This document shows positions 1-64,000 of a DNA stretch of 64,000 nt, piece after piece. The stretch is from positions 34,919-98,918 of the forward strand of contig RBZT01000703.1 in assembly GCA_003693705.1 (NCBI GenBank). The letters are read 5' to 3'. The stretch is from Polymyxa betae A26-41. Taxonomy: Eukaryota; Protista; Endomyxa: Phytomyxea. A program made the position numbers and the translations under genes. Under the pieces are notes generated by a model, which was not told the origin of the DNA, ran no database searches, and saw nothing but the letters and a program-made list of their open reading frames with translations. How positions within the stretch are numbered: the first letter of the stretch is position 1; each line of letters begins with the position of its first letter.

Positions 1-1101
1 ATCTCCACCAGGGACAACAGTAGGCGGCTGGTAGTTGATACCGACTTTGAAACCGGTCGGGCACCAATCGACGAAACGGATGGTACGCTTGGTCTTGACG
101 GTGCCGATGGCAGCGTTGACATCCTTGGGGACAACATCACCTCGGTACATCATACAGCAGGCCATGTACTTTCCGTGACGAGGATCACACTTGACCATCT
201 GGTTGGCGGGCTCGAAAACCGAGTTGGTGATTTCGGCGACAGAGAGCTGCTCGTGGTAAGCAATCTCAGCACTGATAACAGGAGCCAGGGCACACAGAGG
301 GAAGTGGATACGCGGGTACGGAACCAAGTTGGTCTGGAATTCGGTCAGATCGACGTTCAGGGCACCATCGAAACGCAGAGAGGCAGTGACGGACGAAATG
401 CACTGAGCGATCAGACGGTTCAGGTTGGTGTAGGTCGGGCGTTCAATGCCGAGATTACGGCGACAGATGTCGTACAAAGCCTCGTTGTCGACCATGAATG
501 CAACATCAGAGTGTTCCATCATAGCGTGGGCACACAGAACCGAGTTGTATGGTTCAACAACGGCGGTGGAGACCTGAGGCGACGGGTAGACAGCGAACTC
601 GATCTTGGACTTCTTGCCGTAGTCGACAGACAGACGTTCCAGAAGCAGGGAACCGAAACCGGAACCGGTACCACCACCGAAGGCGTGGAAGATCATGAAA
701 CCTTGCAGACCAGTGCAGTTGTCGGCCAACTTACGAAGACGGTCCAGGACGAGGTCGATGACTTCCTTTCCGATGGTGTAATGACCACGAGCGTAGTTGT
801 TGGCAGCATCTTCCTTGCCGGAGATCAACTGTTCGGGGTGGAACAGCTGACGGTAGGTACCAGTACGAACTTCATCAACGACGGTGGGCTCCAAGTCGAC
901 CATGACGGTACGAGGGACGTGCTTGCCGGCGCCGGTCTCAGAGAAGAAGGTGTTGAAGGCATCGTCACCACCCCCGATAGTCTTGTCTGATGGCATCTGA
1001 CCATCTGGTTGGATACCGTGCTCGAGGCAGAACAGCTCCCAGCAGGCGTTACCAGTCTGGACACCAGCCTGGCCGATGTGGATAGTGATACACTCACGCA
1101 T
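1..1101 (-). CDS. TUBA: Alpha-tubulin, intronless in the visible part; 3' end runs off the left edge
   Basis: Minus strand from ATG 1101 reads [64 protein letters not shown]...[10 protein letters not shown]...GGGTGSG...[24 protein letters not shown]. The ORF track lacks this frame because no stop falls inside the window. Confidence 0.98.
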
Positions 1102-1688
1102 GGCGAAGAACGGTGATGACACAAAGAATCAAGACCGATCTAATAGATTAGGGGGAGAGAGTCAACCTCGAAGCAGAGAACGACACGAACGCAACACTGA
1201 CGAGATCACAATGACGGATAGACAGCGAGGTGGAAGAGAGACCGAGGTACACTTGAGGGTACGAGTGCGATCTGCGCGTCACAGACTCACGCTGGGAGGC
1301 TGCGTTCCCTGTCACCCTCAAACCTTACGAGATCATAGCGGCCTCCCTTAAATTCCAACCTGAATTATGCGCGCGGGCATCCGAGCTGGGATGAAAATGG
1401 CGCGAAACTGGCGAAGCCCAATGTAAAAATCGCTCGAGGTAGTTTATTCATTTTGCATACTGAAAAATCATTACTCTATCAAGAATCACAATCACCTGCA
1501 ATCCCAGGAGCAATTGCGACATTTCGGCTATGCCTTGTCTATATAAATAGAATGGGCGGTTTTCATGATAGCCTCCAACATGTTATGCTTTGCCTGCCTA
1601 AACGTAAATTCGCACGTCTCTTACATGCATGATGCTCTTCTAACCATAAATTCTTATCTCGACTCGATCAGCAAAAAATGTATAGAAA

Positions 1689-3101
1689 TTGCGCTGCATA
1701 GGAGATGACGCTGCAGTCGCCATGACGAATTTAGCCGTGGGACGACTGCTCCCGCCTGTAATCGAATTAGATGCACTTGATGATCGCAGGCAGCCATTCC
1801 TGGCATTAGTCGGAAGCTCAGGGTTCCCTGGTGCCAATGTATCTGCCGATGTGGATACCATCCGGAGGTGGCCCTATCCCGTCATCTCGTCGCTGACCAT
1901 GATGCAATTCTGGACGCTGTCAGCATGGCAGAAGGCTCGCATTGATGTCAGCGCCGCCGCTGGTATCAAACGTCCCTCGAGCATTGGCGTTTTCATAATT
2001 GTCTGCCCTGATCGAGACTCCCGGTTCCGATTCGGCCTGGTCAATTCGGAACGCCTCGCAATCGACGCCTATGCTGAGAAACAAATTAAGGAGCACACAT
2101 TCGGTGTCGGTTTACGGCCCGATGGCGACGATATCTCCAGAGCCATGATCTCCTGGTCGGGCGTACTGGTCCCGAAGTCGACCACCGCCCGAATGGACGC
2201 ATTCTTCGGGCCCGATGGTCCAGGACATGCTTGGAGCATTCTGTCTACACCTCAAGGCCCTGACGGGCTCAGGCTGCGGTTTTCGATGGATGGATCGAAA
2301 ACCGCGAAGCCGATACCCATGCTGGCAATGTCGCAACCGATATCATCTGGGCAGAGGGTTTTCCTCAGGCTGAAGCTGGATTCAGTGGAGGTCGGACTGG
2401 CTGTTGAGCCGAAGGAAGGGATGGCCGTTAACGTTGGCTTGCTGTCTAGCCATAACAAGGGGCTAGCTGTCAACCTGCGGTTTCAGCTTCGATTCTTCAC
2501 TGTCACTCTCCCGATCTGGATCAGTAAAGATCCTCAAGATCTGCACACAACAATTATGTGTCTTGTAATACCGGCCACTCTCTGGGGCCTATGGAACACT
2601 GTTCCGCTTTTCACCGCTCGCAGACGTCAGCTACATGACGAGCGTCGAATGGCGGCTCATCGCAGTCTCGGTCTGAAGATTGAGAATCTACGCCATCGAA
2701 GACAGTTTGCTCTAGAGCAGCAACAAGCCATGAAAGCTGAAGCTGAAGCAAGACGTCGCGCAGAAGTGGCGAAAAGTGGGCTCATCGTTGAGAGCGCTCT
2801 GTTCTATATTGATGATGTTGATCCCGCAAGGGCGTCCACAGCGAAAAGGAGAGGTCCTGAGTTTAGTTCGGAGCTCGATGTCACCATTCCATTGCAATTC
2901 TGGGTCAACGACTCAAAGCTGACAATCGCTTCAGCACCAAAACGGTCAATGCTTGGGTTCTACTGCCCATTTGCTCCCGGTGTGGATAAAGCTCGACCAA
3001 AGCTGCGAGTGCGTTATTCATACCAAGGCGCTGCCTATACCTGTACTGTTGCCGAATGTGAGCCTTTGAGGTTACCTGATATAAGGCATTCCCGTATATA
3101 A
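1689..3101 (+). CDS. DNAJC11-like protein (DnaJ C11 C-terminal/DUF3395 domain); 5' end uncertain
   Basis: TM segment, coiled coil, then GLIVESALFY...LDVTIPLQFWVNDSKLTI...KRSMLGFYCPF...KLRVRYSYQG...EPLRLP, typical of the DNAJC11 C-terminus. No HPD J-domain seen in this ORF. Confidence 0.8.
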   Translation: MRCIGDDAAVAMTNLAVGRLLPPVIELDALDDRRQPFLALVGSSGFPGANVSADVDTIRRWPYPVISSLTMMQFWTLSAWQKARIDVSAAAGIKRPSSIGVFIIVCPDRDSRFRFGLVNSERLAIDAYAEKQIKEHTFGVGLRPDGDDISRAMISWSGVLVPKSTTARMDAFFGPDGPGHAWSILSTPQGPDGLRLRFSMDGSKTAKPIPMLAMSQPISSGQRVFLRLKLDSVEVGLAVEPKEGMAVNVGLLSSHNKGLAVNLRFQLRFFTVTLPIWISKDPQDLHTTIMCLVIPATLWGLWNTVPLFTARRRQLHDERRMAAHRSLGLKIENLRHRRQFALEQQQAMKAEAEARRRAEVAKSGLIVESALFYIDDVDPARASTAKRRGPEFSSELDVTIPLQFWVNDSKLTIASAPKRSMLGFYCPFAPGVDKARPKLRVRYSYQGAAYTCTVAECEPLRLPDIRHSRI

Positions 3102-3247
3102 ATAAATCTATAACAATGAAATGTCTAACTTTGTTTTCAATTTAGACATAATATCTCATACATGCCTGAAAAACATTTTTTATCGAAGTTGTCGCTGCCA
3201 CGCGGTTGCGGTTCTGTTTCAGTGGACTCTGTGCGTCTCGCTTCAGC

Positions 3248-3654
3248 ATGTCCTGGAGAGTGCCAAGTGCATTCTCGTCGTCCTTATTATGGCTGGGACG
3301 TCATAACTCGCTGCCTTCAGCTCCCAATTTCACCCAATTTATTGCTTCCCTGTCTGGTATGGTTCTTGTGCTCGAAGGTGTCTATCTGTTCTTATGCTCT
3401 CAACATCAGGCCGGTTTATAGAATCTCCTTCACCGTACAAACTCCCGAACGGAACTGGATATCTCCCATTGGATCTGAATTCGGAACGCACACCTGATGA
3501 TTTAGTTGTGGATATCCAAAAGAAACCATTCGACCGTCAGCAAATCATTGACATGTGGGCCGATAGCACTCTACGCAAGCGAAAGCTGAAGATGAACAAG
3601 CATAAGCGACGTAAGCGCAGGAAGGCGATCCGAAGCAAGACCAATCAAATTTAG
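3248..3654 (+). CDS. Mitochondrial small basic protein mS38/COX24/AURKAIP1-like (DUF1713); 2 exons (intron 3357-3409)
   Basis: C-terminus ADSTLRKRKLKMNKHKRRKRRK is the DUF1713 signature. The N-terminus MSWRVPSAFSSSLLWLGRH resembles a targeting peptide, and a GT..AG intron joins the two frames. Confidence 0.85.
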
Positions 3655-3705
3655 TCGTCGGCAGCTACATCGCCCCATCTTTCGACATCCATCACACAAT
3701 ACAGA

Positions 3706-4939
3706 ATGGCCATTGAAGACTGTAGAGTTGACACGTTACTGATTCACAGAGCAGACAGAGCCTTCACTCTCGTTCCATGATAGTGGAATCGGCAAAAGCT
3801 TGTCATAATGATATTGTCAAGCTTTGTTGAATCTAGCTCTGTCGTGATCGGCATAATACCTTCCAGCTCAACACGATGTCTGCGCGGCGAGGTTCGTTTA
3901 GCAGAAAACGAGCGCGATCTTTCGATACCAGCCTTGGCCATAACTTTAGCATTCAGCAACCGAAGTAAGTGGTTGCATGGAAAATGTGTTAGAAAGCGTT
4001 GAAACAGATTTGCAGAAGCAAAGTTTTGAAACGGGGTTCTTCGTCTACCCGTGTAGAGATGGATTTCTTTTTTTATATATGCATGGTAGTTTTCACTAAA
4101 TCACCAAAGCCGCTTTCCAATGAGGGCCACTCTAGGTACTGGATCAGTCGAGTGCCACAAAGTTCAATGCATTAGCAATGTTTAAGCGGTTCCAGCAAAA
4201 GTACGAATAGAATTTGCAGCTGAATCCTACCTGAAGCGTTTTTAGAAGTCACAAGCCAAGAACAGGAGATAACTCTCTATACATGTATGCTTGCATAGTT
4301 ATTTCCAGTAAAGTAGAAGTTCCTGCACATATGTTCAAGATTGATTGTTAACATGTGGCCTAGTTTTTCGAGAACACGCCTTATCAGTTGAATGTCAGAA
4401 ATGTTTGGAACTCTTATTTAAAAGGCGATGTTTCGTTCTCCTACAAAGATCTCAGAACTGCTGAGTGGGAGTGCCTTATACTACTTGACTTCAGCATCGA
4501 CTGCAGAATGTCATCGCCATATTTTTGGGCAATCGAAATGCTTGAGACATCAGAATTCGCCTGTCAAATATTAGCTAAAGTTAGTATGAAAAAAAAACGA
4601 AAGTCTAACTAACGCAATTGCGAAAACAGATAAACAGCCATACAGATGTTCTGCTAAGTCTTGCCTTACTACGATTCCAAGATGTTACTCGCTCAGATTT
4701 CCGTTTGCTGGATGCAATGGTGATAACGATGATCATGCTTAACGGAGAATAGATACTAATGGGTTATATAGGCGTTGTATATTGCTGTCTCTGCATTCGA
4801 GAGCGAATCTTCTTCGACAAGTAGAAAGTATTCTGCAGAGATTACCGAAAAGCTTGCCGGTCATTGTGATATATCAACACAAGACTTGGTCTCCAGCGCG
4901 AATCAAATGCTAGATGAATTAATGAATCCGATAGATTGA
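3706..4939 (+). CDS. Cyclin-fold protein, multi-exon; boundaries approximate
   Basis: Exon fragments EFAAESYLKRF, CIVISSKVE and FSYKDLRTAEWECLILLDFSIDCRMSSPYFW resemble cyclin-box helices. The full splice model was not resolved. Confidence 0.5.
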
Positions 4940-5004
4940 GTTTATATTACGATAAATTGTAAGTAAGCACACCGTTAAACCTCAATATACAGCAAATGCT
5001 TGCA

Positions 5005-5631
5005 TTAGCTAACCTTCTTTAGCCTCACAGCGATGTAGAAGCATACAGACTCGAGGACACATTGAATACCAATGATAGCTATCAGCCAATTGAGATGTCT
5101 TTGTAGAATTCCAGCCATCACTGGTAAGCATCTGCCAGATTCGCATGATAACCGTGCTTGGACGTCTTCTTTAAATGTATCATCTTTTCTGTTCCAGAAA
5201 TTGAATATTAGCGACTTAGATCCAACTCTGTACGTAATTAAAGCTATGCAGATAGCGATATGAGTTAGAAAAATCGATAAGAAACAGATGCAGATCAGCC
5301 GGAGCCGAACTCGACTATTCAAATTCCAAATAGTCACTGCGAGAGGCAATGGTAAAACAGCTGGAACCAACGCCGCCAAGCACAAGGAATATAATATATG
5401 ATTGGATGGAAATGTCGTCATGACATAGCATGTGATGGCGATTGTAATAATTGCCATAAAGGTCAGGATCAGGGTCGCCCTGAACAATTTCGTGACACCG
5501 CTTGCTGGAATTCCATATACAAGCGAGGTCGTTCGGGTCCAGCGCTTCTCCTCCTGGCGGCGCAATCTGTACTCGTAGACCAGATAGCGCTGCGAGTACG
5601 TAATAGTGTCGTCATCGTCAATGTCGGCCAT
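5005..5631 (-). CDS. Four-TM tetraspanin-like membrane protein
   Basis: Three N-proximal hydrophobic helices, a loop WNRKDDTFKEDVQARLSCESGRCLP, and a final TM. The canonical CCG is absent. Confidence 0.55.
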   Translation of the reverse strand: MADIDDDDTITYSQRYLVYEYRLRRQEEKRWTRTTSLVYGIPASGVTKLFRATLILTFMAIITIAITCYVMTTFPSNHILYSLCLAALVPAVLPLPLAVTIWNLNSRVRLRLICICFLSIFLTHIAICIALITYRVGSKSLIFNFWNRKDDTFKEDVQARLSCESGRCLPVMAGILQRHLNWLIAIIGIQCVLESVCFYIAVRLKKVS

Positions 5632-5744
5632 TGAAGTCGGACATTCGAAATACCAATCGGCAATCGCACTTTGAACTTTTAGCGAAAACTCACCAGACAA
5701 TTGCTAAGCAATGTAGTTTCGTTCAGGTGTATTATTACAGTATT

Positions 5745-6641
5745 CTATACCTCCATAACATCTTCAGATCGCCGCCGATTCATTTTCTTATAAACAAAAT
5801 AGCCGGTGGCAGTGACAAACAATAAACCGACAAAGGCCAGAACAACCATCCAGATCCAGGATGTGCTTGAATCTCCACTTCCAGGTTGGTCTTGTTGAAA
5901 GTAGTGATCGTCGCTCAAAGACTCAGCGACATTAAAGGTTTGTGCAGCATTTTTTTCTAATTGATCAGGATCTGTTTTAGCGGCGTCATCATCCGGTGTG
6001 GGCGATGAAGTCCCGGCTTTGAATGTTTTGATTTGATCGATGGCATAAGTCACTGTTGGAACTGTGAATGCTGTCAACGCTAATGTTCCTTTGAAGGCCC
6101 AAAGTGTTTTGAAGAAGGTGGCAAACATCATATACGTCATATAGATAGCGAAATAGATGTTATAGAATCCCGAAGAGAAAGATGACACCATCATGATTGT
6201 CAGCCACTTCTCCCTAATCAAGGTAAGAAATCTGACGATAGGTTGCGGCAGGGATAATCCTGAGCTTTTTTGAATCAGTTCAGCAACGAGCGGATTGCTC
6301 ATTCCTGCCTCGACCATCTCAAACGTTGGCTGGACAGCGTCAACAGCCGCTTGCTCGACACGAGACCGTTCGTTGTCGTTACGAGCGAAAAGATAGTTCT
6401 TGTAGCCTTGTAGGCGTTTGACAATCTCGCCCAGCCTGCGATACCACCTGCTGTTAGGCAAACTATTCTCTGGTGAAGACTCTGTGGTAGTCCTCTGTTC
6501 AGGGCTGGGAACTGGTCCGGTGGATTCTGGGACAGAACCAACAGTTGCATCCTGCTCTGTTATCTCAACACCATTTGTGGAGTGCAGCAGTAATATAATG
6601 ACTAGGAGGGCAGAGAGCGAGAACTCCAACCTGAGACGCAT
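5745..6641 (-). CDS. Uncharacterised membrane protein with signal peptide and C-terminal TM
   Basis: Intronless ORF. MRLRLEFSLSALLVIILLLHSTNG signal-like start, internal hydrophobic stretch, C-terminal WIWMVVLAFVGLLFVTATGYFVY followed by basic residues. Confidence 0.7.
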   Translation of the reverse strand: MRLRLEFSLSALLVIILLLHSTNGVEITEQDATVGSVPESTGPVPSPEQRTTTESSPENSLPNSRWYRRLGEIVKRLQGYKNYLFARNDNERSRVEQAAVDAVQPTFEMVEAGMSNPLVAELIQKSSGLSLPQPIVRFLTLIREKWLTIMMVSSFSSGFYNIYFAIYMTYMMFATFFKTLWAFKGTLALTAFTVPTVTYAIDQIKTFKAGTSSPTPDDDAAKTDPDQLEKNAAQTFNVAESLSDDHYFQQDQPGSGDSSTSWIWMVVLAFVGLLFVTATGYFVYKKMNRRRSEDVMEV

Positions 6642-6912
6642 GTGTAACTTTGTCAGCCCGGAAGCAAATGATTTCACCGCAGGGACACCCCGCGCGGAAA
6701 TTGAATGGATTTCTAAAGGGTCACAACCTCGGTCGTGAAGCGTGGTGCCATGGCTGGAAGTAACACATCGATCATTATTCCTGATTAATCCATTATGGGA
6801 ATTGGGGCCCAAATGCCTTTTATAAATGTCACATTTTAAGTACAGTCATCGTCTGTCAAGACTCAACATTAAAAGGCGCGCAGCCCTCATTCCCCTTTAT
6901 GCCAGTTGCTTG

Positions 6913-8427
6913 ATGTTTAGAAGAATCGTGGTCATTGCTGTATCGCTGCTGTTAGTACAGGCAGAACGAAACAACAATTGGGCTGTGCTTGTAAGAAGTG
7001 CTGTTTTAATAAATAGCTTGATGTGGACCCGATTTTCAGGTGGATACCTCGCGATACTTCTTCAATTATCGCCATGTGGCTGATACGCTTAGCTTTTACC
7101 ATACAGTGAAAGCTGCTGGTATCCCTGACTCTCAGATAATTTTGATGCTTGCTGATGATATGGCTTGCAATCCACGAAATGCCATGCCTGGTCAAATGTT
7201 TAATAATCGGGAGCACGACATCGATTTATATGGGAAGGTGCTCAGTTTCCATATTTGACATTGATAAATGTTAAGATTTTTCAAAAACCTTCAATGTGTC
7301 GATGTGGCTACGTTTTAAGCTTAGATTAGGACGTCGAGGTCGATTACCGAGGCACCGACGTCACCGTTGAAAACTTCATTCGCGTTTTGACCAACCGGCA
7401 CAGCAAAGGCACAGCAAAATCTAAACGATTATTGACAGTGAGCTCCGTAGCAACTAAACTGATGTCCTGTTCAATTTGTTTATACAGGATGAGTCCAGTA
7501 ATATTCTAATTTTTATGGCTGGTCATGGCGGAGACGAATTTTTGAAGTAAGTTTGCTCGAACTCATGTTTTGCTATTTGGAAAACTTCTTTGCTTAACTC
7601 ATGTTCAAACTTGAACTTTTGTACATCAAATTGTCTCAGTTTTCTCCTAGGTTTCAGGATTTGGAGGTACTATCATTGACGGTATTGGCAAGCCGCAAGT
7701 GCTCAGAATATTGCAGGAAATCACAAGTCAAGATATTGCTGATGCTCTTGATCAGATGGCGATTCAACGTCGATTCAATGAGATTTTGTTCATAGTAGAT
7801 ACATGTCAAGCCAGTACGCTGTATACCAGGTTTCGAGCGAAGAACGTTGTCGGGATGGGAAGCAGTAGCAAAGGCGAGAATTCATACTCTCACCATAGCG
7901 ATCCTGTTCTCGGCGTTAGCGTTATCGATAGGTTCACGTACTATGCTCTTGAATTTCTGGAGAAACGACTATCCCAAACGAAATCTTCGAAGGCAACTTT
8001 GCAGGACTTTGTAGGTTACTTTTCGTTTCGATTGGATTGTTCTATTTCGCTTTGCAGAATATATTCTTTAATTAACTAAATTTGCCTGCAGACCGATCAC
8101 TTCTCATATTCTAAGCTTCGGTCGAATCATAAAATTCGTGGCGATTTGATCAACCGTAACTTGTCGTCGATTCTGATTACCGAATTCTTTTCTGCTGTCA
8201 CATCAATTGAATCCCAACCATATTTTTACCCAATCAAGGCGACGAAAACCGGTCATAACAAGCAGAATGAGGCTGAATTTGTTGCTGAGTCGACTTCAGA
8301 AAACGTCAATCCCGAATCTACATTTACAGAATTTGCTTCTCCTGAGCAGACACTATCATTGATTATTGTTATGGTATCTTTGTGTATATATCTCGATCGG
8401 AGATTTTTTAGCAATAAACAAGCATAA
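6913..8427 (+). CDS. GPI8: GPI-anchor transamidase catalytic subunit (peptidase C13), multi-exon
   Basis: [32 protein letters not shown], catalytic [13 protein letters not shown] and [23 protein letters not shown]-terminal TM. Confidence 0.96.
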
Positions 8428-8476
8428 AGGATGCAGAACTTGATCAAGTGATGATGACGCTCTGTATTCAACGTGT

Positions 8477-9206
8477 TTATGCAGTGAAATTTTTGACCAT
8501 TTTTCGGTAATCTTCAATGTGCGATGCCACAGACAGATCCATGCTTTTGTCACCGATATTGACAACCAAACCTCCCAGAATTTCAGGCTGCACTTTCGTC
8601 TGTATCTCTAACTTCTCTCCTTGCTTCAGATGCTTGGACAGAGCTTTTTCAAGGGCTTTGGATTCATCTGCAGACATTGGCGCTGCGGTGATGACCTCAG
8701 CCACTACTTTGCCACTGTGCGCATCAACAATCTTTTGGAAGTCATGAGCAATGACAGCTAAATCTGGAAGACGCCCGTTTTCAACAAGGACACCAAGAAA
8801 CCTCGAGGTCGTCTCGCAAACGTTCTTGCCGAACATCTTGTCAATTTTCGCTCTCTTCTCGTCCTTGTTAATGGTAGGATCCTACAGCAACATTATAAGC
8901 TTGGACAACTGAAGGATTTTTAAGTGATCCCGCACTGGAGAAACTGTGCAGTTTACAAGCGAATCCAAAAGTTAGAAAAAAAAATTGATCAAGCATTCTG
9001 ACCTTAAGGAAGTCTTCGAAAGCGTCATTGGTATCAGCAAGGTTTTGAAGAGCAGATAGCTCAGAGGCGACTTTGTCAACCGATTTGGCCTCAGCGGCAG
9101 CGTTATAAAGAGCATGGGCATAGCGGCCACCGACTCCAAACAATTGGATTGGAGACGAAGCGGCAGCCGACAAGCATCTTCGGCTACGAATCAATCGGCT
9201 CAGCAT
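8477..9206 (-). CDS. ATP5PO: Mitochondrial ATP synthase OSCP (subunit 5/delta-like); 2 exons
   Basis: PIQLFGVGGRYAHALY, LVENGRL and KVQPEILGGLVVNIGDKSMDLSV motifs, plus an Arg/Ser-rich targeting peptide. Confidence 0.96.
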
Positions 9207-9538
9207 GATAAAGAAGGTGGCGACAGAGCACAGCCAAAGACAGATTATGTATGCCGGACATACGAGGAAACCCACACATACAGAGACACTGGGTCATAAT
9301 TTCATTACTCGTTAGCCAGGCAGAGTGCTCAACAATGGGCCTATTTAGAAACAGAAAAGAGATGTTGATCGAGGATTAATTACAAGGGCATATTTCAACA
9401 GCTGAACGCCAAGGTTTGTAATTTATAAAGACATTGATTTTGGACAATGAGATTTTTACAGATATTGATCAGCATTTCGCTTTAACTTGAATGGAACTGA
9501 TCCGTCAATCGGGTTTTCTTTATCGACATATGCCTGCA

Positions 9539-12500
9539 TTACAACGAATAGGCAAATGGTTCTCGATCCCCAATGAAACTTACAATTTTGTCAATGACAA
9601 CAGCATCGATACCGAACTTATGAGATATCTCTTGGTTGATGGGATCATTATTAGCATAGCTCCAAGTTGCCAAGACAAGACCAGCTGCCTTAACTGTGGT
9701 AATTAATTTAGGGGATTTTAACATTGGGTCGGCAAATGACACAATGCCAACCAGGTTCTGCCTTTTGGCAAACCGAACAGCATCCCTGAGAGACTGGCCT
9801 AAGCAGTGTCAGAACATTGGCAGCATTATAAAGACCAAATCACCTCGAGGGTCCCAGCATGGCGCACTGCCAGCTTCTGTTAAGAAGAACACAGGATACG
9901 ATGGCTGCTTCAGGCTGGCAAGGGTACATATATCAGGGTCGAATGACGAGAACATAATCCGACGAAATCCGGCATGATCAAAGACGACCTAGAAGCTATT
10001 ACCAAATCAGGCAATGCATCGTTCCTAGCATACCTTTAATACTGCATCCACGTAATCATTTCTAAAGAAGGTGAATACATAATGAATTTGATTGAAAACA
10101 CAAATACCTCGAGGCAAATTTGCAGCCAACCTCAGCACGGGTGATGTCAGGCGGGTATTTCAGCTCAATGTTGAATCCAACAGTGGCGGGAACCCTACGA
10201 AATTGGGTTTGCTGGAAAGCTTCCGACAATTAACAAACTATTACTGAGAGAAACAATCTTTCAGTAGCGGGAACTTATCACGAATTTCGTTAGCTATAGA
10301 GTGAGCATTGACACTCATTTTCCGGCGCTACAATTTAGGTGAATTAAAGGAACATCAAAGATGCAATAGCTTACACGATGATGTAGGTCGAGGTCATCTA
10401 CTGTCTTCGAGCCGCGCTCTCGTGCTAATGTTCGCAATTCGTAAAACTGTTTCAGCGTGATGGAGGACACCGGAATTGGAGGAACCTAAAGAGTGTGATT
10501 TGCTGAACAAGAGTCTATTCATGCTAGAATGATTACACCGGGCATTCTGTGTAGATGGAAAGCCCAATCATGGTATATGATAGGGACAAGATCCATAGTT
10601 AGCTGAACATCGAACCTGCAAACACGATGCTGAGCTCAAACGTCCTATACCATAAATACGTACTCGATATATTCTGCACCTAAAGCAGCAGCAGTAACAA
10701 AACTCAAAATAGTGTTCTCTTGAGTTCTCAGCCTACACACGCTTCTCAGCCAGATAGGAACGAGAGTGAAGCACCACTATTACGATTGCTGCGGCTGTTT
10801 TGACAGATAGCGAGTAGCACCGGAGCCACGATGCCCAATGATCTTGGTCGATTTACTAAACGACCTTCCCAAAACAGTCTTCATATTTTTATGCAAAAGC
10901 GGCCTGGCAACCAGAAATTCGAAATTACATTCACCGACAGGTTCTCGATTGATATCACTAATCAATGGTATCGTATAATGCCCCTAACAATCAGATTAGA
11001 AGATTCAGGTTTGTGAATGATGTCAAAGCGACTTCAAGTTCTCTGAGCAAGCAGCTGGACATCACGGAGCCTGAGCCGATTCGGAATCCTTTCCCGCAAA
11101 AAACATTGAAGAAAATGCAGAACTGAGGAGGTTGACCGTCTTTGTGCACTCGAAGCTAGCAGAAGAAAATCAGCAGTTTTGCCAAAAGAGCGAATCTACG
11201 AACCTGAAATCTGACGGTCTCCATCTTATCATGCATAGGTAAAGGAATCTCTCGAGTGACTTTCTTGCCGCCAACCATATGCCCAATTTGTATCATATCA
11301 GGCTAACAGAATCAGAAACAATATAACCGGAAAAGTAAAATAAAGTTTACCGTTTCGGGACCAAACAGCCGAACAGGTGGGCGATATTCAGAAGCCGTAA
11401 CATGGCCCAATCTGACGTGAAGCTGATAATCTGCAACAAGCCATCCTTGACTGGTCCAGCTTTCACCATCTTGATAACCGAACACGCCATCATCGATAAC
11501 ATGGATTGAGTGAGAGGTCGGCTCAAACTGGAACAAAAAACTGAGCCCCCAGATCCAGTCGACATATTGGCGACTTACGATTCGATTGTTAGGAAGGACC
11601 TCCCAAATCTCCAGAACGTCTTCGTACTTGATAAGGTACTATTGGAAAGCGATGAGAAAGGAAGCCAGTTTGGAAAAGTGGCATGAACCTTATATTCGAT
11701 CCTTTGATTACGAGGATGGAGGACAGTGACCGTCCATGTGGATAGCGCGTCTTCGGTCGAGTCATTGAAGTCAGCTGGAACGCCGATATTAACGGCATGC
11801 ATATCCTCAATTAAGGGAATAGCATGTGCAGGATCCCAAGAGCTAGATCAATGTCAATTCCAAGGATGCAACAGGAGCATGGTTCAGAACCCGAAACCTG
11901 GTGTGTCGCCGCAGATGCACCTATAAATCAGGGTTAGATGAAGACAAACTGCTAACGATGATATTTACAAATAACGTTCTGATTGCACTCTGGCTCTGAT
12001 GCGGAATGTAATCTAAGACCAAATCAGAAACGAGGACGAGAGGGGCGGTGTCGTACTCGAACTAAATCCTGATTCTCTAGAACTTCAATCTCATTTTGTG
12101 CTGCAGAAGCGCCACCAATAAGTTCGTCACGAATGACGATTTGCGGCGAAACCGACGTCGACTAAAATTCCGATTTCAGATTATCGATTCTTAGCAGCGA
12201 ATTCTGAAATTATGACCTCATAATGGACCGATGACTGCTTCTTTGTAGGATTAAGCAGGTTCTGGTTGAGATCCGGTGGCTGGAACGAACCCGGTGGAGG
12301 CGTGGGAAACAGCTCAGCAAGCTCCAAATGGCCGCAATACAAGGCATAATCTCGAGGGGTCCAGCCGAGCTGATCTGTGGGTTCCCGGTTCACGCCCTCA
12401 CGAAACAGAATCTGAACAACGTTGAAATTTAAATTCTCCTGATAGCATTTTTCTACCTCGACACATTTCGTATGCCCATGATAGGCTGCAGTATGCAGAG

Positions 12501-14397
12501 GAGTCAGTCCTTCAATATCAGGAGCCGAAAGAACGATTTGCAAAAATTCATCCGATCCCTAAAACGCTCATCAAAGGCTGCCGGGAGTAAAATCATCAAC
12601 CTACCATTCGACACGATTCTATAAGCAAACTTAAAACATCAGGATGGCCGTGTCGAGATGCCTCATAAACAGGAGAACGCCCAGTGACATCGTACGTGTC
12701 CGCTTTCGAGCCAGCATCAAGCAGAAGTCGTACGGCTTCCAGGCTTCCTTGCCTTCAACAATGCGTCAGGAGGTGACGACGATCAAGAGCAATACAAAAC
12801 CTGGCGGCAAAGTGCAGAGGCACCTGACTGTACCAATTAAAGCCATCAATGCGAGCTCCACTATCAATGATGACCGCAATAGCAGCAGCACTGCCGTTTC
12901 GAGCAGCAACGGATAATGCTGGATTCCTTAGAGAACGGTAAGATTCAATGCACATGCAATGGAAGCTTTGGGAACCCTTCCATATCCCGGACGCTGAGTT
13001 TCGCTCCAGCATTAATCAGCAGCTTGACAATGGCAGCATCATCAGCCATAGCAGCGTAATGAATCGGGCAATGCAGCTCCATGTCTTTACAGTTCAGCTC
13101 GGCCTGTTTGTAGATCAAGTTTTGATAAAAGAGCAGAAAAGTTCTGGTACATTCGCCTTAATAAGAATATCTACACATGCAATGCATCGTGCTATTACTG
13201 CAGTATGCAGTGCAGTCCGATCTAGCCGGCCGACAGCTGAGACATTGGCCCCTCCTTGGATGAGAATTGACGCCATCTCAGCGAAACGATTATTACCTGA
13301 AAGTATAAGTTACGACGCAATCATACGAACAGTAATCAATTACACGCTATCAAAAGGGCAGTGTTTCCTTCGCTATCCATAGCGTCGAGATTTTTCACGA
13401 ACTGAAGCAATTCTTTGACAGCAGCTACGTTGTTCTGTTCAACGGCATGAAAGAACATTTCTTGCAGGTCGATCCTCAACGCCGAACTGCTCAATCTGGC
13501 CCCTTCCGAATTCGACTGTAATGCGATCTGCAATCTGTTAACAACATGCTGCAAATCCATTGATGATGGCTACCGATCGTAACAGATCAGTTAGCACGCT
13601 GGATCTCGGTCCATCAACTTCGTGGAGGCTCTTTCTGGAGTCCGAGCACCATTGCAGTAAACTGTCGACCTGGCTGTTGTCTTCATACTTTGTGACGATT
13701 GAAGCAGTAAATTCCTTCAAGTTCCCTCCTACAGAAACAGTTTAAGATTCGGATTACCAGAAAGGCGGAACAGACCAGGGCACTGTTTATCATACTTCTT
13801 GGCGATTTTAGCGAAACCCTCTCGGTTAAGATCACAGAAGCTCCGAAGGTTCGTTAATTCCTGCGTTTTTTTAAATACAACATACAGCTGAGCTGTTGGG
13901 TGTATTACCTGTTCCACGATACCAATGGCTTGCTCTAGAGAAATTTCTGATGCAGATCGCGCGGATTTAGGAAGAGATTCCAGTTCATTAATGCGATTAC
14001 TAATGACTTTCTTCCGAACTTCCATTTGCAGTAATTTCGCCAACAAGAATGAATCCACTGCGAGCGAACCGGCCATCAGAAAAAATCCTGAAAAACGAGC
14101 AAACAGGTCACCTTTCTTCATTTCGCTTCTAATTCTATCCATGAACATCTGAATCTGCAACGCGAAATTAAGCGAGATTGACGAAAAAAACAAATCTGAA
14201 TTCACCTGCTTTGGTGTAGCATTCTGACGACCGTCTTTTTCGTTATGCTCTCGCGTCTGCTTGATGACGCCTTTCAATGTTGAATAAGCAATATATCGGT
14301 TTGTCCTGTTTATCAATATCAGCCAGCAAAGCCAGCACCACTCTTCCGGGTACCATTTCGGCAAGCGTTTGGTTCGAAGTTGCTGGCCAAATTTCAT
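9539..14397 (-). CDS. GDE1: Glycerophosphocholine phosphodiesterase with SPX, ankyrin-repeat, CBM20 and GDPD domains; many exons
   Basis: SPX: MKFGQQL, YIAYSTLKGVIK, LNREGFAKIAKKYDK. Ankyrin: GNTALLIAC, GLTPLHTAAYHGH, GWTPRDYA. CBM20: CICGDTPGFGSWDPAHAIPL...IEYKY. GDPD: IIGHRGSG, ENTILSF, EFDVQLT, FNIELKYP. Confidence 0.9.
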
Positions 14398-14776
14398 GCT
14401 GCTGTGCCGCTTTTACAGCACAGCTGCAATATAATGGCTGGTGTATGTAGTCGCCGTTTGGTCAGGTGGGATGGCGCGACCCTCTCTACTGTTACAACCC
14501 GGTCTCAGAGCTCGGACGCTAAATGCTATCGATGCATCTAATTATTACCAGCAATACGATGCGATCAAGGTCGCCAAGCGTCCGTTACGACGATTTGTCG
14601 ACAGACTTCGACGAAAAAGTCCAGAAAGGATGCCGGGCTGCGCCCAGATAGGCAGAGCGGGCAATCCGGGTTCCAGGTGCGGCGGGCGTCAGTCATCGTG
14701 CAAATCAAAGGTTCTGGAGAATCTAGAGGCGTTGCCATATAGTAAGAATAACAAGGAAGAGAAATATAGTGTTAAA

Positions 14777-16126
14777 TCAATCGTTGTGTATTTCTTGAGA
14801 AGATCGAATAAATAATAAGATGCTAACTCTGGAAAAAGCAATCACTTCCTTCAATGTGGAAACAAGCAGCAAAGGATTATCGGTATCAAGCGTCCATACC
14901 ATGTTATATACTGGATCTGAAAACTGCAAACGACCAGCAAACTTCGCAGTTTCATCCTCGGTGAATTCATATACCAGAATCTCCTGCACCCAAGATCCGA
15001 TAAGCAAGAATTCCCCGAATGGATCGAATGAGAACGAGGTTAAACAATCGCTTGTATCGGATTCGGATAAGAATGTCAACGAATCGTGACTGGCCTATAT
15101 ATCACAATCAGCATGTCTGAATAATGCATCATCAGATACATTACATCTAGTCCTTTTTCCACATTATGGAACATGAATGCACCACCAAGAGCAGCGACAG
15201 CAACCAACGATATGGCACTTGTGCCTTGATACAATCTAACTGCAGGTAGAGGGCCATCTAACAAAAAGACACCAATCTTGGACCATTGAAATTCGCAATC
15301 GCCTGGGGTTGCTTTACAAACGATAATGGTGCCGTCATTACATCCGGCAGCGATAATCCTCGATTCCTAGCAATACCCATTAACAATTGGATGCCTGGTT
15401 GCCAAAAATCGACCGACGTCCTTCCAAAGAGAATCGATGGACATTATGGGGCTTGGTAGCTGATAGAAAATACTATGTGGAAACGATGTGTCTCTCACAT
15501 CTTCCAGGGACAAACAGCTTAGAATGTGAACGGAGCCATCTGACCCGGATACTAAGACATTGGGGTTATCATGGCTACCGGGATGTTATCCTAAGAATTA
15601 TAGGAAAGAATGATAGCTTACTTTCGTATCGGATCCGGGATGTTCGAGATGACAAACGGCACATAAGCAACCTTCCGACAGACAGAAAATTGGATAGAAC
15701 TACACCTTCACTGACGAATTATGGTAAGCAAGGTGATAATTATTGTTAGACGATACCTAGTTGAGAACTGGACGATAAACTGGCAAGACGTGACAATTTC
15801 ATCATCAACAGATCCAGAGCAAGTAGCGCCGGCAATATACGAAACGTCAGCCTTGGTATCGTCCCAAGCATGAATGGAGATGAGTTCTCCTGTGAGATCT
15901 AAGTCTAATTCCAATGGCTTCAGGAATTTCCTATCAAGACTGAGCTGGAATATTGAATTCGTTGCTATGGCTATCGTCACAAACAGAAGTTTGGCCAGCG
16001 AGAATCAGCAAACCTTGGCAACCGATTAATAACCCTAGACATTGGCTGTAGGCCGACAAATAAAGACTAGAATGACATCCACGAGGCATTCGCTCCGATA
16101 GCACAGGATCGGGGCTCGCCATCATC
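14777..16126 (-). CDS. KPTN: Kaptin-like beta-propeller protein (KICSTOR subunit homolog), multi-exon; last exon uncertain
   Basis: AAGCNDGTI, LDGPLPAVRLY, SESDTSDCLTS...LLIGSWVQEILVY...FSDPVYNM...LLVSTLKEV occur in the same order as the kaptin motifs I recall (DGPISRV, GSDQFDSVLC, LVATYGQELLCY, FSSPLLAM, AVVSLKGV). Confidence 0.65.
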
Positions 16127-16205
16127 ACATGACAGCTAATTAGAACAGCGACGCTGTTTTTATTCCGAATAGAAGTACAAGTATTATAATTGAGAATTTT
16201 GAGGA

Positions 16206-16496
16206 TTAAGACCACGCGTAATCGGGGTACCGCTGGTGTAGGTCCCAGACAATGTTCCTGTTGAGTGTTGATATCTCTCTTTTTATATCATTGGTCTCCT
16301 TTCTTAACTCATTGAACGTGGTTGAGAGATCCACCCTCATATCGTGCAGCGTCTTTACGATGGTCAGTAAGTTACCGTTGATCTCCTGAAACAGACGGTT
16401 GGAGCGGCGTTCATGATAGGCACCGATCAGACACGATATCATAGCTATCAGGAGAAAAAGGATCAGAACACAGCAGACTGCAATAATTAAATCCAT
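16206..16496 (-). CDS. Small orphan protein (96 aa) with N-terminal TM and coiled coil
   Basis: Clean ATG-to-TAA intronless ORF; hydrophobic residues ~3-25 followed by a heptad pattern. Confidence 0.55.
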   Translation of the reverse strand: MDLIIAVCCVLILFLLIAMISCLIGAYHERRSNRLFQEINGNLLTIVKTLHDMRVDLSTTFNELRKETNDIKREISTLNRNIVWDLHQRYPDYAWS

Positions 16497-16974
16497 CTAA
16501 GCGGCCGACCTCCGATGGCAGCTCCGACATGGTCCACAAGAAAGCTCACGATGTTTCGTCCATAGTTGATACTAGTTCTGAAAACAGGGGAGCAGGGGAA
16601 AGATGCGAATACGGCAATTGTAATAAACCGAGAACCGTTCGAGGAAGGGGAAGAAGTAGAGAGCAGGGACTGGATCAAAAGGAAGAATTAAGCGGGACGA
16701 GGAGGAGAGCTGGGGAAAGGAACAGAGGAGCGGGAATACCCTACGATTTAAAGAAATCAATAAAGGTTCGGTTCAAAACGACGTTGAACGAACTGATCAT
16801 GAAGGCCCAGTTCGTTCCATCAGTTCGTTCCTGTTGCAAGCTTTATTGGATTGGTTATCCGTTACAATGTACACCTGATAAATATCTAGGGCAGCTACCG
16901 TTGGTTATGACAGCAATGCGTCAGCGCACAGGAAGAGGAACTCCCCAACAAAAGATGAGATATACCATAAAGTA

Positions 16975-17554
16975 CTCCCTCTGGTCAGAAATACCTCAAT
17001 AATAAGTGTCCGATTCACGCAGTTCCTCAAACTTAGTGTGAATTTCTTGTATATATCCCGTGGTTGCGATTTTGCCGTAGTTCTTGTTCCGTTTACGGTA
17101 TCTATATTTCTCTACATTAGCTTTATAATAAATGGGGCTGCGCTATGGCGACTACCCGGACTACGGTAGAAGATTGCCTGGAAAACACCCGCTGAGGTTC
17201 TGGATTGCAACCAATCATCATGACTAATGTCGCTGAATCTACCCACGGTGCCAAGAAGCCGAATGCTACAAATGAAGAGAGAGTAGGCATCCTACAGATT
17301 CTGCAGTAAACATTAACGGCAAAAAGCTAAGAAAAGGAGCCATTCAAGAAATTGCATCCAAATTCCAAAAATCATCGAAGACAATTTCACGAATTTGGAG
17401 TAAAGCTCGAAAAAGCCTTCATAAGGGTTTAACAAGGCGGAAAGCGTCTTGATTGCATTAGAAAACCAATAAAGCTATGAGATTCAGATACTGGACACTT
17501 ATTTCTGACCAAAATTATCAGTGGAATGGGACACTTATTTCTGACCAGAGGGAG
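16975..17554 (+). mobile_element. Internally deleted Tc1/mariner (plant-type mariner/Stowaway-like) DNA transposon, 580 bp, TA target-site duplication
   Basis: TA|CTCCCTCTGGTCAGAAATA...AGTGTCC at left and GGACACTTATTTCTGACCAGAGGGAG|TA at right, with a frameshifted transposase HTH remnant inside. Confidence 0.9.
17220..17472 (+). pseudogene. Mariner transposase remnant (N-terminal HTH joined to a probable C-terminal tail; catalytic domain deleted)
   Basis: MTNVAESTHGAKKPNATNEERVGILQILQ/(frameshift)/NINGKKLRKGAIQEIASKFQKSSKTISRIWSKARKS matches the N-terminal pattern of plant/oomycete mariner transposases. Confidence 0.8.
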
Positions 17555-18383
17555 TAAAATGTTTTATCAAATCGTTTGAGGATTTGGGTTCCCTAGATTA
17601 AAGAGAGAAAGAAGATGAGAAAACTGACGAAATGAAGAATTTTAGTGCTACAGACTTGTCAACAACTACCACCCATCTCCAACCTCAGCTTCGTTACTGG
17701 GTGTAGGTGGTGCTCCTTTCTTTCATTCAATACTGTGGATCATTTTTTGTTTGGTGAATGACTCGGGAGAAAAGTGGGGATTGAATTGGTGGACGTATTT
17801 TTGGGTCCTTTAGATCATTTAGGTATGGCCGTATGGGAGCGTTATTTTGGATTTTCCTACTTTGTTTTGGGGCGGGTATGATTTGTGGATTTTGGATTAC
17901 AGTTTTTGGATTCTGAAAATTGGATGGGCGGACTAGATTTCTATTTTGGTTTTTTGGGATGGGGTATGTATATGGATGTCATTTTCAAAGTTTAGTCGGG
18001 AAAAATATCGACACCTTCACCTTTTTTTTGGCGATATATTTTAAGAATGATTGCTACTTTGCGAAATGTTGCCACATTCTCGCAAACTGAACAAAGTTCC
18101 GGACGGAATATAGAAGTTACGTTAGAGCGCTCGCAAATTGTAGTCCCTAAGAAAAAACACGTTTTAAATGGAATCAGGACCAAGCTCAGTAACAAATGAG
18201 TTCATAAAAAGTCATCAACGAAACTATGATCCGTTTGAGTGTCGTCTTGATAGATTTTTTAGCCACTGAGCCAAAGAAAAAATTGGAAAAAGCTGACTGG
18301 TCGAAAGTCATTTACGGACAAATTTTTTAGGTGGCCATCATTGGCTGACTCACTATTATTTTGTTTTCGTTCGAGACAAAGGG

Positions 18384-18876
18384 ATGATGCTCTCTCGAAT
18401 TGTTCGCTTGCGATCTAATCGGCTCGCCCAAGTTTGCCCACGATTCTACCACAAAAACGTCATTGATCATTATGAGAACCCGAGGAATGTGGGGACGCTC
18501 GATCGTAAAGACAAATCGGTCGGGACCGGGCTCGTTGGTGCCCCTGCTTGTGGTGATGTTTTACGCCTACAGATCAAGGTAGGCCAGCCAAACTTCCCGC
18601 CTCGTAATTACTGATCAATATCAGGTTAATGAAGAGGGCATTATCAGCGATGCCAAATTCAAAACATTCGGTTGTGGCTCTGCTATCGCATCTTCGTCGC
18701 TAGCCTCCGAGTGGGTTATTGGAAGGAGTGTTGACAGTGTTACCGAGATCAGGAACACTGATATTGCCAAGCATCTTAACCTACCTCCAGTAAAGATGCA
18801 TTGCTCGATGCTTGCAGAAGATGCTATTAAATCAGCTGTTGAGGATTACAAGAAGAAGAACACCGCCTCCGGTTGA
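18384..18876 (+). CDS. ISCU: Mitochondrial Fe-S cluster scaffold IscU; 2 exons (intron 18579-18624)
   Basis: YHKNVIDHYENPRNVG, GLVGAPACGDVLRLQIKV, FKTFGCGSAIASSS, LNLPPVKMHCSMLAEDAIK. Confidence 0.98.
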
Positions 18877-18935
18877 TCAAAAGATATACGCTACATAATC
18901 TTTTAATTAAATTACAGTAGATTTATCATCAAATT

Positions 18936-20875
18936 CTAATTACTCTCTGATACAATTGATTCCGGTGATTCTGCTGATCTGTTTTGCGTTGCAGCGAATT
19001 CGTTACGATGTAACTGAGGGCGTTCGCAAGCTACTGAAGCGCTTTGCTCTGTTGTAGCAGCCGATTCTACAAAGCTTGCCGTCGTAGCCGATTCTGCAGA
19101 GGATATGTTAGCGGCTGATTCTGCAAGAGTAGCTAGAGCAAGAGCGAGATCATCCGATTCCGATTCGTTAGTTACTGTTAAGACTTGCCGAAATCCTTCT
19201 TCCAATAGCGGCCTACGCAAAATCAATGAGCAAGATCCAGAGGACAAATGTGATCGTAACCGTTCGAATTCCTGTACGAAACGAAGCAGAACGTCAACGC
19301 TGGCAGGATGGGCAGCCAACGTTGGATGTCCGTCGCGGGTTAGAATTCGATGAGCACAAAGCTGCGGTCGCGTATCGAAGAGCACCCCAAGAACATTGGC
19401 AACGCGCTCGGACCGTGCCAGATCCAGAAAGAACGCTCGCTGCTTCACTGAGATATTCGTTCGGTCGATGATCACAGATGACCCGGTAGCCAAAGCTTCT
19501 CGAGCTGCACGAAGACAATTATCTCTGGTTCTCAGTTCATCCTAGGAGAAAATGCTTCTCAAACCACAGCACATCCGAAGATTCTGTGTACCTGATTGAT
19601 GCGAACGAACCGTGTCGATAATGCCAGAAGGTTCGTAGCGAAGAAGCTTTTCCCACAACCTGGTAACCCACAGAGTATCAGCATGGTCCTTTGATCAACC
19701 TGGGACTGTAATGGCGGCTTTGGATTCACAATAGTGGCAACAACGTTCCGGATCGCATCTTGAAATTGGTACCATTTCCTTTGCGGCAATCCCAGCGTTT
19801 CGAAATTGACATCTTCCTGGTCTCGTAGTAATTGACGAATTCGCTTCTCCAGCCCCATATCAAAATATCGCCATCGATCTTGCTCGATCATATTGGTGGT
19901 GCACTCCCAAACAGTTGCATCAATCAAGGAACCTTCCTCGTTGGTGAGGCACAGCCATTCGCCACGAGAGCGCATTCGAGGAGATTTGAAGTTCTCGGGA
20001 ATGTGATCGGGAAGCGTTCTAATTTTGGCGACCTGGTATTCAATCATGTTTAATTGAATGGGAGTAATCGGTTCCCGAACACAAGGATAGATGGATCCGT
20101 CTTTAGTGGCCGCCCATAATGGCAACAGACCCCGATCAAGGCCATGATGCACAAGGCCAGGCAAACGATCGCCGCACAAATCAAACGTCATCGATTGCCA
20201 TCGTTCATCTTGGAGCAGTTGTAATTCAGGAACGAAATTTAAGGGGGTATCGCCAAACAAGAGCGACAAAATTTCCAGGCTGCGATCGCCTAATTCCAGA
20301 TTCCGGCTTCCGCTGATTCTGGGGCATCGACAAGCTGAGATGGCGACCTCTCCATCGACTACAACCTTGAAGAAGGTGATTTGAATCACGCCATCTGGTA
20401 TGGGAATAAATCCATAGCACTTCGCGGTCGAAGGAAAATCGACAAGACGTCGATCAGATAGATCGGCCAGGTTGTGACGTACAGAACGGATGATAGGACA
20501 AGGAGGGATGAGAAAGCAACCATCCGTATCTGAGGCGATTGCCACGAATCCTGCTCTCTCTCCAGATCGACAGATAGCTCCAGGAACAGATGACGAATCG
20601 CTGAACGGGTTCGATAAAGACAGAAACTGAAGCTCTCGACAAGATTGCGTCCCAATACAGGCGGAAGCCTGCTTCAGAATTTTATCGACATCTGGAGCGA
20701 TTCTTAATGGAGCAGCAGGGGCCGGAGGCAGCGCATGTGGGGTTGTTATTGGATATGACTCGATTGGCAATGATGGAGCTGCATCAGCGGTACCTATCTG
20801 GTCTGCGTGAGGTGCAGGTCGTGCAGGCGGTGGTGGCATACAGAGATGTGGTCTAAGAGAGTTCAGATTTGTCAT
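18936..20875 (-). CDS. Degenerate RNA-ligase-like domain fused to an AAA_33/polynucleotide kinase-like P-loop domain; about 3 exons
   Basis: Kinase: ILCGLPGCGKS, INQDEL, VIIDRTN, RDGHPTL. The N-terminal region keeps ligase-like motif spacing but lacks the catalytic Lys. Low-complexity ESA-repeat tail. Confidence 0.75.
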
Positions 20876-20999
20876 AGTGATCTGCTGACAATCACAAAGC
20901 GACGCTCCCGGACTGCGTCTCTGCTAATTGCTGGGCAATCCTCAGCAACATTTATTATAGGTAAATAATAAACCTGGAATAATCGATTAACAAAATCAT

Positions 21000-21635
21000 T
21001 TACACAAGAACCTGGCTGGTGCGGACAGGTTCGAAGGTCAACGACATGAATGCGGCTCGTAAACTTTGGTACAGATAGTATGCACAGTAGAAGTTAAACG
21101 GCTGTGATGCTGAGCTGAGTACCGTATAGCAATCAAAGGTACGATAGTCTCACCACGAATAATAAAACCTGACAGGATAAGAATAGCGATAGAAGCTTCA
21201 ATTGCAGCGGTGCGAGCGAAAAGAAGGATGAAATGCGGAAATCCAGCAGAATCATGGCGAGAACAATGACATCGCCAATGCCTGATATACACAGCAAGAC
21301 AAGATGCTGAACAGCACGTTAAAATCAGCATACGACTGCTGAGCACGATCTTACGACGAAAACGTATTCGGATTTATGTGAATATGCGCCATAGATTCCA
21401 GCAAGAAATGTGATAAAAGACGTCGTCATCATGAACCAGTACCTTGACGCGAAAGCGACCATCGTACAGATCTGCAGTCGCGTCAAAATTACAAATGCCC
21501 AAACAAGCGAGCTGAAATCACAATTTGGATCGTGGACAGCGCGATCACGCGCCGCCTCCAAATGTTAATAGCCTGGCGGCGAAGCCGTGCCAGATCCATG
21601 GGCAACAGGCTGGCACTCCCATCTGGCATTGTCAT
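21000..21635 (-). CDS. Small multi-pass membrane protein, multi-exon, function unknown
   Basis: Hydrophobic exons (ICTMVAFASRYWFMMTTSFITFLAGIYGAY; AIEASIAILILSGFII) separated by GT-AG introns. Confidence 0.6.
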
Positions 21636-22316
21636 GCCGATTAAGCAGTTAAGCACTTTGGGACCCTATCGCTCACTCCCTATAATCGGCAACAAACGAC
21701 GGCTTAAAAACATATGACACCGCGCATCGCATCACTATGTTCTCTGTATGGCTTATCTCGACCTCGAAATCAGCTGATAACGAAAGCACCAGCTAACCGA
21801 GTCTAGTTTTAACTCTGTCAATAATCCTACGTATCAATACGTCCTAAGCCGAAATGTTTTGCTTTCCACAGGGACAATCGCTTATTACTCGTCGTCTATA
21901 GGATAACAGGCACACTTTACTGAAACCCGCCATTCCAGGGCGAACAGCATAGACAAGGCCCAGGTTTCCGATGCCTGAATACAGCAAAACAATGTCCATC
22001 TGGGCTTCTGGAACACCTACCATCAGCCCCCTTTATCGGCAGGAACGGTGTGACGGGCAGCTGCCAGTCATCACGAAATTATCAGTCGCAGTTTGGGTCA
22101 GAACAAATAAGCGCCACTGGTTAGCAGCGTCTCTGTGTGATCTTTCATAGTAAAGTTGCAGACAGAGGAGTCGCCACTGTCACTACCGTCGTCTTCGGTC
22201 CCACCTCCTTCCCATCAGGTTTGACGAGTCGCTCTGCTCTTCATTCCCGTTATCGCTCGGTCCATCCGCAGTACGTTGTTTTTGGCTCGGCGTCGTCAAT
22301 TTGTTCAGCGTTCGCT

Positions 22317-22871
22317 ATGGAATGCTTACAGATCGCTGAGGATCGTTCGGGAGCGCAGCGCCGTTCACGACAGCCGCGGCCGATATGGAATCACAACGTC
22401 TCCCGCCGGTGCTCTGCGGATGCTTTGACGACCTCATCGTATTGTCGGTCGCTACGCTCACCGAGCTCAAGAACACATCGTGGCATCACCCGTCATCGCC
22501 GTTTCCATTACAGCTGCTCAAGCGAAGCTAGGTTTCCGATGAGGCAGCGTTCTGATTCTGGATTGCCACCATTACGATCGTTGGAATACGGCATGGGTCC
22601 TCATGGCGCCTATAACGGCGCTTGGAAGACATTACCCTCAGCGCCACATTTCTCGTACGATGATGATTCGTTCCACACGCCGTTGATGTTGTCTCTTGAC
22701 TGTCAGGCGCCAATCGAGGTGGTTAACGAGAGCCGATCACCAACGCCTTGTCTGAGCACGATTTGGCAACAGTTCCAGGGTGGAACCCGAGCATCAAGCC
22801 CATCTTCTCCAAGGGAATCAAGCGAACCAGAATCTCCAACAAGGCCAACGCCAAATATACTTCATAGTTGA
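22317..22871 (+). CDS. Ser/Pro/Arg-rich disordered ORF; may be the 5' part of the downstream MIF4G gene
   Basis: Open frame from ATG 22317 with no recognisable domain. A splice link to the 23.2-kb exons could not be established. Confidence 0.4.
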   Translation: MECLQIAEDRSGAQRRSRQPRPIWNHNVSRRCSADALTTSSYCRSLRSPSSRTHRGITRHRRFHYSCSSEARFPMRQRSDSGLPPLRSLEYGMGPHGAYNGAWKTLPSAPHFSYDDDSFHTPLMLSLDCQAPIEVVNESRSPTPCLSTIWQQFQGGTRASSPSSPRESSEPESPTRPTPNILHS

Positions 22872-23189
22872 TTCGTTTGCTGTGAAAATCATTGCATAAT
22901 AGTGAATTGGTAGAAGTTTTTTGTTGCAACATGCTGAACAGGAATCCGATCTCCAAAATCAACCTTAGAAGTAAATAGTTTTACAAAACTTGCATAGTTA
23001 GACACTATTGGGGCTGAGATTGGTTCCATAAAGCGACAATATTGATCTCAGAGTCCGTCCTTTGTCCTATCTCAATGATTGGTAAGCAGTTCCTCTCTGT
23101 GAAACGCAGCCCTGCTGGTGTAACAATGAACCTCTCGCACAATCACATTGGTCACAGTGTGATCCTCTTTCTTTCGGAACGTCACCCAG

Positions 23190-24019
23190 ATCCATCCTTG
23201 TCCAAGGAGGCAGTCGTTGTCACTCTTCACGCCTTTCGGCGCATCTTGGGCCTCGGCCGTCATGGTCGTCAAGCGCCGCGCCCGTGCAATACTCAATAAA
23301 ATCTCGTTCGAGACGTTCCCGCGACATGTCCATGCATTTAGCGATTTGTTGTTCGAGGCGGACCCAACCGAGTACAATGACTTTATTGAAATGGTTGGAC
23401 ATCATGCTATCGAGGGCCGTGGCGATTTCGTGAGTCTTTACGGAATGCTGCTTCGCGATTTGTCCAGAGAAAATGAAGTTTTTAAACAGGCGGTAGGCAT
23501 GTGTGTTGTGAGCTTTGTTTTATAAGCAACTGACTATTGCTCTGTCTAGCTTTTGAGCCGAATCCTGTTAGCCCTTCGTCTTGGTCTGGAGAGCAGCAGC
23601 GAAAAAGAGCGAAACGAATTTCTGGTTATCGTTGAGCTTATTGGTTGGCTCTGCCGTTGCAATACCATTCCACCAGAAGCCGTTCAAGGATTTATTGAAA
23701 GCGCGTTTATTCACGATACTTCGTTCTCCTTGGAAGTGTGATTCTTTTTGAAACGCAATCTCCGAATCTAAACCGTTTTTAGGCGATTTGCCGATTACTA
23801 ACAGTGCTGAAGTCCTCGCACGAGAAAATGTTTGAATCGTATTTTGATCGCCTTGTGCAAGCATGGACAGCGCGATTTTCCAATCGCTTGCGCTTTTTGA
23901 TTCTCGATTTGATTGAGTTACGGGAACGGCGCTGGCTTCCACGTCGCCAACCTGATTATCTACCCATGATGAAATTGTCTGAATTCCGTCATTACGTTCT
24001 CAAGCAGCCGACCGGCTAG
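23190..24019 (+). CDS. MIF4G-domain (eIF4G middle domain-like) protein; 5' end unresolved
   Basis: VKRRARAILNKISFETF at the domain start and SNRLRFLILDLIELRERRWLPRR at the end match eIF4G MIF4G consensus. Confidence 0.8.
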
Positions 24020-24156
24020 GCCTGACGCCTTCTGTCCTCAGTGCAGACATTCCAATTGACTAAACTGCGAGGCTTCTTTCATGCCACAAGAATATCTACA
24101 TTTCTGAATTCGGCTCATTTCCAAAGCATTGTTTTTTACCATACTTAGATCAAGCG

Positions 24157-26004
24157 TTAGTTTTTCGCTGATTTGTTAATCTTCTTCCGTTTGGCGGTCA
24201 AAACTGCCACCTTCTTTTTCTTCTCGTTGATACCATACTGCATCTTGGAGTACAGCCTCTTCTTCTTGTTGGTCATCATGATCTTAGCCAACTCCTTCTG
24301 TTCTTCCTCCTCGGTCATTAATGCGGGCTCAGCTGCGACTTCGACAGCCTTAGGCTTCGGTGACTCTTCATCATCAGCATCACTCTCATCGTCTTCGCAG
24401 GCCTCGATAGCTGCAAGCATGTTAGAAAGCCCTAATTCTGATAAAGGTGCCGTTACCATCCAGAACAGACGTATTCTGGGTCCATGCTTCAATAACTTTT
24501 CTTTGTGTTGGGACGTAGCCTTCGGCTGAATCATCAACAAACGGCGATAAGTGAGGAGGAAGTTTCTGCCCAATGCCATACGGATGAATGGGTAATGGCG
24601 AACCAGCATTGAAGCTGTCAAACACCTGCAAAGCATGTTGGATATTATGGAATAGATGAGAAGGTCGTCTAACCCATTGAGGCTGGATATATTCACGGGT
24701 TGGCAGAGCAGGCGATCGAAGAGCTGGTCTGTCTACAACTTGATGAGTGATAACCTCAGCAAGATCTTCGGTATAGTCGTCTTCGTGGTAAGCGCGTCCA
24801 CCTCCGCTGAGAATAACAAATTCCAGTGCATCGACTGGTGTCTAAAAAGCGATTAAGACAAGTTTTTGAAGACGCCAATGTATTTACTTCACGAGATAGC
24901 AGGAACACCAAGTCTCTGAATGGCATCTTGTTTGTGGAATCTTGATCTGCCGACACAGATTCAATGAACTCGGCATCGATCTTTTCGTCTTCAGATTTGT
25001 CGCTCTTGGAAATGGTCACCGCAGATAGCATTCGGCCTATAGCAATTAGAAGAGGCGTTAATAAAAGGGTATCAAAATACCCTTAGCAACGCTCTCGGAA
25101 TCGACTTTAGGCGGGTACACCAATTCCAAATCGTGATAGAGTTTGAAATTCACAAAGCGTAGCAAAGTCAGATAAAAGTCCAAGAATGTCAACCTATGAG
25201 ACCCGTCATGATACTGAAATATACAGCATGGCGTGGCTTTCAAACGAACATGACACGATAGTCAACGTCATCAGGACAGTATTGAGCGAATTTGTGTGGC
25301 ACGACCCAGGTGATCAGCTCGCCTTGAATATCGGCTTGGTAATAGACCCCTTTCACAGACACGAACACCTTGCGTAAAGAGTGCTCATGGGCAACAATGC
25401 TCAGGAACTCACGAGCGGTTTGAGTACATTGTTCAGCGGCTATGACGATCATGTCAGAAATCGTGAAGCGAAGCGAAACACATTCTTCTATTACTTGATG
25501 ATTTGTGATAGGGAGTGAGGCCGCTGGGAAGATGTGCAAATAGATGAACCAGAGTCAGCGCATCGTCGATATCACGCAGAGCATCGACGAAAAAAGGATA
25601 GCGCTCTCTCACGAGATGATCTAAATTAAGAACTGGTTTACGTTTCTCAAGAGATTCAAGCATGTTTTCTTCGTGACGCATAATAAGACCTAAAAGCATT
25701 GTCAGAAAGCTGACAAAACGGAGAAAATGATGCTTGTCGTACGTTTCTTCTGACGCAAGAAGACTTTCATTTCACGAAATTTACGAAGAAGCGGTTCGTG
25801 AACAAGGAAGGCGATATCCTTCTTGTGATAGTAAGTTTTGTCTTTGCCATTGGCCTTCTTCCTGGGATCTCGGGGATAAATCCCTTTGAGAATGCAAAGA
25901 CGACGGAAGTCTTTAAGAGAGACTTGCAACTTCCGAACGGCCTGACCACGTGTGTAATAGGCCGCAGCTGTGCCTGATTTCCCAGCTTTCTTCATGCGCC
26001 CCAT
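24157..26004 (-). CDS. PES1: Pescadillo/Nop7 ribosome biogenesis factor, multi-exon
   Basis: [59 protein letters not shown] with [31 protein letters not shown]. Confidence 0.98.
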
Positions 26005-26193
26005 TCTGACAAGACTTTTGTGAAGATTCCTGAATCACAAAAAACCAGGAATTTGCAACAGGTGGAGTCCGCGGCGGACCCCGTCACGCAAAAAAGTAAT
26101 GAAATTTTTCACGTTTTTCTTGTTTGAAACTTGAGTGCTGGCTTGAATATCCATTAGACCATTACGTATGTCGGTATGTGTTTATTTGCAAAT

Positions 26194-27410
26194 TTAAGCA
26201 ATTCCAGCTTCAGACTTCTCTTCGAGGAGTTCCTTCTCAGTAACCTTCATGGCTTCCTTGACATAAGGCGGGATCTCGAGGCCAGTAACTACAGACCAGT
26301 TACCGTCTTTGCAGGTTACTGGCAGAGAGTAGAACAAATCAGAAGCTACACCGTATGGCGCATTGCTGGTGCCAGTATAAACAGCCATCGAGACGAACTC
26401 TCCAGGTGCTGTTCCAAGCAGCCATGAACGCAGATGGTCCTGGCAATAATCAGTCAAATCTTATTCATATTGTACGAGATCTCCCAACCTTCACAGCATT
26501 GGCAGCTGACATAGCACTGCTTAATCCACGAGCAGCAATAACGTCAGCACCACGGTTTTGAACGATCGTCATAAATTCACTCTTGAAGTACGACTCGTCA
26601 AGTTTTTTTGACAATGGAGTCTGGGAGCCTGATCCATCGGTAAAGACAGCTTGAGAGGCATCGGGAACCTGGGTCTGGTACAGTTATATAAGTCATTGAA
26701 AGCAGATAAAATAAACTATCAATATCTACCTTGGAGTGGTTTCCCCAAATAATTACATTTTTGATTTGATTAGCATTGGCGTTCAACTTCTTGGCGACCT
26801 GGCCCATACCTCGGTTCATGTCCAATCTGGTCAAGGCGCTAAAATTTGATTTGGGGAGCTTCGGGGCATATTTAGCAGCAATGGCACAGTTGGTGTTGGC
26901 CGGGTTAGCAACGACAAGAACGTGGCAATCGGGAGCAGCGCTAATATCGTTGTTAATAGTGTGGACTCTGCAAACCCATGATTCTCACTAATCGTTTAAA
27001 GCTTGTCCAGCTGCAACGAAGATAGGTCGGTTCTTTGCCATCAGATCCTTGCGTTCCATTCCAGGTCCACGAGGGAAACCTCCAACAAGGATTGCTACCT
27101 AGGTGAAAGTCAGCGCATTTGATCGTCTAATTCTCTGAGTTAGAAGATGGCGTACCTGAACTCCCTGGAAAGCTTCTTTCAATTCGGTAGTAGCTAAGAC
27201 CGATTGCACAAGAGGATAAGCACAATCCTCAATTTCCATGGCGACACCAGAGAGCGTCTTCTGGGCCTGAGGAATATCCAGCAGAACCAGATCGATTGGA
27301 GTCTGTTGGCCGAAAACTTGACCAGAGGCGACCAGAGGGATGAGGCTGTAGGCAATCTGCCCAGCGGCGCCGGTGATCAGAACACGCTTGGAAGTTGATG
27401 CAGACACCAT
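26194..27410 (-). CDS. MDH1: Cytosolic malate dehydrogenase, multi-exon
   Basis: [70 protein letters not shown]. Confidence 0.98.
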
Positions 27411-27974
27411 GATTCGAGCGATTTAAACAACTAAATTGATAAGTCCGATTAGCTTTGGTTGCAACAACAGATACCGCGTTGACGCAACGCGGTACCAAGG
27501 GGCGATGCTGCCCATGCGCCACATTATGGATTTTCGCAGTTTCATTCGATTTTTATTTATGTTACATACAGTACGAAGCAGGTGGATAGCAGATCAAGAG
27601 GTACTGACAGCACAGTGAAGGATTGGATTGGATTGGATTTATTAGTTTGTTGATTTTGTCAACGGGCGGCGCGGTGACCCTCGCGCAAGGCAGGTAGTAC
27701 TGAGGCATCGCCTCAATATCTACCAGGGGACTCTTACTTCCAGTTTCAGAGCCGATAACTAATTCACCCATGACAGGACAGTGACATCTCTACTTGACAA
27801 AGTCAAAAAGAATAGAAAAATAGTCTGAATGCTGGCCTAAGGAACTCGGTCTAGAAATTGCTGTACCGGTATTTGTTTTTTGATTCATTTCAGTTCGTGC
27901 AACTTATTTTTCAACATAAAGCATTTATTGAACGGATAGAAATGGATAAATGCAAGTTTTAAATACGGTATGAA

Positions 27975-30900
27975 TTATTCGGTTTGGCACAGCAAGGCAG
28001 CACCTTTCAGCACCCAGTGATTTGGTGGCTTACTGGTTGGAAGGTCGATGGCCAGTATGAAGTTTGTTGATTGACCGGTAGTCGATAAAACACCTGCTCT
28101 TGCAGAAGTCTTATAGACGGGACACTGATAATCTTTCTTGTTCGACTTCTCGTCTGATGGCAAAAAATGAATAGCAGGCGCCATCTAGGTTGAGTTTAAC
28201 ACGATAAGACTAGGGTTATTAAGTATTACCGAAGTGCATTGGCCACTCCTGGCTTCCGCAATCTGATTTGTTGACACATCCCATTGAGCTCCGTCCATAT
28301 GTAAGCCGTAAATCACCACGCCATCTTCAGGTGGAGTTTGAATGTCTTCCAGAGAATAGACATCCAATACTTTGAAAGCAAAATTCAAGCTATCAATTGG
28401 AACCACGTGCTTTCTTGCAAATGACTAGTTCCAAGTTGGCAATCACCGAACGCTAATTCCTTTCGAGCAGCTTACCTGCAAGACTCCCGTCATAAATCCT
28501 TGAGGGAAGAAGAAACCTGGCAACCAAAATGCATTTGGTCTGCCATTTACAAGCCAGTTCCTCATGAAAACGACACGTCTGGTTAGATCCTCCATCCAGA
28601 CGGATAATGATTTTAAGCTGGGATAAGCTGCAGCAGCCCTACAACGATATCAGGGAAGGCGTCAAGATCCCTTGCTCTGGATACCAGTTTTTGGGTACAC
28701 GGTTCGCGAGAAATGATGAATACATCATATCCAGAACGTTAGACATCGCAACTTGACCAACAATTGCCTTCCCTAACTGTACCAAAGAACTGAAATGCAA
28801 TAGTTAGTACAGCAAGCAGAATCTCAAAGGAGGTAATAGATGACCTTCGAATCACATTTAACAACCGATTAAATCTGTCAATCTCCTGGGACAGCACGGT
28901 ATCCAGGGAATCCATGACTCCATTGAGATTGAGCTGGAATATAGAGAAATGAGCATTTTTGCGGTCTAGAAGGGGTGGCATAGAGTCCTAATCAACGTAT
29001 AAATAAGACGCAGCGTGTTCGAAAGGAGCAATACCAGGAAGCTCTGAACAATTTGTGCAACAATTTGGTCGGCTGTCAGACTATTTGAATTACTAGATCC
29101 TCCATCTCTCGGCTCCAACATGAGGACTGTGTTGACGATATTTGACGATTCCGAGTTTTCAAAAGCAATATTCGCATTGTCATGCAAACCAAAAACTTCA
29201 GGAGGGTCCTAATCAAAACTCTTTCGCATTTGTGACCAATTGATAGAAGACTTCTTACGTTTCCTGGCAGTTGCTGAATATAGTCAATGTAGAGCTCCAA
29301 GGACCCAATTCGAGGTGCTTTGTAAAGCTCGTTTGGCGAGAACGCGTATGAGTCATCTAATGCATCAGGACAGTAATATTGTGACAAAATCGCCAGCAAG
29401 CAGCGACGATCCCAGTCATCTATTACAACGATGAGCCATAGCCTTGCTGGCCCCATGCGTCAAAGTAACACACCTGTAACGCGACCTCCATAATTGATCT
29501 CACCGCAAACGTATCGCAAAGCATCCCAAGGAATTTCCGGTTGCTCCTCAAGGAACATATTCAAAACTTGTTTGGAAGTTTCAAGATCGGATTCGTTAAA
29601 CTCATATTTGATGTTAAAGCCCAGTGGGCCGAATTTCCTGCGTTCTTGAATAATAGCATGGAAAAATGTGAGACCGAACAGAAGTTTCTTCCAAGGCCCA
29701 GGCTTAGGATGAGATTCGAACTGAGATTCGGTTATACTGCTGAACGAACGCAGCAGATTCGAGCGCAATCCTGCACTCAATAAGATGGATTCTTCGATTT
29801 CTGACTATAATACCTTTAGGTGGCTCATTAGTCAATTTAACTCCATTTTGAAGAACGGCAACTGGGAAATATCTACATTTCAACTAGTTAGCGGTGCAAG
29901 GAAAGCGTGGATAAACATACGTGCATGGCATTGAAGTTAGCCATAACCTGAATTCCGGATTTAATGAAGCTTGATGCTCAGTGAGCCCTTGGACAATGGT
30001 CTCCAGTGAAGGCATCCAGCTTTTTGCAAGATGGCAATTCTGTAACAGACACCACTGCCCAGATTTAGAGCATTCTTCAATAAGAGCTGACGCCTTGGGT
30101 CCTTGTCCTTGACCTAACGAAATAACCTTTGAAAAGTGTCAGATGGATATTTATGTGCTTCGCAAACACCTAACGTGTAATTTCTCCTGGAAACCCTTTT
30201 CGGTTGCAAAGCGGAATAGGAGGCTTGTAGGATCAGCACCGCTAGATAGAACAAATATAACTGACTTCGAGTTAGAAACCGAAATCGCAGACAGCTGGAT
30301 ACCAACCTGGAGTTTTCGGATCAGTGTCACGATAAACCTGATTCATCTCGATAGTGGGTATCTGGACAAATTCGGGTCCTAGGTCAGAGCCGACATAACT
30401 TGCGAACGCAAACATCAGTTTCTCAGGCCTGAAAATAGAAATTGAAATGTGACGTTAGCGATAACAGAACAGTTGCGTTTTACCTGAATCCTTTTAACAC
30501 GATCATTTGCTGAAATAGGTCTAGCTTTTGGTTATATGGCGAAGGCAACTCAGCTTTGGCGATTTCGCGGGAAGAAACCCACGATCTCCAGCCCTCTAAG
30601 TTAGCGACTACATGGGAGCACATCCCTTCGAAGTCCTTACATAGCGACACAACTCCGGTTAGAAACGCCCAGCCTATTGTGGTGTTAGAAAGTTAGTCAT
30701 TTAGATTTTTTAGAAACCACCTTCGTTGGATATCAAGTCCGTGTCTGGCGATGTAACTGAAGAATCTATCTTTAATGTGGCTGGTAAACCACGTAGAAGA
30801 ATGCCCCATTCTTGATCTATTCACAATAAAGCTCTGAGCTGATAGAAAACGAAAAAAGTCATTACCTTTGATAGACTGAGTATTTCTGTTTATCATAGCA

Positions 30901-33900
30901 CAGATCATAAACGAATAGATAAGCTTATGTGCCTCAAATAAACCACGACAGACACTTTCGTACATAGTGAGAGTGATTTCGTTCAAAAGTGCAGTAAGTC
31001 TTTCTGATAGAATATCGCTCTTTGGCGCTGTCTCCAGGCAAACAGAGAACAGCCGGTTGAAGTAAAACAACGAGTACTATGGCAAGCAATTTAAAGGTTG
31101 TTATAACCACGATAATTGAAACTAACCTGGTACATGGGGTCAATTTGCCCAAGATCGGCAATCACGAAATAAATTATGGAGCCACGCTCAGCAACAATTC
31201 GATAGCTTTCTCGAATGGATTCAATTGTTTTCGACGTTTCTTCAGCTTCAGATACTCGTTCGTTGATGATGTTCGAGGTGAATTTGGAATCGGCCAGCGT
31301 TACAATAAGTTCCTGACGACAGCGGTCACAAAAGAGATTCACTATCCATGGTCGATACTGACCTCGTCATCCAACAGGTTCCCTGTAGATTCACTTAGCA
31401 TCTTTAGAATACGATCGCTAATGTCTTTCAGTTGCTTTTTATCGGCAGCTAACCGAACCTGCAAAAGTTGGAACATCAATTTATAATCCTTTCAGACTGC
31501 CCTACAACAAGTCGATCTTTGTTTTCCTCAACATCGGGACGTTCTTTGCGTACAACATCTCCAAGAAGTTGGTCTTCAAGACCACGTCTCGTAACGGTGA
31601 AGTTGATCAAGTTCACCTTGATGCAAACCTACGGCTGTCAGAGATGCGGCATTCAGGATGACAGTGTTTACTTCCGGCAAATAATGAGGATTGGACAGCT
31701 TTGTGGTAATGTAAAATTGGAATGCATCATCGTAGTCGATGATAGATTCGCCAAGCTTGATCACTTTACGCCCACCTTGGGTAAACATGGCCTAAGTTTC
31801 TTTAAGCAACGTCACATTCGGAGGACATCAACATCACCTTGCTCAGAATTGGATCCAGAGAAGATTCCAGGGTCTCATCAATGTCTTCAATCAGAACAGG
31901 AGAACCATTTCTTACAGCAGCCTCCAAAGTTCGCAGCAAGTTCGGATTATTCGCTCGCGACACTATAAGCGTTTTTCCACGGTTCGCTTTAATCCATCTT
32001 TTCGCTTGCCCTTGTGGGTCAATCATTAACGGCCTGGCATCGAATAAAAATCAGCGACCATGATTAACTGAACCGATACCAGCGCTGTCCCCTGAAAACC
32101 ATAATGGCGGAATCGATGCTGACATTGTCTGTAGGCAATCCTTGAAGATTCCACTCTCGGATTTGAACTGGATCCCCTAGGGTTTGAACTAAAGTATACT
32201 GAGGCGACAAAGGCAAATGCTCTGCTTCACAAGTAGTCATCCAATCTGTGGTAAGTTCATCCCTAAGCAGAACATTATCAGGTAGGACTAAAATACCACA
32301 TCGGGTAAACCTTTACCTGAGAGCACCGGTAAAAGGACCAGCATACGAAACAGTAGCGCTTGCGACGAAAACATCTCCGATAAGATTGTTAATCGACAAC
32401 TTAATGGTGCTAATTGTTTGTTCCCAACGCACTGCTTCATCAGCAAGCCCTGCAAAATTGTTGGGAAAGCAGCTGAGCTGAGGACACGAAGGCCATACCA
32501 GTTGTAAGTTTCGAAGCGCGATTTAAACGGTCTTTTGTCTGCTCTGAAAGGGCATTCAAACGATTCTTTTCATTTACAGCTGCTATACATGCGGATTTCA
32601 AGCTAAAGAAATATAAGCACCCAGCAAGCATGGTCTCAGCGGATATACTTTTCAACACGTTCAACGACGGACTGCAATTCAGATTGTTTTTGTGCTAACT
32701 TCTCATTCGCGTCTGTGAGAGCTTTGTTCATTTCTTCCAATCTTATGCGTTTTGGTTCGACCTATTAACTTGTATAAAAGAGTGAAATGAAACCATGGCC
32801 ACATTACTGATACCTCTTTGGCAACTTGAGAGTATGTATAAATTGCACAGACCCATTTACAAAGACTTGTTGCGGCCTTGGAGATTTTACTCATTACTTT
32901 CTCATTGAAGTCTTCGTTTTCAATGTAGGGTTCAACCTTCTTGATGGTAGCTTGCCTGATGTTATCTTTATCGAATGCCTTAAGGATTTGTAAATATTGA
33001 GTATTAGACATGACCTAAAGACAAATAAATTTCAAGAATATTCAGAGCAGATTTGAAATACTCGTTTGCAGTTATCCCAGTCCGGTTTTTCACCTAAAAG
33101 GATGTTGACTGCTTCACAGACCATTACGACACCTTTAGGCGGCTTTGCCATGGCTTTTACTTCGCTGATGTCACTCTAAAGCCCAGAGAAAATTATTACT
33201 GAAAATAAAAAAACAGCCAGCACAGATTACTTTGTTAAGTGAATTGAGCGACTCCACTGCAGCTTCAAGAGCAGGCAATGCCAAATCGAGATCTGCTTGC
33301 GCTTCCGCTTGAAATTTGGCTACACGTGCTGCTTCTTCATTAACCGAGGTCTCTTCAGCTGCAACGCTTTGAAAAAACAAATGATTAACTGGCTAAAGTT
33401 GCAATTGGGTTCCATTACACTTTTTTCACTTTATCTGCATTCTCTTGATCGCGAGCAACTTGCACCAACATCTCCTCAGTCTCTTTTGTCTTAGTGGCTA
33501 GTTCCGGTTGAAGCCTTACAGCAATTAAACAATGAATTCGAAAAAATGCAGTCAAGATTTCACTTTTTCAAATCTTCTTGTAGAACAGCAACAATGTCAT
33601 TGGTTTCCTTCATTTTCAGCAAACCGATAGCAAGGCGATCGTGACGTGTTTTTAGATCAGCGCGCTTCTCTTCAAGCATTCCAAGAAATAGGGCAATTAA
33701 GTCCAGATACGATTTCGGGGTGGTATAAACCTGAAAGATTTAAACAAGAAGTGGGTACAACAATGGAGAGCATACGCGGCGACGGTTGACACGATAAAAC
33801 CGTTCACAAGCGTGCTCAACGCTAATATGAACATGTACGCAAAGGCGTTGCAATGCTGATCGGAAATGGTCCGATGGCAACTCCAAAGACTCAATAAAAC

Positions 33901-36900
33901 GAGACGAAACCGAATACAGTGCCTAAAATAGGGTTCATTACAAAGCAGCTTATCAGCTGAATTATGGTATACCTGCTCTGGCCAAGGTTGGAACCAATCG
34001 ATTGTAGTGCAGTTGATGAGCGAAGGAAACATTCGGCACCGAACCCGGAATGAATTACCAACCGGCGACAGACATAGAACAATATGTAGGCGCTCCCGAA
34101 CACGATTGATAAACGTATTGTAAATCACATCCCGGTTTGCTGGAAGCCCCATCTTGTTTACAGTTTCGGTGAGATCATCGGTAATCTTGTTAAGTTCGTC
34201 GTTGGCAAAGAGATTTGGAATTTCTCCGGCATTGAGAAGGCAGTTGATATCCTCCAAAAACCTTTCTTCGATAATTTGTGAATCGCTAAACAGGAACACT
34301 GTTGGCGTTCCTTGAACTCCAGCTTGAATCAGTACAGTTTTCACATCGTCCCGGAACTCATTATATCCATATCCTTTCCGGTTCTAAACTCATTTCAATA
34401 AGCAGTGATCAAATAACTGGAGCCAAATCACCTCAATTTGAGCACATTTATATTCAGCCATAGCACAAGCCAATCTTGTCAGGCTTTGCTTTCCTGACCC
34501 CCCAACACCAACAAGCATCAAATTGCCTAGCGTACAATAAGACCTAGCGTCAGAGCGGTGATAATTACTGTCAAACCTCGAGGCTGGCGTAATACCCTGG
34601 CAATGCGAACAATGTGGTTAACAGCATCAGCAAAGAAAACAAGATCCATTTTTGTTGCAGACATGAGGTTGTACTGCTCCAAAAATTCGTTTAGAATCCC
34701 AACACATGATGAAAGGTCTTTGCCTTGCTCGTACTCCTTATCCATGCCCGGTTTGAAGAAATCTCCAAACGTTAACTATTGACCACCTGTTAATAATAGG
34801 GATCATCCTTGTGAAGATAGCAATTACAGGTTTAGCATCGTTTTCGAACAAAGCTGAATGGTCCCAGTATAGACCGAAAGATTGATTCAATAAGGAGCAG
34901 ATTCGGTGAGTGAACCATTGTTTATCTTGATCATCAATTAGGCGGTCATAGAGACACCTTTGCGATTCATGAATCCAAAGCCGAACCATAGTCTCCAAGG
35001 AGGTGCCAATCGACAGTGGTTTACACATAAGAATTCCTTGAAAGATCTAGTCAAAGGTCATACAGCTGTCTACGACAGATATCGCCAATTTACCTTCGAT
35101 ATATCTCGCAAGTTGAACGTATAATGAGACTTCGCAGGAATGGGTAGCAGCTCTTTTGAGATATCAAAATAGAGTTGAATGGTGGATTTAACGATTGGAT
35201 CACACAATGCAATTATCTGACAACGTTAGGAATGCCTAGAACGAGACGATCATGATTTATTTACCTCTCTCTTGAATCCGGCTGAAGCAAGATATCCAGC
35301 AAGAATTTTTCCAAAGATGCGGTTCAATACAGAAGATGACGGCGATGGTAAACAAAGCATATGGAAATGTCGTGTGAATCTGTTTGATTGTTTGCAGACA
35401 TGATTGGAGGTTCCAAGCAAGCTTACCTCCTAGAAAGGGAATTACGTCCACCGCCAGGTGGTGCAGCCCCACAGCAGATAGTCGAATCGGCGATCTGCTT
35501 CCAAAAAAATTTCTCGCGATCATAAAATCCTTTCATGTCCTAAGCGATGCTCAGACCAAAGAAGCAATACAATGTTGCCTGAGACTCAATACTTGGAATT
35601 GCCGAAGAAGTTCTATGGGAGGTTGGGCTCCATATTGTTCTACCGCAGGCATGTTTACATCGTCTACAAAAATGATCACCTGCTCGACTATAAACATCCA
35701 TGGTCGAAAGCAAGTGCACGATTCCAACCTGCCGGCCAATGGGACCACCAAGTAAGGTTTTCCGTTTCTTCTCGAGCTTGGATTCGATAGTGTCTTGCGT
35801 TTGACGAGAGCCAGTTTGGGCAGAAAAGTTCATGCAGATCGTTACTGAGCCTTGGGACTCCTTTCGATTTTTCAGGACCTCTATGCATTAAATTCAGACA
35901 TTGGTATAATTCCAAAAGGTCAGTACCAGAGGAAATTATTGATTTTCCTACACCGGTAACTCCAGTGAAGAAAACAGAATGACACAAATCTAGCTGCAAT
36001 TGCATCAAAGTGGCATAAGTGACGCTGTCGACAGTTGGAACGAATAGATCGAAATAGGAAGCATCTTGAGAATAAACCCATTCAGTAACTTGAGAGTCCC
36101 ATCGTTTCCATAAATTCTGCTCAATATCTACGTAAAACTGAGAGCGGCAGTTCAGCAAATGTCGGTAATTGATTAAAACGTATTACATCGAAAACAGAGC
36201 CGCCTTTCGGAATTTCCGCCTGTGAAATAAGTTCACGAATGTCCTCTGAAAATCTGGGAAATTTAGTAAGAAGGATGAACAGCACTCAATTTCAACCGAC
36301 TTGTCTCTGTTGTGCTCACTAATAGAACCCCCGATGGACCAAATTAATGAGAAAGCAAGTATTTTGTCGACCAGTGACTGCAAAGTGTCGATCCAGCGCT
36401 TAGTTAGTACTTCATGGTCGCCTATGAATAATGTCAGCAAAGAGATTGAGTTCCGGCTTATCAGCATACTAGAGCTGGTTTGAATTTCCTCAGAAGTAGT
36501 TACAGCATCACCATTCGCTGATTGTTGAACAGCATTTGTATTCTGAGCTTGACCAGTAGATGTCGATGGAGCCGTTAACGGGGCACCTCGTTTCTCAGAA
36601 AGAAGTGACTAATTGAACTGTCAGAGACTAATTGTTGTGAAAAATCAGAAACCAACCTGGAACAATGAGCAGAACGAAGCAGCCAGGTTAATGTCAACTG
36701 TGGTAATTGGCTCAGTACAAGAAGACCGCTGGAGTTTTAACATCGAGTTAAAGCTAGCAGCAGCCAGTTGTTCGATACGGTTGCAGATCTAGACAAGCAA
36801 TTTAGATGGGTAAAACAGACAAGCATCCAGCTGATCGGACCTGCTCTGGAACAATTTTTGACATTGTGTTTTGCAACCACGATGCAATGTAAGGATGTGG

Positions 36901-39900
36901 TCCAATATCTGCAGCTGGCATGTAAACCATACCACATCGTGAAACTGTAGCAGGAGATGCAACAGCCAAATCTTCGACTTCGAAGAGCATGCGAAGTTCT
37001 TTACGTAATTTAATTCGTTCACCATTGGCCAGGCATAAAGTCATGTTATCGTCGAGCACAGTGTTCATGTTCTCAATCCACAACGCGTCGACTGGACCAT
37101 CTGAAAACGCACGATAAGCTCAGCTTCGAGACCGTTTAAGCAGCTAAGACAAACCAAATACAACCCAGTGCCGGTTATCTGCACTTGTGTCCTTGATGGC
37201 TTCTCTCATGATTGTCGATGCTAAGCCGTCGGTCCACTCCTGTGATAGTACAGAAACTTCTCCATACAGCTCTCCCATTGTGATACATTTTGGGTTCAGT
37301 ACATGGGTTAAAATATTGGCATAAGAACCTGCAGCGCTTGGATCCTGATTCTGTTGTTCAGCATCCAAAGTTTTGACAAGAAGATTTGTTGCATTACCCG
37401 CGCTTTGAGGCTGGTCAGCGCTTGAGATAACATTTTATAACACTCGGTCTTGGCAGAACCGGTAGGTCCAACAAGCATCACTCCAAAGCGTACGTTGAAA
37501 GTATCGAATAGTTGCAGCACTTTGTTTGTGAATTTCGGAACAATTTGTAAGCCAACATTAGCAATAGTTTTCTGGCAGATAACTCAGAAGATGCTGATGG
37601 CAACCAAAAAAATTAAATACTTCTATCTCTCTTTGCAATATTCCGTAGTCTGCATCTGGAATAACGGATCCTGGGAACAAGTCCTGGACAATGGCATTGA
37701 ACAGCGGCAGATCGTCATTAAGGAATTTGGGAATGTTTGAATCCCTAAAACATGCTTTCGTTCGGAGAAAGGTTAAGGTGTGGATAACTCTGACCTCATA
37801 GCTCGAATAAGAACAATATCTTCGTTGAGGTTCGGCTGAGACCGTTTTAAGGACCCTGCCATAACCAAAACAGACTTGACAGCTCTCATTCCAAAATCAT
37901 AATGGTCTTGTTGTGACAGCTGCTCCGAGCTTAATTTATACAGTTTCACCTGAAGTAGAGTGAGCGAATACATTGATTAACGTAAGGGTTAACCATTTTT
38001 TTTGATAGGATCGAAGCTGAAGAGAACCCTTCAGCAAATAACATAATTTCTGCAATCAAAGCGTAGTCTGGAATCATCATTGAAACAGGCCTGAACATCA
38101 CCTGGGCAAACGTCAACATTCTGGGATTATCCCAAGAGGCGGTGTCACTTTGAGGTTATCAGGAAGCTCAGTTCGGCCAGCATATCCTGGATTCATTGTA
38201 ACCATGACACCACAAAGTGGTTTGATTGGAATTTTGTGATCCATAAAAACGAATTCTGTTGCAGATTGCAGCAAGGCTTGGCGTATTTGCAACAGCTGTT
38301 GAGCAATGACAGACAATACTTCAATATCAATTCGGTTGAACTCATCAAGACAGGCCCAGGCTCCAGATTGAGCCAGACCCGAGAACAGTTTTCCCATTAT
38401 CTATAAAAAATAAGGCCATGATCGCAAACTGCAATGGTAAGATTTGACCTTGTAATCAATTTGATCAGAGCAATTGAAGACAACGCATAATGCACCTAGA
38501 GCTTTCGCCAAATCTTTCACAGATTCGGTTTTTCCTAATTAAACAGGTTAGGAAACCAGACTATAAGATAGTTAAAAGCGTACCAGTGCCGGCAGGTCCA
38601 GCAGGGGAGGATCCTAATTTTATATGAAGTGCTCCAGTAATTGTCATCCAACATCTATCGGCGATTCAGCTAAGACGATGCTTGGCTAAAAAGAATTACC
38701 TATCAGTAAGCGGTGTTATTACCAATCTGGAGGTGACCCCCATATATTCATATCCATAATCAAACTGGGCATTGACTTGTCGTACAATACAATCGTCTTT
38801 GTCAGCATCCCAGTAGAACCTGGAAACATCAATACTCCTTCCTTCGCCCAATACTGGATTGCCGTACCGTAATTGTTGCTGCCAATTGAAATCGTTGATG
38901 CCCGTAACGTTACCATCCAAAATTCTTCTGACGACATCACGAGCGTGAACGTCATTGGTTACCAAAGCGACCACCTGAAACATCTCAGTTGAAAGCAAAC
39001 ATAAATGAAGTCGAATTCAACCTTCTGGCGATCAATTGATGATAAATCGGTTCGAACCAATTCAGTCAGATCAGCTAATTGTCTCATCTGCGTATCTAAC
39101 CAAGATTTCATAGCTGCCACTGGATTAGAGCTTCGTAATGCTTGTTCACAACCGCGAGCCCACGCGATCTGAGAAACAGTCATGACCACCTAAGCCAGTG
39201 TCAATTTGTTGAAGGATTAGAAGGCATTAGTAGGTCCATACTTGACCAAATTGGCGTAACACCCATTCAGTTCTTGAAGAATCGTCGTAATCAATAACAC
39301 CTTGTTTCATATACTTGTGTAGAGATTTAACCATGTCAGCTTCCAGGGCGCATAACCATAGCTCAACCGAGCCTCGCGCTTTCAAATTTTTGCCTTTAGC
39401 AGTTATTTAGATAAGCATCGAACAAAAGCGGGTAACTACTTACCTAGTGGAACCCGTTCACCTTCTGACGAGTGCATTGCCAAAATATCAGTGGACTTCG
39501 GATCTTTCCCGAAATCCAATGACACGATGTTGTCAAAACATTTTCGAAGATGGGGCTGAACAGCACGTACATTTTTAGATTGAGCAAGGATCTCCAATAG
39601 CTCATCATTTGATAAGAAATAGAACCGAGGAAACGCTTGACGTTTTGTTTCCAGATAGTCCTAACTCACAGTAAGAACGACGTAGCAGATTTGCCAACGA
39701 CAGCAAGTACTTCAAGTCTTTTCTCGATCCTGTCCAAAGTAGCGTTGTGCTGCTGCAGCGTCTCTTTGAGTCCAGGGTAAAATGTCGCCGCCTTTAAAGC
39801 GTTTGGATCATCTGCGGTTCTTTTCATGATTTCATGCCACGATTTATTTACAATGGCGAACAACTTGGAATCTTCAGGTAATTGACGAACGATATCCTAA

Positions 39901-42900
39901 AACGATGAATATGAGATCGTTCATTGCTGATAAAAATGTACCTGAGCTGAGAATATCGTCTCAAGATATCGCCATTTGCGTTGACATGTTATCCATTCAT
40001 CAATGACTTCTTGGAATAATAACAGGCGTTTGCTCCATTCGAGAACTTGTTTACGAATTGGTTCGACATAGCGCGAACCGTAAATAGTGTTGACTGTGAC
40101 CAGAGATTCATCTAGACTTGCAATGATATCTTCTAACGATCCCAATACCCAAACCTAACGAGGTTTTCATCAAAGAGAATCCCAAGGAAAAGCAGAGCCG
40201 ACCTCTTTTTGGTCCTTGTAGGGGAGTAAGATGAAATCAAGGTCTTTCCAGGTAGCAATCACTTTGTCTAACATTGTCAGAAGCCCAGCTTCTTGAACTG
40301 CTTTGACAGCAATGGCGTTGATCTCATTTGCAAACCTCATGGCATCAATCTCGATCAATGTGCCTGTAATTATTATCAGATGCGATAAATAGTTTAGGAT
40401 ATAATCACACCAAGAGTGAAGCCTGTATCTGCAAAAATATCGTACTGAATCAAGTTTCTAATCTCAGCCCAGTGCCTTTCCACTAAAGATTTGTTCATAA
40501 GATCAACAACCATCGGCAGTGCCTGCTGCCATGCTATTATTTTCTGTTTAAATATTGGAATAATCTGATAACATGACGTTATTGCAGGTCAGTATCTAAT
40601 AAGAATATCCGCTTACTGGATTCCCTTCAAGTAGACGGGAAGCTTTTGTAGCAGTTTTAATAAATTTCTTTACTTCTTCAGAAATTAGATCAACCTGGAT
40701 CTCTGAGAACAACTGTTTTTTCCAGACGACAGTTTCGGTTTCCCAATCCGCAATAGCTTGGAACAGTTCCAATTTTATGCTCAGGTCTTGACGAACTTCG
40801 CCAATTTGTTCGAATTGCATGATTTCAACTTCCAGTGCTTCTTGGTAATACTGATACTTTTTCGACAGCTGCTCCAGCCTGGATAATTCGGCGTCCTGTT
40901 ATAGGTGTCAAGTTACAATGTTGCAGTTTACAGCAGCGCCTACGGATTCACTGAGAAAATGCAAACAATCGACGATGGCAACTTTAGGATTCGATATCAT
41001 CGGATCTTTTAAGCGATCAGCGACTTTTGATACGTTTTTGATTAGAATCGGAGTTTCTCTGTTTAATTCGTTGCTGAACCGAGTGATATTGTCCTCAATA
41101 GATGCCTCTGAAAGAGACATCGTGGTTTTTAGAGTTTGCCTGGTCTGTGAAACGGCTTTAAAAGAAACAGAAATTCGGTACAGAGCGAAAGTACCTGAGT
41201 CAGCTTATCGTATACAACGCTATCAGTCTCTGGAATTCGAATTCCATGTTCATCGATCAAAGCATATAGCGAAGTAATCGATTGGAATTCATCATCTAGT
41301 ACATCTGAATGTTCATTTGCCCTTGTTAAATGGGCCATAAATGCTACAAAATCGTCAACTGAGTCCGGCAACTGCCAATATAAAGTGTTTAGCGACATTT
41401 TATCAATGACACAAATTACTGACCTTGCTGATATTATAATTGTATGTTCTCAACGTCTCAAGCAGCTGAGTGGACTTCTCTCGAGCTAGTTCGGGAAGCA
41501 TATTCTGCACGTCGGCAAGGCGCCGCTCAGGCACTGGAAGTAGCAGTTTCTTCAAATTCTCGCTGTCAGCGCGAATGATAGAAACTACTGAGCTGAGTTG
41601 CATGCCTAAGACAATCGGTTCACTCTCAGCTATGAGTGCCTTGTATAACAAATAGCTGACCTTGAAAAGAACGAATTTGCTGGTTAAACTTTTCAATAAG
41701 TTCGGCAAATGTGCTCACAGGGGCATCACGTAGTTCAGTGAGATTAGGTTCAGGCTCCAAGAAGATCGCCAAAAAAGGATTGAATGTAGATGAGAACTTG
41801 CCAATCTCATCGAAAGCTGCAGCGATGGCGTCTCCTAATCCTTTTAAGGATTCTTGGAATTCCGCATCCTGAATCAGAGTCACGAAAACCACTTCATCTT
41901 ACTCTCACAGCAGACCTGTGAAATAATCGTTTGTAGTCCAGCATCATCATTAGCATTATCTCCATCGTCATTATGCGTCTGAGTATAATGATCCAGTGCT
42001 TGATCATTAGAAAGCCTCTCCACAGCACTTGTAATCTGTGCATTTTCATTCAGGCAGCGCCTTCTTAATGCACATTCAATAATATTTACTCTGAGAGCAT
42101 CTGTCACTACAGTTTGCAGGGCGTTCTGGAAATCTTTCATCGGCGGAGAGAATGTGAAATGCTGGTCGTCCATCAGAATCTCAACCGAGAATATAGGTTC
42201 GTTAGGAGACGACGCCGACTCGCTGTCACTGGACGATGCATCCTGCTCACAGAATTATACAATGAAGTATTAATGATCAAATGAGTAAACCCATACTGGG
42301 ATATTCAAAAGTGTATGCCATAGTTTGCGTGTACAATGCTTCACTAGTGACGAAAGAGTGTCGATCAAAAAGTAATCTGCCAATCTGATAAACTTCATAA
42401 GCTTGCGACACTCGGACCGAATTGCAGCGCGTTCAGCATGAGAAATCTATCATAACATCAGCAATTGATATGCTTTTTGTCTGGGCGCTGACTTTCTCGC
42501 CATCGCGACTAAGATCAACTGCAAATGAAGCAGCAGCGCTAGAGGGGCGCGTTCTTGCTTCATCCGGATCTGCTCGAAATCCATTCTGAATCAAGAACCG
42601 GTTAAGATCGCTGCTGCAAGCCTCGGTGATGATATCGAGGACCGAGCGCCTTAAAGCCTGAAGCTGTGTGGCTACATTCTCTACTCTTTTGCTTTGATTC
42701 GAGATGAACTCGTTCAGGTTAGTTGTGGTCCACCTATCGACCTGTCATGTGTCAGTGAAGGCTGACAGGGTCGCAATGTTACGTCATCACAGACATGATA
42801 GAGGTCCCATAGGCCCACTTCGAATAGGGTCTCTCTCAGCTTTAGAATGGGTTCTCGAAGGTTGTTGGAGAGAATTAGAAGATTGTCCTGCAGCACCAAC

Positions 42901-43611
42901 TGGCACTTGGACGTCTTCATACCGCGAATGTATTTCTTCCAGAAGACGAACGCTTTCCACATGCGGTATTGGGCGAAGAACCGGATCTTCGTCATCTTGC
43001 TGAAAAGATAGTATTCACGCTCCCATTGACCTACGGCTTGATTAGAGGTGCTACATTCGTGTTTCATTCTGTTTACTCAATGCGACGAAAGTTGAGTCTC
43101 CTTTGTAGAAATGGGTAACGCCGCTGCTGGACATCGTATAATAATTATCAGGGTTGATCTAAATGGCAATTTTAATTGCGGTTGAGCAGTATAAGAGTGA
43201 AATGACCTCGGTATGATCGACAATTTTCAAATCATATGGTCCAACAGAGTTTAAATAGACAAATCTGTCAGTATTAGGATCCGCAAGAACGCCTTCGATA
43301 AACGAAAACGGACTAGTTGAATCAAATGTAACATTCGTCCTTGTTCTGCTCGGTCCAGGAACAGTAGAATGGCGCCTAGCGACAGCCGCACCAGGTGTGC
43401 TTTTGAGTGAATGTGATATACGAGGTTTTCTTGGTGGCGGAGGCGAAGCTGCTCGCGGCGATAAAGCCGGCGGCTGATTTCGCTTTAACAAATTCGCTGA
43501 GCTCGGACTTGGCTCCCCGGTAGCAGGCTTCGTCAGCGGTTGGGCGACGTGTTTCCGGACCATACGAGATTGCAAGGCGCGTTGTAAAGAACGCCTAGCA
43601 TCGTCCGACAT
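27975..43611 (-). CDS. DNAH6: Axonemal inner-arm dynein heavy chain, DNAH6-like; dozens of short introns
   Basis: P-loops [68 protein letters not shown] is characteristic of DNAH6 as I recall it. C-terminal [24 protein letters not shown]...[11 protein letters not shown]. Confidence 0.93.
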
Positions 43612-43994
43612 CGTATTGCCCCGCCAGAGCGAAACCACTGTCAATGCTATCCAACTATAAATCGGGTTGGATCCTGTGACCGGACCGATCCGTCATCTCA
43701 AAATTGAACGCATGCTTTCATTAATCGCACACGCAACCGATACGATTCCTGATCAGCGGTTGCTGTTATGCTGCTCCTAGTAGTGCACGCCTAATGTCGA
43801 CAGAAGCAAGAACGAGTGTTCGTCTTGTAGGTTGCAGAATACATGGCCATCTGTCCGTTTAATAAGAAGGGTGAATGAGCTTCTCATGGTCGCTTGAAGA
43901 CGGAGGATGTTCTGACGATTTAAATACCTGCAAGACATAGTGCACGTATAAGTGCGCTCATGTCCATGTCGGACCCCGTATCTATTTCGATCTC

Positions 43995-45368
43995 ATGGTG
44001 CTACAAAGACCTTTGGCACGCTTCTGGCGCCGACTATCGCCAGCAGCGTCTGCTCGCTTGTCACTTTCGGCATCAGACCTGACTAAATCCGCTCGAAAAG
44101 CGTTTCTCGGCAACGATGAGACCATCAACGATTTCGACAATTGGATTGTAGATCCACGTACGAAATCTGTGAACATAAACGGGATTGCTGAGAATATTAA
44201 GCTTGATTTTAAGGGTCGAGCGCGGCACGTCCAAAGGATTGGTGGCATGTTGATGGCCGAATCAAAGAAGCCATTTGGAAGCTGCATGAAAGCGATTCTA
44301 ACCGTTGGACGGTCACTGCTCTAAGCGATCAGTTCGCATTGCAGCCTTTTCGAATCGAGGCCATATTACAAATGAAACACGACGAAAAAACTAATTGGAA
44401 GCCAGGTAATGTTCAACAATGCATTACACTGATTTTACTGACTGCAATGCGCAGAGGAATTGCACGACGATATGGAAGCCGCAGTCGAGACAGCCATTGA
44501 GCTATACCGATTAGAAAGTCGATGTGCTGATATTCAAGATGATTCCAATCCAGGTTAGTTGTAATAATACTGAACGACGAGACATAGTGTAACGAAACGA
44601 ACAGACGTCCAGGCGCTACATGCATGTTACGAGCTTATCTACACCTACATCACCTCAGTAAAGAAGGTAGCCACTGTCAAATTTTATCTGTAGACGGTCT
44701 AATCGCGACTCATGCTATAGATCGAGAAGCTCCAGAGTCAGCTGAACAAAGACGAAGAAGGCGTGGACAAGGCCTCGGTTACAGAAGAGCTTAGCGCTGT
44801 TTTGAAGACTAAACAAAGCGTATCGCTATCGCGCCTTTCCATGATTGTGTCTGAATTGAATTTCAGACATTTGACCAATTACGTTCTCGGCTGCGTCCAA
44901 GTTTATCAGAACCGATCTACGATTTTGAGGTTTTCGACAGAAACAAGCATTCTACTCGTGCACAGCCTCCTGTTTTTGATGTGGCCATCCAAGGGCGGTT
45001 AACCCCACCGCCTCAGCAAGGTTCAGGTTCCGGAAAGGTGGCTCTTGAATTTTTTTCGCGGTCTCAGTTCTTTGAGTGAGAAATGTTCCAGGTTATCGTC
45101 GATTCGGAAACAGCCAAACAGAATATGCAACGCGATAATCGATACAATATTATCATCACCGATGTTTCAAAGTAGTGACCATGCATGTAATGTGTTGAAC
45201 CTGTGTACTAATTGCGATTCCAGGGATAAGAAGAAGCATGGTCCAGTTCGTGTCGTTGTTCGACAGAAAGATGGCGGTTTACGGCATGCAACACGGAACG
45301 AGCTGGAGCGTGCCATCCAGAATGAGGACCCTGTGCCTCGTGATCGACGCATCATCTATACAGAGTAA
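43995..45368 (+). CDS. Mitochondrial protein with an mS22 (MRPS22)-like C-terminal motif, multi-exon
   Basis: Arg-rich targeting peptide. YNIIITDVSK...VRVVVRQKDGGLRHATRNELERAIQ resembles mS22 YVFTDIS...[24 protein letters not shown] as recalled. Confidence 0.6.
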
Positions 45369-45609
45369 AACAGCATCCTAACAATGGATGCACTGTAAAA
45401 AAATTGTTTTCAAAACAACCTAGAGCCTCAGCAATTCACGTTGGTCGATTTTTCAGCGAGCATTCAAACCAAATGCATGCGCTAGGACGCCCTCAGTTCT
45501 AAGGTTTCCACTTACGGTTTGACACTATAAGTCATGTATACACCTCACGACAGATTACATTTAAGGCATAATTTATAACTAAGGAAGATCTACATTGTTG
45601 TCTTGCACA

Positions 45610-48600
45610 TTACCATTGGATAGATTGAGTGTTGGAGTCGACACGTGCATGCTATGCCTTGTGCCAGCTGTTTTCCTTGTCCTGTTATCTGAAACTTCTG
45701 AGGCTGCCCTATTGCGATGGTGCACGGCGACACTCCTAACAGAATATCAACAAACATCACATATTAGAAGAGCGATTCTTCGCTGACCTGTCGGTCACTG
45801 TAGTGACCATCCACGGTATCAGATGGGAGATGGGAAGAGACAGATTGCTTAAATGCCAGATCAGATTCCAAAATACAGTTGGAGACTTCAAGCGAAATGT
45901 CTTTGATGTTATATAATCGCCAGCTGCCGCTTGATAATCCCTGATCAACGTATCGATCTCTTTCTGTAGGACAGGAGGGGAAAGATACTCGCAGAATACT
46001 TGATCAGTCCCGTCAGATTTCGAAATGCAAAATCTAGGGACGAAACTGAGCAAACATCAATCGCTGCAGCCGAATTGACATAACAGCGATGGTACCGTGA
46101 TTCACAAAGTTGACATGCAGTGGTGTAATCATTGCTGTCAACTTTCCAACCATGACGAATAGCATCATCAGAAACGGGCTTTGAACATTGAGGGCAAATT
46201 TCGGTGGTAACAATTTGCAATCCTGAGAATATATAAAGACGAATATAATGAAACGAGAAAATCATGATACCAGGGCAAGCTGCTTCAAACATTTGCTTGC
46301 ATTCAGATTCATCCAATGCGGGTGGAACAATTGGCTTCTCTCTCCTCCACGAGCTTGATAACGAGGACTTACCGGATTCACCATCTGGACTTGGAATATT
46401 AGCCTTCTTTGTCCTTCCTGCAAAATGTCAGGTACAATTCAGGAGCATCAAAAGCCTGAAAAACTATATACCTAATGTCCCCAATGTATGATAGGCGTGA
46501 GACAAATCGCCATTCATACTGAATGCGGTGAAGAGAGCCGAGTAAATTGACGCATCAGGGATAATCCCATCCCTAATGTCATTATTATCTCGGTTATGGT
46601 GAATAAGTAGATAGCACGACCGACCTTTGCATGTGCTCCAGAAAAATCAATGCCAGTTCAGGGCTTTTGCATTTACCGCAAGATTGGATGAGTTCACGGT
46701 AACACTGTTGGTCGATGGGAATGCCATATTGCCGAACACGGTCGAGAACAGGAAATGCAGATGTGAGGAGTTTCGATTTCCGCTTGGACGAACAAATAGC
46801 CGTGAGAAGCGAAAACCAAACAGAATAGATGTATCGGTATGATGTCAGGTTTGGGAGATTAGAATTACTTGAGCGTCGTTCGAACAACTGAACAAAATCA
46901 GTACTTGCGAGCCCAAGTGGACGTAAACCAAGATTACTGCAGCTCGAACGAATCCTTTCTTTGCTTGTTGAATATCGCGCCTTCTGCCGTTATCGGAACG
47001 TAACAGCGACTTAATGATGCGAGGTTCACTGAACAGAGATGCCTTCAAAGGAACAGGCCAGACGTCATATTTAAACACTTTCTGTGGCAGATCGGATGCA
47101 TCAGGGGATGGAGCGACCTGAAAGTGGAATCAAAATGAAGGACAACAGAACGACTAGCAAACTAACAAATGTTGTGCGTTCTTTGCCGGAATGATCATCA
47201 AGAAATGGAGTTTGTCTCTTCTTGACGAACTTCGACCTGTTATGTTTCTCGATGATAGATTCGTCAAAAAAAAGAACATCAGCGTCACGGGGGTCGATAT
47301 TATCCGAGACAGAAGAAGTCGGAGTGATGGTTCCTTCACATCCAGGCATTACTCTTTCCTCAATGAACCTAAACAAGAATCAAACCGGATTTACCATCCA
47401 AATATTATGATTACCTGGCAAAGGCTTGTGTTGAAAGGAATCCGTTCAAGAACCGATGTGCCGCACTTGGGAATGTCTCGATGAATCTGAAACTTTTTGA
47501 GAACTCGGTAAGCAAAAGCCGTCAATTTGTTACTCTTCTGTTTTAAAGAATGAGTTGGGATAAGGATCTTCTTCGTTCGGATACACGATGAAGTCGCGAT
47601 AGTTCTTCAACAAAGAAACATATACGCGAAAGAAGGCCTGCCTAATGCCTTTCGAGTCTATACCGATTTTGAGGTGTTTCGGGTTATTTTCGACCTGGTC
47701 TGGAGGAGGAACATTTGTAAAAGCCTGAATGACGGTTCATCGATAATAGCTAAGCGAAGCAGTCCGAACTAACCAGATCAGCCTCAATCCATTGCCGAGT
47801 AGGAAATGGAGTCAGTTGGAATTCTTTCTGGTCATCATTCGCATCGGATGCCGTCGGCGAGCTAAGAGGAGACGCGGCCGCAGAAGGAGTTTTCGTTCCT
47901 CTTAAAGAATTCTGATACGCCAGCACGCTTTTCAAGGCAGATTGCAATTTCGAACGCTCATGGTCTGCAAGCCAGCGTCAAACAATGGCAGAGGAGCTTT
48001 AAACAACAAGTACCGGGAAGTTTGGGAGGATTTCCGGGGACATGCAATGCTTGGGTATCAATGTTAACCTGAATGCACTTTATTACAGCGTTTCCTTTTC
48101 GATTTCGAACGTACCAGAACAACGGAATCTGAGATATCGGAATAGGAATGAAGGAAAGAGTAGTGAGTTCCTATAATAAGTGGCATTGGAGCGTTCAAGA
48201 AGTCCAGAAGGGCCTGGACAAGTCAAATTCAGTGGCCAGTGTCTTGAGTGTTAAAAGCGAGGATACCTCTGGCAGAAGGGGAATATAAACATGCTGCCAT
48301 CGGAAAGGGTACATCAGCAACAGAAAGGATTCGGCAACCGACATCAGCAGAGAATACTGAGAGCTTATGAAGACAGCTTTGCGTTCCAGCAGTAAACACT
48401 CCAATACAGTAATGACCTAAGAAAACATCATTGTTATAAAAATTGTATAGAGATGAAGCACTATTTACAGTTTCAACTGGCAACAACTCGAACAGCTCAA
48501 TCATATCGAATCCGCTGACACTCTCATTGAGAGGATCGTTTAACGCCGGTCTAGAAAGACTGCGAAGCATCAATAAAAACGAAGACGATAGTGACAAATT

Positions 48601-49709
48601 TTACCAAACGGTTTGGTCAGCGATTGCGAACTGGACATCAACCCTTCCGCGTGGAGGAACAGGAACTTCTCGAAGAAAGTTCACGAGGTGCCTTTCTAGC
48701 GGTATTGATGTAGGGGTTAAGGAGATGCGATAAAGTTGAGTCAGGAAGGTACGAAGGGGACCGAAAAATGGCCAGGTAGAAAGAATGCAGATGCATTTGG
48801 GAGCAAACCTGGAAAAATTTCAATACGATCAACTCGGTTGAATGTCAGCTCATACCATGTTTCTTGAATTTCATCTCTCTTGTCCAATTCCTATTCGCAA
48901 TGAGAACACTGGAAATGGGACCGGAAATCAAAATTACCGTTGTCAACGTCTCTGGAGCTTCCTCTACGTCGAAAAATACATCATCCTAAGAAAATCAGAA
49001 CGAAAGTAACACAAAAGTTGGTAAAGAAAGTTGTCTTACCCCTTGGGTTAAAGTGCTTTCTGAGCCGCTTTCAGAAAGCGCAATATCCCCACGATTTACA
49101 TTGATGGAATCGGCTGCTGGATCCTCGTCTGAACTATTTGATGGGCTGAGATTAACAAACAGCCATCAATTGAATATAAAACAAAAATGCCTTGAAAATT
49201 ACACTAATGATGAGGCTTTCTCGGAAGGTGATGGAAGGTTGAGATGCATTTCCGCCACCGCGCGTTTTGCTTTGTTTACCATTTCCTGGATTGGTGCAAA
49301 GTTTACAGCCAGTAAACACAACGAGAAATGAGTTCTTACAGGAGATGCTTGTTCATAAAACTTTAAGCAAGCGCCATACAGTTTGTCGCCACTTGCTACG
49401 GTAGAGGCAAAGGAGAAGAAGATGGGCATTTCCGGCTGTGCGGAAAACCTCAATCCATTCGGTAAACAAAACATAGCTACTCCAGGAGGAAACTCGGCCA
49501 AGCCATCCGATGACGAAGCTAAAGGATATCTATCCAGAACTTCTCCTAAACGAGAAAAAATCTGAATTTGAGAGTTGCGAGCAGTCACGGCAGGAACCTT
49601 GAAAGGAAATTTCTAACGGATTGGTACTCGTCTGTCCGGAAATGGGAACGAGATTCTCTCCAGCTCCGACTACGATAAAATACTCGCCGAGGCGTGGCGA
49701 CCGGGCCAT
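45610..49709 (-). CDS. DENN-domain Rab GEF, DENND4/Crag-like (uDENN-cDENN-dDENN, PPR, C-terminal Cys-rich region)
   Basis: LGEYFIVVGAG, EVLDRYP...VAMFCLPNGL, LLLERKAVFISSQYSLL...YPFRWQHVYIPLLP, FFDESIIEK, PPR-like CYRELIQSCGKCKSPELA, EYLSPPVLQKEI...PTVFWNLIW. Confidence 0.9.
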
Positions 49710-50009
49710 GACGGCAGCCGGGGATGGCGTGCGGATTCCGTAATTGTTGAGATTCCACGATCGATGATCCGGCGCCGCCGTCACACAGTCTGCCGGCACC
49801 AAGCGCCAATCAAATTGCCGAATCTCGCGATCGCCTAGAGACAAGCGGAACGACGCAATGCAGAACAATTAGCGGAAACTGTCGTGTTTTTTCTCTGTAA
49901 ATGAAACGTGGGTCCAGTGGAGACAGCGTTATTTTTGACCCGATTCCAGCCTGCAGGGCGGCTGCGCTCCGCCTCCGCTAAACGGGGCTCATCCGTGGGG
50001 TCATGGGAG

Positions 50010-50720
50010 ATCATTGCCAATAATCGATCCTCGGTTGCAAACTAAGTATAGTTGGAGAGAAACTCCACGAGGTCGAACCAGAACGGGAACAAACGAATAA
50101 GGCTTTTACAGAAGCATATGAGAATCTGGCACAGATCAAGTTGGACTCCTGTGTTTACATCTCTATTTGACCTTATACTGGAAACTGCTTCGTTGACATG
50201 TGAGAAATATTCGGCAGTTGACATTGTATTCTAGTTAAAAGTTTTAATATTCTGAGCTTGGAACCCATTTGCTTACAGTAGCAGCCCCAAATCAACAGGA
50301 TTCGGTTGGATTTTTCTTTTGAGCAAACAAGAAACCGATTCAATGGCGATTGGAAAGTCGGAACTAGTACTTGATTGCTTCTCCTCACCCATAACGCATT
50401 AAGTATGGGTTTGCTAATGATGCACTGTGATGGGAACAAGCAGAAATCCCAACGTTGAAGATGATTCCGTTGCAAGCGCTTCTGTTCGAATGCTGAACAC
50501 CCTCAGCTGAAGATTTAGCCAGCATGTATTTTTTAATCCGACCTAATATTGCACTGCTTAGGGATAAACTAACCAGTGTTTGAACGACTGCTTGTGAAGC
50601 AAGGGTTTAGGGTTAATGTTATTATCCTTCTCAAAGTATTTTTAAGCATAATTTCGTTTTTTAAAACAAATAGTTCGGTGTTTCTTAGCGATACAGTAAT
50701 GAGCAGGAATCATTCATTGA
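50010..50720 (-). other. Possible small multi-exon gene, unresolved
   Basis: Intron-like segments on the minus strand (e.g. GTAAGC...AACTAG near 50231-50276) and an upstream TATAAA, but no consistent protein model was found. Confidence 0.25.
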
Positions 50721-50934
50721 GATTTTAGTGCGACTGTGCGATCTGCGTTTATAGCAATGATGTGAGTTGGTGATCGTCGCAGGAACAATCACCGACGTCG
50801 AGCTCGATTAGACGATCGCAGATCCAGGACCAACTACTGCGGCCGAGAACTGACCAAATAATTGGAGACATTTAACTGGATGATAGCATCGGCTGCTTGC
50901 ATATGAACATTTAAGGAAAACGTTGAACAATTTA

Positions 50935-52329
50935 TCATCTGATAGGGAGAAATTCGTGCATAGAATGTTGGATATTATTTGTTGAGCAATCTTCAAATCT
51001 GGCAAAACATCTGGCGCCGGTTACAGGATGACGGGACAATACAACAGGCCAAATGGAGAACCCGCTGGCACAGGCAATAGCACATCTCGACTGAGAAATG
51101 AGAAAGAATTCGGCCCAAGCGCGGCGGTTCCTCTCTTCGAAACCTTGACTACGACCTGCCCTCTCAACATGAAACGGCTGAGTCATGTCATCATAGATAA
51201 CATTCTGTAGAGAAGCGTTTGCAAATCTCTCCTTTGTGGCAAAATCGTCTGATGTGACATAGACAGGATATGTGCCCACGACATCGGTCATGTTTTGCAG
51301 ACAGCCAATGAACCTATCTAAGTCGTTTTCGCCGTTATGCCTGAATGGATCACCCCAATATCCACCTCGACGGATATGAACAGCGAAGTAGTCATCCCCA
51401 ATTCGGGTTCTTTCCTTCAAAGATTTTATATCTTGTATCAGAGCGTCTGTTGGGCGCATTAAAGCTGTCCAGGCCCATGTGAATAGCATTTCATTCCAGA
51501 TTTTGGTGTCGTTCCCGTGAGGAATCTTTTCCAGATCAGTCAATATTTGAGATTGTGGATAGATGCATACCTGGACATTCTCGCGAGCTTCTCGTAGTTC
51601 CGGGCTATTCATGACAGTGGGCCAAATGATGTAATTTGTTCGGACGACAATCACTCTCTGGCTCTGAATATTTGGTGACACCAAATTATAGAGGTCATAG
51701 TTCACATGGTCAACCGAATAATACTTCCAAGTAGCTTCTCTGCAATAGAGGCAGCATTGGCTGACCAATCAATGGTTGCGGATTTTAAGACATCAGATAT
51801 GTCAACGGGGTCTGGATTTACAATTAACAGTTTCCGACGAGTAAGTAAAGCCATGTAGAAACTGGTGACAATCCCTCGAACTCGATCCCCGATCCCGCCG
51901 CAAGGTAAGTCGTCATTACAGACCCAAACTAAATATCTGGTCTCGTTCGTGTTCGGGCTTTTATGGAATTGCAAATATTCTTCAATCCATTCTGGGTATT
52001 CAACGACTTTCTCCTACACATGTGTTTAGGTTGGAACCATATCACTAGGCACTTCATACTAAATTTCTGACAGAGGTTTGTGTCACATTCAATGCTTGAA
52101 ATCTACCATGCTATACAATAGCATTTAGTAATTGGTGAAACATCAATCGACACATGGCCATTACAACAGAATGAGATGACCACCAATGCTCGAATCGAAG
52201 GGTATTCGACGAAGGATGGGCGGCATATACCCAAAGGATAAAGGTGGCGTATGTCATTGACAGAGTTAATGTGGCCGCCAGAAAACAGACCTTGCGACGC
52301 CTTCGCAAGCGCTCATTGAGCGCTTGCAT
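50935..52329 (-). CDS. Type II membrane fucosyltransferase-like glycosyltransferase (GT-B; FUT8/NodZ/GT37-like motifs) with an apparent frameshift near 51738
   Basis: N-terminal TM after RLRRRRK; CGGIGDRVRGIVTSFYMALLTRR, FAVHIRRG, VYVTSDD, AEFFLISQS...SGFS. Confidence 0.8.
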
Positions 52330-52643
52330 AGCGAAAATTAGGTACGTAAACGTCAGGAATGTGTGCGTTGCATGCAGCTGCCTTTATGCAGCCGCCGTCA
52401 CACAGGTCCAAGTCAGAATCTCATCCAAAGTCATTTTGGCTCAAATCGTCATGGTATACATTGGAATTCAGAGCATACAAGAAGATTCCTCGCATTTATC
52501 ACTGATTCTGATTTGGAATCAGGCAGTTTTCAAATCAGAAGCAGTGATAAGTTAGGGTTTAACAGCTCAACCCTAGCAGGAGTCCGCGCTTACTTCGTGG
52601 GGCCTTCTGTTCACTGTTGAGGGAGACCTTATTTCATGTCATA

Positions 52644-55600
52644 ATGCAATCAGACAGCAATGCTGTTGACGAAAATCTCAGGCCGTTACAACCGCCTGTG
52701 AATACGACTGAGGGCGAATCGGCTTCCAGGCGTGCGACTCGCGAGAAACTCATACAACGGGTACATTGTAATCGGACTGAGCAAGTTCCAGTAATAAATT
52801 GGTATTGTTATATAGCATCCCGCTCTGTTTGAAAGATCTAGAGCTTTGGCGTCCATTAAAAATGAACTCTGCACCAGCATTAATACAGACAATATTTCCT
52901 GGAGTTCGGGTGAAGATGCTGTTGCTAAACTTGAGAAGAAACTAGTTAAATTAGAAGGCGACTTGTCAGAATCAATACTTAAATCAGCTAAGAGTTCCGC
53001 AATGACACATTCTATAGATCGGAAGCCAAATCCGAAAGTGATGCTTTAAACATCTACATAAAGGATCTGGAGCAAGACAAACATCGTTTACTGTTTGATA
53101 ACGAGCAGCTAAAAGATGCCCTACTGGATGCTGAGAAAAATGTCAGAATTTACACTGTCTATGCGATTTGTAACAGGTGTTCTCTTCAGCTTCAGAGCGC
53201 ACAGCTGGACATCGAAATTCTGAAGGAGCAACGCGAATCATGGCAAGAGAACTTAATAGCATCTGTAGATCACGAGCAAAGGTTAATGTTGGCGTCGTTT
53301 CACCTGAAGACTGTCTAATTCGTGTCTTAGAGAAACTCTGAATGAAAAGCAAATAAGCTCAAAATTAGTTGATACCGTAAACAGACTGGCAAAGCACACG
53401 CTGCAAATGCAGCGGCAGAATTCGGCCTTAAATCAGGCATGATGTCATTCCTTGTATGCATCCACCTGATTTATTTGCTGCAGGAGTTAGAATTCGAACG
53501 AGGGCAACTACATGAGCTGAAAAACCGATGGAACGAACTGAAATCTGCAATGAAACAGCATCAGTGTAAAATGAAAACCGAAGACCGGGGCCCTGAGTTA
53601 GAACTGCATCGGCTTAATGCTCAGATAGAACTGAGCAACGACCAAATCCAGTGAGTTGCTTTCATGATGGAGACATAGCTTTTCTAAAAACGCGCTCTAG
53701 GTATCTTGAGGCATTAGCTTCGACTCAAGCTGAGATAGAGCTGGGTCATGTGGAACTTGCTACAGAACTACAGACCGAATTGGATGAAAAGGTTGGCCAA
53801 ACAGTGCCAGCTGTTGAGTCTTGTATTGAATTCATTTGCTCAGGATGGAGAGATTTCAGTTCTTTACCGAACACTGAGAACACTTCAGAAACACATGCAT
53901 CGCCTTTACGTAGAAGCTCAGCGGTCTAGAGAATTAATTGGCATTTTGCAACGAGAAAATATAGTAAATTACTTTTTTACCGGAAAGAGTGTTTTGACAC
54001 CCTTCAGCGACTTCAGGTTTGAGATTATCTAAAATTTTCGTAGGACCTCCATCACGCAATGCAGCGATTGGAAGATCGCCAAAATGAGCTTCGTAATCAG
54101 TCGCAAGAGAAATCGAACCGAAATATGCATTTAATACGTTTACTGCGTCAAACGCAGAGAACTCAAATTGAGCATCATCTCCGCCAGTTGCAATGCATCC
54201 AGCTTGAACATCAACTGAAGATTGCCGAGGTGATTTGATGTCTACACTTGAGAAAACTCCCCCAAGATGTTTTTTCTTAGATGCGAATACCACCCTTGTT
54301 CATTCAACCCGAGGAAGCTGCTTCAACGAATGCATTGCTGTGCTTACATCGCATCATGTTTAAATCGCGGTTTGATATTTCAGATCTCTCTATCATTTTC
54401 TGAAATATGGCCAGTCTTATATTGGGGCAATTCGATGAGAAGCTCTCAGGTTCCGAGATGACCCCAGAATTCCATCTTGCGTTGGTTCCTGCTGATCACC
54501 TGTCGCTACGGTTTGACATTTGTTTTGCTTAGGTGCCATTGTGCTCGGTTATGTGCAAACTTGCAGTCTTTAGCGCATCAAGCTCTTGCTGTTCTGTCAA
54601 ATATCGATATCGATGCATATCTTCGCGTCGTGAGGCTATTGTTAACGGATCTTTTTATATCTCATGTCTAACAAATGGGAAAGGGCACATATTCGGGCGA
54701 TTTATTAGCTTGCGAAGTGGCATGCGATAAATCCTTACAGATTCTTGCGGATGACATGCTGACAATCGACTTTGATATTGCGTCATTACGTTCTTCAAAC
54801 GATACCTTAACGGTTGTTATTCTCATTATTCTAATCCTCAGCACTAACAGCAACGCAGATGCTTGTAACAGAACTGCAACCGCAAGCCTGTAGTATCGGG
54901 GCATGTGAGCAGATTGTGCAATCTACGCTTGCTCGTGTTTACTTCCAGCAACTTGAACAGAGTGCATTCTGGGAAGAATTTCGTACGAAAATCGCAAACC
55001 GTAAGCTTTTGTGTTCTTCTGCGTGCATTTAAGTTTAAACGCTTTTTAGCACTGTGCACTGATGACGATGTCTGGCGAATTACCGTCACTACAACTCTGG
55101 ATAACATGTTTTCTGCCTATAACCGTGCTTTGTCGACTTCCAGAGTGGCGTTCCACGAAGCTGATAGTCGTGCTGGCTTACTGTTAAACTACGAGGAATC
55201 TTTTTTTAGCGTAGTCAGTGAGCTCAATAGCCTATCTGATCAGGCTAACGATGCGGTCAAGTCGATGTGCGCTAAGGTGGGAGAAAAGTTGCTAATTTGT
55301 TTTTAAAGTCGATTGACCTTCTTTCAGGTCGACACTACTGTTGATAGTTCCCATGCTGATGAAATCAGTGCGTTATTTCGCGAATCGCATGACGAAATCA
55401 CCAGAAGCTTCGGGTAATTGTTTGTAGACCTTCTCTTCGTTTGATAAGTTTGGCAATGCGTAGACGCATTGCTCACATCTTGAGTGAAATTGTCATGAAA
55501 GTTACCAAAGCGGTCCGCACAGATCTTGGGTTTGATCTCTATAAACTGCAATTTCACTCGCCAGTCAACAAGTTAAGTATCAATTTAAATATTAGCTTCA

Positions 55601-56515
55601 GCTGAGTGATACAATCATTAGAAACGCAAATGCACCACCATGGGAGCTATATGCTGCTGAAATCAAAAATCAACTTCAAGATACCGACAAAATTCGTATG
55701 GTGAGTTCTAATTGTTTGTGAAAGCATAACACTGACGACATCTATTTAGACTTTGCAATGCTTACAAAGTGAAATGGATGAGAACGAGGCTCGTTATGCA
55801 GCGCTCAGCAGAGACTTGGAATTCGAGCGTCTACGTAGCGAGGCTTTTTGCCAAAAGCTCGAAATTCTCAAGACCAGAGAACTGCAGTATCAGGAAACTA
55901 TACAAGAACTCAGAATTGCTCGTAATCCTTCTCCTGAGTTACCAAAGCCTTTGGTGTCGCCACTTTCGGCGATTTTAAGTTCAGAACACAACCGATCAAT
56001 GGAGGTGAGTGGTGTAACGAACATTTTTGCAATTCTGACTTGAAATCAGGCTGATTCTTCTATATTACGTTTGAGGCAGATTATCCAGACGTTGCGCTAT
56101 CGTCTTAATTTGTCACGATGTGGGTGCAGGCCGAAGCTGGTACAGAGAGTCAAGAAGAAACTTCCATCTCTGCGAGTTTTACCAAACAAATCAAACAGGT
56201 ACCAAACTATATATCTAATCCGAAATGGGAGCTAACATGCATAGCTTCAGTTCCGAGCCGGAAACAGAAATTTTGCCTTTGTCGGGAAACCTTTTACATC
56301 TGTTGTCCACTCCCATGCTTGTTTCTATAGCTCCCAGTTCTGAGCATAATTTGGCTGCCAGCTACGAACATAATCTGGTTCGAGATCAGCATTACAGACA
56401 ATGTCTGCGATTACGCCTCGAGCTGCAAGAAAGGAAAAAAAATGTGTCGTTGAGCCACGACAGCTCACCATGGATCGAGCATTATCAGACCTTGCCTTTT
56501 CCAGTATCTGTGTAA
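52644..56515 (+). CDS. Large coiled-coil protein, many exons, function unknown (could be more than one gene)
   Basis: Successive exons rich in E/L/Q/K/R heptads separated by ~50-nt GT-AG introns. Confidence 0.65.
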
Positions 56516-56671
56516 TAAATTACAGATGGGTGAAGGATCTCTTATAACGTACTCGTCTGATACTAAAATGACAGTTACCAATTAGGAGTAGTAACGTAAT
56601 ACAGGTAAAGGTATGTTGATTGGTAGTGCGTGAGGGTATCGCAATCATTTATCTGCTGTCTTGCTGATATC

Positions 56672-57737
56672 ATGTTATCGTCATGCAGATCTCTGATTTC
56701 ACGAATGCCAGGGCTGGTTCGTTTTGCCTCAGTCACTCCTGTCGTCAAAATTAGACCCGAACGTCAGAAATCTGGCTGTGATCGTTGGCGAATTCTATTG
56801 ACATCTGTTAGTTCCTGCATGCGAGGCTTGGGTTTTCAGTTTGGACTCGGAAAAACCCAAGGAAATTGTTCAGATTCCTTCCGATTTATTCGGCAGAGAG
56901 CCCCGGCCAGACATTTTGCAACGCATGTAAATTGGACGTTTTCCCAAAAACTGGTGCTGAACTTGGCCAGGGTCCGTTGGCAGTTGGCAAAGAAGCGAGG
57001 GATGTCCACGTCAAAAACGAAAGGACGAGCCGAAGTAATCAAATGGCTCTGTTTGCAACAGTGTTAAAAAGAATTAGGTTCGCGGAGGTGGTAAGAAGCC
57101 ATTCGCCCAAAAGGGTACAGGTCGTGCTCGTCAAGGTTCTATTCGAAGCCCGCTTCACCGAGGTGGTGGGCACGTATTTCCTAAAAAGCCCAGAGATTTC
57201 TCATACCAGCTGAATAAGAAGGTACGATCTTCTCTATATTTTAGCATCATGATCCTAACGCTGTAGCATTAGGTTCGCCAATTGGCTTTAAAGGTATAAA
57301 TCGGCAGCGATACTCGAGTTTAGTTGTTAATAGCTGCTCAGATTGCTTTGTCAACGCGTTACAAAGAAGGAAATCTTATCGTTTTGGATCATGCCAGTAC
57401 GTGTTCAATTCCCGTATGCGATTTAGTCTCAGTCAATTTCGTGAGTAGAGCTGGAGACACATAAGACAAAAGATATGGACAAGCTTAGATCCAAACTGTC
57501 ACTTTATCATACCATGATTATTGACGGCAATGAGGTTATGATAAGATCGGAATTTGGTTATTTTCGCTCAATTGTGATTAGCTGGACAAGAATGCTGAAC
57601 TTGCTATTCGGAATATCCCTGATCTGCATTTGACCCCCTGTAAATCTGCGAACGTTTACGATATTCTCAAGAACAAAAAGCTTGTAATCACAGTTGATGG
57701 CATTAAGGGATTACAGAATCGCCTATCTGCTGCATAA
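56672..57737 (+). CDS. MRPL4: Mitochondrial ribosomal protein uL4m, multi-exon
   Basis: [71 protein letters not shown]. Confidence 0.96.
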
Positions 57738-57840
57738 CAGGCCTCCATGCTTCCGAGGACATAAAACACGAATCTACTCAGAACGTTTAGATTTATTAAT
57801 GCAATTAGATATAAGCTATGTCGTCCAAGTTTGTTTAATT

Positions 57841-60570
57841 TCAGCTCCTCTCAACATACGATGGGTTTCTCTTGACTTTGCGTGACCGCTTTGGTCGATG
57901 CGGTTTCTCAGAGCACGAGTCATCGTCTGAGGTGTCTTCAAGAATTATAGGACTGGGATCAATTTGGTCGTCAGGGCAATCAGGCGCTTCGAACCCCGTC
58001 TTTAAGTTTTTATCCGAGTTGTTCGGCGCCAGCGTCCCATTGCTCGCAATTGATCGTGATGGTCCTGATACTGAATTGTGATAAGATCTAGAAGGGAGAT
58101 CCTTGGTGTTATCGTCGTCGCTACATGAAGCTTCCTCATCCTCTGCATGCCTGTTTCTCTTCTTGATATATTTCGATGGAACCTCCTCTGTGTGCTTTCT
58201 CTTATTCTTTGGCTTCCTGTACGATGGGCGGATGTCCTCCTCCTCCTCATCAGAATCGGAATCTTCACAATAATCGTTGTCGTCCGATTCATCGTCGCTG
58301 CTGCATTCTTCTATCTGCTTTGTCGCCTTGGGTTTACTTTGGTGGGTCATCATGTTAGGGTGAAGGTTAGCTGAGCGTCGAGATACCAAAGGTGAGATCA
58401 AATGATCTTTCGATGATGGCGATCGCGTAGCCTTTAACGGCAACCTGAATGAGGCGATTGTAGCATTGACAGACTCGGGGCGAGCCTGAACGGGCGCGGG
58501 ACCAAGCGTAGGCTGTATAGGTGGCAGCGACGGTGAAGACGTTCGTGAATGATGCATGCTGTGAAAGATTGAGGCCCTCGATGGAGATGTGCCGTTGGCA
58601 GATTGCAGTGTTTGGGCGAAGTTTGGTGGCAATTCCGAGTAAGAGTTGTCAGCCGATGAATTGTTCGAATCGGGCAATGATGACCTTGGAAAAGGTTTCG
58701 AGGAGTCGTTCGTAGTCGAATTTCCAGACGTTGGAGAAGGTCTCGAGGACTTGCTCGTAGTAGAGTAATTTCCAGACGTTGGAGAAGGTTTCGAGGACTT
58801 GCTCGTAGTAGAGTAATTTCCAGACGTTGGAGAAGGTTTCGAGGACTTGCTCGTAGTAGAGTAATTTCCAGACGTTGGAAAAGGTTGCGAGGAGTTGCTC
58901 GTTGTCGAATTTCCAGCAGGAATCTGTCCTATTCCTTTGGCAGAGCCTGCGTTGTTTGACTTTGCTTTAGGATAAGACCCCTTTGACAACGTGGCGGAAG
59001 AATTCTGCATGGGAACCGAAAAACTAATATTCATTGGCTTGTTGGTAGCATTGTTGGCATTAACACTGATCGAGATCAGAACAGGACTGGACGAGTTATC
59101 CGAAGAACTTGTTGGTGTAGGCTCTGGTCCGTCCGAGGTTGCCGACTTGGCATCTGTTGCAGCCTGTTTTGACATTCTCCCTACTTTCGACAGGGGTGTA
59201 GGACTTTCTCCATCTCCAGTCTCTACTGGTGCTGGTGACGATGTGCCCACAACTGGTGAAGGTGTGGCAGCAGCGGGCGTTGGTGATGATGCCGGTTTCG
59301 CCTGGGGTTGGCCCTTCGGTTTGAATGTCGGCCCTGTTTTCGGAAACTCCATGTCGATAGGCACTGAGGGAGTCGATGCAATTAAGGAAGCTAAAGGATA
59401 TTCGGAATCCGATGGCGAGGAAGCCAGTGGCGTCCCTGCTCCAGTTCCCGCATTCGGAGATGGCTCATTTGCAGATGTCCCTGGACTTGGCGAAGTTGAT
59501 GGTGTCTTTGCTCCAGAATTCGGGGATGGAGCAGTTGCTGATGTTCTTGGACTCGGCGCTGGTGAATATACTGCTGAAGAGGTTGACGGCGTTGCTTGTG
59601 GAGCTGAAGGTGCTGTCATTGGCGGTGATGCTGGTGCAGAAGCTGGTGAAGTTGCAGGTGCAGAAGCAGGTGAAATTGCAGGTGCAGAAGCTGGTGAAAT
59701 TGCAGGTGCAGAAGCTGGTGAACTTGCAGGTGCAGAAGCTGGTGAAATTGCAGATGCACTAGCTGAAGATCCTGCTGGACTACTAGATGCCACAGCTGCC
59801 GCTGCTGCTGTTTGCCGTGTCGATGATGAACCTGTAGGAGGGGTTATTGCCGACATTGAAGCCCCAGAAGGTGTGGACACCGCGGCCGCAGCTGAAGGCA
59901 TGCCGGCACTGCTACTTGACATCATCTCTGACGCCAGCCCAGTGGCCGACATTGACATCTGGTTAATGGCAGAAGCAGTAGGGCCCGAAGGCAGTCCAGC
60001 CGATGAAGTTTGCGACATTTGAGATGACGGCATCATAGGTGGCATCTTCATCCCAGCAGATGATGGCATCATTTGCATTGGTGATGGAGCGGGCTGCATC
60101 ATCCCAGCAGGAGCAGAAACTCGCAATGCACCCGCTGGACCTTTCAAGCCCAGAGACATCGCCGGTACAGGCGCCCCCATTGGATTTGGCATCAAGGTTC
60201 CAGATTGAAACGGTGGTACAGCTGCAGAAGGAATTTGCTTCATCGGAGGTGCCTTAGTCATAGGCGGCGCCGGGGTGAACATAGGCGTGGGTGGTGGCGT
60301 CATCATAACGAGAGGATTCGCTGGGATCTCCATTGGAGTCGGAGGAGGCGTCTTAGGCGGGTCGAGCATCTGAGCGAATTGCTCGTCTTGCACGACAGTC
60401 CATGGGACCTGATCGGGTTCCAGCTGGATGCTGAATTGAGCTGGTTGAGGTGCGTTTTGAACAGCTGCAGGTTGGGGTGCGTACGGCGGTCCTGCAGGTT
60501 GAGGTGCGAATTGAGCTGATATTACATAAGAAGTTAGGAGCAGGATGAGCGCCAGGCTCATCCATCGCAT
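57841..60570 (-). CDS. Secreted Ser/Pro/Ala/Thr-rich mucin-like protein (909 aa, intronless)
   Basis: Signal peptide MRWMSLALILLLTSYVISA; P/M-rich then S/P/A-rich repeat regions; acidic and basic C-terminal blocks. Confidence 0.85.
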   Translation of the reverse strand: MRWMSLALILLLTSYVISAQFAPQPAGPPYAPQPAAVQNAPQPAQFSIQLEPDQVPWTVVQDEQFAQMLDPPKTPPPTPMEIPANPLVMMTPPPTPMFTPAPPMTKAPPMKQIPSAAVPPFQSGTLMPNPMGAPVPAMSLGLKGPAGALRVSAPAGMMQPAPSPMQMMPSSAGMKMPPMMPSSQMSQTSSAGLPSGPTASAINQMSMSATGLASEMMSSSSAGMPSAAAAVSTPSGASMSAITPPTGSSSTRQTAAAAAVASSSPAGSSASASAISPASAPASSPASAPAISPASAPAISPASAPATSPASAPASPPMTAPSAPQATPSTSSAVYSPAPSPRTSATAPSPNSGAKTPSTSPSPGTSANEPSPNAGTGAGTPLASSPSDSEYPLASLIASTPSVPIDMEFPKTGPTFKPKGQPQAKPASSPTPAAATPSPVVGTSSPAPVETGDGESPTPLSKVGRMSKQAATDAKSATSDGPEPTPTSSSDNSSSPVLISISVNANNATNKPMNISFSVPMQNSSATLSKGSYPKAKSNNAGSAKGIGQIPAGNSTTSNSSQPFPTSGNYSTTSKSSKPSPTSGNYSTTSKSSKPSPTSGNYSTTSKSSRPSPTSGNSTTNDSSKPFPRSSLPDSNNSSADNSYSELPPNFAQTLQSANGTSPSRASIFHSMHHSRTSSPSLPPIQPTLGPAPVQARPESVNATIASFRLPLKATRSPSSKDHLISPLVSRRSANLHPNMMTHQSKPKATKQIEECSSDDESDDNDYCEDSDSDEEEEDIRPSYRKPKNKRKHTEEVPSKYIKKRNRHAEDEEASCSDDDNTKDLPSRSYHNSVSGPSRSIASNGTLAPNNSDKNLKTGFEAPDCPDDQIDPSPIILEDTSDDDSCSEKPHRPKRSRKVKRNPSYVERS
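58720..58915. repeat. 48-bp coding tandem repeat, about 4 copies (SSKPSPTSGNYSTTSK)
   Basis: TTTCCAGACGTTGGAGAAGGTTTCGAGGACTTGCTCGTAGTAGAGTAA recurs head-to-tail. Confidence 0.92.
59630..59757. repeat. 24-bp coding tandem repeat, about 5 copies (SPASAPAI)
   Basis: GCAGGTGCAGAAGCTGGTGAAATT recurs head-to-tail. Confidence 0.92.
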
Positions 60571-60682
60571 TATGCTTGATCGACTTGGACGTTAAATATG
60601 GTTTTTGCGATACCTGCTTGAGTCACGATCGGTTTTGTATCTTGAGTCAAATACCGAAGTTTGAGTGATAGGTTTAATACAA

Positions 60683-61952
60683 TTATATCATATCGGTCAT
60701 TAATCGACGATGTTTTTGTGACAACGTTGGGATGTCGTATGGAGTTGGCGCTCGAGAAGCTGCCGTCTTTGCTGACAGCATCATACTTTTAATCTGGGCA
60801 TACTGATCCCAATCGTCGTGAATTGGTAGATCGTCTTCCTCGATCGGGGTGATCAACTGAAACCTGTTGTTGTTCTGACGCTCGAGAATCAATATTTGAC
60901 AGTTGGTCAGGTTATGCGTCCTCTAGAGTGGGATTTCATCAATTGTTCCTTTTCGTTAGTTATCTTGGCTTTACCTCGAATTTCTCAAATGACCAATGTA
61001 AAAATCTCATCAGGAAGAGTCGGCACTAAATTACACTGAATTTATAAACATTGAGAATCTTGCTTTTCTCGTACTGTTAAACCATGAGATATGATGACGA
61101 TATTCGGGGATGGATTTGAAGAGAAATCTCGACTACTCAACGTCAATTGAGGATATCAGGAACATCAAGTTTACTTACAATAACGATTCGAGAAAGTTTG
61201 ATACGCGATCAAAGACGTCAGCGCCTGGAGTCCGGAAATCAATGATGTATGAAGCGATTCTGATAAGATCTACCGGATTCGCCGGCAGGTATCCCTATCT
61301 TTATCAGTACCATTTAGAATAATTATCGCAGATCTCATACTTACTGTAAAAGAATGACCCGAACCGAGAGCGAAGACGCCTGCCATTGAGATTCTGAAAC
61401 AATACAATCGCGATTGAGCGTTTCTCTCCCTACCTGCATTCCTCAATGATCTCGTGATCCTGAAAGTTGCCCTAAATTGCGATCAGACAAACCTTCGATG
61501 TATGAGGAAACAATCCTTTACCCAATCCTGCTCGCGAAGACGGGGCTCTTCTCGCCATGTGAATTGAGCTTCGTCGAACGATTTCGCCACCATTTGGAAG
61601 GTTTGCCTGGTCCTTTGGTACGGGCTAACCCAGAACCGAACGCGCTCGTCGCCGATCATTTCCTTCAACTCTCTACCAGCCTGTTCGGCTTGAACCAGAC
61701 CATTCACCTAGCCTTCATACTCAGTAGATTTCTTTGCATGACATCAACGGCCATTACCGTTAACGGAATGGAATGATCAGGGATGAACTGGAATAAGTGC
61801 TGGTCGACATTGCCTTCGCTCTCTGCATGCCGTAACAAATAGATTCGCGAAGGCCGACACGGCCGTTTACAATAACGCCAGATTTTATATAGACACCAGA
61901 TATTGCAGCAGATTCCAGTGGCGATGGCGGTCGGCATGGCATACTTCTGCAT
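60683..61952 (-). CDS. Histidine phosphatase/phosphoglycerate mutase family protein (Det1-like), multi-exon
   Basis: IYLLRHAESEGN, FWVSPYQRTRQT, EEPRLREQDWGNFQ, RFGSFFY, GESGADVFDRVSNFL, IVIISHG. Confidence 0.92.
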
Positions 61953-62067
61953 GAAAACGACGACGCCTTAATGGCTCCAGCACGGTTGAAAGTTCGCTGA
62001 CCCAGGCCGTGTATGAATGGCAGCTGCCTTGCTAACCGTACTTGGAATGTTACGGTTGTGCTGCGTC

Positions 62068-63188
62068 TCACTCAGCTCGATTGTAACGTAATTCTTCACG
62101 AAATCGTTCGTAGCAAGCAGACCTTAGATGGCTGAGATCGTGATGCCTATCATCCAGCCCCGGGCGACCAGTATCGTCATGTTTAGCCAATATCTTCGCT
62201 AATTTACCCTTGAATGAAACCATCGATTGCTTCATATTGTATAATATATTTTCAATTACACACAAACCAAATTATAGCGTCCCAAGTTCATTTTCCATTG
62301 GGTAAACATCAAATTTATGGTTTCGGTCGATAAAACTGCAATATCTCAAACAAAAATTACAAAGACGAGAACTAATTAAATATATTTATTTATTTTGGGC
62401 CACTGCTGCTCCCACAATTTATAAAGTTTAGGATCGAACGGCTCTGTAAGCCGTTCATACACAGCGTAACGGCAAGCATCGCCATTACGCTGTGCAACGA
62501 ATCGATAGTACACTCGAACTTTCGAATGACTAGAAATTTTGTACAGAACTGCTTGTACAAGTTGCCGAGCTCGACTGGGACATGGTACGTGCTGGTACTT
62601 ATCGCAACTTTCGTTGACATAAGCCTGAATATAATTCATTAGAATATTGATTTCTAGAGGATTACCAAACTTGCCTCTAGACAACCATCAGCTTGTGACT
62701 TTTTAAATAGAAAAAGTTGAGAGTGTCCTCGCCCCTTATCCATTTTCAATTCTGCCATGGAGTTTCTACGATCAGATAGTAGATTCTGTCGGTCCAAGAC
62801 ACTACAGACATGTCATTATACAATTCCAAAAATTAAACAATGATATGTACCTGATGATGAACGCATCCGCGGTCGATATCAATCGATAGTGATTCGACTC
62901 CAGTGTCTGATCACCATCACGCATTGTTTTATACCTATTATAATTTAGAACAGTGTAGAAATTTTAACAGACACTTTTTTTTTGGTCTTTAGAGACGTAA
63001 CCAATTATGAGGTCTTCATCGAACCATAAATTATGGTAATTGGTACTCTTATCGCGTTTAATATGCGATAGAAATAATGCAGTATCGGTAGAGTATCGAC
63101 TGTACTCAGAATCATTCAGGACATCATGTTCGTCCTGCAATTGAGCAGTATAGCTAGCACCTTCTGTAACTTGAATACCAGAATGATA
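62068..63188 (-). pseudogene. Decayed intron-containing host-type gene, 5'-truncated at the virus-like segment
   Basis: Chain of exon-like frames (GIQVTEGASY...DLIIG; YKTMRDGDQ...; GKFGNPLEINILMNY...; ...EELRYNRAE*) separated by intron-sized gaps with damaged donors and an in-frame stop. No family recognised. Confidence 0.5.
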
Positions 63189-63562
63189 TTATTGAAAATC
63201 CACATAAGACCGATGACCCGAAAACGTTCTTATTTGACCAACAGCAAAAAAAGAGAGAAAAAGTAGAATATGAAGTCCCATTGTATGATATGGACTTCGA
63301 AGAGTTCCAAACGCTGATAAATAAGATGAAATCGGCACTGCCAAACATCCACAAAGATACAATGTTAAAAAAACTACGAAATAAACTAAAAATGATTACT
63401 GGAAATGATAAAATTGTAATCCATTCGCTACGAATGGTTTATGCTTACCTAATGTATGATGAGAGTGATAAAATCACACCCTTCCCGACATTCACCCAGC
63501 GCCTACTCGGGCACGACCATTCGTCGACATCCGTCCATTACAACCGCCTCAACATCGTCTAA
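63170..63562 (+). pseudogene. Protelomerase (telomere resolvase)-like tyrosine recombinase, C-terminal catalytic half only
   Basis: Frame open from 63170 (130 aa): FLFDQQQKKREKVEYEVPL...IHSLRMVYAYLMY...FTQRLLGHDHSSTSVHYNRLNIV. The first catalytic Arg and the N-terminal domain are missing. Confidence 0.75.
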
Positions 63563-63870
63563 TTCATATCCCTATTCTTATTGTTAGTTTCTCTCGAGCA
63601 CCATCGCAAATTACCTAATCTATTGTCCGTTCTTATCTTGTTGATGTGGTCTATCTCTTTCAGATGTTGGGGATTGGGGACGAACTGCGTCATCAGCAAT
63701 CGATGGATGTAGTGATTTCGCTTCCTCCCATTCTTATAAAGAGACACCCGCAAGTATCCGTCCTCGTTTGTCCAAGGTTTGATTACTATTCCATGGCTGT
63801 TTTTGATAATTCCCTTTTTATTGATTTTATATAGGTCTTCGTAGTTCTTTAAATCTACGTATCCTTTCAT
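63559..63870 (-). CDS. NUMOD4-HNH homing endonuclease (I-HmuI-like)
   Basis: YEDLYKINKKGII...DGYLRVSLYKNG (NUMOD4); YIHRLLMTQFVPNP...EIDHINKIRTDNRLGNLRWCSRETN (HNH). Confidence 0.93.
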   Translation of the reverse strand: MKGYVDLKNYEDLYKINKKGIIKNSHGIVIKPWTNEDGYLRVSLYKNGRKRNHYIHRLLMTQFVPNPQHLKEIDHINKIRTDNRLGNLRWCSRETNNKNRDMN

Positions 63871-64000
63871 TACTATTAACTACTAAAAAGACTGATAAAG
63901 TTTTTTCTCGACACCGACCATTATTCGTCCAGTTTATGACCATTTCCGGAGAGCGTTGGGTTGTTTTAGGGTTATTTTGCCTTTGTAATAATCGTCCAGC

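Follow-up and report, generated by a model that had tools for sequence, protein, structure and literature searches.

Enzymes with the resolvase fold have been described in bacteria, in N15-like phages and in a small number of giant algal viruses. The closest described counterparts of the enzyme family reported here are the telomere resolvases TelA of Agrobacterium, TelK of phiKO2 and ResT of Borrelia (Pfam PF16684), whose GRRxxE, FxGQxK, YxVP, R and LGH...Y motifs recur in it with order and spacing unchanged. Tyrosine recombinases have His as their third catalytic residue, whereas TelA and ResT have Tyr (accessible text of PMC3558466); a residue other than His at this position is the usual trait of resolvases rather than a proven requirement. 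Residues of the type of Tyr201 and Arg205, the hairpin residues of TelA, are poorly conserved even among resolvases, according to the same text. TelA(107-442), which is without the N-terminal domain, is still able to resolve telomeres, and in vitro it joins telomere sites in Holliday junctions as well (accessible text of PMC9111995), so that the fold does not fix the reaction.

Eukaryotic DNA viruses likewise carry a resolvase-family gene, namely phaeoviruses (EsV-1 and the Ectocarpus EVE) and EhV-86. Phaeoviruses integrate, and beside the resolvase they have an integrase as a distinct gene, together with an internal telRL-like site at which fold-back reads occur (accessible text of PMC13236599). 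Both are giant viruses, however, and the separate integrase and internal telRL-like site of phaeoviruses were not seen in the element described below. A second point of comparison is the Polinton-like viruses (PLVs), which often insert with the help of a tyrosine recombinase encoded close to one end (available portions of PMC4642659, PMC10120064, PMC12220804 and bioRxiv 10.64898/2026.06.19.733378). Those with an OLV11-like Yrec are multi-copy endogenous protist DNA elements, with the recombinase near an end and sporadic homing endonucleases (PMC4642659 and PMC12220804, same portions).

A search of the open literature and of preprint main texts found no report that places a resolvase-fold enzyme in an element of Polinton-like type or in any other small element integrated in a eukaryote, the Ectocarpus phaeovirus work being nearest, and nothing on plasmodiophorid Polinton-like elements or on Plasmodiophora brassicae with Nucleocytoviricota. 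The strings 'resolvase', 'telomer' and 'hairpin' do not occur in the main text of two 2026 PLV preprints or of the PgVV, Tetraselmis and Yutin papers. In the visible part of the PMC10120064 supplement, the Plasmodiophora and Polymyxa rows read 1 in a column that we take as capsid hit, its header lying outside that part, and Table S4 has one hit for Polymyxa betae. Here we analyse a window of 64,000 nucleotides from P. betae A26-41 (contig RBZT01000703.1), whose right edge holds a truncated member of the enzyme family within a repeated element (Table 1).

Results

The window holds the second half of a recombinase gene

The earlier note had described, from the letters and their open reading frames, an AT-rich intronless segment encoding a protelomerase-like recombinase. 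Translation of the 130-aa plus-strand frame confirmed all of the motifs it had named, FxxQQKKR, YEVPL, HSLRxxYA and LLGHDHSSTSVHY. When a profile of 19 relatives that excludes the window protein's own clade was scored on the 2024 window frames of at least 20 aa, the fragment reached 109 bits (E 2e-32), far beyond chance, and the runner-up 6.1 bits. The ORFs of the segment are indeed without introns, although a minus-strand splice donor lies inside the recombinase frame; AT-richness does not mark the element, as 63169-64000 (38.1% GC) equals the adjoining host DNA (38.0% in 62300-63168; 44.8% in the window up to 61000).

The frame opens straight after a stop codon, with its first ATG only at 63290. 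Homology to relatives begins at ~63185-63200, and the sequence upstream matches nothing. What remains is the C-terminal half with its Lys, His-x-x-Arg, His and Tyr, without start, DNA-binding domain, linker helix or the Arg of GRRxxE. Because the start and the catalytic Arg motif are missing, the window copy would be inactive. By Pfam, the fragment on its own reads as ambiguous, with ResT-TelK_cat at 21 bits (cut-off 27) and Phage_integrase at 17, both below their cut-offs, and its own predicted structure is poor (pLDDT 48.6). A word search with the fragment found no relative longer than itself, and a second search found one of near its own length; phage proteins gave no match.

Table 1. Features at the right edge of the window (positions of the 64,000-nt window).
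Feature	Position	Strand	Basis
Host gene-like region with in-frame stop	62379..63168	-	Spliced exons, low-copy paralog family
Segment spliced out in RNA-like runs, 288 nt	63161..63448	-	Splice joint 63158->63447
Apparent left terminus of the element, 30-nt leader	63169..63198	.	Paralog break, second flank, depth steps
5'-truncated telomere-resolvase-family tyrosine recombinase	63170..63562	+	Frame, motifs, Pfam, profile of relatives
Intact NUMOD4-HNH endonuclease gene, 103 aa, ATG to TAG	63559..63870	-	Pfam, PHROG and I-HmuI match
Possible third gene entering from the right, last 21 codons and stop	63934..64000	-	TAA at 63934-63936; depth 7-10x

Intact relatives point to a minimal resolvase-fold enzyme

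A full-library search with the fragment returned 15 matches, 12 of which were aligned; P0011, P0016 and P0017 were dropped as long proteins with many short matches, P0016 being a TPR protein by domain scan. A profile search returned 14 matches, 13 of them with a precomputed PF16684 assignment, and added 11 relatives. Intact relatives measure 241-334 aa, mostly ~250 aa, and are without the extra N- and C-terminal domains of TelA, TelK and ResT. The ResT-TelK Pfam cut-off was passed by 8 of 13 scanned proteins, which are all 8 full-length relatives (37-74 bits), as against one of 13 for Phage_integrase. Against PDB, the family profile gave E values of 7e-12 to 4e-8 for TelA, TelK and ResT and 7e-4 for XerA, and hhalign gave 98% for TelA/TelK versus 85% for integrases. 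Contrary to this lean, NCBIfam scored the full-length relative P0021 higher for archaeal XerA (40 bits) than for TelA (18 bits), both far below cut-off.

The model of P0021 is confident (pLDDT 92.6, 24 sequences) and shows a DNA-binding domain, linker helix and catalytic domain as in TelA and TelK, an arrangement that is absent from the window copy. TelA was its best Foldseek match. Whole-length alignment over TelA 110-411 covered 246 of 252 residues at Z 20.2 and rmsd 3.7, followed by TelK (18.2), the ResT catalytic domain (14.4) and the best integrase (11.8), Z-scores that come from a re-comparison of Foldseek's best 1000 matches. Among viral models, the EhV-86 resolvase-domain protein came top (E 2e-9, 20% identity, 378 aa), and VHML ORF1 also leads. 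NCBIfam apart, these profile and fold comparisons support a family that is telomere-resolvase-like rather than an ordinary integrase. It is a predicted minimal resolvase-fold enzyme, of which the window has the second half only. The same motifs and fold would point away from the recombinases of DIRS elements and Cryptons. The family also differs, in a by-eye comparison with two OLV11-like Yrec sequences in the PMC4642659 supplement, from that type, since both are without GRRxxE and FxGQxK.

In a tree of 32 rows, with references trimmed to the matched region, the window protein groups with P0004, P0008, P0005 and P0012 (100/99), and the deep branches do not place the family inside or beside the bacterial resolvases. 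Unlike TelA, TelK and ResT, the family is represented here in a repeated element of a eukaryotic chromosome, in the window by a truncated copy. Contigs from viral, metagenome and prokaryote sets held no close relative with genomic context (queries: fragment, P0013, A7, P0030 and P0012; A1 and A8; A4), and a motif scan gave 50 loci, none of them a family member. Separately, query A4 and the family FxGQxK motif found seven N15-like phage resolvases at 23-37% in IMG/VR viral contigs (L001-L007), each within 1.4 kb of a contig end and pointing inward; L006 begins with a 24-nt palindrome. A root-metagenome RNA run showed a share of 0.06, which is no evidence of habitat.

The active site combines integrase-like and resolvase-like traits

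Most intact relatives have the catalytic set R-K-H-R-H/W-Y, of which the window copy is without the first Arg. At the third catalytic position, the His of H-x-x-R, His is present in 21 of the 22 family rows that reach it; in the same alignment none of nine bacterial resolvases has His, with Lys or Ser instead. The family thus has His where TelA, TelK and ResT have Tyr, Lys or Ser. As this integrase-type residue is kept, an integrase role appears at least as likely as hairpin formation. Tyr201 and Arg205 of TelA align to non-matching residues in the family profile. TelA(107-442), the protein with both activities in vitro, corresponds approximately to the span that the family covers.

At most nine residues follow the catalytic Tyr in 17 of 21 rows. 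The Cre C-terminal helix, mentioned in the accessible text of PMC9111995, builds the recombining tetramer, and because this tail is short, a helix of the Cre type would have no room. Four rows (P0023, P0025, P0026 and P0027) form a sub-clade in which Gln replaces the second catalytic His and FxGQxK is altered.

The element belongs to a diverged repeat family with a precise left end

Depth was summed over contigs and compared with nearby single-copy DNA in two DNA-like runs from different studies, X1 and X2. Over 63175-63842 it was 22-43x (X1) and 15-33x (X2) the single-copy level, where summed contig depth is not equal to copy number, and over the last 160 bases of the window it was 7-10x. The many sequence variants among the copies indicate a diverged repeat family, and diverged copies also occur within single-depth contigs of 11.5-57 kb.

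A paralogous host sequence that has no insert departs from the window directly after 63168 (X1, X2, X11), and an unrelated flank of at least 255 nt joins exactly at 63169 (X1, X2). The leader is found at other loci too, and the window locus is the only one where it is joined to the interior of the recombinase gene, through a 3-nt microhomology at 63196-63198. X2 contigs at ~3x single-copy depth cover exactly the leader and then stop, and a single-depth X1 contig (63169-63249) connects it with the gene interior. At 63196, a depth of ~9-15x enters from the upstream codons of the intact gene, an intact-type join; by eye, contigs of other copies run on upstream of 63196, 63236 and 63240 with GRRxxE codons as loose ends. 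From these data we infer that the leader is a true element terminus and that a deletion private to the window locus removed the 5' half of the recombinase gene. The element shows one exact end, the left one, with two different flanks, and a multi-copy depth. A gene split by integration in the style of SSV1 was rejected for most copies because the ~9-15x depth shows the intact join.

Some copies have other structures. In X3 and X8, a loose end before 63452 joins Arg-motif codons, apparently in frame, to the region near the protein end, as in another internally deleted copy or an RNA form. A diverged single-depth copy joins 63471 and 63882 on opposite strands (X1, X2), so that some copies are rearranged, seemingly without the HNH gene at that place.

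The earlier note had proposed an integrated virus or linear element with hairpin ends. Integrated foreign-type DNA is what we find; a telRL-like palindrome is absent from 62000-64000, including the 832 visible element bases, where the best candidates have imperfect arms of 10-11 bp, no better than in the rest of the window. Arrays of the three telomere-repeat units tested are absent from the window. Not noticed before were the truncation of the gene, the multi-copy repeat family, the base-precise left end at 63169 and the integrase-type His.

The element lies in a eukaryotic chromosome and is spliced to host sequence

By eye, the window has alpha-tubulin- and dynein-like frames, and its GT-AG introns measure 46-54 nt, marking the host as a eukaryote. 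The element is inserted at the end of an intron in the host gene-like region, which matches no Pfam family at E < 0.01. Its part at 62379-63160(-) has three spliced exons in one phase, an in-frame stop beside a T run and low-copy paralogs; the intron at 62625-62674 is GC-AG. It is possibly a disrupted gene or one for a ~150-aa protein. Further left lie a host gene of the histidine phosphatase superfamily (60683-61967(-); Pfam His_Phos_1 E 1e-8), with seven introns of 46-54 nt in RNA-like runs, and a 916-aa intronless Pro/Ser/Ala-rich ORF (57841-60591(-)) with short peptide repeats in tandem and a hydrophobic N-terminus. Depth over 59000-60560 of this ORF is very high in X3 and X8; the product is possibly a secreted mucin-like protein.

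X3 and X8, which we take as RNA on the basis of ten splice-like joints, remove a segment whose AG acceptor (63161) lies in host DNA, 7 nt outside the left end, and whose GT donor (63448) lies inside the recombinase on the antisense strand. X3 and X8 contain the joint and X1 and X2 do not; in X5 a loose end shows this join. Since this cryptic GT donor of the element is spliced to a host acceptor, element DNA forms the first exon of a host-side transcript, which ties the element to the host chromosome. An X3 contig (63133-63465, 3 differences) bridges the junction with 36 nt to the left and 297 nt to the right; an X1 contig with 89 nt on the host side and 30 nt on the element side falls one nt under the bridging rule, and X2 has no bridging contig. 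The earlier note had considered contamination; the X3 contig across the junction and the splicing in X3, X8 and X5 argue against it.

A homing-type passenger and a third frame

The HNH gene that had been described tail-to-tail with the recombinase is intact from ATG to TAG, and the overlap is 4 bp (63559-63562). Its protein matches Pfam HNH_3 (E 4e-10), with NUMOD4 below the cut-off (E 0.04), and PHROG 959 (E 1e-28). It aligns to the N-terminal 100 residues of I-HmuI (chain 1u3e, E 3e-10), an enzyme of 174 aa whose C-terminal ~70 residues are missing from the window protein. Other copies differ in sequence upstream of the HNH gene (loose ends at 63862-63878). Likely, this gene is a free-standing homing-type passenger. 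Relatives at two loci lie, by eye, in ordinary tailed-phage-like gene sets and without a family recombinase. The end of a third ORF, also anticipated, is present; its 21 residues have no Pfam match, and at 7-10x single-copy depth it counts as part of the repeat family. The visible part of the element, which ends at the window edge (64000), has no capsid, ATPase or replicase gene.

As to class, the top ESM clusters (0.94 for the fragment, 0.98 for P0021) are 75-90% viral, with Preplasmiviricota the commonest phylum among the four (fragment) and ten (P0021) members of known phylum, a lead only; PF16684 is found in 45% of the members of the P0021 cluster. It is from this one language-model lead that the likely Polinton-like class is drawn.

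Discussion

Our tentative reading, to which we give somewhat less than even probability, is that an endogenous DNA element present in many copies, likely a Polinton-like virus, reaches into the window with the left end of a copy that has undergone an internal deletion; the enzyme of its intact copies, ~250 aa long and with a predicted resolvase fold, likely acts as the integrase. The intact enzyme would bind the terminal site of the element, cut through a 3'-phosphotyrosine bond and carry out strand exchange of a circular element form with host DNA, for which hardly any target homology, or none, would be needed; exact ends at numerous loci would be the outcome. At the window locus, a subsequent deletion would have joined the terminus to the gene's interior. 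With the 5' half deleted, movement of this copy would depend on enzyme supplied by another one. We count the precise end with two flanks, the 9-15x intact-type join and the 15-43x depth over 63175-63842 as support for mobility. Against this reading, the predicted fold is clearly that of hairpin-forming enzymes, the short tail after Tyr would leave out the Cre-type helix, and the top viral match of the model is to a giant-virus protein of EhV-86. The closeness of the recombinase gene to the terminus is known from the deleted copy only. As phaeoviruses pair a resolvase with a separate integrase, an integrase may moreover lie beyond the window.

A possible but rather doubtful alternative is that the intact enzyme works as a genuine telomere resolvase in a linear, hairpin-ended element in the style of N15 or phaeoviruses, integrated by a separate integrase or by side reactions of the resolvase (hairpin fusion, strand exchange). 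The whole-length match of the P0021 model to TelA and TelK, linker helix included and 6-8 Z units above any integrase, speaks for it, as do the EhV-86 and VHML ORF1 fold matches, the short tail, the retrieval with FxGQxK of seven N15-like phage resolvases near contig ends, one with a starting palindrome, and the phaeovirus precedent with its fold-back reads (PMC13236599, accessible text). However, the integrase-type His in 21 of 22 rows and the lack of a telRL-like palindrome in 62000-64000 argue against hairpin formation, as does the mismatch at Tyr201 and Arg205, the latter tempered by the poor conservation of these residues (PMC3558466, accessible text). Many copy variants and similar depth ratios in two studies also fit dispersed chromosomal copies better than one episome.

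Still less probable, and in our view unlikely, is that the segment is a piece of an inserted giant virus, or a DNA transposon or plasmid without a capsid, that carries resolvase and HNH genes, the resolvase having a secondary role. This would account for the EhV-86 match and for the lack of a capsid gene in the visible part, and recombinase-encoding PLVs of cryptophytes seldom have HNH genes (PMC12220804, available portion). In contrast, at least ten similar copies with a precise end would suit a small mobile element, the top ESM clusters point to Preplasmiviricota, and the relatives are compact (241-334 aa, versus 378 aa in EhV-86). Contamination or mis-assembly of the junction is very improbable: although X2 has no contig over it and the X1 contig, from what is possibly the source run of the assembly, reaches only 30 nt into the element, the X3 contig spans it, three runs splice element sequence to the host acceptor, and diverged copies lie within single-depth contigs of 11.5-57 kb.

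Beyond the reading of the element as a Polinton-like virus with an integrase, a broader idea may be entertained as a speculative and improbable one: that the family marks small DNA viruses of eukaryotes that form a widespread group as yet undescribed, in which a ~250-aa resolvase-fold enzyme with a restored integrase His has a dual use, in hairpin-ended linear genomes and in host insertion. If true, the enzyme would stand between protelomerases and integrases as a surviving intermediate, amplified here in a protist genome. As the window copy is a dead fragment, the value of this locus itself is limited. The family, a natural and minimal one that combines a predicted resolvase fold with the integrase His, could be used to test what decides between hairpin formation and recombination, and it might yield a compact enzyme for making closed linear DNA. 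It would also tell by what means certain small DNA viruses of protists copy their ends and become integrated.
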